This document shows positions 1 to 64,000 of a stretch of 64,000 nucleotides of DNA, piece after piece. Each line of letters opens with the position of its first letter. Position 1 is the stretch's first letter. The notes beneath the pieces are model-generated. The model worked only from the letters and a program-made list of their open reading frames with translations. It made no database searches and was not told the origin of the DNA. The position numbers were made by a program, and so were the translations under genes. Origin of the DNA: the human T2T-CHM13v2.0 reference genome, Homo sapiens; assembly GCF_009914755.1 (NCBI RefSeq), contig NC_060947.1. One strand, written 5' to 3'.

Positions 1-111
1 TCTGGGTGTAAAAATCCTTCTAAAAAACAGGTAAGACATTTGTGAGGCTGAGGAAAATACATTATAAAGAGGGTAGTAAAGATTTTTCTTCTTCTTTTGT
101 GTGTGTAAATG

Positions 112-275
112 TTTTATTATTATTCAAGTAATACGTGAATACATGCTCATTTGTACAAGAATTCAAACCATGTGTAAATATATAGAGTAAAATGTGAAAA
201 TATTCCTTCAGTTACCGCCTACCACTGTCCCTCCAGAGGAAGCTACTATTAAGAATTTGATTTGTATCCTTTTCC
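112..275 (-). mobile_element. Old L1 (L1ME-like) 3' end fragment
   Basis: Resembles the antisense L1ME 3' end pattern (aagtaatac..catgctcatttgtacaag...ccagaggaagctactattaag..ttgtatccttttcc). Confidence 0.45.
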
Positions 276-334
276 GCCAACATGGTTACACATATTAAGG
301 TAACTAAAAGGGAGAAAAAGTCAGTTTAACAAAG

Positions 335-548
335 AAGTTAACCATGCTTTCTTTGAAGCTGGGCTTCCTGGGTTAAAACCCAGATTCTGTTACTTAATGT
401 TGTGTGATATTGGTGATGTTATCTAATGTCTCTGTGCCTGGGTTTCCTCATAGGTAAAATGGGGATATTAAGCGCTTCATAGACATGTTATGAGGATGTC
501 TTTAGCATGTGTGAAGTATTTAGAATAGTGCCTGGCATATAGTGCACA
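335..548 (+). mobile_element. MIR SINE
   Basis: MIR core tctctgtgcctgggtttcctcataggtaaaatgggg and 3' end tttagaatagtgcctggcatatagt. Confidence 0.75.
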
Positions 549-613
549 CAATTCATCATGGAATCATGATGCATATATTGTTTCACAACTTGTATTCTGT
601 ACACATAGGGGAA

Positions 614-840
614 ATGTAGTGTAGCCATTAAGAGCATGGATTCTGGTTCTGAATCCAATTATCAGGTGCAAATCCTAGTTCTATCATTTACTAGCTTTAT
701 GCCTGTCAGGAAGTATATAAACTTCCTTTGTTTTCTCTGTAAAATGGGGGTAGTAGCTTTAGCTCTAAATTAAGTACTATATATAGGACATTTAGAATGA
801 CTGACATGTAGTAATTACTCTGTAGATGCTTATTATTATT
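614..840 (+). mobile_element. MIR SINE
   Basis: aagagcatggattctgg...caaatcctagttctatcatttactagct...ctgtaaaatgggg, ending in tattattatt. Confidence 0.65.
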
Positions 841-977
841 ATGTCATTGAAAGCACTCAGTTTATTATTTCATGTTATAGATATATTATAATTAATTTAA
901 CAATTCGTAGTTGATGGTCATTTAGATTACTTCTAAATATTCATTGTTACAAAATATTCTGGTATCCATACTTTAAC

Positions 978-1545
978 TAAAGATGGAATTACCATTTGAC
1001 CCATTAGACCCACTGCTGGGTACCTATCAGAAGAAAAATAAATTGTTATGTAAAAAAAAACACCTGTACTTGTGTGTTTATCACAGCACTATTCACAATA
1101 GAAAAGTCATGGAATCAATTTGAGTGTCCATCAGTAGATGATTGGATAAAGAAAATATGGTATATACACACAATAGAATACTACCCAGCCATAAAATAAG
1201 AGTGAAATCATGTCTTTTGCAGCAGCATGAATGGAGTTTGAGGCCATTATCCTAAGTGAAATAACTTAGAAAGAGAAAACAAAATACCACACTTTCCCAC
1301 TTACAAGTGGGAGCTAAATGGGTATAAATGAGCATACGGAGGAAAATAATAGACACTGGAGACTACAGAAGGGGGCAGGTTGGGAGGGGGATGAGGGTTG
1401 AAAAATTACCTGTTGGGTACAATGCTCACTTTTCAGGTGATGGGTATGCTAGAAGCCTAAACTCCACCACTGCACAATATATCCATGTAACAAACCTGCA
1501 CATGTACCCCATGAATCTATAAATATTTTTTAAAAATTAAAATAA
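978..1545 (+). mobile_element. L1 3' end (L1PB-like)
   Basis: End of ORF2 and 3' UTR: gcactattcacaatag, ggataaagaaaatatggtatatacacac, cacttacaagtgggagctaa, catgtaacaaacctgcacatgtacccc, then A-rich tail. Confidence 0.9.
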
Positions 1546-2244
1546 CCTTGTCTCTGCCTTAACTTGTATGAAAAAAAGCTAGTGCTATTAACATTTTCCC
1601 ATTCTCATTGTTACTGAAAACTTGAATAAACATTTTCAAGATCCTCTTTTGGATCACTACCATACCGAACATGTGATCAATCCATGTCATTTTCTTATTA
1701 GTTTGGTTCAATCCCAGGGTGTGAGTGGAAAGCAGAACAATTTGTGTGGTTAAAGCTTTATTTTTGAAGAGTAAACGAAATATGAGAACTAAATGAGCCA
1801 AACAGGACATCTTCTGTGTTTTTACTGTTGGAGTCTCAGAAAAACAAATCTTTAGGTATCCTGATATTTCAAAAAGGTAAGTCTAAAATCTTACATATTT
1901 TGGTTCTTTTTTTTGATTTTCTTCACAGAAGGCTGTAAATATGAATATAAGTGCATTTCCTGGAAACAGTTATAACAAACAGTGTTGTCTTATAAGAGGA
2001 AAATTGTATCTTGAATCAAGTATGCTTTTTTCTTTCATGCTTTTGTAATGTTGAGAAAATTGGAGGTGTAAAGATTGCCAATTGCACTAAAGAGCCACAC
2101 AAAAGTCTGCAATAAGTGCTAAGTAAGATTTTAATACAAAACAAGAGAAGAGAAGAAAGTGAGGAGGAGTGGAGGGAGGGAAAGGGAAAGAAAAAGAAAA
2201 AAAGATTGATAATGAAGTTGAGAAACCTATTTACATTTACATTA

Positions 2245-2345
2245 TTTTTTAAATTCACAAATAACATTGTATGTTTTTATTATGTACAACATTTTGGAGT
2301 GGTTAAATCTAGCTAATTAACAAATGCATTATCTCACATAGCTCT
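2245..2345 (-). mobile_element. L1MA-like 3' end fragment
   Basis: T-rich tail then gtacaacat...gagtggttaaatctagctaattaacaaatgcatta, typical of L1MA 3' ends. Confidence 0.55.
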
Positions 2346-2714
2346 CACCACCGAAATGATAACTATTCACTTACATTATTCAAAAAGTAAAGTGGCTGTA
2401 TTTATGTTTTCAATCAACAAATTTGCAGGAGTCCAAACTGTATATAAATTTCCACATCTTATATACATTCTAAGGTATAGTAATTTACTTCAATCTATGA
2501 CTCAAATGACATTAATTAAAAAGGATAGTTAAAACCAATTCCTTGACAGCTGCCTTCATTTTAAGTAGACTCTTTGAAGATAGAAAGTTTATCATTTCTA
2601 AATAAACCCTTAAAGATAGTTGAATATAATAATTATACATTTGTATGTTTGTACTTCTAACACTTGCATGTGCACCATATAATATTACACTGACAATAGT
2701 CCCGTGAAGATTCA

Positions 2715-2872
2715 TTAAATGATGTGTGCAGTATCATCATTTAACTGCTGAAAAATTTGAGACCGCAAAATGTTAAATAAATTAGCTTATGTTAAAAGTT
2801 CATTGCAGAACGGAAACCCAGGTTTAGTTATTCCTGGTCCTATTTCCTAAACTTTGAGCAACACGGCTTCCC
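2715..2872 (-). mobile_element. MIR SINE (degraded)
   Basis: Antisense MIR-like core: tgaaaaatttgagaccgcaaaatgttaaataaattagc...aaacccaggtttag. Confidence 0.45.
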
Positions 2873-2940
2873 TAAATTACTTTTATTTCACGTAGGAGTT
2901 AAATACTTATTTGACATTTTTAATGTACATTGCCTTAATG

Positions 2941-2959
2941 AGTTATTTTATATTACAGG
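2941..2959 (+). other. Splice acceptor of the terminal coding exon of the TASL-like gene
   Basis: ttattttatattacag|G, with AG at 2957-2958, 41 nt before the ATG at 3000, which has A at -3. Confidence 0.55.
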
Positions 2960-2999
2960 AATATACTAGAAACTTACTTTGTAAAACTTGTCTAACAAA

Positions 3000-3925
3000 A
3001 TGCTTAGAGAAGCTTTCCTAATTGATCTTCTGTACAAAGAACAGAAATATGCAAAATTTTGCAAACCATTTACATGTAAGAAGACTGAAAAGGAAACTTG
3101 GAAAAAGAAGATTTTAGATAGAGAAGAAAATTCACTTTCCTCTGCTAAGATGGAAAATCAAGAAACAACTAGGAAAGAAAGTGTAACAGAGCAAAATGAT
3201 GATACAGATCAAATAAAATCTGTGGATGAGACAACTGTAGCAAAATGCAAAGGTATTACCTCTTCCAGGAAATGTGTCAGTTGCGTTGCCCATTTCAAAG
3301 AGAGAAAAACATGATCAAAGACAACTAGATTTATATAGATCCTGGTTGTGTATGAGTATTTGTCACAATTATTCTGACCTACAGATTGGAGGTGACGATG
3401 TGAGGAACATGTGTGATTCAGGCTGCTTTATGGAACACACACATAATGATGTTTTTAATGGTCCCCTTTTGTTTTCAGTTGGTAGGCCACTGGGTCATTC
3501 TCCTGTCATTGGGCCTCTAGAGACATTACCTACCTCAAAATTATTGAATGGGGATGAAAGCCAAGAAAAAAGTATGTTGTTTCATAAACAGCCCCTCTCT
3601 AATTCTATGCTTAATACTTATATGGAAAGAAAGGTGGACTAGCTCTGCAAACAATTATTGGAAGAAAATCTCACCAGATGCCACTCTGTAACCAATCTTA
3701 TGGCTTCCAATTTGCTAATGAATAATGTAAATTACATCAGCTTTCAAATCTCTCAAGAGCAGAACATTGAGTTATGGAAAGCTCAGGAAGCTGCCCTACA
3801 CTCTACCACTATGTAATCTGTGTAACATTTCTCATGGAAAGAGTGGAAAGAGTTCTTAATTCAGTACCCCTGACTTACAAATATCGAACCAGACAAGTAG
3901 GGAACTTCTATCACATCTACAGTAG
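3000..3925 (+). pseudogene. Disabled TASL/CXorf21-family (DUF4569, pLxIS adaptor) paralog, 'TASL-like'
   Basis: Three consecutive frames give: MLREAFLIDLLY (3000; TASL MLSEGYLSGLEY), SVDETTV (3219; SVDETQV), CMSICHNYSDLQIGGDDV (3349; CKSICKNYNDLQIAGGQV), GPLL (3460), PLSNSMLNTYMERKVD*LCKQLL (3592; PISNAVLNEYLEQKVVELYKQYI), LMASNLLMNNVNYISFQISQEQNIELWKA (ILASELIMTSVDQISLQVSREKNLETSKA) and FSTPDLQIS (3860-3886; ISTPSLHIS), ending at TAG 3923-3925. Lesions: frameshift between ~3240 and 3311, TAG 3640-3642, frameshift near 3802, TAA 3857-3859. TASL sequence is recalled from memory. Confidence 0.9.
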
Positions 3926-4380
3926 ATAACAAATGTAGGTTGTTTGGACAGACTTAAGAGACTGCAATAACAAGAGTTTTTTCTAGCTTATCATGTCACA
4001 TCTAGCCTTCTTTGGGGTGTGGTTATTATAGTTTTTGAGAAATGATTTGACCCATGGTACATCTGAATTCTTATAGGAGACAACTATAGTAACTACGTTT
4101 TAGAGTGCAAGTTCTTAATGTGTTGATATTTTAATAGTTGCCAAACTAAACTCTGTATGCGTTTACCTATTTAATTGTCACTGGCACCCCAAATCAATTA
4201 CCTCAGTGTCGCACAGCTTTATTTACAACAAAAATGGGATGAGGAGTGGATTATTGCTCCAAGATACTGAAGGACCATGAGAAGGTATATCAGAGAGGGA
4301 CATTTATTTCCCCACAAAAACGCATTTATACTGACAATCAAAATAGTCTAGGGGAAATTATGATATGTAGTTATGGATAT

Positions 4381-4478
4381 GGATATCTATATCTGGATAT
4401 CTATATGTGGATATCTATATCTGGATATCTATATGTGGATATCTATATCTGGATATCTATATGTGGATATCTATATAT
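4381..4478. repeat. Minisatellite: 7 x 14-bp units alternating GGATATCTATATCT / GGATATCTATATGT
   Basis: Read directly; units start at 4381, 4395, 4409, 4423, 4437, 4451 and 4465. Confidence 0.95.
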
Positions 4479-7248
4479 CAAGATTGAGTATGGGGACATA
4501 TAAAAGGAAATACTTTAAACAAAAGTCAAATTTAAATGATGTTTGAAAGAAACATGGAGGGAGGGCTTAAGGAAAAATGGAAAATTTGTAAGTACCATTT
4601 ATATTGAAACTTGGTGCTTTGGAACTTTCCTGGAACGAGCATTAGCTGTTTTATATCACTGTTATCTCTGGTTGTTTTTAGAGATGGGAGGAAAAAAAAC
4701 ACACAGGTAGAGTGAAGAAAGTAGAGAACCACCATTTAGAAATAAAAAGGTTCTCAGCAACTTATTACACATCAGATTATCCTCAATCATGATCCTGGCA
4801 GTAGTTTATTATGGAAATTTTTGGATCCAAATTAAATAAATTAACAAAATATATCTAAAGTAACAGTATAATTTATTGCAGACTTGGAAAGAAGACTCCA
4901 TACTTTTAATAGAAATAGGAAAATGATAGACATGCACTTCTGTGTTGTAAAATAAAATGGTATTGATTTCTGTTATAGAATTCTTACAATTGCATTATGC
5001 ATTAATAAGATTTGTGCATTGACAATCATATATTCCCTTCCATCCCTTCCAATTTTTTCTTGGGTCTTTGATTAACTCTTGTAGAATGAGTCACTGTAAT
5101 GCCCTAATAGCTCGTTTTTTATGATCACACAATACTTCGTTTATTTTCACCCTCTTCAAATGTATATGATCTAATAATAGTAAGTACCCCTGATTTGTCT
5201 TCTGTTTTTCTCTTTATTGCTCCCTTCCACACCATCCTCTACCATAACCATACCAATTAATGTTTATCATTCAGACATTTGATTCTGAAGAGACAATGAG
5301 TAAGAGTTTAAAGTAACTCAGTATCTTTAGATATTGAAAAAAAGTTGTATGTATATTGTCTTTTATGCTGTTAAATTTCGGCATTTTAATAGGAGAGTTA
5401 CTAAAATTATGAAATATTAATGTTAACATTTACAAAAGTGAATTAAATATCATGGGACAGTATTACTAGTGTGGATTGTTTTCTTAGGTCCAGTAATATG
5501 TATTAATATTTTTGAAACAGATATATTCATAAAGTGTTGAAATTACATAGTATCATATACAAAACCACAGTATTTAGTATATATCAAATTTATAAATGCA
5601 TTTAATTACGCTCTCATATTTAAAATTTCCCCCTCTTTATCTGTGTCATCAAAATATTTATCATCTAAAGATACTCACTTATGGTTAAAATGGTTTAAAA
5701 ATATAATGCAATTCTTAAGTAAGGAAAGATGATGAATTTGGTGTTACGTTTTATCCTGACCTCATACCTACTGACTTCAGTGCTTGAATGAAATATGCAT
5801 ATGACGTTGTGATTTAGCATAGTTTGGCTTTAAGTAGTCATTCTTCATTCTGTTGTTCACCATCGGTATTATTTATATGACCATAATGTTCCCTTTCAAA
5901 ACATTTTTTGAAATGTATGGAATAATAAATTTCTTTTTGTCTCACATTTGCAGAAGTTGAAAGTATTCGTTTTGTGCTTCTATGAATATACAAAATGTAA
6001 ATGATTCAGTCGTTGGGGAGGATCATCATGTTTTCTGGTAGGAAAAAAAGTCAAGGAGTTTATGAAGGATGCTGAATACAATGTTGCTCCCTGCTTATAT
6101 AGATCAGTTTAATTTACATCCCGTCTTTGGATTTCAGGTCACTATTGTGGGTCCCAAAGTAGATTTGACCAAGTCTCAGGAAGTTTTCTGTCAAGAGTGT
6201 CCTTTAAACACCAACACCTATTTAAGAGATACAGTCTATACTGTACTCCTGGAATTTTCAGGCTCATTTTGTCTTATAGGTTAGTCCTCAAAAGAAGCCA
6301 GTCTCCCCGAGGTTATTAAGACTGGACCTAACACTATGATGGTCCATTCAAGGTTGTAAGCAGACTTTCTGGGTCTTACTAAAACTTGTTTTTGGAAATG
6401 GAGAAACAAAGTAAATAGTTCCTGCTTTGGGGATGGAAGTATCTAATACCACGAAATTATTTTCCTGTTAAAAAATTAAAGGAATATATTTTTTAAGATA
6501 GTTTACTTTGAAGAGGTAAATGGCTAAACTTAGCATTATTACGTAATGTATGTGTGGATGAAGGGTGGAGAGGTGACTTGATGAGAATTAGTGTGTAGGA
6601 TAAACTGATAAACTGGAATAATTGTGTAGTTAAAGGAATGATTTTTTTTAGTCAATGCAGAAAGAAATCAACAAATTAATATCAACAGATATCTATTAAA
6701 TCAAATTAAATGTAGTTTAATGTTTTCATAACTAGTCACTTGCATGGAAATTTAGCCAGTCAACTATGTATGTGTGAAAATCCATGAAAAAATGAAATAA
6801 TAATTTGAAAGCAAAATAGTTATCACAGTGTTAAAATTAAGCTAGGTGTCCTTTTATTACCTAGGGGCAATTTGGAGCTTTTGGTCCTCAGTTACATTGT
6901 TATGTTCTTTTCCTCAAGGTCTAGTAAATTTGTAAAAATGGCCTTATTATTACATATTGGTTCAGTATTTGTTAGGGTATAAATACACACCATCACTTGG
7001 AGTTTTATGAAATAGCCTCTAAATAATTATATTGAAGATCATATCTGTAAAGTGATGTGAAACAAATTAAGGTATATTGACTGCAACTTAAAAAATACTG
7101 AATCAGTGTTATGGGAAGCTGTCTTTGAATTGTTCTGCTATTTCTATTTAAAGCTGAGAAACTTGTAGCTTACAAAATTTCTCTATAGTTCTGGTTCTAT
7201 TTCCCCAAATGAGTGGAGGCAGTTTATTACGAGAAAAATAAATTGTGA

Positions 7249-7709
<461 letters not shown>

Positions 7710-8011
7710 TGAATAGAATTGAAAAAATTTAACAACTCAGGATCCCAGGGACTTGTGTGGTTCTACCTCTTTCATTTAAGGGTTCAGCTTTACTTTAAGG
7801 AAGTCTTGTAATTGTATAACACCCTTGTAGTCTTCTGCTTAAGAGAAGCTTAGAAATTGATATTATAACGGTTTTAATGATATGGGACCAGCTTGTGTCT
7901 GTAGCAGATCTCCAAGGCCAGTTGAAAACCAAAAAGGAGTTCTCAGATCTTTCTGTCTTTCATGTAGAAATATCTTCAGAACACACCATATATTAAGAAA
8001 AATTGATTGGC

Positions 8012-8120
8012 TCTTCATGTATTAAACAAATACTTACTGAGCACTGTGATAGGTAATAGGAATAAATGGTGAACAAAAATGATGCAATTCCTGTTTTTCA
8101 CTGAGCTTATAGTCTAGATG
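8012..8120 (-). mobile_element. L2 3' fragment
   Basis: aacaaatacttactgagcac...gagcttatagtctag pattern. Confidence 0.55.
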
Positions 8121-9146
8121 ATGTAAAAGCAGAGAGCAATAGTAAATCATCACAATCCAACTTTAGGGATATGAGAAGTACAAGCACGCAGCTCTAGATC
8201 ATTCCACACTGGTAGTTCTGTCTGCTTGTTCTGTTCATAATCTAGTCTGAATCTTGTATCCAGGACTGCTATTTTGCTGGTGTACAACAGTGTGGCTCTA
8301 ATGGCCATTAAACATGTTGAATTCTTTCCATAGCAGCTGATATGAAGCTGCTGCCCCAACCCTCCAAATCCTCCCATCATGAGAATCTTGGCAACTCTGG
8401 CTCCGCCCTCTGGACCTTTGTATCTTCTCATGATCCAGCATCTACACAGACAAACATGGAGCCTCTAGTACTCAGCTCCAATACTACCTGTGGTACTTCC
8501 TGTCCCTATGAGTTGTTAAATATTTTGAGTCTCATTTCTGCATGTATGTACTTCAGTATTGAGATTCCCGTTTCAAAATCCTGCTCAGTATCACTAGTAT
8601 CCCTAGGCTTGGGCCCTACTTTTTTCATACAGTTTCTAAGTAACTGAAGACCTATTCCAGAACCTCAAACTTTGACTGGACCTTCCTCACTCTTACTCAC
8701 CTTTCTTGATTCTCTTTTGCTTTGTTTTCAATCTTTATTGCTGTGTGCTTCTTTAAGATCACTTGCTTCTTGATATACTATACAAATGCAGGTTGACTTG
8801 GAATTATATATTGCCTGACACCTGTTGACCAAATTAAGTGATCTGAGAGGACCACATTTTGGATGCTGGATATTGATTATCCTGAGCATTTATTCCTGCT
8901 TTATATGTCAACTAAAACTTAAAAACTACTGATAGTGCATTGTGCTTCATAAAGAAAGGTATTTCTGTTTCAAACACTGAGGACTTATACTTTAAGGCTC
9001 AACTATAAAAAAGTGTCCATGCCCTCAGAAGACCTGTCTATGTGAAGTTTTCTGAATGAGCTTTGCCCATGAACTGAAAATTTTATTACCTATTAAATGC
9101 CTGTCTATTTAGCAGGGAGCGTGCTGCTATTATTCATTGTCATTCA

Positions 9147-9375
9147 GTGATAATAATAGTTACCATTTGGAGTATCTATTATGTGGTACGCACTCTGCTA
9201 AGAGCTTTATTCACATTATCTCAATTATTTCAACAACCTTATTATATTATTACCCCTATTTTAGACAGGAGGAAATTAAAATTGAGAAAAGTTAAAAATT
9301 TGTCCAAGATTATGCAGCTCATCAGGGTGAGTATTCAAATGAAGTTATTTTGACATCAGAACCTCTGCTTTTAAC
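9147..9375 (-). mobile_element. MIR SINE
   Basis: ataatagttaccatttggagt...tattacccctattttagacaggaggaaattaaaattgagaaaagttaa...ttgtccaag. Confidence 0.8.
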
Positions 9376-9560
9376 TAGGGTTGCCAGATGTATCAAATAA
9401 AAATACAGGATACTTGGTTAAATTTGAATTTCAGATAATCGACAAATTATATTTTAGTATAAAGTATGTCCTCATGCAATATTTGGGACACACTAATACT
9501 AAAACATTATTTCATTATTAATCTGAAGTCCAAATTTAACTGGGCATCCTGGCAACCCTA
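9376..9560. mobile_element. MER53 palindromic MITE (DNA transposon)
   Basis: Terminal inverted repeats TAGGGTTGCCAG / CTGGCAACCCTA and an internal near-palindrome (gttaaatttgaatttcagat ... atctgaagtccaaatttaac). Confidence 0.85.
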
Positions 9561-9944
9561 CCTTAAAAACTACCCTATACTTTTCCCAGGGTTATTAAAA
9601 AAACAGAGAGAATGTGCAATATAGGGAGTAGTAGAGCAGAACCTGAAGGCAGTTGGTGGAGAATTGAGGGACCCAATGAAGGAGGTAAAGACCAATAATT
9701 CTGGAGGCTGTAAATACAAGGTACCATTTATAGAGGCATTACCTTGAAGGAGAGCTTGGGAGAAAGATTTGTCTTCTAGGGACTCTATAGTCTACCAGAG
9801 ATTTTTTTTTTCCTGTGGTAGGTGTGTAGAGACATCCCTGTTTCAATCCTGTTACACAACTGAATCATGTAATGAAACAGGTGGAAAGAGAGCTGGAAAG
9901 AGCAAAGAATGCATAATGAGAATATTTATGTTTTAATAATGTTG

Positions 9945-10075
9945 CAACTCAGCCACTCACTAACTGCCTGACAAGACACACTGTTTCTCCCAGTCTCAAT
10001 CTCCTCATCTGGAAAATGAGGATAGCAACACTTGCCCCAACTATATCACAGGAATTTTATGAAAATTAAAGGGAG
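9945..10075 (+). mobile_element. MIR SINE
   Basis: cagtctcaatctcctcatctggaaaatgaggatag core. Confidence 0.6.
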
Positions 10076-12237
10076 GTGAGAAGACTTGGTAAGTGGTAAA
10101 ATATTCTACTAATATAAATCCTTTCGATAAACATCAGCACAATTCTAACAAATTAATTAATCATCATGTTCAAGGTTGGGATGGGGGAAGCATTTATTTT
10201 TTGCCAACCTAAAAAATACTTTGAATAAATCCCTTCTGATTACTTAATAGGACCACCTCAAAGTAAAATAAGAGATGAGAGTCCACACAAGCTGCTACTG
10301 TTTACTGCTGGGAGTGACAGACTTGTGTGTTCTACAGGGATATATGAAGAGAAAGATTTCTCTGGCTGTTTCCAAATGTTTGAGAAACTTTATAGCATTT
10401 TGATTTAAAATAACATTTCTGAACATAAATAAATAAATATTTCTGATAGAGCAGGAAATTTAAGCTGGATGATTTGTAATGAGAAATCATATTGTAAATG
10501 CTGGAGGAGAGAAACATAAACTTAGTTTAATTCACAGTACTTTCTATTACACTAAAGTGTAGAGAGACTGGTGAGAACCTTTGTGGAAGAGTTATGGTAG
10601 GTTTCAGCAGCAAATGCTGTAGCTATAGTAGTTTATTTTTCTAACTGAATGTAATATTGGCAAAGATTAGGATATCACGTAAAAGAGAGAGCTGACTCCA
10701 TACTGTCAAGGAAGCATGACAGCAGGACTGTATAATTGGTAAAATTTGACTTCTAGCTTCCCCATCCTAGATCCTTTACCTAATAATAATAATAATAGTA
10801 ATAAAGTTATAAATAACAGAGACTTTACCATTGCAATAGATACTTCACTACCTTGTAAGGATAATTCACTCACCTTATAAGGTGAGGAAAAAATGGGTAG
10901 TGTAAGTCAAGGGTCTCATATGATATTGGAACCCCTTGAAGACTCAATAAATTATCAGTGTCATTGTTATTTTATTATATTTATCATTATTCCCATGTTA
11001 TATATGAAGAAATTGAGATGTGTTCCATCCTGTGACTTGAGGTGCTCAATAATTCAGTTTTTCCATAATCAAAAGCTCATGCCCAGATAAAAGTCATTTC
11101 TAATTGAGTGTGATTATGTCAATGTTCTTTCTCCCAGAAGGGTCTGCCTTTATAAACCTAAATTCTCCATGTGTAACAACAGGTTCTGTGCTCCGAAAAG
11201 GGCATTCAGGCTTCAGCCAGAAATGGTGTGGGATGAGAATTTGAGTCTCCCATGCTAGTTTCTCAAAAGTCCACTACCTATATAACCCTGAATCTTTTTA
11301 GGTCTTAAGTCAGCCCTATGGGGGTAACAGTGTTAGTGCCATTCATTAGGCATGTTATGACTTGAAGCTCAGGAGGATGGGGGTAGAGGGTATGAAAGAA
11401 ATAGCAAAAAATCTAATAGAAGCAAAATAAAGGAGGTATTTATCATGAAAATCTTTGGAAGATCTTTGTTTTCTAATCATAGATACTGTAGAGTTCTAGG
11501 ACATCACAGATATAAAGTCCCATGTTCTAGAATAAATTTACTCTTAAAAATCCAGGAAACTAAACCTCTCTCTCCTTTCTCTCGCACACACACACACAAA
11601 CACGAAGTAGCCCATACATAAAACAGGCATTGGAAGAGGTAGAGTTCCTCTGATTGAAAGAGGAAGAATAAAGATTCTGCTCCCTCTTATCACATTTAGG
11701 CAGCCATTGAGGGGAATCCTTAAATAACAGTTTGAATATTATTGGTCTAACATAACACTCTTATAGGTGAAAAAAATGATCCCCAAAGAGAGGGAATGAA
11801 ATTTCCCAAGGAGTTAGTGAGTGACCAAACTGGCATTGGTGCCTATGTCTTCTGATTCCCAGTCTAGTTTTCTTTTTGCTTTTTAAATTGAAGTACCAGG
11901 TGTTTATATGCTAGCAATGTGATGATTTCATAGACCTATGCTGCTTCTTTATCATTTTGAGAACAGAATATGACTGTGATCATCAACATCATTATTAGCA
12001 TTATCACTGGCAGCTGTAAGAAAGTTTATCCTGTGGCATGCATGCCAAAAATGTTTTGCAGGCTTCTGTATAGTGGAAAAGCTTGCTTCCAAATGGTGCC
12101 ATAAACTGCTGCTCCAGGCCTCCAAGCACCAGAGGGACCAGTTGTCACATAACCACTGGCAGTCACTCATCATTTCACATCTCCCATCCCATCCATTATT
12201 CTTAATGGATCCGTAGATCCATTAAGAATAAATGTTG

Positions 12238-12351
12238 AGGTATTTCATATGATGCGATTATTATGTTTTCCATGCCTATATCAAAGCATCTGATGTACAC
12301 CATAAATATGTACACCTACTAAGTATCCAAAAAATTAAAATTAAAAAATAA
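12238..12351 (+). mobile_element. 5'-truncated L1MA-type 3' end with TSD
   Basis: catgcctatatcaaagcatc...taaatatgtacacctact plus A-rich tail; flanked by AAGAATAAATGTTG at 12224-12237 and 12352-12365. Confidence 0.8.
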
Positions 12352-13522
12352 AAGAATAAATGTTGTTACACTGTGTATTTTGTAAATTTATTCTATTTGC
12401 AGAGGGGAGAATTGTTTTCAAAGAGAAATAACAACATTGGATGTTATCATTTTCCCATTGTTTTAATTTTACTGACTGAGCAGTGGTGATGAAATAATCA
12501 AAATGAGCAACTGAGAGTTCATATAATGAATAGGAAAAAATACTAAAATGCAGTGACTATAGAATCTCCCTAAGAGGAAAGAAAAGCTATTAAAAATGAA
12601 TCTGACTCCCATTATTTGTTTGAATAAACAGTTAAACATTTTCTCTCTTCTCTCCTGCCACTTCAGACCATTAAGACTGCTCTTTAATATATAAATATAT
12701 ATAGGACATCCATTTCAGCAATGCTAACATCCAAACAAAGAATAACAAAATAAATCTCATTACTTGTTACATTTAGTAATCTAGATGTTCCAGACTATGA
12801 GAACTGATAGCTGACTTATACAGAGCAGTGGCCAAACTAGCCAGTGTGAAGAGCCCTAGACAAATAAAAATCTCAGGAAGGGATATAAATGTTTATATGT
12901 TCTACAGAAAAATAGCATGTTTATAGAGTGATAGATTTCTTACAGCTCATTTCTCAACATGGGATCTACTTCAGAAACACATGAGAAATTTCTCTGAGAT
13001 AAATTTTATTGGCCTCATCCCTGATCTACTAAACTTGACTTTGAGGTTTGGGCTTGGAAAAGTTATCTGGTTTCTAATACAGACATTTGGTGAAGAACTT
13101 CTGACCTAGATTAGCTCCTTCACTGTAAAGATAAGGAAATGTAGAGTAAGAAAGAGTAAATGACTTGCTGAAGGTAACTTTTTTTTCCTTTTCACCTGTA
13201 TCCATGAACAATGAATGTTGGAGCCTGAGGGAGGTAAGTGGTACAGAAGGGTTCCCCTATTCGAGGGAGTTGCATATTCTAAATGAGAAGATAAGATTAG
13301 GAAACATTAAACAAGTAGAAAATAATTCAAGACAATTACTTTTTTTTCCTGAAGAGGTTGGGGGTCTAGGTGAGGAATTGGGAGACCCAATATTGAAGGA
13401 CATAGATGGATACAGGGTCATCTACCCTTGCTTTGCAGAATCTCTCATACAGTATTTCATGGGAAAGATTGGACTCTGTTGAAGTGCAATGTGACTTGGA
13501 AATGCAGGTGTGATTTTTATGC

Positions 13523-14783
13523 TTTTTTAAAAATGTATTTTAGGTGCAAGAGTACATGTGCAGGTTTGTTATGTAGGTAAACTGTGTGTCATGAGAATTT
13601 GGTATACAGATAATTTCATCACTCAGGTAATAAATGTAATAACCAGTAGGTAATTTTTTTGTGATCCTCTCTCTCCTCCCACCCACCACCCTCAAGTGGG
13701 CCCCAGTGTCTGTTGTTTCTCTCCTAGTATCCATGTGTTCTCATTGTTTAGCTCCCACTTACAAGTGAGAACATGCAGTATTGGTTTTCTTTTTCTGTAT
13801 TAGTTTGCTTAAGATCATGACCTCCAGCTCTATCCATATTGCTGCCAAGGAAATGATCTCATTCTTTTTTATGGCTGCATAGTATTCAGTAGTGTATATG
13901 TACCACATTTTCTTAATCTAGTCTACTGTTGATGGACATTTAGGCTGATTTTATGTCTTTGTTATTGTGGAGAGTGATGCAAACGTACATGTGCATGTGT
14001 CTTTATGATAGAATTATTTATATTACTTTGGTTATATACCCAGTAATGAGATTGCTGGGTTGGAAGGTAGTTCTGTTTGTAGCTCTTTGAAGAATTGCCA
14101 TGCCGCTTTCCACAATGGTTGAACTAATTTACACTTCCACCAACAAAATAAGCGTTCCCTTTTCTCCACGATCTCTCCAACATCTGTCATTTTTTGACTT
14201 TTTAATAATAGTCATTCTGACTGGTGTGAGATGGTATCTCATTGTGGCTTTGATTTGTATTTCTCTAATGATTAGTGATATGGAGTAATTTTTCATATGC
14301 TTGTTGGCCGCATGTATGTCTTCTTTTGAAAAGTGTCTGGTCATGTCCTTTGCCCACTTGTTAATGGGGTGATTTGGGGGGTTTTGGTAAATTTGTATAA
14401 GTTCCTTATAGTTTCTGGATATTAGACCTTTGTTGGTTGCACAGTCTGCAAATAATTTCTGCCACTGTGTAGGTTTTCTGTTTATGCTGTTGATAGTTTC
14501 TTTTCTTTGCAGAAGCTCTTTAATTAAATTACGTTTGTCAATTTTTGTTTTGTTGCAATTGCTTTGGTGTCTTCATCATGAAATCTTTGCCAGGTTCTAT
14601 ATCCAGATTGATATTTCCTAGGTTATCTCCAAGGATTTTTACAATTTCAGGTTTTACATTTAAGTCTTCAATCCATCTTGCATTGATTGTTGTATGTAGT
14701 GTAAGGTAGGGGTCTGGTTTCAATCTTCTGCATATGGCTAGCCAATTATCCCAGCACCATTTATTGAATGGGGAGTCCTTTGC
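13523..14783 (-). mobile_element. L1PA (old, L1PA15/16-like) 3' portion
   Basis: Antisense 3' UTR (tacatgtgcaggtttgttatgtaggtaaac) and ORF2 C-terminal peptides in the ORF track ([27 protein letters not shown]). Confidence 0.93.
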
Positions 14784-15544
14784 TCTTACAATTTTTCACA
14801 CTTAGAATAAATATTAAAAGTATCCTATGAAAAGTCTATAAAAGGCTTAACCTGAGCAGGCAAGCCGTTTTCTGACTTCATCTTTAGCATTTATTAGACA
14901 CAATGCAAAACTTTTGGATGATCCCCCCAAAATCACATACTTAATACCCTTAAAACAGATAAGACAAGGAACGTACCTAATTGTAATGGATTTGATTCAA
15001 AATGGTGCAAGACTTGTTAAAGAAGCATAATGGAAGAGAAATAAAACTATGCGCTGATTTTCTACGAGTAAGGCAGTGTTGTCTTCCTTTAGGAAGAAGT
15101 GACTAGTGCAGAAGAGAAAGAAAAGGATGTTGGAGTCTCATGTGTGGAAAGAACAACTAATTATAGGAATAGTTCCTCAGTTGGAAAGGACAGAAAAACA
15201 CAGTTCTGAGGAACAGGTACAGAAGCCAGAAAGAAGGCTTCTCTAAGAGAATTTTACAAAGTAATCAAGAAAATAATGATAAAGTTCTGAATAATTATTT
15301 TAGATTTCCTGCTCTCTATTTAAACTTAGACTAGCTTGGACCAGTTAGCTTTTTAAGGTTTCTTTTTCCGCTCTATTATTATCAGGGGAGGCAGAAGAGA
15401 AAAAAGAACATCAGATGTGAGGTCAGATTAATCAGGCTCACATTATAGATTGCCTATTATCAGAGCTTTTGGGAGTCACTGCCTCATCTGTAAAATCAGG
15501 TTACTACTTTTCCTACTTATACCTCAAAGGAATATTGTGAAAAT

Positions 15545-15632
15545 TATATATGCATATATATTGATAAATATATACTCTGCATATATAAAAATATATAATA
15601 TGTATATATACTCTGCACATATATATATATAT
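15545..15632. repeat. AT-rich low-complexity tandem
   Basis: (TA)n with repeated tatatactctgca. Confidence 0.7.
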
Positions 15633-15955
15633 GTAAAATGTGTTTGGAGGTGCTTTGTAAACCAACAGCAAAGTCTGTACAAATGTTAAAATATTATTCA
15701 TGCAGTTTTTTAACTTTCTTTCCCTCCTGCAAATTCCAAAGGTTCTTAAGTTTCTTGTAACTCATTCTAGAGATTGAAGTAAATATAACAATAGTAATGA
15801 TAGTAACAATAATGTAACATCTATTGAGTGCTTATTATGTGTCAAGCAACATTTGTAGGTGATTTACCAGAAATAACTAATTTAATCCATATGATGGAAA
15901 ATTATATTTGAGGTTACAATTTTCTTTGTACACCAGAAAACAGTTTCTAGGTTGC

Positions 15956-16314
15956 TGTCTTAGTCTTTTGGGGCTGCTATAATAAAATAACATAGATGGA
16001 TGGCTTAAACAACAGATACATATTTTCTCACAGTTGTGGGGGCGAGAAGTCCGAGATCAAGGTGAGAGATTCTGTTCATAGTAAGCCCTCTTCCTAGCTT
16101 TCAGACTACCACCTTCTCATTGTATCTTCATGTGGTGGAGAGAGCTCTGGTCACCCTCTCTTCTTATAAGGATACTAATCACATCATGAGGACCCTACCC
16201 ACCTGACCTCATCTAACTCTAATTACCTCCCAAAAGTTCTGCTTCTGAATATATCATATTATTGGGTATAATTATAACATATAAATTTGGGGGAGATACA
16301 CTCAGTCCTTAACA
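15956..16314 (-). mobile_element. MaLR solo LTR (MLT1A/B-like)
   Basis: TG...CA ends; ggctgctataa...cacagttgtgg...gagaagtccgagatcaagg...taattacctcccaaa; 5-bp TSD GTTGC/GTTGG. Confidence 0.85.
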
Positions 16315-16887
16315 GTTGGAAATGAAGATGTTAGATTATGCTGTAGTACTGACTAACTTCCAGAGATGTTGTTACTGAAGATACCCCCAAATGTGCTAAT
16401 CTTCATCAAGCATCCTATTTTCTCATGAGAGTCTCCTATCTTCCAGAGTGTTTATGCAAACACTCCTACCATAATAGTTCTTTGACTTCTAGTCCATTGA
16501 TACCTCTGACTTTTTCCTTTATGGTAGCCTCCTTCTATTTTCACTTTCCTTCCCATCTATTTCAGATTTCATGAACCATTTATTTCAATAACTATCTTGA
16601 CAAACAGGCACTACTTGTGAAAAGGTGGTCTGTTGTATTCGCTTTCTCCTAAATTCCTTTATAACCCACAGCTTTTGTGTAAGCCAGGGAAAGATAAGGG
16701 TGCTTGATCTGTGTTTAATGTGTGTCTTAGCCTCTACACTATGCCTGTCTTGTTTCCTGTTACAACTTCCAGGCCTAGCATGGTGTCTGTTACATATTTA
16801 TCAAAGGAATAAATAAATTAATCATACCAGAATTAGGACCAGCTTATAGGCATTCAAGATAGATTTTGGATCATTAAAAAAATATTC

Positions 16888-17040
16888 GAACAATTAGAAC
16901 AGTCCAAAATAGGATGGGCTGCATTATGAATTCTGAATTTCTATGTCACTGAAGATATTCAGGGAGGGCGTAGGTACAGTTAAGGAGAGTGCATGAGACC
17001 AGGTGTTTTATGAAGTCTTATCCAATCCTGGATTCTGTTA
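16888..17040 (+). mobile_element. CR1/L3 3' end fragment
   Basis: attagaacagtccaaaataggatgggctgc...tgtcactgaagatattcag...ccaatcctggattctg resembles the L3 3' end. Confidence 0.5.
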
Positions 17041-18002
17041 TCTAGAAATAAAACTTGCATAAGGGACTGGAAGTTCATTCATGAAAGAAGAAAATATGAG
17101 TAGTTTTTGATTACACATTTAAATTTGACAGTAAAGTTTTAAAATTTGTTCTACTATATTAGTAGAATTTACGCAGGAATACTGACTTTCGTAAGCCATT
17201 TATTCAAGTGTTCCAAAAGTCATTATTTTTCCATAACCAAACTTCATTTCAACCTTGGGTTTTGAGTCCACCTAGTGGCTGAAATTTGCTATTAATCAAT
17301 TCTGGGTAAGCTCAAGTAACTTTAAGGTTTCTCAGTTATTTTAGGGCTCAAATTCAGTCTAACAAGAGCTTGTCCTCACCTCATCCTCTTTCCCCAGTGT
17401 GGCATAAACATTTCCAGCTGCTCAAATAGTATCATGGCATCTGCAAGGAGGCACTTAGTCATTAATGTCTGTCCATACTGGCATCCGCTAAAGCGTGGAA
17501 ATCCATCTCTCTTTAGCTAATGTTTCCCCTATGCTAGAACCTGCTGAGATGGCTTCAAATACATATTTTATTTGCCCAAACTACACTTCACCTAATCCCC
17601 CACCCTCTGCAGTATTTACTTCTCAAAATCAAAATCACAACCCGTCAGGATTTCTCTCTTTTTCTCTCCCTCTCTCTCCCATCCCCTCTCTTGTTGTACT
17701 TCATCATTTTTTGGTAGTATGAGAAAATATAACTACCCCTTTATCATGCTGTGCCATGTGAAGTTCCCTCCATCCCTGTTAACATGTTGATGCAGGGAAG
17801 CTACTGTCTTCCAGGATTCTAAGTCTAAAGAAGGACGCATGCACCCTCATTTTTCAGATATTCTGTTCTCAGAACCCTTTCTAAGAAACCATAGCTGGAG
17901 TAAGACTGTATTATTGTCTGTGATGCTTTACCTCCCTAGTCTAGTCTATGAAGCTCATAGGTGGAAATATGCTTCTTATGCCAGCTTCTATTATTCTCAA
18001 CA

Positions 18003-18301
18003 TTTTTTTTTGAGACAGGGTCTCACTCTGTTGCCCAGGCTGGAGTGCAGTGGCACGGGGTGATCACGGCTCACTGCAGCCTCAACCTCCCTGGCACAGG
18101 TGATTCTCTCACCTCAGCCTCCCGCGTAGCTGGGACTACAGGCATGTGCCACCACATTGGGCTAATGAAAAAAATATTTTTTGTAGACAGGGGTTTTCAC
18201 CATGTTGCCCAGGCTGGTCTGTAACTCTTGGGCTCAAGGGATCCTCCCTCCTCTGCCCCTCAAAGTGTTGGGATTATAGGCATGAGCCACTGGGCACAGC
18301 C
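18003..18301 (-). mobile_element. AluJ
   Basis: gagacagggtctcactctgttgcccagg...cactgcagcctcaacctcc...gggctcaagggatcctccc (J-type diagnostics). Confidence 0.92.
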
Positions 18302-19871
18302 AAGACTATTATTTATAGTATAATTTTGGCTACTGATGCCCAGAGTATTTTTTAATAACAGATTTATAATTCACGCACCATAAATTACATCTGTTTCACT
18401 TTAAAATGTACAATGTTTGTTTGTACATTTTTGTTTCATTTGTTTTTAGTATGGTCACAAAGTTGTGCAATCATCACCACTATCTAATTTCAGAACATTT
18501 TTGTTACCCCAAAAATAAACTCCATGCTCATTAACAGTCAGTTCCTATTACTCTCTCCTCCAAGTTCTTGGCAACTACTAATCTACTTTCTGTTTCTGTG
18601 AATTTGTCTTTCCTGGACACTTCATATAAATTGAATCATGAAATAAATGGCCATTTGTGACTGGCTTTTTTCATGTAGTATAATGCTTTCAAGTTTCATC
18701 CATGTTGTAGCATGTTATAAATACTTCATTCTTTTTTATGGCTGAAAAATACTTCGTTGTGTGAATATACAAAATTTTGTTTACCCATGTATCGGTTGAT
18801 GAGCATTTTGATTTTTAACAGTTTTTTTGTTATTATAAATAGTGTAGTTATGAACATCTGTGTAAAAGTTTTTGTGTGGGTATATGTTTTCATTTATCTT
18901 GGTTATATGTATAAAAGCGGAAATGCTGGGTTCTATGGTAACTGCTATGTTTAACTTTTTGAGGAAATGCCAAATTGGTTTTCCCAGAATTCCACCATAT
19001 TCCGTTCCAATCGACGATGTTTGAGCATTCTAATTTTTCCACTTTATCATCATTCGTTATTGTCCATTTTTTAATCATAGCCATTCTAGTCAGTCTGAAG
19101 TGATATCTCATGGTGTTTTGATTTGCATTTCCCTGATGACTAATGATGTGGAGCATTTTTTCATGTGTTTGTTAGCCTTCTGTATATCTTTTCTAGAAAA
19201 ATATCTAAACTTTTTTTCTTACTTATAAATTGAATTTTTTGCCTTTTTGTGGTTGAGTAGTAATAGTTCTTCACATATTCTGGATACTATACCTTTATCA
19301 GTTATATAATTTCTAAATATTTTCTCCCATTCTATGTATTATATTTTCACTGTCTTGATCATGTTCTTTTACACACAAAATTATTTAATTTTGAAGTTCA
19401 ATGTATATATTTTTTCTTTGGTTACTTGTGCTTTGTCATGTCTAACAAGGCTTTGCCAAATCCAATATATCAAAGTTTGCACTTATGTTTTCTTCTGAGT
19501 GTTTTATCATTTTAGTGCCTATATTTAGGTCTATGATTCATTTTGAGTAAATTTTTGTTTATGGTATGAAGTAGGAGTCCAACTTCCTTGTTTTGCATGA
19601 GAATATCTAGTTGTTAGGGTACTATTTGCTGAAAGGACTATTCTTCCCCCATTAAATTCTCCTGACACCCTTGGCGAAAATCAATGTACCCTAAATATGA
19701 AGGCTTTATTCTTATATTCTTAATTCCATTTCATTGAGCTATATGTTTCTCTTTGTGCCAGTACTATACAGTCTTGATTGCTTTAGTTTAGTAGCAGCCT
19801 TTTAAAATCATAAAGTATAACTCTTTTAACTTTTTCTTCTTTTCCAAGATTGTTTTGACTTTTTTCAGTGT

Positions 19872-20045
19872 TAATTAATAAATTTTTATTAGAACACAGC
19901 CATGTCTATTTCTTTACATATTGTCTATGGCTGCCTTCATGCTCCAAAGACAGAGTTGGGTAGTTGAAATGGAGACCATGTAACTTACAAAACTAAAGGT
20001 ACTTACTCTCTAGTCCATTACAAACATAATTTGCTGGCTTCTGTT
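19872..20045 (+). mobile_element. MER58-like hAT DNA transposon (partial)
   Basis: tttttattagaacacagccatg...acatattgtctatggctgcctt...agagttgggtagttg..gagacc..tttgctggcttctg. Confidence 0.75.
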
Positions 20046-20054
20046 CTACAAATA

Positions 20055-20270
20055 TATTTCTTCCAAGGCTATAGATTATATAGTTTTTAAGTGTTACAAA
20101 CTTATCATATTACAGTTCTGTAAGTTAGAGATCTGACACAAGTCTCACTGGGCCAAAATCAAGGTGTTAGCTGGACTGTGTTCCTTCTGGAGGCTCTAAG
20201 AGATAATTTATTTTGTCTTTTCAAGCTTCTAGAGCTGCCACATTCCTTGTCTCATGGCTCCATCCTCCAT
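20055..20270 (-). mobile_element. MaLR LTR fragment (MLT1D-like)
   Basis: ttacagttctg...gtctcactgggccaaaatcaaggtgttagctggactgtgttccttctggaggctctaag. Confidence 0.75.
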
Positions 20271-20271
20271 T

Positions 20272-20678
20272 TTCTTTTTTTATTTTTAATTTTTTAAAAC
20301 GTACCATCATTACCATTTTAAATATACAGTTCAGTGGCAATAAATACACTTATGTCCTTTTTTGTTCCCTCCTCTTCCACTCCCCTCTCCTCTTCTGGCC
20401 TCTGGTAATCAATGCTCCACTTGCTACCTCCATGAGATAAACTTTTTTAGTTCCTATATATGAGTGGGAACATGCAATATTTGTCTTTCTGTGCTTGCCT
20501 TACTTCACGTAACATAATGGCCTCCAGTTCCATCAATGTTGCTGCAAATGACAGGATTTTATTCTTTTTTTACGACTGAATGATATTGCATTGTTTATGT
20601 ATCACGTTTTCTTTATCCATTCATCCACTGATGGGCACTTAGGTTAATTCCATATTTTGGGTATTGTGAATATTGCTG
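20272..20678 (-). mobile_element. L1MA/MB 3' end fragment
   Basis: gcctctggtaatc...gagtgggaacatgcaatatttgtctttctgtgc...gttgctgcaaatgacaggatttt. Confidence 0.75.
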
Positions 20679-22110
20679 TTTTGACTATTCTGAGTCCTGT
20701 GCACTTCCATATAAATTTAAGGATCATCTGGTCAATTTCTACCAAAAAAATGCTATCCAGGATTTTGATATGGATTGCTTTTCAATTTGAGAGTATTGTC
20801 ATGTTAAAAACACTAAGCTGTCTAATCCATGAATGAGCTATTGTCTTTTTCTTTATTTAGGTCTTTTAAAATTTCTTCCAACAATGTTTTGTTATTTTCA
20901 GAAAATAAGTTTTGAAATTCTCCCATTAAATTAATTCTTATTCTTTTATTTTTTATAGTATTATAAATAGAATCTCTTTGTTAATTTTACTTCCAGATTA
21001 TTCACTGCTAATGTAGAGAAACACAATTTTTTTTTCAATATTGGTATTGTATTCTGCAATCCTGTTGAAGTTCAATCTTGTTCAAATTGTTTGATTGTTT
21101 TAATTATTATTTGGTGGATTCCTTAGGATTTTCTAGTTACAACATACTGTCATCCACAAATAGAGGTAGTTTTACTTCTTATTTACAAGCTGTATTACTT
21201 TATTTTTTTTTCTTAGTCAAATTGTCCTGGCTCAAAGATACCTATTTGTTGGCATATGGTATATTGCATTTCCTTATCATCTTTTCTATTTTTATAAGTT
21301 CAGTAACAATGTTCCCTGTTTATTCCTAATGTTAGTAGTTTGCAGCTTTCCTTTTTTTCTCTGTCCATGTTGATAAAGTTTGGCCATATTTCTTGATGTT
21401 TTCAATGAACAAACATTTGAGTTTGTTGATTTTTCTCTATTGTTTTTATTCTCTATTTCATTTATTTATATACTAATACTTATTATTTCCTCCTTCTCTT
21501 GGTTTGTGTTTAGATTGTTTTTCTATTTTTAATTCTTAGGGTGAAAGGTTAAGGTATTTGTTTGAGATCTTTATTGTTTTTGGAATATTAAAAAGAAGCC
21601 TTTCCTTTAAGCTTTAGATTTCACTGTATCTTAGTGTTTTGGTATGTTGTGTTTTCATTTATATCAATCTACAGATATTTTCAAACTCATTTTGGGATTC
21701 CTTCTTTAATCCATTGGCTATTTAGGAGTGTGCCATTTAATTTCTACATATTTGTGAATTTACAAATATTCTCCTGATATTTATTTCTAGTTTTTTGACC
21801 CCAACCCTCCTCTCACCCTCCACCCTCCAGTAGGTCCTGATGTGTATTGTTCCCTTCTTTGTGTCCATGTGTACTCAGTGTTTAGCTCTCACTTACAAGT
21901 GAGAATATGCAGTATTTGGTTTTCCGTTCCTGTGTTAATTCTCTTAGGATAATAGCCTCCAGCTCTATCCATGTTGCTGCAATAAACACAATATCATTGT
22001 TTTTTTATAGCTATGTAGTATTCCGTGGTGTATATGTACCACATTTTCTTTACCCAGTTTACCATTCATAGGCATCTAGGTTGATTTAACGTCTCTGTTA
22101 CTATGAATAG

Positions 22111-22447
<337 letters not shown>

Positions 22448-24400
22448 ACATGTGTGTCTTTATGGTAGAATAATTTATGTCCCTTTGGGTATATACCCAA
22501 TAATGGAATTTCTGGGTCAAATGGTAGTTCTGTTTTAAATTCTTGGAGAAATTTCCAACCTGCTTTCCACAGTGGCTGAACTAATTTATATTTCCTCCAG
22601 AAGTGTGCAAGCATTCTCTTTTCTCTGCAACCTCACTGGCATATGTTATTTTTTGACTTTTTGACAATAGCCATTGTGATTGGCGTAAGATGGTATCTCG
22701 TTGCAGTTTTAATATGCATTTCTCTAATGATTAGTGATGTCGAACATTTTTTCATATGCTTCTTGGCGGCATGTATGTCTTCTTTTGAAGTGTCTGTTAT
22801 GTTCTTAGTCCACTTTTTAGTGGAGTAGCATTTTTTGTTGTTGTTAATTTGCTTAAGTTCCTTATGGATTCTGGATATTAGAACTTTCTCAGATGCATAG
22901 TTTGCAAATTTTTTCCCCATTTGGTAGGTTGTCTGCTTATTCTGTTGATAGTTTCTTTTGCTGTTTAGTTTAATTAGGTCTCTGTTTTTGTTGCAATTGC
23001 CTTTGCCATCTTCATCATGATATCTTTGTCAGGCCCTATGTCCAGAATGGTGTTTCCTAGGTTTTTGTCAAGGGTTTTTATACTTTTAGGTTTTACATTT
23101 AAATCTTTAATCCATCTTGAGTTGATTTTTGTATATGGAGTAAGGAACCTAGTTTCAATCTTCTGCTGCCAGTTATTTCAGCACCATTTATTGAATTAAA
23201 AAGTCCTTTCCTCATTGCTTGTTTTTGTTGACTTTGTCAAAGACCAGATGGTTGTAGGTGTGCTGTTTTATTTCTGGGTTTTCTCTTCTGTTCCATTGGT
23301 ATATGTGTCTGTTTTTTTTTTTTTCACCACTACTATGCTGTTTTGGTTATTGTAGACTTTTAGTATAGTTTGAAGTCTTAGAATGTGATGCCTCAACATT
23401 TGTTCTTTTTGTATGGGATTGTTTTGACTATTTAGGTTCTTTTTTAGTTTCATATTAATTTTAAAGTAGTTTTTTTTTCTAATTCTGTGAAGAGTTTCAT
23501 TGGTAGTTTGAGAGGGATAGCATTGAATGTGTAAATTGCTTTGGACAGTATGACAATTTTAGTAATACTGATACTTCTTATCCATGATCATGGAATGTTT
23601 TTATTTGTGTCATCTGATTTCTTTCAACAGTGTTTTGGGATTCTCATTTTAAAGATCTTTCTCCTCCCTGATTAGCTGTATTCTTAGGTATTTTATTCTT
23701 TTTTTGATGCCTATTGTGAATGAAATTGTGTTCTTGATTTGACACTCAGCTTGCATGTTCTTGTGTAAAAATTGTAGTCAATTTTGTACATTGATTTTTA
23801 TCCTGAAACTTTGCTGCAGTTGTTTATCACATCAAGGAGCATTTGGGCAGAGACTAAGAGGTTTTCTAGGTACAGAATCATATCATCTGAAATCCATAGA
23901 TATTTTGACTACCTTTCTTCCTATTTGGATGCCTTTTATTTCTGTCTCTTGCCTTATTGCTCTGAGTAGGACTTCCAGTACCTTGTTGAATAACAGTGCT
24001 GAGAGAGGGCATCCTTTTCTGTTCCAGTTTTCCAGGGGAACGTTTTCAGCTTTTGCCGGTTTAGTATGATACTGCTCCGAGATTGTCATAGACGGCTCCT
24101 ATTATTTTGATGTATGTACCTTCAGTGTCTGGTTTGTTGAGGGTTTTTTTTTTTTAACATGAAGGGATATTTAATTTTATTGAAGGCTTTTCTTCATCTT
24201 TTGAGATAATTATTTTTTTAGTTTTGTCTATGTCATGGATTACGTTTACTGATTTTTGTGCGTCGGATTGACCTTGCATCTCAGAGATGAAGCCTACTTG
24301 ATCAAGTTGGATTAGCTTTGTGATGTGCTGTTGTATTTGGTTTGCTAGTATTTTGTTGAGGATTTTTGCAACTGTGTTCATCCAGGATATTGCCATGAAG

Positions 24401-24401
<1 letters not shown>

Positions 24402-24434
<33 letters not shown>
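24402..24434. repeat. (TG)n microsatellite
   Basis: Read directly. Confidence 0.95.
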
Positions 24435-24435
<1 letters not shown>

Positions 24436-25134
24436 TGCCAGGTTTTGGTATCAGAATGATGTTGGCCTCATAGAATGAGTTTGGATTCCCTCCTCAATTT
24501 TTTGGAATAGTACCAATAAGAATGGTACCAATTCTTGTTTATACATTTGGTAGAATTTGGCTGTGAATCTCTCTGGTGTTGGGCTTTTTTTTCTGATTGT
24601 AGGCTTTTTATTACTGTTTTGATTTTGGAACTCATTTTTGGTCTGTTTGTGTGTCCAATTTCTTTCTAGTTCAATCTTGGGAGGTTGTGTGTTTTAAGAA
24701 ATTCATCCATTTCTTTCAAGTTTTCTAGTTTGTGTGCACACAGGTATTTGGAATAGTCTCTTAGGGTTTATTTATTTGTATTTCTGTGGGATCAGTGGTA
24801 ATATTCCCTTTGCCATTTCTGACTGTGTTTATTTGGGTTTTCTCTCTCTTTATTAGTCTAGCCAATGGTCTATTAATTCTATTTATTCTTGCAAATAACC
24901 AACTTCTAGTTTGCTTGAACTTTTGTATGTTTTTATATCTCAGTTTCATTCAGTTCAGCTCTGATTTTAGTTATTTTTTGTCTTCTGCTCTCTGAGGTTG
25001 TTTTGCTCTTGTTTTTCTAGTTCTTCTACTTGTAGTGCTAGATTGTTAATTTGAGATCATTCTACTTTCTTGATATAGGCATATAGCACTGTAAAGTTTC
25101 CTCTTTACTCTGCTTTAGCTGTTTCCCAGGAGTT

Positions 25135-26949
<1,815 letters not shown>

Positions 26950-26950
<1 letters not shown>

Positions 26951-28670
26951 AGTATTTCATTTTTGGGTACTAGTATAAATGTTATTTTAAAATTAAGATT
27001 CCACTTGTTCTTTCCTAGTATATAAGAAAGCATTTTTTTTTTCGTAAATTTACCCTGTATTTTGTATCCTTGCTAAAGTTACTTTTTAGTTTTAGGAGTT
27101 TTGTTGTTGTTTTTGTAAGTTCCTTTATATTTTTTACAGAGACAATTATGTCATCTAAGAACAAAGACTTCCAAATCTCTCTACTGTTTATTTCCTTTTT
27201 AAAAATCTTGTTGCATTAGCTTGTATTTCCAGTGTAATGTTGAAAAGGAGTAGTGAGAGGGTACATCCTTGCTTTGTTCCTGTATTATTAGAAAAGTTTC
27301 TAGTTTGTTATCAATGAACTATGATGTTATTTGTAGGATATTTCTAGATATTCTTTATCGATTTGAAGCTCCCCCTTATTTCTAGTTTGCTGAGGATTTT
27401 ATTAAATAATGACTGGGTTTTGGATTTTGTCAAACCTTTTTTATACATTTATTGGTATAATCATGTGATTTTTTTTCTCTAATCTGTTGATGTGACAAAT
27501 TACATTGTTTTTCAAATATTGAACTAGCCTTGCAAACCAGAAAAAAATCTCAGTTGGTTGTGGTGTATAAGTATTTTTATATGCTCTTAGCTATTATTTG
27601 CTAATATTTTACTGAGAATTGGTATTAGGTATTTTGTGAGACATATTGGTTTGCAGTTTTTGTTTTGTTTTTGTTTTTGTAACGTCTTTGTCCAGTTTTA
27701 GTATTGGTAATCCTGACCTCATTGAACAAGTTAAGAAAGATTCTCTCTCCTTCTATCTTCTGGAAGAGATTATAGAAAATTGATATAAGTTCTTCCTTAA
27801 ATGTTTGGTGGAATTCACTAGTGAACCTATCTGTGTCTGAAGCATTCTATTTCATAAGGTTATTAACTATTGATTCAATTTCTTTAATAGTTCTAAACCT
27901 ATTCATACAATCTATTCTTGTGCCAGTTTTGATGGATTGTGTCTCTTGAAAAATTTGTTCATTACATATAGCTTATCAGTTTTGCAGAAATTGAGCTTCT
28001 AATATTTCATTATTATCCTTTTAATGTCCATGTGATCCATAGTGATGACCTCTCTTGCATTTATAATATGAGTTATTTGTGTCTTTTCTCTTTTTTCCTT
28101 AGGTCAGCTATAGACTTGTTGATTTTTTGGATCTTTTGAAAGACTCGGCTTTTGGTTTTTTTGATTTCACTATTGATTTTCTGTTTTCAATTTCATTGAT
28201 TTCTACTCTTTTATTTTTTTTTTCTATTGCTTACATTGGATTTAATTTTCTTTTTTTTTTCCTACAGTGGAAACTTAGAAGACTGATTTTAGATACTTCT
28301 TTTGTTTTTATAATACATGCATTTAATGCAATAAATTTCCCTCATAGTGCTGCTTTCATTACATCTCACATATTTTGATATGTTCTATTGTCATATCCAT
28401 TTAATAGAAAATATTTTTACATTTCTCTTGAGATTTCTTCCTTGATCCATGTGCTATTTAAAATTCTATTGTTTAGCTAGGCATTGTGGTGCATGCCTGT
28501 AATCCCAGCTGCTACTGGAGAGGTTGAGGCAGGATGACCACATGAGCCCAGGAGGTCAAGGCTGGAGTGAGCTATGGTTGTGCCAATGCTCTCTAACCTG
28601 GGTGACAGAGAAAGACGCCATCTCTCTCTAAAAAAAATAGCATGTTTTTATCTCTAAGTATTTTGGGAGT
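26950..28670 (-). mobile_element. Old L1M ORF2 fragment
   Basis: Degraded antisense ORF2 (gagagggtacatccttgctttgttcct, ttaaatgtttggtggaattcactagtgaacc, ataaatttccctc). Confidence 0.8.
28476..28638 (+). mobile_element. Alu monomer (FLAM/FRAM-like)
   Basis: ggtgcatgcctgtaatcccagct...gagcccaggaggtcaaggctg..cctgggtgacagag plus A tail; single monomer. Confidence 0.85.
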
Positions 28671-29055
28671 ATGGGTTTATAAACATTGCATTATGATTTA
28701 AGAGATGAATTTTATCTATTTTAATAATATAGCTTTTGTCATGAATATCTCTGATTCAATCCTGATCTCTTTTTGGGAAACATTTGAGTACATTTTGACT
28801 TCTGTTTGGCCCACCTCTATGCGTGTGTAGAAGTACGCTCATATGCCTGAAGAAACAGCCTATATAAGGAGAGCCTAGGCCCTGTGTTGAGCCAGGAGGG
28901 GTGTATGATGGTATGAATTTGCAAATACAGTTATGGGTTTGCAATAAATATCACATCACTTAGTTAAAAAAATCAAATTAAAGTTGATTTTGAGGCTCCT
29001 TCCTAACCAAACAATTTTTGTCACTGGGTGTTGCATGTGTATGTACACACATGTA

Positions 29056-29070
29056 CGTGTGTGTGTGTGC

Positions 29071-29127
<57 letters not shown>
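29056..29127. repeat. Compound (GT)n(GA)n microsatellite
   Basis: Read directly. Confidence 0.9.
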
Positions 29128-29714
29128 TATACGAGGACCTTTTCCCTCCTTTAGAATCTCACAAATATCATAGGTTGTATATGGTTCCTGGAAATCTTGT
29201 CCTTTGTTCATCATAAATGCTATTGAAGTGTTCACTGTCTGAATCGATATGGTACCTTGAAGACCTGCTGTATTTCCATCCAAATTTAGCATGACTATTT
29301 GCCAAGTTTGGAAGCTGTTGTGGCTAAGATTCAGCTTCCCTAGGTGTTTTCACTCGATTATATCCTTACTCCTACCAGATCATGCCATTTTTCCAAGGCA
29401 CTCAGAGAAAACAGAGCATAGGTCCAAAACAGGGCATAGGTCCTCTGCTACTTGTGGAACTCCAGTTGATAATCTCCTTTCTGGTTTTGGGAAATTCCAC
29501 TCTCATTTGCTGCCCTTGCTTCTCTCTCCTCAAAATCATACATCCTATTATTTGTTTCCAAGCCAAATCACCTCAGGTTTCTGGAAAAAAAAAAAAACTA
29601 AGAAGGTTTAATTGTCTGAAAGCAACTTCTTTTTTCAGTACTGAATTTCATCCCTCCCCTGATACAAGAAGGAACAAGGAAAGGAAAAAATACAGTCAGA
29701 ACAAAACACATATG

Positions 29715-32700
29715 TTTTATTGTGGATTGCCTTGAAAGCTAAGCCTTATTCAAAAGCTTTGCATGCACATAGTTTGTTTGCAAAGTTATCTCAGATAGTG
29801 GTAGTGAAGAACCAGGGAGATTGAAACATGACAGAAGAAAAATTCATTATCATTATGCAGAATCATGTTTGCTGCTGCTATGGATAACTGATGTTCAGTC
29901 TGGATGGACTCTTGTGAGGAGACATATAAAATGCACCTCAGAATGGTTTGCCTAAAGGATATTGTCTGTCCATTGACCTCTGATGTGTATTTAGTTGAGG
30001 ATTGGGCTATTGGGTGTTAAACCTTAGTAATTTTCCTACTGAGCATGTGTGAATGCAGAGTGAGATTCCATAGTCATTCCATGATGTGGTGTCAGAGAAG
30101 CCCTGAAACAGAAACTGAGCAATATGTAGGACAGCTGGATATGAGGTGCTGTCAGCATGAAGTGAAATTGAAACTCACATAGTGCTGTTAGGCACTGTAT
30201 GGCTCAAATCAGATATGAGGGCAAGACAATGTGAGGAAGTGCTCAAGATGACTTTTATAGAGTCTGCCCTTTGCACCACTCACAATCTCTTATTTCCTCC
30301 ACTACATTTTTAGTGAAGTAGCTAACTGCCTTCTCTACCAAATACAATACATGAAGGCAATTAATGGAATATGCTATTGTCCCTGCTGTTGCAACTGGTC
30401 TAAAGTCCATATTGATATTCATTGTCTCACTCTTCTACCTGCAGTTTATTTTTCCCTCACTCTCAGCCATCACTGTAGTTATTACAGGTTGCTTGTCTGG
30501 TGGGATGACCAAAAATTTCAGCCTAAAGGGCTTTGGGCCCTTGGTTGACTTGCTTTTGCCAGGCTGTGATATCTGTATTTGTTCATTTATCATTATCATG
30601 AGGCATGAATGCACAAAGAAATACCCCAGTATCCTTGGGTTCTAAAAATTTCTCTCTACCTCAATCATGTGACAGTAAACCTAGCTCCACAAGGTGATTT
30701 GGGTCAGTTTTCCCCAGTAATATTAACTGTTTTTTTTTCTGCTTTCTGGTGCCTTTCATAAAAAATCCAAAAGAATTAAGTGGCAGATTGTTGTAACTTC
30801 ATGTTCAATGGCATCCTTCCACTCTCCTTTTGTAGAAGCATTCTCCATTGAAAGCAAAGTCTCAAATCTGGCAGCGTCTAAGGGTTTAGGGATGAATAAC
30901 CAAAGTCTACAAGTGTTGGAGAGAGGTGGCAATCCCATTGTTGCCTGGAACAATTTATTTCAGCTACTGCGGACACAAAATCATATTATATCAACTATTG
31001 TTTTAATGAATATACTACATACTGGAGCATCATGGTCCAACCTTTTAGAGTGAGTTCCCAAATAGAACCTACACTGGGTCTCTGCTAGGCCATTCAACTA
31101 AGCGGGCTGATTTCAGATTATATGATACGTGGTAGAACTAGTAACCCTGGGTGTAAGAGCACTAATTTAATTCACCTGCAACAAAGTGGCTGGATGGTAT
31201 TATACATATCAAGGGCTCAGTGTCAGTCTCTGCTGCTAGCAGATTGGGCATTCAGCATAGAGGTAGCTATATCAACCTTTGTGAGGGGAAACTCATGCCT
31301 AGCTTTTATTTCTGCTACCATAGCCACTTTATTCAATGTACCATTAAAAAAGCACTGGGGTAGCTTAGGTGAGAGGCTGGCTGATATCCGTAGGATAAAT
31401 TATCCTGTTCTCTTAGATATTGAGGAGCTCCTTAACATTAATGTTTGTCACAAACTTCATCCTTCACCCATTCCATAGGTCATCCCTGTACTGCTACTCT
31501 AGACCCCCTTGTCTCCAATTTCAGTCTTGCTATTTCTAGATTTCAAACGATCCAGTGAGTACATTTAACACCACCCAGACATCTATGGCTATCCACGCTT
31601 CTGGCCATTTCTTGTTCTAGGCTGTATCAGTTAGCTGTTTCTACAAAATAAATCACCTCAAAACCCAGTTGCTTAAAACAGTAAACTTGTATTTTCATTA
31701 ATAACCCAAAAAAATGTTAGCTAGATAGTTCTGTTTTCCTGGATCAGCGTTGGTTTATTTCATCCAAGCTTGTTCAGGCACCTGCAGTCAACTGGTGGAA
31801 CAGCTGGGAGATGGCTGGTATAGGAGGGCCTTACTTACGTGTCTGGTAGTTTGTTGCCTGTTGCCTAGGGCAGTTGGAGCCACATGGCAATTATCATCCA
31901 GAAGACTGTCTCAGACTTCTTCACATGGTGATACCAGGGTTCTGAAAGACAGAAGAGAAGCTTATTGAGTACTAGGCCCAGAATTGGTACTTATGCTGCA
32001 TTTAATGAATCAAACAAATCGCCACGCCCACCCATTGTCAAGGAGTGGGGAAATAGACACTATCTTTTAATGGGAGGAGTTGAAAAGTCAGAAACAACAG
32101 GGTAAATCATTTCAGTTATTATTGCAATTAATTAACTATACACTAAGTTTATAACCAGGTGTACTAGTTAAAACAACCTCCCTACTTTTGTCCTTTAGAG
32201 ACATCCATGTGTAAGTCATGCAGAGGCAGTAGCAGGCTACTTTTGGTTTACAATACATATTGAGTATTGAGCTTACCAAACTGTGAGCCAGGCCCTGGAA
32301 TAGTTCCCCTATTTTCTGACAGCTGCTCATGGAGAACCCCATATGAGGAAGACACTTCAGTGCAACAGAGGAAGGTGACATATAGTTTGGGCTATCTGCT
32401 TGCATAACTTACTTGAGACCTTGAAAACAGTCTATTTTATAATGGATTGCTGTTGACTTGGTAAATCTGATAATAACCAGCTCATGATCTAGTGGCATAG
32501 TCACTTGATGTCCCTTAGTTATGTGCTCAGTTTCTATTAGGGTCTGCTTTTCCAAAAAGCAGTGCTCTGCTACAGAAAGTAAGACCTTGCTTTCTGAGAT
32601 CTGTGCTATGACTGTTCAATTGAGATTAACTGGAGAATCCACATAGCATCCTCATCCACTACAGATGCCTCTAAAACCATCAAATCTACTAGGTCATATA

Positions 32701-32850
32701 GACTGAGAAACAGGACAGCTTTCACCTGATTCTTTTAAAGAGGCTTTTGTGATGTAAGGCATAAAATTAAGGCCCAATATTATATACTTCTTTGTTATCT
32801 GAAACCAGAAGGACATCAAAAGGCCTAACTGCAAAATTTTCATCCCTATT
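29715..32850 (-). mobile_element. Ancient ERVL-class provirus remnant (LTR33/LTR16-like LTR plus pol internal sequence)
   Basis: Minus strand of ~31203-31257 reads AECPIC*QQRLTLSP*Y, matching the ERVL integrase AECPICQQQRPTLSPRYG; LTR-like segment at ~29715-30260. Confidence 0.7.
31623..32135 (-). mobile_element. MaLR LTR (MLT1G/H-like) inserted in the ERVL remnant
   Basis: tgtatcagttagct...cagttgcttaaaaca...ctgcagtcaactgg...aaggagtggggaaatagac..ttttaatgggaggagttg. Confidence 0.7.
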
Positions 32851-32854
32851 CTGT

Positions 32855-33237
32855 CACTGCAGATAACATCTCCTAGAAAGACCACCCTCCTTAACAAAGG
32901 GACTAAGCACAGTTCTTGCTTGTCCCAGAGTAGCAGGTTTCAGTTCTCTGTCAAATTATTCAAACAAATCAATGCCAACCCCTCATAGAACCAGGAGCCA
33001 CCTCACCTTCTTTACACTACGAAGCCTGACTTCCACAGCCCCTCTTGTTCACTCTGTTCCCAAGTGCAATCGCAACATTGCCCTGAGTCATGTGTAGTGT
33101 TCTTTTCCTTTGGGCTATGAGTACATGTGACTAATAAATTTCCATTGATCTCATCTGTCTAATGTTGTGTATCTGGTCATGCCCAAAGCCCTAGGGTCTT
33201 CCCTAAAAAATGGGCTAATAGGAGGCAATTAGAACAC
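32855..33237 (+). mobile_element. ERVL-class LTR (MER54-like)
   Basis: ccacagcccct..gttcactctgttcccaagtgcaa...gagtacatgtgactaataaa...gatctcatctgtc...ggaggcaattagaaca. Confidence 0.6.
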
Positions 33238-33379
33238 CCTTTCTTACTGCTCAGAACCCCAATCAAAACAATGCTTTTTGAAACTTATGATAAATGAGAA
33301 GAACAGTTTTTCCAACTGTGGCATATTATAAACTATGCATTCAATGAGGACTACCAGTTGCTGTATTGATTTCTTATTG

Positions 33380-33843
33380 GATCTTCGACAAAGCAAATAA
33401 AAACATAAAATGGGGAAAGGACACCCTATTCAACAAATGGTGCTGGGATAATTGGCAAGCCACATGTAGAAGAATGAAACTGGATTTCTCATCTCTCACG
33501 TCATAAAAAAATCAACTCAAGATGGATCTAAGACAAATCTTAAGACCTGAAACCGTAAAGATTCTAGAGGATAACATTGGAAAAACCCTTCTGAATATTG
33601 GCTTAGGCAAAAACTTCATGACCAAGAACCCAAAAGCAAATGCAGCAAAAACAAAGATAAATAGATAGGACTTAATTCAACTAAAAAGCTTCTGCACCGC
33701 AAAAGAAATAATCAGCAAAGTTGACAGACTACCCACATAGTGGGAGAAAATCATCATAACCTATATATTCAACAAATAACTAATATCCAGAATCTACAAA
33801 GAATGCAAATCAGCAAGAAAAAACAAACAAACAGTCCCATCAG
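33380..33843 (+). mobile_element. L1PB-like ORF2 internal fragment
   Basis: atcttcgacaaagcaaataaaaac..ggggaaaggacaccctattcaacaaatggtgctgggataattgg..aaaaagcttctgcac. Confidence 0.9.
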
Positions 33844-35616
33844 AGCTTTTTAAATGGTATATTTTAAGCAGCTTCTTTCTTTTGAGCACCCTGGGCTTTC
33901 AAATGACTTGACAATATGGCGTTTGTTGCCATGTCTGTGTTGAATCCTGAAAGAATAAAACATAGGGAAAACAATATTGTCAAATCTAGTTGGTTCCCCT
34001 GAAAATCTTGAGAAGCTTAACTTTCTTATAAGTGTAGCATCTTTTATTTTGGATTATGATTATGAGTATCCTTTGGGGCTATAATCTAATAACCTTGTTT
34101 CTTTTGACTACAGAAGGTAGCGAAAAAATATCTTCCCTCATTTTCAGACTAGATTGGGTGCATTCAGGGTGGTATGGCCGTAGACTTCCCCTCATTTTCT
34201 ATGGATATAAGTTAAAAGATCCATTAAATGGCTTAGTTTTTATTCAGACCATCTTTACCTTAAGCTTTAGGTGTATTTCAGTTATTTAAAAGTTGTGTTA
34301 ATATTCTTTCTAAAAACATACATCTATATAAATTTTATATTTATGTGTTGAAATCTGTCTTACATAAAGTATAATTATTTTGAATGTAGTTGAAGAAAAA
34401 GAACACAAACATCATTTTAAATATTTAAAAGAAACTTTTCTAAGACATTTTATTAATTGGAGAATTAATTAGATTGAAAACACTAGATAAAAAATTGAGC
34501 ATTGACATTTGGGTCACCTAAATGACCAAAGCAGATAGAATCTAATGAAGATATTTGAACATATAATTAAAATGGATAAAATAATTTAGCCAACAGTCAA
34601 TTCATAGACTCAAGAAATTAAATAAATTTGTAAAATTAAAATTTTATCTTTTTGTGATGGAAATAGAAAACCTCCTCCAAAACTTTTTGAACTTTAGTTA
34701 TTTTATCTGTTAAATGTCGATAATAATACCTATTTCAAAGTATGATTGTTGAGCAATAAAATGAAATAATGTATTAACTGAATGCAATTTAAATATGAAA
34801 AGTAATTTGTAGTCACTCTGTAGTTATGTATTGATTGAATCACTGTGTTAAGCATGACACAAAAATATGTTGTAGCGTATTACTTCGGGAAAAATTTCTC
34901 TTCCGTTTTGTTCTGTTGTCCAATAACTTGAAAGATGAGGGAGGAAACATTTGTATTCCTTCAAGCATTGATCACTTTTTTAGAAATGATCTGTGTAGGC
35001 ATCATTTTCTACTTGAAGGATTATTGGTTGTCAGAATGGTCAGTGTCATCATAGATTTTGTGGTGTCTGTGGAGGCAGGGAAGGTAAGGAAGCAACCTCA
35101 CTGTGTGAAAAATAATTAAAACTCTATTAGGAGAACTGTGAGATTGAGCAGTGTTTTCAGCCTAAAACCATAAAGCATTCAGTCTTAATGATGGCTGCTT
35201 TTAACAGTGATATATTGCATTCACAATAAAACTCATTTTGTTCCTTTTCAATAATGCATTGTTTCTGAAGTCAGTAAGTGCACATTTACAGATATTTCAA
35301 AAATAAACTGTATTACATTAAATTGCCTTCTATTTCAGACATTTTTTGGTTTAAAAAATCCACCCATCAGCATCACTAAATGCTAAATATAAAATTTATG
35401 TATAAAACACAAATTTTTATTATAATAAAAATTACATCATATCTTCTCATTATAAGTTAATAGCTCTATGCGATTTTTGAGATTAATATCCAAAGCTGGA
35501 CTTTTATTTAAAAACTTGAAAATATGTTTATTATTATTATTACATTTTGTTGTTTTTTAAAGCTTGACATATATGAATTTGCTTCTCCACATTTCAAATT
35601 GATCTGTATTTCATTC

Positions 35617-35812
35617 AGGAAGAGCACACATGAACATAAACATGGGAACAACAGACACTGTAGACTATTAGAGCAGGGAGGGAGGAAGAAGAGTGTGGGT
35701 TGAGAAACTACCTTTTGGGTACTATGCTCACTATCTGGGTGCATAAACCCATGTAAGAAACCTGCATGTCAACCCCTTGTATCTAAAAAAAAAGTTGAAA
35801 ATTTTTAAAAAG
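35617..35812 (+). mobile_element. L1 (L1PA17/L1PB-like) 3' end
   Basis: gggaacaacagacactg..gggttgagaaactacc..gggtactatgctcacta..aaacctgcatg plus A tail. Confidence 0.85.
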
Positions 35813-37127
35813 AGAACACTGATATTTTGCTATTGTTGCCTACCAGAATGATAGGAGAACGATATTTGTTAATTAATTTTGGCTGCTATAACACTATATG
35901 TCTGTGAAGCATAGAGATCTTTCACTTTTGGAAGGAGTTTATCTTCTATCCCATTGACACACAGATGGCTTTATCTGGCAACTGTGACCTCTGTTATCTG
36001 TAGCTTCCAGGTAAGTACCTTCTATTTACTTTCTTGCCTAGTTACATACTTTAAATACTAAATTTAAATTTCAAGTGAATTCCTACTTAAAATAAATAAA
36101 ATCATAAATTATAGCTATAGTCCATATTTTGTTTTCATAGTCGATACTACTAGTTTGAAAATATTCATTAAAATATCAAACAGAATTATAGAATATCATA
36201 AAATATTATTTTCTTTGTACTTCTTATGAAATTTATTGAAGAGTAGTTGAAGTGATACTTGTACTATTTAGTCACTAATATAAGAGCAAACAATCAAATA
36301 GGGAATCACAAAGCTGCTCCTGCTCAACTCCACTTTTTAAGTCCGATTTTCCAAGACCAGAATAAAATATTTTCTGCTGGATGGGTTTTTAGCAAAGCTT
36401 CTCTGACCCATTCTGCTTGCTCAATTATGGAACTGTAATGCCAAGAATGTCCTCAGGAAAGAACAACTGCTTTTTGCTGGGAATCATGTGAGCAGCAAGA
36501 TCTGTAGCAAGAGTTGCACACAGTAGGGGCTCTACAGTCACTTTTGAATGAATGTACAAATAACTGCTGGAATGACTAGGAAAATTTTAGATAAGACATC
36601 ATGAGGCCACTCCTATAAAAGAAAGTACTTGTATTAAGCATGCTTTTATGACTCACACACAGCCTGCCCTATAGATAAGTGAATCCCTGAAGTGAGTAGA
36701 TAACTTTTTTAAGTATCTTATATTTAAGAAGATAAAGTGAACTTCCCAAAGATGTGTACTGAATCAATGACAGACATGACCTTTTATCTTAAAATTTAAT
36801 TGCTAATAAACTCTTTTACTCATATGGCAATCAGTACTTGAAACTTTCATTAAAACTCAAAGTTTAGTCTTAAGGATTTTGAGAAATCTTATTGAATTCA
36901 TCAAGAAACAAACATAAAACATTAATATGGCACAAAAAGCCTAATTCAATGAAGAGAGAAAGGACTTAGAAATAAGCTATGACTTTTTAAATCTTATTTG
37001 GATATTAGGTTTTCTTTCATGCATGAACTACGGAGTTCATGCATTGCTATGACTTCTGCACAAATGGACTATAATAGCCTAATACAAAGTGCTATGATAG
37101 GGTGAGTTGCTTCATAGTGATCCAGGC

Positions 37128-37352
37128 CAATGGTATTCAGATTGTGGTCCATGGACTTGAGCTGTTTCTTGAACCTGTGCTGGTCCATGAACTGTTGGCT
37201 AGTATAGATATTGAAAACTTTTATAGTGTTTAATAATGTTAAATATAATACATAGGACCTTGTATTTTATATATTTTATTTTTTCTAGTAATTTGTTCTC
37301 ATTGTACTTAACAGAAACTGGTCTCTCATTACTGATAGTTTGAGAAGCATTG
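37128..37352. mobile_element. hAT-Charlie-type DNA transposon fragment
   Basis: Ends caatggtattcagattgtggtcc ... gatagtttgagaagcattg resemble Charlie terminal inverted repeats. Confidence 0.5.
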
Positions 37353-37394
37353 ATTTAGGCCAAAGTCAACCTTAGAAAGTGGCTGTCTGGGTAA

Positions 37395-37642
37395 GAGGTG
37401 GTAGATTATACTGCTGATTTTAAGACATTGGGTTTTGTGAGTGTGAATCTCGGCTCTGATTGTTGCTAGGTGCATAATCTTAGGTAAATTATGTAATCTC
37501 TCTTTCCGATCTGTAAAATGGGCATGATAAATAATGCTTAACTGTTGCAATTGCCATGAGGATTAAACAAATTATTGTATGTAAAGTGATAGGAATAGTT
37601 CCTGCTATAAAAGATGTGCTCAGTGAATACTAGCTATTATTT
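37395..37642 (+). mobile_element. MIR SINE
   Basis: atctgtaaaatgggcatgataaataatgc..gaggattaaa..gctcagtgaatactagctattatt. Confidence 0.75.
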
Positions 37643-38884
37643 TTAGGGGAGAAACATCTATATGAGAAACTATGATACAGGGTAGATATGATAAGAGTCA
37701 TGCTATAGTTGCAGATAAATTTCTATGAGTGATGCAGGCTTTACAAAAAAGGAAACATTGGAATTGATCTTTGAAGAATGAATACGATTCGAGCAAATGG
37801 AGAATGGTTGGAGGAAGCTACTTTGAGTAGTAATACTTAATACTGTACAAATAATTTGTTTTGTTGTAATTTTCTAGAGGAACTGCGTAGATAATGAGTA
37901 ATTTTTTGAAAAAAAATTTACTATATAAATGGCACTCAGAAAGATTTGCAATTTTATAATTCTCATTTTTCTTGATGTAGGTGGTAGGCTCTTTACTTTT
38001 TCTAGAGAATTATTGCTGAAAAGGCACAGAAAAGAAGTTTGATTAATGTTTTTTATTGTTTTGACCATCTTGGATTGCTAGATGGGGATTACAAAAGTCT
38101 TCAACAGTGAATCTATTAGACTAACCACATTTCTCCGTAAGGTTAAAACCAATTATTCAAGTGTAATCAAAAGGCAAAACTTTAATTGGCATCTTGCATT
38201 TCCAAATTGACTTTGGATTTTTGTACTATAAAAAGATAAAATGATACAGCCAGGGAAGATGCAGTTGGTCGATGACTTAAAACATATGATTTTGAAATTT
38301 TGCTCCATGTTAGTCTTTTATTCAATAAAACCAAAGGAAAAACTTATACCTCTAGAACTGCAGGATCTCCAGCTCCCAGGATGTATCGCTCAGCCTAGTA
38401 CTGCTTACTAGCTATGTTTTGGTTTAAATAGATTTTCTGTGATGGTCCAGGAATACAACCACCATTCGTAACATTAAGATCTCTAAATTCTAAATAACAG
38501 TCTTTTGGAATTCCTCTAAGTAATAAAGGTATAATGTGCAGACTTCTCATATCTAATTCCTTAGAAATGTGAAGTACAACTAAGGACCAGATATGGTTTT
38601 GTGTTACAAATAAATAATCATTCATTAGTAGTTGTTTTTGTATTTTATTGATTTCTATTTTTATGTATGTATGTAGCTGTGTATGTATTGTAATCAAGCA
38701 ACAACTGGATAAAGTGGATAAGATCTGGAAATGTTGGAGTAAGAAGGTTACAGAATGTATTCCAATAAATGAAATAAGCATTGCAGAACAAATATCTTAA
38801 TATTTTTGTGTTTGAGAAAATAGTTCATTATTCATTACAATTAAATGATTTGAAGTGTGATTAAGCTTAGAGTTTTTTCCTAAG

Positions 38885-39104
38885 TTTTAAATTTTAATTA
38901 TTATGGATACATAATGGTTGCACATATGTATAGGGTACATGTGATACTTTGATACAAGCATACAATGTGTAATGGTCAAATCAGGGTAATTGGGGTATCT
39001 ATCACCTCAATCATTTATGATTTCTTTGTGTTAAGAACGTTTCAATTTTACTCTTCTGGTTATTTCAAAATATACAATAAATTATTGTTAACTACAGTCA
39101 CCCT
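38885..39104 (-). mobile_element. L1MA 3' end fragment
   Basis: gggtacatgtgatactttgatacaagcatacaatgtgtaatggtcaaatcagggtaattgggg...attgttaactacagtcaccct. Confidence 0.85.
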
Positions 39105-40321
39105 CTAGAGTTTTTTTTTGTTTTGTTTTCCAACTGAGGTAGAGATGAGGGAAGGTAGTATTAGGATAGTGGTTAAAACCATCGGATTTAAAATTAAACA
39201 GATCTGGCTTTAAGTCCCAGCTCTACTACTTACTAGCAGTGTGGCCTTGCGAATGTCAAATGAGATATAAAGGACTTAGCAGAGGACCTGGCCAATTATG
39301 AGAGCTCAATAGTCTATTGTTATTTTGTTCACCCTTAAGACTATGTAAGCCTTAAGCCTTGTAATCTACTAAACACAATGAGCAGAAATCATTCATTTCC
39401 GCCTTCCAGATTTTCTCTTTATTCCAGACTTCCATGGAGCTAGAGCCTATAGTGTTGCCAGCTGTGTATGTCTTACTAAATTTGAAAAAATAATTTATTT
39501 TTTTCTTATAGGTTATTCATGCTCATTGCAAAACATTCATAAAATTGGGAAAAATAAAACACATAATTTATAAATAAACACACAAAGAAAAAACCATGAG
39601 AAATATTTTGGTGAATATCTTTCCCGGATTTTTCTTTCTATATATTGCTATAACATTTAAAAAATAGAGTAAGAAATCCATTATAAAGGAGAAAGGAAAG
39701 GCTTAGCTTCAATTCCAGAGCAGCCTGGTTCTGTTCCTTTTATGGCAATAAGGCAAAGCTTGTATTCAGGTAGAGCACCACATAACAGTGGTCTTTGACC
39801 AGTGTAAAATGGCTTGTTTATGCACAGGTCTATAAAGGCCATCCTTCTCTGAGCCTGGAAACTTTCTTTTCTCCAAACATTGAAAAACTTTGGGCTTAAT
39901 TATAACTTGTCCTTTTAGGCAAACCTTATGCTTGACTAGTACATTGTTTTTTAACTTCGGTTGATTGAATTCCTCATGAATAATCTAAGAATTACAACCC
40001 AGTGCAACCACTGACTTTTTGCAGCATTGGGCTTAAATGTTTTGTGATGAACTCTTTCCCCCACTCCCCCTCAGGTTATGATATGATATCAATCTGCCTA
40101 AAATTAGGTTTCAATAGTACAAAATAATATATATTTTAATATTGATCCAAAAAATTTTCATCCACAGTTTAAAATTTCACTAGTGTAAAGGCATAAAAAT
40201 CTCTGTTCTTCAATATTCTCAAAAATGTGAAATGATTTAAATGTAAAGCATTTATTGCTTTAACTTGTGACTATACAGTTTGATTACCTACTGATAATAA
40301 CCTGGTGTTTATTCTGTCTGT

Positions 40322-42035
40322 TCTTTTTATTTTTTAATTTTTAATTTTTAATTTTGTGGACACATAGTAGGTGTATATATTTATGGGGTACATGCAATGT
40401 TTTGATACAGGCATAAAATGTGAAATGATCACATGGAGAATAGGGTATCCATCCCCACAAGTATTTATCCTTTGTGCTACAAACAATCCAATTACACTCT
40501 TTTGGTTATTTTAAAATGTACAATTAAGTTATTACAGTTGTGTTATCAAATAGTAGATCTTACACATTATTTCTAACTATTTTGTATACCCATTAACCCT
40601 TCCCACATTTCCCCGATCCCCCCATTACCCTTCCCAGCCTCTGGTAACCACCTTTCTACTCTCTATGGCCAAGAAGAGTTCAATTGTTTTGATTTTAAGA
40701 TCCCACAAAAAAGTGAGAACATGTGATATTTGTCTTTCTTTGCCTGGCTTATTTCACTTAACATAATAATCTCCAGTTTCACCCATGTTGTAGCAAATGA
40801 CTGAATTTCATTCTTTTTTATGACCGAATAGTACTCCACTGTGTATATGCACCACATTTTCTTTACCCATTAATCTATTGATGGACATTTAGGTTGCTTC
40901 TGAATCTCAGCTATTGTGAATAGTGCTGCCATAAACATGGTGGTGCAGATATCTCTTTGATGCACTGATTTACTTTCTTTTATGCATATACCCATTACTG
41001 GGCTTGCTGGATCTTATGGCAGTCCTATTTTTAGTTCTTTAAGAAACCTAGTAGTGTTCCCATTTCTCCACATCCTCACCAGCATGCATTACTTTGTTGT
41101 TTTGTTAAAAATGATTTTAACTGGGATGAGATGGTATCTCCTTGTGGTTTTGATTTTCATTTCTCTAATGATTACTGATACTAAGCATATTTTCCATATG
41201 CCTGTTGGGCATTTTTATGTCTTCTTTTGAGAAATGTCTATTCAGATCTTTTGATCATTTTTAATAGGATTATTTGTGTATTTTTTGCTATTGAGTTGTT
41301 TGAGTTCCTTATATATCCTGGTTATCAACCCCTTGTCAGTTGAATAGTTTCCAAATATTTTCTCCTATTCTTTAGGTTGTCTCTTCACCCTGTTAATTGT
41401 TTTCTTTGCTGTGCAGAAGCTTTTTAGCTTGACATGATCCAATTTGTACATTTTTGCTTTGGTCGCCTGTGCTTTTGAGGTCATATTGAAGAAATCTTTG
41501 CCAAGACCAATGTTGGGAAGCATTTCTCCAATTTTTGTGAAGTAGTTTCATAGTCTCAGATCTTAGATTTAAATATTTAATCCGTTTAAATTTGATTTTT
41601 GTATATGGCAATAGGGGTATAGTTTCATTCTGCTGCATAAGGATATCTAGATTTCCCAGCACCTTTATTAAACAGAGTGTCTTTTTCCCAGTGTATATTC
41701 TTGGAATCTTTGTGGAAAATAAGTTGACTGTAAATGCATGGATTTTTTTCTGTTTCATTGGTCTATGTGTCTGGTTTTATGCCAGTACCATGCTGTTTTG
41801 GTTACTATAGCTCTGTAGTATAATTTGAAGTCAGGTAATGTGATGCCCTGAGTTTATTTTTTGCTCAGGATTTCTCTGGCTATTGTGGGTCTTTGTGTGG
41901 TTTTATGTAAATTTAAAAATTGCATTTTCTGTTCCTGCGAAGGATGTTATTAATTTTTTATAGGTATTACTTTGAGTCTGTAGATTGCTTTGGCTAGTAT
42001 GTACAGTTTAACAATATTGATTCTTCCAATTCATG
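40322..42035 (-). mobile_element. L1MA (L1MA2/3-like) 3' portion
   Basis: gtaggtgtatatatttatggggtacatg..cccttcccagcctctggtaacca; ORF2 C-terminus (MWCIYTVEYYSVIKKNEI). Confidence 0.92.
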
Positions 42036-44312
42036 TTTGCTGTTTACACATAGAAATGCTATTGATTTTCCTTTATTTTAGCTATACTAGAATGAGGCTA
42101 AAGAGAAACATTATTTGCACAGGAAAATGTTGAATTATGTTTTAAATTCAATATAAATTAATATTTTGTTTTGTAATATATTTTTTGCTTTTCTTCATTG
42201 TAAAGGAATAATTCATTTATATGTTTTTATAAATTTTAACACTATTCATAACTCATAATTATGCATAATGCCATAAATACATTTTCTCCATTTTAGTATA
42301 GTTAAAAAAACAAAGAATACTTGGTTTTGATTGGTTGCTATTATGCAGAGGAGGGGCCTTTATACGTGTAGCTGATTCAATTGGTATCTCAAAGACTCTT
42401 CGCTAAGACACGCCCTGATTCTCTCACCTTATGTTTATGTCTGGCTTCTGCCATTAGGAACCTATTTCTTGCTGGATTCTAGATAGTCCCACTGGTTGGA
42501 AGTGTCTAGGGCTACAGTGAATTCTAATCAATTGTTTTTTCATCTTTCCAGAAATAAAACTTTCATTTAAATAACAAACAAGTATTTATGAGTTGCTACT
42601 AAACACTTAGCATTGTTCTCGTTATAAGACATAAAAAAAAATTTTAAAATAAGGTCCTTGCTTTCAGAGGTCTTATAATCTACTTATTGAGGAAAAGATA
42701 TACATATATGAAATAATAAGTTGACAACAAAGGAGGATAGGAAGTGCTTAAGTGTATGTAACGACTAAGAGCATTTACCCACAGTAATTACTTGATCTAG
42801 GCCAGAGTTCCTGTGGAGAAAGGAGGGTTTGATAACTGAAAGAATAGCAGGAAAGGTGTAGGTAGACAAAGAAAAGGAGACTGGCTTTATACCTCCCTCA
42901 ACATTGAAGACCTAGAGGCTGTAGCATTTTCTGCCTGCTTCTTCCTTTTGCCTTCCACAATAATTTGTTTCAAGCTTCAATGTCATTAGATACTGCAGAG
43001 CTTCTGATTCAAATTAACTACTTTAAGTGATTAGGACAACTTGTAAGCAGGTACTCATTAAATCTTCTGGAAACTTGCCATAAAGCACTTAATTTTTTAA
43101 AATCTTCTGTATATGTGGAGTTTTTTTTATCTACATCCACCTTCCAGGACTGTCAGCTCCTGCAAGACAGTGACAATGACTTCTGTATGTCTCTATTTTA
43201 CTCAGTAACTAGGATAAAATAGACAACAAATATTTATTGAAGATCTGTTTTATTTATTAATTCATTTATTATTAGTATTAATTGTCTTATGTGTGCCTTT
43301 TAGAGAAAAGTTAGACTGGTAAAATATTTTGGGGGCTGGTGGGAATATTATTATTTGATAGCTTGATTAAAAATGCCTAGTAGCCCAAATTAAAGTACGA
43401 AGTACTATCCTAAAAAATTACAGAGGTACCACTCTTTTTTCATTATGAGAGCTTTGTTATACTTCAACACATTATATAGTAATGGGTGAAAGCAAAAAAA
43501 AATGATCTTTTGATGGTTGAATAATGGTCTAAATAGAAAGCTGTTCTCACTTTCTTTAACATCTTTGTTATAATATCTTTTTTAAAACCTTCACTTTTAT
43601 TATTTGGTTCTTAAGTGGCTATCCTTAAATAAATCACATTTATCTACTATAAAAATAGTTTTGTTAAAACAAAGCTTTGGAATTTCACAGTGAAAAGACA
43701 AAGGACTACAAATGAAAAAGGTCAACCAAAGGTGAGGGTCTGATGAATAAAAATACTCTGTTGTATATGACAAGCGTGGGGCACCATCTGATAGTGGAGG
43801 GAAAAGTAATGAAAAAGGTAGGAACAACAGGCCTCATAAAGCATATGAGAATTATTACCAAATTAGAACACAGAACGTGCCAAATTATAAGAAGCAACAT
43901 TTAACGTGGGCAGGCTTCATTTGTTTTGCGTGGAGAGCTACAGGAACCATGTCTGATTATCACTGGGGATTGACACAGACCTTTCTGACAAGTATTCTAA
44001 ATAATAGATTCTAGTTCTAGCCATTACCAAGAAAAGTGAATAGTTATAACTTGATTTCAAAGCAATTTACTATTGCACCATATAGAGTTTGTTGTATAAA
44101 GGGAAATCATAAGATACACAGACTGCATAAAATAGAACATGTGTCTTATATTTCATCATAGATTTTGTTGTGTTTTAGATATTTGTTTTTTCTTATGAAG
44201 TACAAACTTAGGGGGCTTAAGCAACTCGTTGTTAGAAGGATATTAACAATTTATTTTTAATATGGAAAATAAACATATCTATATAGAATAATTTTTGTCT
44301 ATTTTAATGAAG

Positions 44313-44500
44313 TGGCATTGTGTAATGGAAAGGCCATGAGCTCTGGAATCAGTCAGAGCTCAGTTCAAATCTCTGTTCTGCAACATACTAGTTGATGATT
44401 AATTTAGGCCCAGTTAGTATTTGCACTTCATTTATTATTGTGAGGTTATAGTGAGGATTAAATGGAATAATATATAAGTAATTTTAATATAGTAAACATT
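44313..44500 (+). mobile_element. MIR SINE
   Basis: gtggcattgtgtaatggaaagg..gctctggaatcagtcag..gttcaaatc..gtgaggattaaatggaataa. Confidence 0.65.
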
Positions 44501-44895
44501 CAAATATCAGCAATTTCAAATGTTTTAGGCACATGCTATATTTAATAGTTAATAAATCAAAATACATTTTAATCTTGCTTTATCCCTAAATTTTACTTGA
44601 ATATCTTTTCTTTACCTGACCTTGCCACTTTGACTAGCTGTTATTTCCCTAGCTAAAAGAAATGAATTAACCATATCTCTGGTTTTGCACAATTGATATT
44701 TCATCTGCACCTCTCTTAAACCTTTTTAAGGTGACATTTCTGCAAAAGAATTAGAGAATACTTGAGCTGTGGGAGACTTAAAACCACATATACTTCATTT
44801 ATCTTTTGTCTGGCAATTGTTATAAGACAGAAAATGTGTATGTCTGTACTTAAAAAAATAGAAAAATTACAATTGAATTTTAAAAATACATGCAA

Positions 44896-45030
44896 ATTGT
44901 ATTTCTAACTTCATATATATGATATATATATATGAAGTTAGAAATACAATATATATATCATATATATGATATATATGATATATATAGTCATATATATCAC
45001 ACTGTCATCATATATCATATATATATATAT
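44896..45030. repeat. 25-bp perfect inverted repeat followed by (TA)-rich tract
   Basis: ATTGTATTTCTAACTTCATATATAT (44896-44920), GATAT spacer, reverse complement at 44926-44950. Confidence 0.9.
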
Positions 45031-46373
45031 ACTGTCAAGATGATGTCATGTCACCTTAGATCATAAAGTGATTGAGAACAGGAATCATGTCATGAGGGGA
45101 AATCATATAGGACCATGGTGATCAGTGATTAAAAACTGCAAACAAAGAACTATCCTGTGCTGAAAAACACCAGGCAACATGTAGTATTTCAGGAATTTCA
45201 GCAGTTGCTCAATGTGAAGCTTGCTCTCTGAGGATTTTATTATTCCATTTCTCTCAAACAATCACAAATTTACCCAAGAGAATGGATATTAGTAGTTACT
45301 GAACTGCTTTATTCTTTCTGTTTGTTTTACAGAAGAGAAAATAAAAAATGAAGCCTGTATGATAACAGGTGGGAAAACAAGAAATTGATGGTAATTGTCA
45401 AGTCACCAAATGCCATTTATTAGAAGATATTATTGAACATCATTAAACAATAAGGAAATGAATTCTCTGGAGATTAATTAGCACTTGACAATTCACTTAA
45501 GGCTTTTTATGCCCACATTATTTTTTGAATATTTTAATATTTTCCAGAAACTTTAAAAAATAAAAATAAATACATAAAATTTCACTGGCCAAATAAAAAC
45601 ATTATTTATGTGACACATTTGTAACAGGAACTCAGATTCCTTCTTCAAAATTTGCACACAGAACTACAACTGAACTCAAAAAATCTGTAACAGATTGAGA
45701 GCAGATTGTTGACTATCACATTTTTGGAAGACTGGCTGCTTACTAGTAGACCAAGCCTATCTACTTAAAGTAGCTGAGGCTGAAATGAAAATACTGCAAT
45801 TAAAAACATTTTAAAAATATAGTCCTGGAACACTATCATCATGAAACTCTTCTAGCTTTTGGAAGAGATTCTAAACTATTTAGAGAACAAAGAAGCAACA
45901 TCATAGTTGCTTGACAGGAGAGGCATTACTTTAGGACTAAACTGATAAGAGAGAAAATGCAATTTAACAGATAAAATGACATACATTGGTAACAATGCCT
46001 GACTCTGAGTGTAACAAATACTTTGAAATAATATCTTCAAAAATTGAAACAATAACCAGAAAACATCATTTTATAAACTGCTGTGAAACAAAAGCTTCTT
46101 ATATTCTCCTCTTGCTTCCAAAGAGAAATAGCCATAAATGTTTCTTAAAATAGTGGGAGGTAGGTTATACTGGACTGATGCCGAATGTCAGAAAATTTAC
46201 GCACCCAGCTAATGAAAGAAAACATAAAACAGCAAGTCAGCAAGAAAATGTGACTCTAACTTTCAAGAAGTGGAAAAGCAAAACATCATGTTGACTGAAC
46301 ATGTTATACTTGAAAAGCATTAAACCATCATTCACACAAATGAAATACTTTGTGTTTATTTGAATTATATAAG

Positions 46374-47069
46374 TGTAACCACCCAGTGGGTTCACCTTGC
46401 CTGCTGCCTAGACAGAGCCGATTTACCAATACAGCAGAATCGCAATAGAGAAAGAGTAATTCACGCAGAGCCGGCTGTGTGGGAGATGAGAGTTTTATTA
46501 CTACTCAAATCAGTCTCTCCGAGCATTGGATCAGAGTTTTTAAGGACAACTTGGTGGGTTGGGGGAAGCCAGCAAACCAGGAGTGCTGATTGGTTAGGTA
46601 GGCGATTAAATCATGGGGAATTGATACTGTCCTCTTGTGCTGAGTCAGTTCCTGGGTGGGGGCCACAAGGTCAGATGAGCCAGTTAATCGATCTGGGTGA
46701 TGCCAGTTGATCTATCAAGTGCGGAGTCTGCAAAATAACTCAAGCACTGATTTAGAAGCAGTTTAGGGAGGGTCAGAATCTTGTACCCTCTAGCTGTATG
46801 ACCCCTAAACCATAATTTCTAACCTTATGGCTAATTTGTTAGTCCTACAAAAGCATTCTAGTTCCCAGGCAAGAAGGAGGTTTGTTTTGGAAAAGGACTG
46901 TTACCATCTTTGTTTTATACTATGAACTATAAACTAAGTTTCTCCCAAAGTTACTTCAGCCTACACGCAGGAATGAAAAAGGACAGCTTAAAGTTTAGAA
47001 AGCAAGATGGAGCCAGCTAGGTTAGATCTTTTTCACTGGCTCAGTCATAATTTTGCAAAGGCAGTTTCA
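46374..47069 (-). mobile_element. Solo LTR8 (ERV1)
   Basis: Minus strand starts TGAAACTGCCTTTGCAAAATTATGACTGAG and ends GGCAAGGTGAACCCACTGGGTGGTTACA; 4-bp TSD TAAG at 46370-46373 and 47070-47073. Confidence 0.9.
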
Positions 47070-47089
47070 TAAGCATGTGGGCCCTGGAG

Positions 47090-47285
47090 ACAGCTCTTCT
47101 ACTTCCTCGCCTTGTGACTTGACCAAGTTATTTAATTTCCATGCCTTACTCATATGTAGCATGGAGGTAGTTAGAGTGTCTATTACATAAAGGTGGATCT
47201 GAGAATTAATTGAAATAAAATAGATGAAACACTTAGAAAATATACTCATCAAAAAATAAGCACTTAACAAATTTAGCCATAATTT
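47090..47285 (+). mobile_element. MIR SINE
   Basis: tgtgacttgaccaagttatttaatttccatgcctt..gagaattaattgaaataa..aaacacttagaa. Confidence 0.65.
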
Positions 47286-49029
47286 TATATAAATATGGAT
47301 ATGTATATTTTTTCCTCACCAGTCGGTTAAAAAAGAACAAGGACTAAGCTTATCAAATAGCATTTTCAAATAATTGGCTGTCTCAAGTAAGTTTGCTTCT
47401 AACTGATTCCATGGGTTTAATTGGAGTGGAGCAATCCCAGACAGCCTACAGTAACTTTAAGTAAAAATATCAACAGGTTATTACTGATATTAAAAAAGTT
47501 GAAGAGGAGTAATTTATTCCAAGAGACCCTTTGTGAGTCTGGGTTTAGCTAGAGCTAAAACTGGAAACTGTGTTTTTACTGATCACCGCTTTACCTTCTG
47601 CTTTGGGGTTTATGTATGGTAATTTTCTGGCCATTTTCAGGATATATTTCCAGGGTAGATTAGTTTAAGCTAAAGGTTAGCAACCTGGTTTTTATGTTCT
47701 GAGTGCCACATTACAAGATTTAAAGTTGTTTGTTTATCCTGGGTTGGCTCTGGGCAAAATTGAGGATTAGACAACCCTGACTTATATCTTTAGTTTATAC
47801 CTCAGATTCCTAGTTTAACATTCTTATCCTTCTGGCTTTTAATGAGTCATTTTCTGGGAATTTCTCATTTTTAAAGGGTTATACTAGAGGTGGAAGAATA
47901 TTTGTCTTTACTGTAGCTTCTGAAATGAGCGCAGTGAGGTGAGTTGCTATCACCCTTCCTCACATCTTCAGTAGAGAATAATTTAAAAATAATTCAGTGT
48001 AAGAGGTGACAAATTGTTGCTCATCCCATGTACAGTATTCTCCCCATTTGTGCCTCTTTCTGCCCACCCACCGGAAATTAGAAAAATATCTAAATATCTG
48101 AACCCTAAATGAATAAGAGCAGGAAGAAACCCTTGTAGACCAGAAGCCATTTTGGTGGATTGAAAGGTGCATTGAAATGTTATTAAGGGACTTTGGAAGG
48201 ATTATTAGGAGGATAAAAACACAATTTTGAAAGTGTAGCAAATAGAATAAAACAGTAAAATTTCCCTGAACATGAAATATTGCTTTTATTAATAATACTA
48301 CAGTGCTTTAGAGGCTACGAGAATGTATTTCTCCTTCTTAGCACCTACCTCTTATTGATTTGCTGCCAACAAATGATTACAATCTGTCGGTGCAACCTTA
48401 TTTAAGGTGGACAGATAAAACAAAGCAGACAAGTAGTTCTCAGCCCACAAAAGGATATAGAAACTGTCATTCATTTAGAAAACTAAACATTTAATAGTCT
48501 TAAAGTGTTATTGTATAAATTCTTGGAAAATGGCATGTTTTACATATGGAACAAAGTAAGGCACCATGAGTACCAGAAATCCAATTTAATCTTCAAGAGT
48601 GTTAGTGTGATCACTTTTCCTTAAAGTTAAATGCAAATATTACTCTCACACATTCTTTTTTCTTCAGAATTATTACTTGTGCTATGAACATGAAATGCTA
48701 TGTGGAAGCTAACTTTTCTCAGAAGTACCATACTAATATCAAGTACTTTGTGAAGATGTGGATCAGTATTTGTTAGTCACATTCCTATTTTCATCTTCCT
48801 TGGTGTTTCTAGCACTGGAAGTAACCATGAATGGAATTGACCTTACATTTGTTTCACTGTCATTTTTTGTCTTTTTTGAAGAGCATTAGGTATGGCAAAT
48901 ATTGTTGTTTGTGTAAAAATATGCCAGCTAAACTTAGGATTGCATCAGAAGCAAATAAATTAAAATTGCAATATACTATATTTGCTTTACTTTTCATAGG
49001 CAGACTATGTTATATTTCCATTTACGTAG

Positions 49030-49300
49030 GGAGTGTGTAATAGTAAGGTTAAGAAGCAGTCTCTGGAAACTGACTACCTAAATTCAAATCCTAGCTTCCC
49101 TTTTTAGCCTTATGGCTCTGAGAAAGTTACAGAATCACTCTAGGCCTTAGATTCCTCAACTGTAAAAGGAGAGTGGTAATAATGTTTCGAGAGTGGTAAT
49201 CTGTAAACCAGATTCTTCTGCCAGCTATTGTGAGAATTACATGCAGATAATACAAGCAGCTTAACACAGAGCCTGGTACATAGTAAGCTCAAAGTAAATG
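49030..49300 (+). mobile_element. MIR SINE
   Basis: ggttaagaagcagtctctgg..ttcaaatcctagct..ttcctcaactgtaaaagg..cacagagcctggtacatagtaagctc. Confidence 0.75.
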
Positions 49301-52222
49301 TTAGGTTTTTTGTTTGTTTGTTTGTTTGTTTTTGTTTTTTTTTCTACTACTGCTACTATTGCCACGACTTAAGCTGCTGCTGCTGCTACTGTGACTACTA
49401 CTACAAATACCAAAACTATTATAGTATAATAGAACAAATATATGGATGCTCCTAGTACTACTACCAAGAGTATCCAATACCACCATTATTGCTAAAATGA
49501 GAACTGAGCAGTTCCTGTCATTCTTCTTTTTCTGAGGCTTACATCTTCCCACTTCACCCTGACTTAGAAGGAGTAAAAATTACCACTGCCTTCAACACTA
49601 TTGTTTCAACTTCCCATCCTAACACATACATGTATGCACCTTGATAATGTCTGCATGAGTGCTGTTGAAGTACTGACTGTATCTTGGGGAATGCTGACCC
49701 CAGCAGGAAAATACATACTGTCTGTGTCTTTTCTTCAAATCCTGCCCCAGGCTGAGTGACATATGGTGCCCCCAAACCAACCCTGCGATAAGACTTTATT
49801 GTTGGCTGCAGCTAAACCCTCTTCTCAGTCCAACCCGTACGTTGAAAAAATGCCATTCATAATGAGGTGATATACACATACGTAGCACCTTTTTCATCCT
49901 GAAAGCATAACGGCTTCATTGCTAGTTAAATTGAGCTGTCTTTCTTTTTAATCTCACATTTTATAGGCTGAATAGGAATTCAGTTTATAGTTTATAATCT
50001 TTTCTTGACATTTATATTCTATTTCCCTCCTCCTTCACAAATGAACAGAGTCATTGCAGATTTTTCCTGGGAGACTATGAAACTTACTCTAGCAATACTG
50101 AGAGGCACATTAGAAAAAATGCTTAGGATTTTAAGAATGAATAATAAGGCAGCCCAGGGTATGCTTTATTATCCATTAACATGTGTTTAGGTTGGCCATT
50201 TATAGTAAAACCACCAGCTGAATGTCATACAAGTTCATAGAAGGCTGTATCTAGTTTATTCTGAGCCACTGGAAACTCTAAGCAGGGTTGTAAAATGTTC
50301 TTGTTTCCTAAATACCGTTTAAAATAAAATCGGACAAAAAATCTACTTTGTGTCTATATGCTATTATAGCTGACAGGTAAGAAAAATGCCAGGGATAATT
50401 GAGGAGGTTTCTGTATAAAATGTTAACACCTAACAAGAGCAAGCTTTCAACATAAAGGCAAAGATTTCTATAGATTTATATATAGGTTTGTGTGAAAATT
50501 TAGGGGATAAAACAGATCCTGTTTCTAATGCCATTTTATTTCTAAACGGTAATGTGTAGATATTCACTGCCTGTGGCGTAAGGAGAGAAGAGGAAGAAAT
50601 ACCTATCATAATATAGTCCAGGGGTGCCTGCAACTTCATAAACCTGGCATTGCAATTTAGCTTAATGCTGTGCCTAGATATGGTGGGGGGCGGGGAGGGA
50701 GAGGTGAGCTGAGTACAGGCCGTACGAGGCCATGGTATTTTTTCCCTTTGGACTGGAGCCATATTAAATGATATTTTTGCAATTCTATTAAATTAGAAGG
50801 GTAGAGTCATTGGTGCATCAGAATATTCTCAATCCTTTTGGTTTGGAGACCTACATAGAATCAGCAGTAAGCAAAAATGAAAGGTCAGAATCCTGTCAAT
50901 ATTTGACTGGCTGAAACAAGACATACACCTAAGCTGACTAAATGTAATTTGATCAAAAGTGTGATGGCTGACTTGTCTGTTTAGCCCAAATTGTAATTTG
51001 GTCCCAAATTACAATTGTCACTAGCATTGAGTTCTGGTCATTTCAATACAGAATAAGGGTGATTGGAAATGTTATGTGTAGGCATTTGTTGGAACAACTT
51101 AAATGTTCAGAAATAGAGGAGTACTTAAACTACTAAAAATAATAATATAAACACAACAATATTTGGCTTTGGAAGGTTTTGTTCCAAAGTGTTAGCAATA
51201 GTTTTCTCCAGATGGACGGGACTATGGGTATTATGTTCTTCCATTGCATATTTGTATTTTTCTCTGAGAGAGCCCTCTGCTTTCCTCTACTTTTGTAGTA
51301 ACAAAAATGGGAATTAAAAGAGCTAAGGAGACCAAATGAATTTTTTTAAAAGGAAATGTAAAAATCTGGAATTTTGGGTGAATTTAGCTTATATTTGTTT
51401 TAAGACAGTTATACCTGTTAGAATAGTTTGACTATGTTTTCATTTTCTGGCACCATGCCAAATATTTAAATTGAATTAAAATGTTTTGAAAAATAGACAC
51501 AAATTCTTAATCATCCACAAAGGGCTTCAGGACTATTCCTATGGCACTCCAAATGGACACATACTCAAAGAAAGAAAATATGTAATTTTACTCCACCCAA
51601 ATAAAATTTTGGCTAAATTGTCTTTTGGACAGCTTACTTCAGTTCAAATTTTGTGTAAAGATTTCTATTTTCAGTCCACCCGTCAAGGGACCTTGCATGA
51701 TTTTTCTGGTCTTTAAGTAAATCATGTGATAAACATTCGCAATAAAATGTGCAAAACGTGATGCATATTGAAAAGAGAGAGAAAAGGAGTAGTGTATACT
51801 TCAAGTAGTATATAACTCATGACTAGGAGTGAGATCTGTGGGACAATGATTTAACTGGTGCCCTTCAAATTATATTGGTACATAACAAAATACTTCTATC
51901 TGGTTAAGGCCAGATTTTGAGATCATAGAAAACTGTGAGCAATAAAAAGCTTTAACAGAGACTTGGGTCTCAGAACTCTGGACCCTGGATGGCAAGAGAA
52001 AAATCACTTTTCTTCCAAGCTTTGAAATATCTGGAAGTCTGAAAATCAACACAGGTCACATTAGGTAGCTTTTAGTTCACTAGCTTGGATCATCTTAGTG
52101 GTATTTATAAGACTGAAGAGAAATGCTACCTTTCGTTTGTGGAGATTGCTTTTGCAGAATATTCCATATTCCAGAGAATCCACATGAGACTAAAGAAGGG
52201 AGTTACGCCGTTTTCATTCTTT

Positions 52223-52331
52223 TTTTTTTGGAGATGGAGTCTCGCTCTGTCGCCCAGGATGGAGTGCAGTGACGCGATCTCGGCTCACTGCAACCTCCGC
52301 CTCCCAGATTCAAGCGATTCTCCCGCCTCAG
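52223..52331 (-). mobile_element. 5'-truncated Alu (AluS right-arm end) with 14-bp TSD
   Basis: TSD CGTTTTCATTCTTT at 52209-52222 and 52332-52345. Confidence 0.9.
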
Positions 52332-52359
52332 CGTTTTCATTCTTTAAAAAAGCCTGATA

Positions 52360-52925
<566 letters not shown>

Positions 52926-53934
52926 AAAAAAAAAAACCGGGAAAAAAATGATAACAATAAGAAGCAAAACTCAAAACACCACTAAAAAAACACAGCTATT
53001 TAAAGAAAACTCCTTGAAGGTAATTTTATGAATAAACTTTTAAAGGTTTAATTGGTTTAGGTTTTTAAATTATCACAAATCCTTGGAATTACAATCTAGT
53101 TTAATACTAATTTATTACAACACATTTATAATGCTTTTCCTTCTGTTGATTAATTACTAAGATCCTCTTCTTATTGGAAAATGTAGGCATTCTTGTGCTG
53201 ACTTTCTTAATTAACAAATGTGATGTGAATTCAATCACCAGAAAGGACCCATTTATTATAGCCTATAGGGTACTGGGGGGAGCAATTTGCTTCTACCTTG
53301 TTTTCCTGCTACCAGAGTTTTCCAGAAAGAAGCTCTTCATTGCAGCAAACATAGTCGTAATCCTCTTTACTGTTTTTTTTTGTTTTAACAGATAAAGAAA
53401 CTATTAAATAGTGAAATTTGAAATCTTCCACTTAGATGGAAACAAATGGGCCAACATTCCTTTTCAAGACCTTGAGATGGAGGTAGCTTAGTTTTAAGAG
53501 AGACAATCACAGTATCTGAAATAGCTTCTGCCATAACTCAAACTGGACATTTACAAAAGCTGAGATAGGATTTCCTTTTAAATCAATAGGAGAATAGGAG
53601 GAGGTGCCATTTACTCAAGTGGTTGACACCAATAGCTTCACAACAAATACTATATTTTAGCTACTTGAAAAGTAAGGTTGGGATTGGGGGCAGAAGGGGA
53701 CATAAATAAAATGCTTTTGGACTTTAATTGTAAGCCATTTATTCTCTTGGATTATTTCTTTGGCCTGTGCACGTTAACACTTGTCTTGAATTGTCACATC
53801 CCTGCACCTCAGTTCTGTAAAGCTAGTTGACCGAATCTTGGAAAAAATATCTAAAGATGTTGGGTAACTGAATGAGAGAATGAGATGATATTTGATATTC
53901 TGGCTATAAATTTTAACTAGAATAATGGTGGATA

Positions 53935-53936
<2 letters not shown>

Positions 53937-53980
<44 letters not shown>
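53937..53980. repeat. (TG)22 microsatellite
   Basis: Read directly. Confidence 0.95.
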
Positions 53981-53981
<1 letters not shown>

Positions 53982-55214
53982 TAGGGTAAGGCAAGTCAGG
54001 AGATATGATTCTGGCAGACTTCCCTTAAAGCAAAATAATTATGTCTCTAAATTGGATAATTTTTAGCTACTTTATTTTTTATTGTTTTTTTCTGTTAATG
54101 ATTCTGATTAAGATTCGACATATATTTTTATTTCTTTTTAAAATGAGTGAATTATATTAAACCAGCCCAACATCAGTTTTTTTAAGTAAACATTAACTGA
54201 CTTCACTTTAATGTATGTCATTAAATTCAAAGTCATTTTGAAGTAATACTTTACTTTAACTTACAATTCTCACGTCTTTTAAATTTTTATTGTCTCAGAT
54301 GATAATTTATCAATAACACTCATATCTTCTTTAATTTTATATATTGTCCAAGTATTCAAGTGCATTTTACTCCTAGAAACTTCATTATTTCACATTTAGA
54401 TTTCTCCAATTGTTTCACATGATGCTGTTATCCATTATAAGAGTTTGATCAGGCAGTTTAGGTGGGGCTTAGATGTTTCGGGTAGGTGGTGTGGGAGTTT
54501 TCGGATGATTTCAATTGAAGACAAATTGTACAAAAGAACCTCTTGTGTCATTCCAACACCATCTAGTGGTTAAAATATTTGCAGAAATTTTTGTTTTGTT
54601 TAAGACTGAAGACACACTGGCAAAAGGGTAAAATGTTGTATTCTATTTATTGGAGATTGATTATCATGATGTGCTTCAGGCGGATGAGTGCCTGGCCCAG
54701 CATCAGTAGAACATGTCTTTCAAATTGTGTGTGTGTGTGTGATTCTGAAACTTAATCTTCTGAATTATTTTCTGTGATATAGCAAAGATCACTTTGTAAT
54801 AATTTAGCCATTCCTGGTTCCCTCAGTTCTTCCTAAGGAAGAAAGAGGACTGGAGTTGAAATCAGAAGACCTGGATTTTAATCACAACTTTATTCCTAAC
54901 TATCTTTCTAACCTACATATGTCAACAATTATTCAGGGTCCTTATTTGTAGAAAAAGCATACAGACCTGTATTTCAGAGTTGTTTTGTTATAAAGATTAA
55001 ACAATAATATAAATTTTAAAGCACTTTATATCTGTATGGTGTTATTGTTACTGTTATTGTGAGTGAGTGCACTCAAGGAATTTATCTTCACGTTATCTTG
55101 ACTTCTTTTCTACTTAACTACAGTCTAAATTCTGCCCTCACTGTTCCACCAAAACTATCCTTTGCTGAAGTATCTACTGTCTTTCATATTGACAAATTAG
55201 GACACTTTCTTTTG

Positions 55215-55435
55215 GGGTCTTTTGGAGTTCCACAGGAATTTTAAGATTGATTTTTTTTGTATTTCTGTAAAAAATACCATATGTATTTTGATAGGTTTTG
55301 CATTCAACCATAGATTGCTTTGAGGTAGTATGGACGTTATAACATTTTTAATACTTCAAATCTATGAACACAGAAAATTTTTTTCACTGATTTATGTATT
55401 CTTTTATTTCTTTAATCAATGTTATGTAGTTTTAA
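55215..55435 (-). mobile_element. L1M ORF2 fragment
   Basis: gttccacaggaattttaagattg..ttttgataggttttgcattcaa..tagattgctttgaggtagtatggac. Confidence 0.65.
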
Positions 55436-55745
55436 GTCTCAGATAATATATAACCTCTTCAGAGAAGCTTTCCCAGACCATTATATGTAAGTAAATTTCC
55501 ACCTGCTTGTTTTTCCGTATCACTCTACCCTAGGTTGTTTATTTCCTTCATAGCATGTATCACTCCATCTCTCTCCTTCTCTCTCAATTATTCTTTACCT
55601 ATTTTCTTCTCCACTTCTGTGATGTCTGTCTCTTGAATATAGGCCGTATACATGGCTTATTCACCACTATATACTCAGTGTCTAATACAGTGTCTAGGTT
55701 CTATAAAATGTGTAATAAACGTCTGTGAAATAAGCAAATAAATAA
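55436..55745 (+). mobile_element. L2a 3' end
   Basis: acctcttcagagaagctttcccagacca..ttcttcatagca-like..ttattcaccactatatactcagtgtctaatacagtgtct..aataaacgtctgtgaa. Confidence 0.65.
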
Positions 55746-55840
55746 TTATTTAATATGATTAATATGCAATAAGGATATAAATTATGGACATACATAATAG
55801 TAGAGCCACAAAATACATATATATGTGTGTATATATCATA

Positions 55841-55966
55841 CATATTATACATAACTTGTTATGTATAATATTATAATATTGTAATACAATATTATACATA
55901 ACAAGTTATGTATAATATTATAATATTGTAATACAATATTATACATAACATGTTATATATAATATG
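55841..55966. repeat. Palindromic AT-rich tandem repeat (47-bp unit, ~2.7 copies)
   Basis: ATATTATACATAAC recurs at 55842, 55889 and 55936; each unit consists of two short palindromes. Confidence 0.9.
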
Positions 55967-58234
55967 TAGATATACATTAAACTGTGGCTTTAATGTATAC
56001 TTCATTTAACTAGATATGCTAGTTACCACATAGATTTGTTCATATGGAATAAAATTTTGTGTCTTGACGCCATTTTACATCATTAAATGGGCAGTGTATA
56101 ATAGTACCAAAGGCATAAAGGGAATTGTATGAGATGTCACTGAGTCTTGTTGATTTGACATCTTTGTGTTTAGAAGCATTAATTTTGACCTATCGTTCGT
56201 AGACTGAGTGAAATGAATTAAGGGAAGTAAAGATGGAAAGTAAAGTGAATTGGTTTAAAAATGGAAATAAGGAGTCAGCCTTTTAAAAGACCAGGTCATT
56301 AGCAGACCTCCTTGCACTGGGAAGCTTTTTGCCCATGATAAGCATGGTTAAAAGGATGTGCTTCTATCACATGAAACAATTGTATGATAATTTTTCAAAT
56401 GTCAGAATGAATTTAGCAAAATTTCACAACTCAAATGTCACCTAAAAAGCAAGAATTATACAAAATTACTTCTGGAAACCAAGTGAATAGGATGATCCCC
56501 TGACTGGGCAATTCAAATGCATTTACAAAAAATTGCATAGTTCCAAATTGGAAAGAAAGCTCTTGGGGCAAGATGCTCTTTTGGTGCATTTAAGGAAAAA
56601 AAATGGAGTCACAGTAAAACATTTCTGTCATTTCAGAGAATTGAAGAGCTGATTAGGGGCTAGGGTGCCCTTAGTTTCTTTTTAAATTTCAAACTTAACA
56701 ATGAAAGTTATTAGCTGCTTCCTTCCACATTTCTGAAACAAACTGAAAATAGCAGCTTTATAAGGACATATTTTCTAAATGCTTTGAAAGCAGTTGGTTT
56801 TGTTGTCTATTTGCAGATATTTTTTTTTCATATAACACCTCAGGTTTTTTACCTAGACTGATAGATTTCCTCCTTAAAGCCCTTGTTCCCACATGTACAG
56901 TCTAGGACAAATTTCAACTCCTTCAATTAATTTTAATTCAATCATACTTTGATTTAGAAACCCAAAACAAAACAATATTTTGGACAATTTATAATTTTCC
57001 ATTTTCTCTCTCCCTTCCTTTTCTCTCTTAAGCCCTTTCTTACTTTCTCTTCTCTGTGTCTACAGAAGATGAAGCGGCAAACATCACTCACCACTCATCC
57101 TTGCTGATAGTTTATTTAATGGTATTGTTAAATATGCATTTAAAGTCTGCACAACTTGCATTCCACTTACTATATAGCTATCTGAGTACACTCATGTATC
57201 CTTAAAATTAGGAATTAAATGAATTCAGACTATGTAGTCTGTTAATCTCTTTAATTAAGGATTTAAGAATAAATATAAATTACGTTGGTACTCTCAAAAT
57301 GACATACAATGGTAGTCAAATTTCTTTAATAGTGAATTATGTTATATATAGAATGTATCACCCCTATCCTTCTCCTTGCTTTGAATTGAGAGCCTCTTCC
57401 CAAAGGAAAAGTCAGAGTCTGTGGATCAAGTCCGGTAGAAATAGCAGTTGTTTGGTAGACAGGAGCTGTTTGTTTGTACAACTTTTTCTCTCTCTCTTCT
57501 GATCTTATAAGGATAAGTGTAATTCAAATGAGCCTTTGAAACTGTGAACTAAGAGCCAGATTAGAAGATAAGTTTTACCTAGACTACGTAATTGCATGAC
57601 ACTGTGCTAAGATGCTTTCACATCTATTATTTTGCTTTATTATTATGTTACTTAACATTGATGTATTCTATAAATATTTATTGAGCAACAACTATTTTCT
57701 GAGTAGCATGCATAGTGCTTGAAATATAGAAGTAGACAGAATAAACACTGACTTTGGCTTCTATAAGCTTATGACCTAATCAGTATAATTATTATAAAAA
57801 TGTTAAATGTAAGACTTCTGATACTTTGAATTTATCTCCTATCATTATTAATAGCAGACTAGGCAATGCGCTCATTTTTGTAGATAATCGGGGAATTGGA
57901 TAATCACATTTAAAAATATAGTAAAGGTGCCTGTCGGCACAAAAATTTGAGAAGACAATTTAAAATGCTATCCTCTCCCATTCCCAGAGAACACTAAAAA
58001 TATAAAATATAGGATTTCTCCATATGTTAAGATGTTTTATTTTGACTTTGACTACTTTAGGAACATTTTTTGAATTTCACATATCATCTCATTTTTGAGT
58101 AGCTGTTATGATACAGTAGAAGAGCATGGATTTAGAATTAGGCAATCTGAACTTGAGTCATAATTCTGTAAAACTTACTTCATTGGCATTAGAAAATTTC
58201 TTGTTTTTGGTTTTCTGATCCTCAGAATGAGGGG

Positions 58235-58612
58235 TGTTTAACGTTGTTTTGTGTTAGCACTGAGACTAGGTAATTTATAGACAATAGAAGTTTTTATTCG
58301 GCTCATAATTCTGACAGCAGGGAAGTCCAATAGCATGGCACTGGCATCCAGTGAGGACCTTTAGGCTGCATAATCTCATGGCAGAAGGCAGAAAAGAAAG
58401 TAAGAGTGAGAGAGACAGAGAGGTTCAAACTCAATTTTACAAAACTTCACTCTTATGATAGCAAACCCACTCCCACAATAATGTCATTAGTCCATTCATA
58501 AGGGCAGAGCCCTCATGACCTAATCACCTCTAAATGGTTCTACCTCTTAATATCATCACAAGGGCAAATAAGTTTCAACATAACTTTTGGAGGAGACATT
58601 GAGACCATAGCA
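58235..58612 (-). mobile_element. MaLR LTR (MSTC/D-like)
   Basis: gagactaggtaatttata..ggctcataattctg..gggaagtccaatagcatggcactggcatc..agggcagagccctcatgacctaatcacctc..accatagca. Confidence 0.8.
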
Positions 58613-58745
58613 AGGGGCTTCTTAATGGGGTCAATATTGGCTTTCTGGGCAGGACAATTCTTTGTTGTTTAGCATTCCTGACCCCTGCCCACATTTAGTG
58701 GGCAGTAGTAGGCGCCATTGTGACAACACAAAAATGCCTCCCACC
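58613..58745 (-). mobile_element. MER20-like DNA transposon fragment
   Basis: ggacaattctttgttg..tagcattcctgaccc..ttgtgacaacacaaaaatgcctcc. Confidence 0.55.
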
Positions 58746-58749
58746 TAGT

Positions 58750-60155
58750 ATTGCTCTCAGCAGCATTTCACATGAATCAGCCTCCTACCTTCTAGAAATA
58801 TTATCTTTATTTGACAACCCACTTTCTTATTTTCCTCTTACCTCTCTGCTTCCTCTTTTGCTGTCTCTTTTGAAAGCTTATTCTCATTACTATATCACTA
58901 AATGTTGGAGTTCCTCAAGAATTAGCTCTAGATCCTTTCCTCTTTTCAATTTTTCCTCCCCCTGAAGACCTCACCCATATCCATACACAACTTTATTTAC
59001 TGACTGTACACATATGACTTACAAATATATATCTCCAGGCCAAATATCTCCTCTGAGTTCCAGCATATATCGATAACCATTTCTTTGACATACTCACTTG
59101 TATATACCATAGGCATCTTACAGTTTTTATTTCTGAAAATGAACTTTTGATTTTCTGTGCCAACTTGGTTCCTATCCTGAGTCTACCTCAGCTAGGTTAG
59201 TTTTACCACCTCCTACTCATTTGCTGAAATATGAAATCTTAGCATCATCTTTATACCTCTATCTCTGTCACACTGTCTTCCTCTATGTCAATTTGGTCAC
59301 TAAGTCAATTTCTTCTATATCTCCTCTGCCATTATTCAGGCCCAATGTGTCACCGTCTCTTACCTGGAATACTAAAATGGCTTCCTAAATATTTTTATCA
59401 TATTCATTATGGCTTATTTTCAACATATTTTAAAAACACTGCAGCTAGGGTGATCTTTTTGAAACAAATCTGATCAAGCCACTTCAGTTTTATTTTTTTG
59501 TATATTTCTGTTGGAGATAGTTGAATTTATTCATCCACATGTCATTAAAAAGACAACAACTAAAAACAAAGGCTAAAATACTTTATTTACTTTCTTTACT
59601 GTTTACTAAGCATTAGTCTTAGTAAAAAGTAAATAAAAAAATAACATGACCTGTTAAGCTTTGTGCAGTCTAACCAGCCTATCTCTTCAGTTCTGTTAAT
59701 AATATAATCCCCACGTACTCTACAACCTAGCCACAAAGGGATTTTAGTTGCTCTAATGTGTCATGTGTTCTCCTACCATAAAGCCTTACCAATCCTACTC
59801 CATCAGCCTAAAATGGTTTATTCCCCTTCATGTACTTAATGTCACTCATCCTTCAGATCTTAGCTCAAGTGTCACTTCCTTAGAGAAAACTTTACTTAAA
59901 CTTCAATTTAAAATATATTGCTTTCTCATAAAATTGCTTTATTTCCTTCAGAACACTTTTCTCAGTTTGTATTTATTTGCTCATTAACATAATTATTTCA
60001 CCAATAGCTACCTCCCCGAAACATTACACTACACTGTAAGACTTATAAGCCTATGGACCCATTCGACTTTAGTTCCCCATTGTAACCCCAGTGCGTAATA
60101 TAGAATCTGGCACATAATACATGTTCAATAAATCTTGTGCCAAAACTTAATGAAT
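58750..60155 (+). mobile_element. L2 (L2a-like) degraded 3' portion
   Basis: ctaaatgttggagttcctcaag..atatctccaggc..ctctgagttccag..cactgcagctagggtgatcttttt..tctggcacataatacatgttcaataaat. Confidence 0.75.
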
Positions 60156-60515
60156 GGCTATTAATATTGAATGTTTGCTTCTTTTGTCATCCTCCTTAAG
60201 ACAAATTTAAAGTAATATACCAATAGGAGTGTAATCCCATTTTGATATATAATGAATAATAAGGACAAAATGATGTGCTTGAGGAAATTGGAAGACATTA
60301 AAATGAAAATCCGTTACAGCACTTTGGCTCTGTGATTTAATTACTTCTGTTTTGAAACATAGTGGTAGACTTTTATTACCGATTTTATGTGACCTGGTGT
60401 TTTCATTTTATATATATGTTTTTTTTCCCACTGATCTGTGTGAGAAAAAAAAAATCACAGCACTTTCCCTTGGCATTAGTTTATGCTGAACAATCCCTTT
60501 GAATTTTAAGATAAT

Positions 60516-60952
60516 TCTCATGGGTAGCGACTATCTGAGACGGGTGATGTGGGTGGTAAAGGAATTTACCCATACAGTTGTAGGTAAAGAAAGGGAGATT
60601 TATTAGAGAAAGTAGGAAAATATGTTGCAAGAAAGCAATGGGAAGACCATAAAGAAAGGAGCTGACTGCAAAGAGACAAAAGCTTGCTGGAGATTTTATA
60701 GAATGGTACTTGTGCCAGAGAGGGCTACATGCAGTAATGATAACGCCAAGGTGACAGTGAGCTAACTTGCATTTTTCTATCAGCCAAGGTGTCTGGTGAT
60801 AGCTGGGTGCAGACAAATTGTGAATTATTTGTTCAGGAGGGCTGTGTGTCCTGGACCACGAAGAAAACCAGACTTACAGCTGATCTACTTTCTCTTTTTT
60901 CTGTCCTCTGCTCCCACCAGCCTGACTCCTTTTCCCTTATTAGGACTTCACA
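60516..60952 (-). mobile_element. Solo LTR (LTR47-like)
   Basis: Minus strand starts TGTGAAGTCCTAATAAGGGAAAAGGAGTCAGGCTGG; 5-bp TSD ATAAT at 60511-60515 and 60953-60957. Confidence 0.8.
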
Positions 60953-60999
60953 ATAATGCTCTAAGTTCCATTCTGATCATTTCCAGATTAAAACACACA

Positions 61000-61001
<2 letters not shown>

Positions 61002-61035
<34 letters not shown>
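61002..61035. repeat. (AC)17 microsatellite
   Basis: Read directly. Confidence 0.95.
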
Positions 61036-61037
<2 letters not shown>

Positions 61038-61384
61038 CCCCCACACCAGGGACATATTTAAGTACTAATTTAGTATGAAAGAGATGTGGTTTTTTGCTTT
61101 GTCATTTTGTATGGAATGACCGCCCATCCTCTCGTTCACTTACTAGATGTGAGAAGAAGAAGAGAGACCTCTCCAGCTGTTAGTGAACACATTCTCATTA
61201 GGGTAAGCTGTCTGTATATTATGTAGGCGATCTCATTGACTAGAACTAATCCTTACCTGTTTGGTCATACTATACTTGGGTTTTTCTCCTAATAAAAGGA
61301 GGCATAACTATGCAACTTCCAATAGGTATTTGTTATTTTGCATCCATCTGCAATTTGAAAAATTGAGAAACAAGTTTAGATCAT

Positions 61385-61560
61385 GAGGGAGTAAGAACAC
61401 CAAGAACCCGTATTCTAGCCTTTGCTCTATTACTACACAGCTTCCCATATTATCTTGGGGAAAACTTTTAACTTTTTTGTGGCTTTGATTTCCTAATCAG
61501 TAAATTAAAATGGTTGTTTACATGATCTCCAAGGGCCTATCTAGGTTGAACAGTCATGAA
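61385..61560 (+). mobile_element. MIR3-like SINE
   Basis: attctagcctttgctcta..tttcctaatcagtaaattaaaatggttg..atgatctccaaggg. Confidence 0.55.
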
Positions 61561-62545
61561 TTATGAATGTTTTCACTTCAAATTTTTATTACAAGTACTT
61601 TTGGTTTCTTTACTAATTCATAATTCTAGGTTACATTATTTCAGTAACTAAGTTTATTTTCCATTTGCTATTATAAAGCAATTGCTTATAAACTGACCTA
61701 CGTGGCCAATATGTAATTGGAAATTTTTCTTGGGATATTTTAGTTCTTGGTGGAGCTTTTAATACCGTCTCAATCACTGAGGATTTATAAAGATTTCAAC
61801 AGTTAAATTACAAAATACGCTCTTTGAAATAGGGTTTCAGAAGTACCCAGAATTGAAAGGAAAATGCCTTCTTTCTACATTAGAAACAAGGAGGAGCCAT
61901 AGAAATTTGAATGTAAAATTTATATCAGTTATTTTATCTTTTTATATAAATAGAATTTAAAATGTTGATTATAATATGTGGACTATTATTGAATATAACA
62001 ACAAAATGTTAAACATAAACTATTAAGAGTGATTTTGACTCACTGATACTGAAAAAAAGTTGGGTATTTTAATCAAAGAATAGATGAGCACTCAAAGACT
62101 ATTCTGCTTCTAACATCATTTTGGCACAGTCCATAATTTTCTGGGACACATTTTCAGTGCATATACTGGCTTTCTATTTGTAAAACATGTAAGTTTTAGT
62201 AATAATAATTTGTCTAAGACTGTGTACATATAAGCATGGCTAATGCAACTCTTTATATCCTTTTCCTCAAATATTAATATTTGATTGCTCAAGTTGTAAA
62301 AAGAAATCTGTTTTTTTATTATAATTGAATGACATCTTTAGGTTAATTAGAGGGAAATTCAGTTTTACTGTCCTATTGCTGCCATATGAAAACTGACTTC
62401 AATGATTGCATAATATATATAATATAATGCGTATATATAAATTATAGGAAATAATTTATTGAACAAATTTTTAGAACCAAATCAAACTTTATTTTTTCCA
62501 ACATATTATTTTTTAAAATATCAAGCCTATAGAATTTCAAAAACA

Positions 62546-62837
<292 letters not shown>

Positions 62838-62844
62838 TTATTGT

Positions 62845-63260
62845 CATTTGCTGAATTATTTGAGACTGAATTGCAGATATCCTGACTATTCACCCCTTAA
62901 TATTTCTTAATCCATTAATATTTTCTTAAAAAAAAAGGCCATTCTAGTACATAATCACAATCTATCAAATGCACAAAGTTTAAATTGATAAAATGGTGTT
63001 AGCTAACATATTTTCATATTTTAAATTTTGCCAAATGTCCCCCAATTTTTAATAGTATTTTTCTCCTGATCCATGATCATGCAGTACATCCAGTTGTCAT
63101 ATTTTTAAATTACCTTTAATATAAAACTATTTTTCAGTTTTCATTGCCTTTTATGACACTGGCATTTTTGAAGAGTACATGCAAGTTGTTTTGGAGAAAA
63201 TAACTCAAGTTGGATTTATTGATTGTTTCTTCATGAGTAGGTAAGTTATGCATCTTTTGT
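62845..63260 (-). mobile_element. Old L1MC/ME 3' fragment
   Basis: ttgcagatatcctgactattcacccctta..cattctagtacataatcacaat..gacactggcatttttgaagagtaca. Confidence 0.6.
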
Positions 63261-63739
63261 GATGTTATAACACATTAAAGTTTTAATGTTAATATTTGAA
63301 GCCCTTTGTCAATTTTTCCCTTTTCCCCACCCTTGGCCCGTATCTATCCAACCTTCTTTTGCATAAATCTCTTATAAATTCCTTATTTTCTACCATACAT
63401 TTTACTCATGCTCTTCATATTACACAAAATGACTTATTTTTACCATACATAACCCCATTTCATCAGGGCCTGCCTCACAGTGCACATTTTAATATTAGCC
63501 TTCTCTTACTCTACCTTTTCCTGCTTCTTTGCTAAATTTGCCTTTTCTTGTTGCACTTGTACATATACACGTGCCAAGTTTGAACTTGGTCTGTATCTAC
63601 TTTTTGTCTTGCCTCTCCAGTTTGGTTCAAAGACAGAGAGCATGCCGTTTAATTGTTTTGTTTCTTCCATGGTACCAAGCCCAGATCTTCAGTAGATGAA
63701 TAAATCCATCACATGATTCTGATTAGTATGTACATTTGT

Positions 63740-64000
63740 AATTTTATATTTATTTATTTACTTTTAAGACAGGGTCTGTTGCCCAGGCTGGAGTGCAGTG
63801 GTGCTATCACTACTCACTGCAGCCTCAAACTCCTGGGCTCATGCAATCCTCCCACCTCAGATTCCCCTATAGCTGAGACTACAGGCATGCACCACCATTC
63901 TCAGCTAATTTTGTGAAAAATTTTTGTAGACACGGGGTCTCATCATGTTGCCCAGGCTGGTCTCGAACTCCTGGGTTCAAGCCATCCTCCTGTCTCAGCC
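63740..64000 (-). mobile_element. AluJ (runs off the window end)
   Basis: agacagggtct..cactgcagcctcaaactcctgggctca..tttttgtagacacggggtctc..gttgcccaggctggtctcgaactcctggg. Confidence 0.9.

What the first reader, a model, noticed from the sequence alone, without database searches (positions are those of the whole stretch)
3000..3925. Fossil of a second, deeply diverged TASL-type (pLxIS / IRF5) innate-immune adaptor gene
Seen: three abutting frames stitch into a ~300-codon protein with six blocks colinear with human TASL, ending in STPDLQIS. Known: TASL binds SLC15A4 through its N-terminal helix, where E4 is critical, and recruits IRF5 through a C-terminal pLxIS motif downstream of TLR7/8/9; mouse has a second functional paralog, Gm6377/Tasl2. 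Inference: outside the blocks it barely aligns to TASL, yet it has only four visible disablements. That fits an old paralog that stayed functional for a long time and was lost fairly recently, not a decayed recent TASL copy. Intact orthologs elsewhere could be an uncharacterised SLC15A3/SLC15A4-to-IRF adaptor. I cannot tell whether it is orthologous to mouse Tasl2 or is a third family member.
Basis: partly seen in the sequence, partly recalled or inferred. Interest (0 to 1): 0.9.

Follow-up and report, generated by a model that had tools for sequence, protein, structure and literature searches.

The report
Dead human copy of TASL2 gene
This stretch of the human X chromosome is the broken remnant of TASL2, a second immune-signalling adaptor that still works in mice and still reads as an open gene in rhesus macaque, so humans are left with TASL alone.

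Summary
Window 3000-3925 (+) is one contiguous, about 305-codon reading of a TASL-family (Pfam PF15133) gene. It runs through three frames, from an ATG at 3000 to a native stop at 3923-3925. Four lesions break it: a 1-bp surplus base (3258), TAG (3640-3642), a 2-bp deletion (3802) and TAA (3857-3859). There is also an in-frame 9-bp tandem duplication.

It is not a third family member. Its best relative is a 301-aa rhesus macaque protein (91% identity, colinear over residues 1-301). In a 51-row maximum-likelihood tree it is sister to that protein (100/100). Both sit inside the placental "TASL-like" clade (96/97), which holds the rodent Gm6377/Tasl2 proteins. Human TASL lies far away, across a 1.40 branch (100/100).

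The human T2T genome holds only this locus and TASL. So this is the unitary pseudogene of human TASL2, disabled after the split from Old World monkeys.

The literature I searched says TASL2 is "absent in human" and describes no relic. The hub's RefSeq table has no gene here. It is a modest, tidy result: a known gene family and a known function, with an undescribed human fossil. Lesion dating in apes and mouse-side synteny could not be tested here.

The parts
2946..2958 (+). Pyrimidine-rich tract ending in AG, 41 bp upstream of the ATG. Looks like the splice acceptor of a single coding exon.
   Evidence: Read directly. The splice role is inferred, not tested.
3000..3257 (+). Segment A, frame 3: codons 1-86. 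Includes the N-terminal MLxEAFL... stretch (3000-3041) that corresponds to the SLC15A4-inserting helix of TASL.
   Evidence: tblastn against macaque P0001 residues 1-86: 82/86 identical. Pfam PF15133 profile 1-78.
3258..3258 (+). Lesion 1: one surplus base within GGTATTACCT, shifting frame 3 to frame 1. Which base of ATTA is the extra one is ambiguous.
   Evidence...KGI, then one base, then PLPGNVS, as in macaque KGIPLPGNVS.
3259..3639 (+). Segment B, frame 1: the conserved core (SIC.NY.DLQIGG, GPLL, QPLSNSMLN.YME.KVD).
   Evidence: Pfam profile 90-221, E 5.1e-37. 89% identity to P0001.
3640..3642 (+). Lesion 2: in-frame TAG where all compared relatives have Glu (VD-E-LYKQ).
3643..3801 (+). 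Segment C, frame 1.
   Evidence: Pfam profile 224-277, E 8.1e-17..
3802..3802 (+). Lesion 3: one base left of a Ser codon (a 2-bp deletion in a CT micro-repeat), shifting frame 1 to frame 2.
   Evidence...ALH, then T, then LPLCNL, against macaque ...LHSLPLCNL.
3803..3856 (+). Segment D, frame 2. Contains an in-frame 9-bp tandem duplication, GGAAAGAGT twice (3836-3853), that adds GKS.
   Evidence: A 3-residue gap in all 20 other placental rows of the alignment.
3857..3859 (+). Lesion 4: TAA where relatives have Glu (SS-E-FSTP), one codon before the pLxIS-bearing tail.
3860..3922 (+). Segment E, frame 2: the C-terminal tail, with the pLxIS-type motif D-L-Q-I-S at 3872-3886.
   Evidence: Relatives read STPNLQISNQ.
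3923..3925 (+). Native stop codon TAG, at the same position as in the Propithecus and Loxodonta proteins.

Best explanation
Window 3000-3925 (+) is the unitary, unprocessed pseudogene of human TASL2. TASL2 is the ortholog of mouse Gm6377/Tasl2 and the ancient paralog of TASL/CXorf21.

The ancestral gene encoded an adaptor of about 300 aa. By homology with TASL and by the mouse TASL2 experiments, its N-terminal helix docks into SLC15A4 on endolysosomes, and its C-terminal pLxIS motif recruits IRF5 after TLR7/9 stimulation.

In the human lineage the single coding exon acquired two frameshifts and two nonsense codons. The longest product that could start at the native ATG is 104 codons: 86 native plus 18 out-of-frame. 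It lacks the core and the pLxIS motif, so the locus cannot make an IRF5 adaptor.

Shown here: family membership, orthology by tree, the lesions, and the absence of any other copy in this genome. Inferred: the ancestral mechanism, the timing of the loss, and fixation of the lesions in the human population.
For: (1) Pfam PF15133 matches three pieces colinearly. The genome-wide scan gives E 1.3e-58.

(2) The best relative of 75 hits (193 candidates) is macaque P0001, 301 aa, 89% identity on the core. tblastn covers residues 1-301 of P0001 in three frames, and no other HSP in the 64-kb window has E below 0.4.

(3) Careful IQ-TREE of 51 rows: window + Macaca 100/100; + Propithecus 98/94; placental TASL-like clade 96/97; tetrapod TASL-like clade 99/99. 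The TASL clade of 22 rows, human TASL included, is separated at 100/100 by a branch of 1.40. The quick tree agreed.

(4) The clade is Tasl2. P0020 carries the UniRef name 'Gm6377 protein'. The Tasl2 guide RNA printed in PMC11759703 translates to ISNQAS, found in P0018 (Mus caroli cluster) alone of the 4 proteins checked.

(5) Identity to human TASL is only 36% (38/107). Macaque TASL2 against human TASL is 34% (67/197).

(6) The human T2T genome has only two family loci, whether searched with the Pfam model or with P0001 (this locus in three pieces, plus TASL at 38%).

(7) Lesions were mapped base by base.

(8) Mouse TASL2 binds mouse SLC15A4 through its N-terminus and needs its pLxIS motif to activate IRF5 (PMC11759703, passages).
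Against: Nothing found contradicts it. The limits are these.

Only one human haplotype (CHM13) was read, so fixation of the four lesions is assumed.

Mouse-side synteny (Gm6377 next to Sh3bgrl) rests on my recollection. No eukaryote genome other than this one can be read here, and no paper held both names.

Whether the macaque gene is functional is open. Its lineage carries more private amino-acid changes than the human fossil: 15 against 7 of 298 columns. The only other monkey model found (Papio P0196, 226 aa) lacks macaque residues 85-159.

I could not see GENCODE/Ensembl, where the locus may already be labelled.
Confidence: 0.95

Rival explanations
1. It is a third, separate TASL-family member (neither TASL nor TASL2) whose intact orthologs would be an uncharacterised adaptor.
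For: Low identity to human TASL (36%).
Against: It nests inside the TASL-like/Gm6377 clade in species-tree order, primates next to Glires and tree shrew. The tetrapod rows fall into only two clades, and each of the 12 species sampled for both contributes one row to each clade. Only two family loci exist in the human genome.
Confidence: 0.01
2. It is a decayed duplicate or retrocopy of human TASL itself.
For: Same chromosome. The coding region is intronless, as in TASL.
Against: 91% identity to macaque TASL-like against 34-38% to TASL. A 1.40 branch separates the clades. The ORF is preceded by an acceptor-like pyrimidine tract plus AG rather than by 5'UTR sequence (inferred). The first AATAAA after the stop lies about 800 bp downstream. 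I did not look for a poly-A tract.
Confidence: 0.01
3. The locus is still biologically active in some form. For example, the 104-codon ORF from the native ATG (86 native residues with the SLC15A4-docking-type N-terminus) could be expressed as a decoy, or the transcript could act as an RNA.
For: The ATG and first 86 codons are intact and 95% identical to macaque (82/86). In mouse cells a TASL2 pLxIS mutant appeared dominant-negative (PMC11759703).
Against: There is no evidence of transcription or translation, and none could be sought here. Only 1 of the 7 human-only changes falls in the first 86 codons (Gly3 to Arg), close to the roughly 2 expected if changes were spread evenly, so there is no sign of preferential conservation. 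Residue 3 sits in the docking helix. In TASL the backbone of residues 2 and 3 contacts SLC15A4 E465 (PMC10589346). Mouse TASL2 did not bind human SLC15A4.
Confidence: 0.03

Closest known systems
Mouse TASL2 (Gm6377), functional paralog of TASL (Drobek et al. 2025, PMC11759703)
   Same: Same orthology group by tree. Same length and single contiguous coding region. Same N-terminal MLGEAFL-type start and C-terminal STPNLQISNQ-type pLxIS tail. 72% identity over the core and colinear with Mus caroli P0018 in all three frames.
   Different: The human copy carries two frameshifts, two nonsense codons and a 9-bp duplication, and cannot encode the adaptor. It also shares with macaque 46 changes relative to the other placentals, of 298 columns.
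Rhesus macaque 'hypothetical protein EGK_20687' (P0001) and other mammalian 'TASL-like' predicted proteins
   Same: Nearest relative: 91% identity over 298 columns, sister at 100/100.
   Different: The macaque ORF is open (301 aa) and ends 4 codons earlier. It has none of the four human lesions.
Human TASL (CXorf21), Xp21.2, the SLC15A4-associated IRF5 adaptor
   Same: Same Pfam family PF15133. X-linked. Same block order. N-terminal helix and C-terminal pLxIS logic.
   Different: Only 34-38% identical. It belongs to a different clade that split before the amniote radiation, and it is intact in the human genome.
Human unitary pseudogenes of immune genes (a class recalled from general knowledge, not from a call)
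   Same: A gene lost in the human lineage with no functional parent copy, and still active in other mammals.
   Different: This case was not described in the literature I could search.

Membership tests
TASL family (Pfam PF15133) | Match to the family HMM above the curated cut-off (27 bits) | tested here: met
   128.7 and 62.3 bits for the two central pieces. 22.8 bits (below cut-off) for the N-terminal piece alone. 209.1 bits in the genome scan.
TASL family (Pfam PF15133) | C-terminal pLxIS motif | tested here: met
   D-L-Q-I-S at 3872-3886, aligned with the STPNLQIS of relatives. It lies downstream of all four lesions, so it cannot be translated from the native ATG.
TASL family (Pfam PF15133) | N-terminal helix that binds SLC15A4 | not testable with these tools
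   The sequence MLREAFLIDLLYKE is present with Glu4. Gly3 is changed to Arg, which is human-only. Binding was not tested, and PDB sequence searches found no chain.
TASL2 / Gm6377 orthology group | Placement inside the Gm6377 clade, in species-tree order | tested here: met
   100/100 with Macaca, 98/94 with Propithecus, 96/97 for the placental clade that holds Mus caroli P0018 and Phodopus P0020. The link of P0018 to Gm6377 is by guide-RNA translation.
TASL2 / Gm6377 orthology group | Conserved synteny (downstream of SH3BGRL on X) | not testable with these tools
   Human side: SH3BGRL ends about 62 kb upstream (hub annotation). Mouse side: recalled only. No paper held both gene names. TASL and TASL-like lie on contigs of identical length in Lepus and Mus caroli, which suggests only the same chromosome.
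TASL2 / Gm6377 orthology group | Only copy in the genome (unitary, with no functional parent) | tested here: met
   only this locus and TASL.
Functional protein-coding gene | Uninterrupted ORF | tested here: not met
   Two frameshifts and two in-frame stops.

The most novel reading that the evidence does not exclude
TASL2 went through a burst of fast, possibly adaptive, change on the stem leading to Old World monkeys and apes. 46 of 298 columns changed, 11 of them at positions at least 90% conserved in 19 other placentals. The gene was then lost only in apes, while Old World monkeys keep a working second SLC15A4-to-IRF5 adaptor. If so, humans depend on X-linked TASL alone, which fits TASL loss fully phenocopying SLC15A4 loss in human cells but not in mouse cells. 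Macaques, a main preclinical species, would then differ from humans in this lupus-relevant pathway. The failure of mouse TASL2 to bind human SLC15A4 could be a trace of the released co-evolution.
Probability: 0.4. Interest if true: 0.5.

Novelty: new member of a known kind. Interest (0 to 1): 0.35.

Why it matters
Two papers on TASL2 state that the gene is absent from the human genome (PMC11759703; PMC13552680). The fossil shows that the gene was not missing from the start. It was lost by decay in the human lineage, and the break points are known.

That gives a datable event to compare across apes. It also gives a genomic reason why TASL alone carries TLR7/8/9-to-IRF5 signalling in humans but not in mice.

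It raises a practical warning as well. Rhesus macaque appears to keep an open TASL2 ORF, which matters when TASL-directed lupus drugs are tested in monkeys.

It does not reveal a new kind of adaptor.

Tried and rejected
Third family member: rejected by the tree.

Decayed TASL copy: rejected by identity and tree.

PDB sequence search with the core and the N-terminal piece: 0 matches at E up to 10. No structural comparison was made.

Mouse synteny from the literature: 0 papers hold both Gm6377 and Sh3bgrl.

Search for a published name of the pseudogene (TASL2P, TASLP1, CXorf21P1, CXorf21-like, 'CXorf21 pseudogene', 'TASL pseudogene'): 1 paper, which is unrelated speech-processing text.

SLC15A4 + TASL + pseudogene: 4 papers. 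In all 4 the word 'pseudogene' refers to other things (passages read).

Supplementary Fig. 3a of PMC11759703, the ortholog alignment that may bear on 'absent in human', is in a PDF that cannot be read here.

Heinz et al. 2020 is not held.

Dating the loss or measuring dN/dS: not possible, because no primate DNA other than this genome is reachable.

A full-length search with macaque P0001 (139 hits at E up to 1e-20 among 476 candidates, best 120 listed) showed no protein between 77% and 97% identity. So no separate full-length ORF from New World monkeys, tarsier or apes is in that database. This is weak evidence, because apes could hide inside the 14-member macaque cluster, whose members I could not list.

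Full report
**What is there**

Reading 2800-4200 and listing stop-to-stop frames shows, on the + strand, three abutting frames. Frame 3 runs from an ATG at 3000. Frame 1 covers 3241-3642 and 3643-3816. Frame 2 ends in FSTPDLQISNQTSRELLSHLQ, followed by TAG at 3923-3925.

Pfam-A places the pieces colinearly on PF15133 (TASL, 300 positions):
- Piece 3000-3311 matches profile 1-78 (E 9.1e-5, 22.8 bits, below the 27-bit cut-off by itself).
- Piece 3241-3639 matches profile 90-221 (E 5.1e-37).
- Piece 3643-3813 matches profile 224-277 (E 8.1e-17).
- The 21-aa tail gave no hit on its own.

Scanning the whole assembly with the same model finds two loci only. One is TASL itself at chrX:30.15 Mb (E 4.5e-122, an open 301-aa ORF). 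The other is this locus (E 1.3e-58).

**The lesions**

I mapped the lesions against the best relative, a 301-aa rhesus macaque protein (P0001). tblastn covers its residues 1-301 in three frames. Residues 1-86 match in frame 3 with 82/86 identical. The core matches in frame 1 and the tail in frame 2. No other match in the 64-kb window has E below 0.4.

Base-level reading gives:
1. One surplus base at 3258 (…KGI | A | PLPGNVS…).
2. TAG at 3640-3642, where relatives have the Glu of VDELYKQ.
3. A 2-bp deletion that leaves one base (3802) of a Ser codon, inside a CT micro-repeat.
4. TAA at 3857-3859, where relatives have the Glu of SSEFSTP, one codon before the pLxIS-bearing tail.

In addition, a 9-bp unit (GGAAAGAGT) is tandemly duplicated in frame at 3836-3853, adding three residues that are absent from all 20 other placental rows.

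The longest product from the native ATG is 104 codons: 86 native plus 18 out of frame. A pyrimidine tract ending in AG at 2946-2958 looks like the acceptor of a single coding exon. This is read from the sequence, and the splice function is inferred.

**Which gene it is**

A search of 5.8 billion proteins with the 133-aa core, restricted to longer proteins, returned 75 hits among 193 candidates. The best was macaque P0001 (89% identity). Next came many placental proteins named 'TASL-like' or 'CXorf21-like' at 65-77%. These include Mus caroli P0018 and Phodopus P0020, whose UniRef name is 'Gm6377 protein'. After them came marsupial, turtle, squamate and bird proteins, and last three fish.

Human TASL as query returned the true TASL orthologs (222 hits among 882 candidates, best 120 listed).

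I built a tree from 51 rows: 28 named-species rows of the 75, 21 named-species rows of the 120, human TASL, and the window read through with X at breaks. I picked rows to give paired species where possible. All unnamed rows and the remaining named ones were left out.

The careful IQ-TREE run (LG+C20+F+G4) gave:
- Window + Macaca: 100/100.
- Adding Propithecus: 98/94.
- Placental TASL-like clade: 96/97.
- Tetrapod TASL-like clade: 99/99.
- The 22 TASL rows on the other side of a 1.40 branch: 100/100.

The quick tree gave the same picture. The tool warns that the long fish rows are unreliable. They do not affect the placement of the window.

The Tasl2 guide RNA printed in the Methods of PMC11759703 translates to ISNQAS. 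That peptide occurs in P0018 alone among the four proteins checked, which ties this clade to the gene that paper calls Tasl2.

Identity to human TASL is 36% (38/107). Macaque TASL-like against human TASL is 34% (67/197).

Searching the human assembly with P0001 finds only this locus (three pieces, three frames) and TASL at 38%.

Hence this is the unitary pseudogene of human TASL2. It is not a third paralog and not a decayed copy of TASL.

**How it worked, and why it no longer can**

The mechanism rests on papers and homology, not on tests made here. The TASL N-terminal helix (residues 1-14) inserts into the inward-facing pocket of SLC15A4 (PMC10589346, passages). Mouse TASL2 co-precipitates with mouse SLC15A4. 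Its activity needs both the N-terminal region and the pLxIS motif, and Tasl/Tasl2 double knockout phenocopies Slc15a4 deficiency (PMC11759703, abstract and passages).

The human fossil keeps both end motifs in recognisable form: MLREAFL… with Glu4, and DLQIS. All four lesions lie between the ATG and the pLxIS motif, so no IRF5-recruiting product can be made.

**Timing and rate**

I polarised human against macaque using 19 other placental TASL2 proteins (298 comparable columns):
- 225 columns unchanged.
- 46 changes shared by human and macaque.
- 7 human-only changes.
- 15 macaque-only changes.
- 5 columns where both differ.

Among the 107 columns at least 90% conserved in the other placentals, 11 changes are shared, 3 are human-only and 4 are macaque-only.

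In the tree the stem leading to human and macaque is 0.144 long. The terminal branches are 0.029 (human) and 0.063 (macaque).

The root-to-tip length of TASL2 relative to TASL is 3.2 in human. In other species it is 1.1 in Lepus, 1.3 in Mus caroli and 3.1 in Loxodonta.

So fast evolution began before the human-macaque split, while the ORF-breaking lesions came after it, at least relative to rhesus.

Using substitution and indel rates that I recall rather than measured, and the stop-creating fraction of 0.038-0.051 computed, four disabling lesions in about 915 bp correspond to tens of millions of years of neutral drift, with a very wide Poisson range. On that basis I expect the loss to be old within apes. 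This is inference.

**An unexplained point**

The macaque lineage has changed at least as fast as the dead human copy, yet its ORF is open. The only other monkey model found (Papio P0196, 226 aa) equals macaque at 219 of 223 comparable columns but lacks macaque residues 85-159. Whether that gap is a lesion, an assembly gap or a modelling artefact is unknown. Positive selection, recent relaxation of constraint, or an over-generous gene model in macaque all remain possible.

**Novelty**

[quoted passage not shown] PMC13552680 says 'TASL2 is absent in human' (passage). A review calls TASL2 a 'murine specific paralogue' (PMC13372010, passage).

None of these, nor PMC12612386, uses the word 'pseudogene'. 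Name searches and the search for SLC15A4+TASL+pseudogene (passages read) found no description of a human relic.

The hub's RefSeq table for this window has no gene at 3000-3925. I could not consult GENCODE/Ensembl, nor the PDF supplement with the ortholog figure. Either may already show it.

The result is a new, small fact about a known gene family. It is ordinary in kind (a unitary pseudogene), useful for explaining the mouse-human difference, and worth a note of caution for macaque studies.

Noticed in passing
P0001 (Macaca) and P0196 (Papio), compared with window 3000-3925: The macaque TASL2 lineage has more private amino-acid changes than the dead human copy: 15 against 7 of 298 columns. 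Some are at positions invariant in 19 other placentals. Both monkey proteins end 4 codons before the stop used by human, Propithecus and Loxodonta.
   Followed up: partly
P0196 (Papio anubis, 226 aa): This baboon model skips exactly macaque residues 85-159. The skip starts right after ...AKCK, within two codons of the place where the human copy has its 1-bp frameshift. It could be a lesion, a gap or a modelling artefact in baboon.
   Followed up: no
Hit lists: No named carnivore, horse, pig or cattle protein appears among the TASL-like (TASL2) hits. Carnivore TASL proteins (Mustela, Lycaon) are present in the TASL list. This may indicate further independent TASL2 losses, or those species may simply hide among the unnamed rows.
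   Followed up: no
Tree: The three ray-finned fish proteins named 'TASL' (Amia, Lepisosteus, Clupea) attach on the TASL2 side of the long TASL branch. The TASL clade therefore looks like the fast-diverged lineage. The long-branch warnings from the tool apply.
   Followed up: no
window 3836-3853: A perfect 9-bp tandem duplication (GGAAAGAGT twice), in frame, inside the pseudogene. It is specific to the human row among 21 placental rows.
   Followed up: yes
window 48669-53377: The hub table lists an SLC9A2 pseudogene (LOC100422471) here. It is unrelated to the finding and I did not examine it.
   Followed up: no
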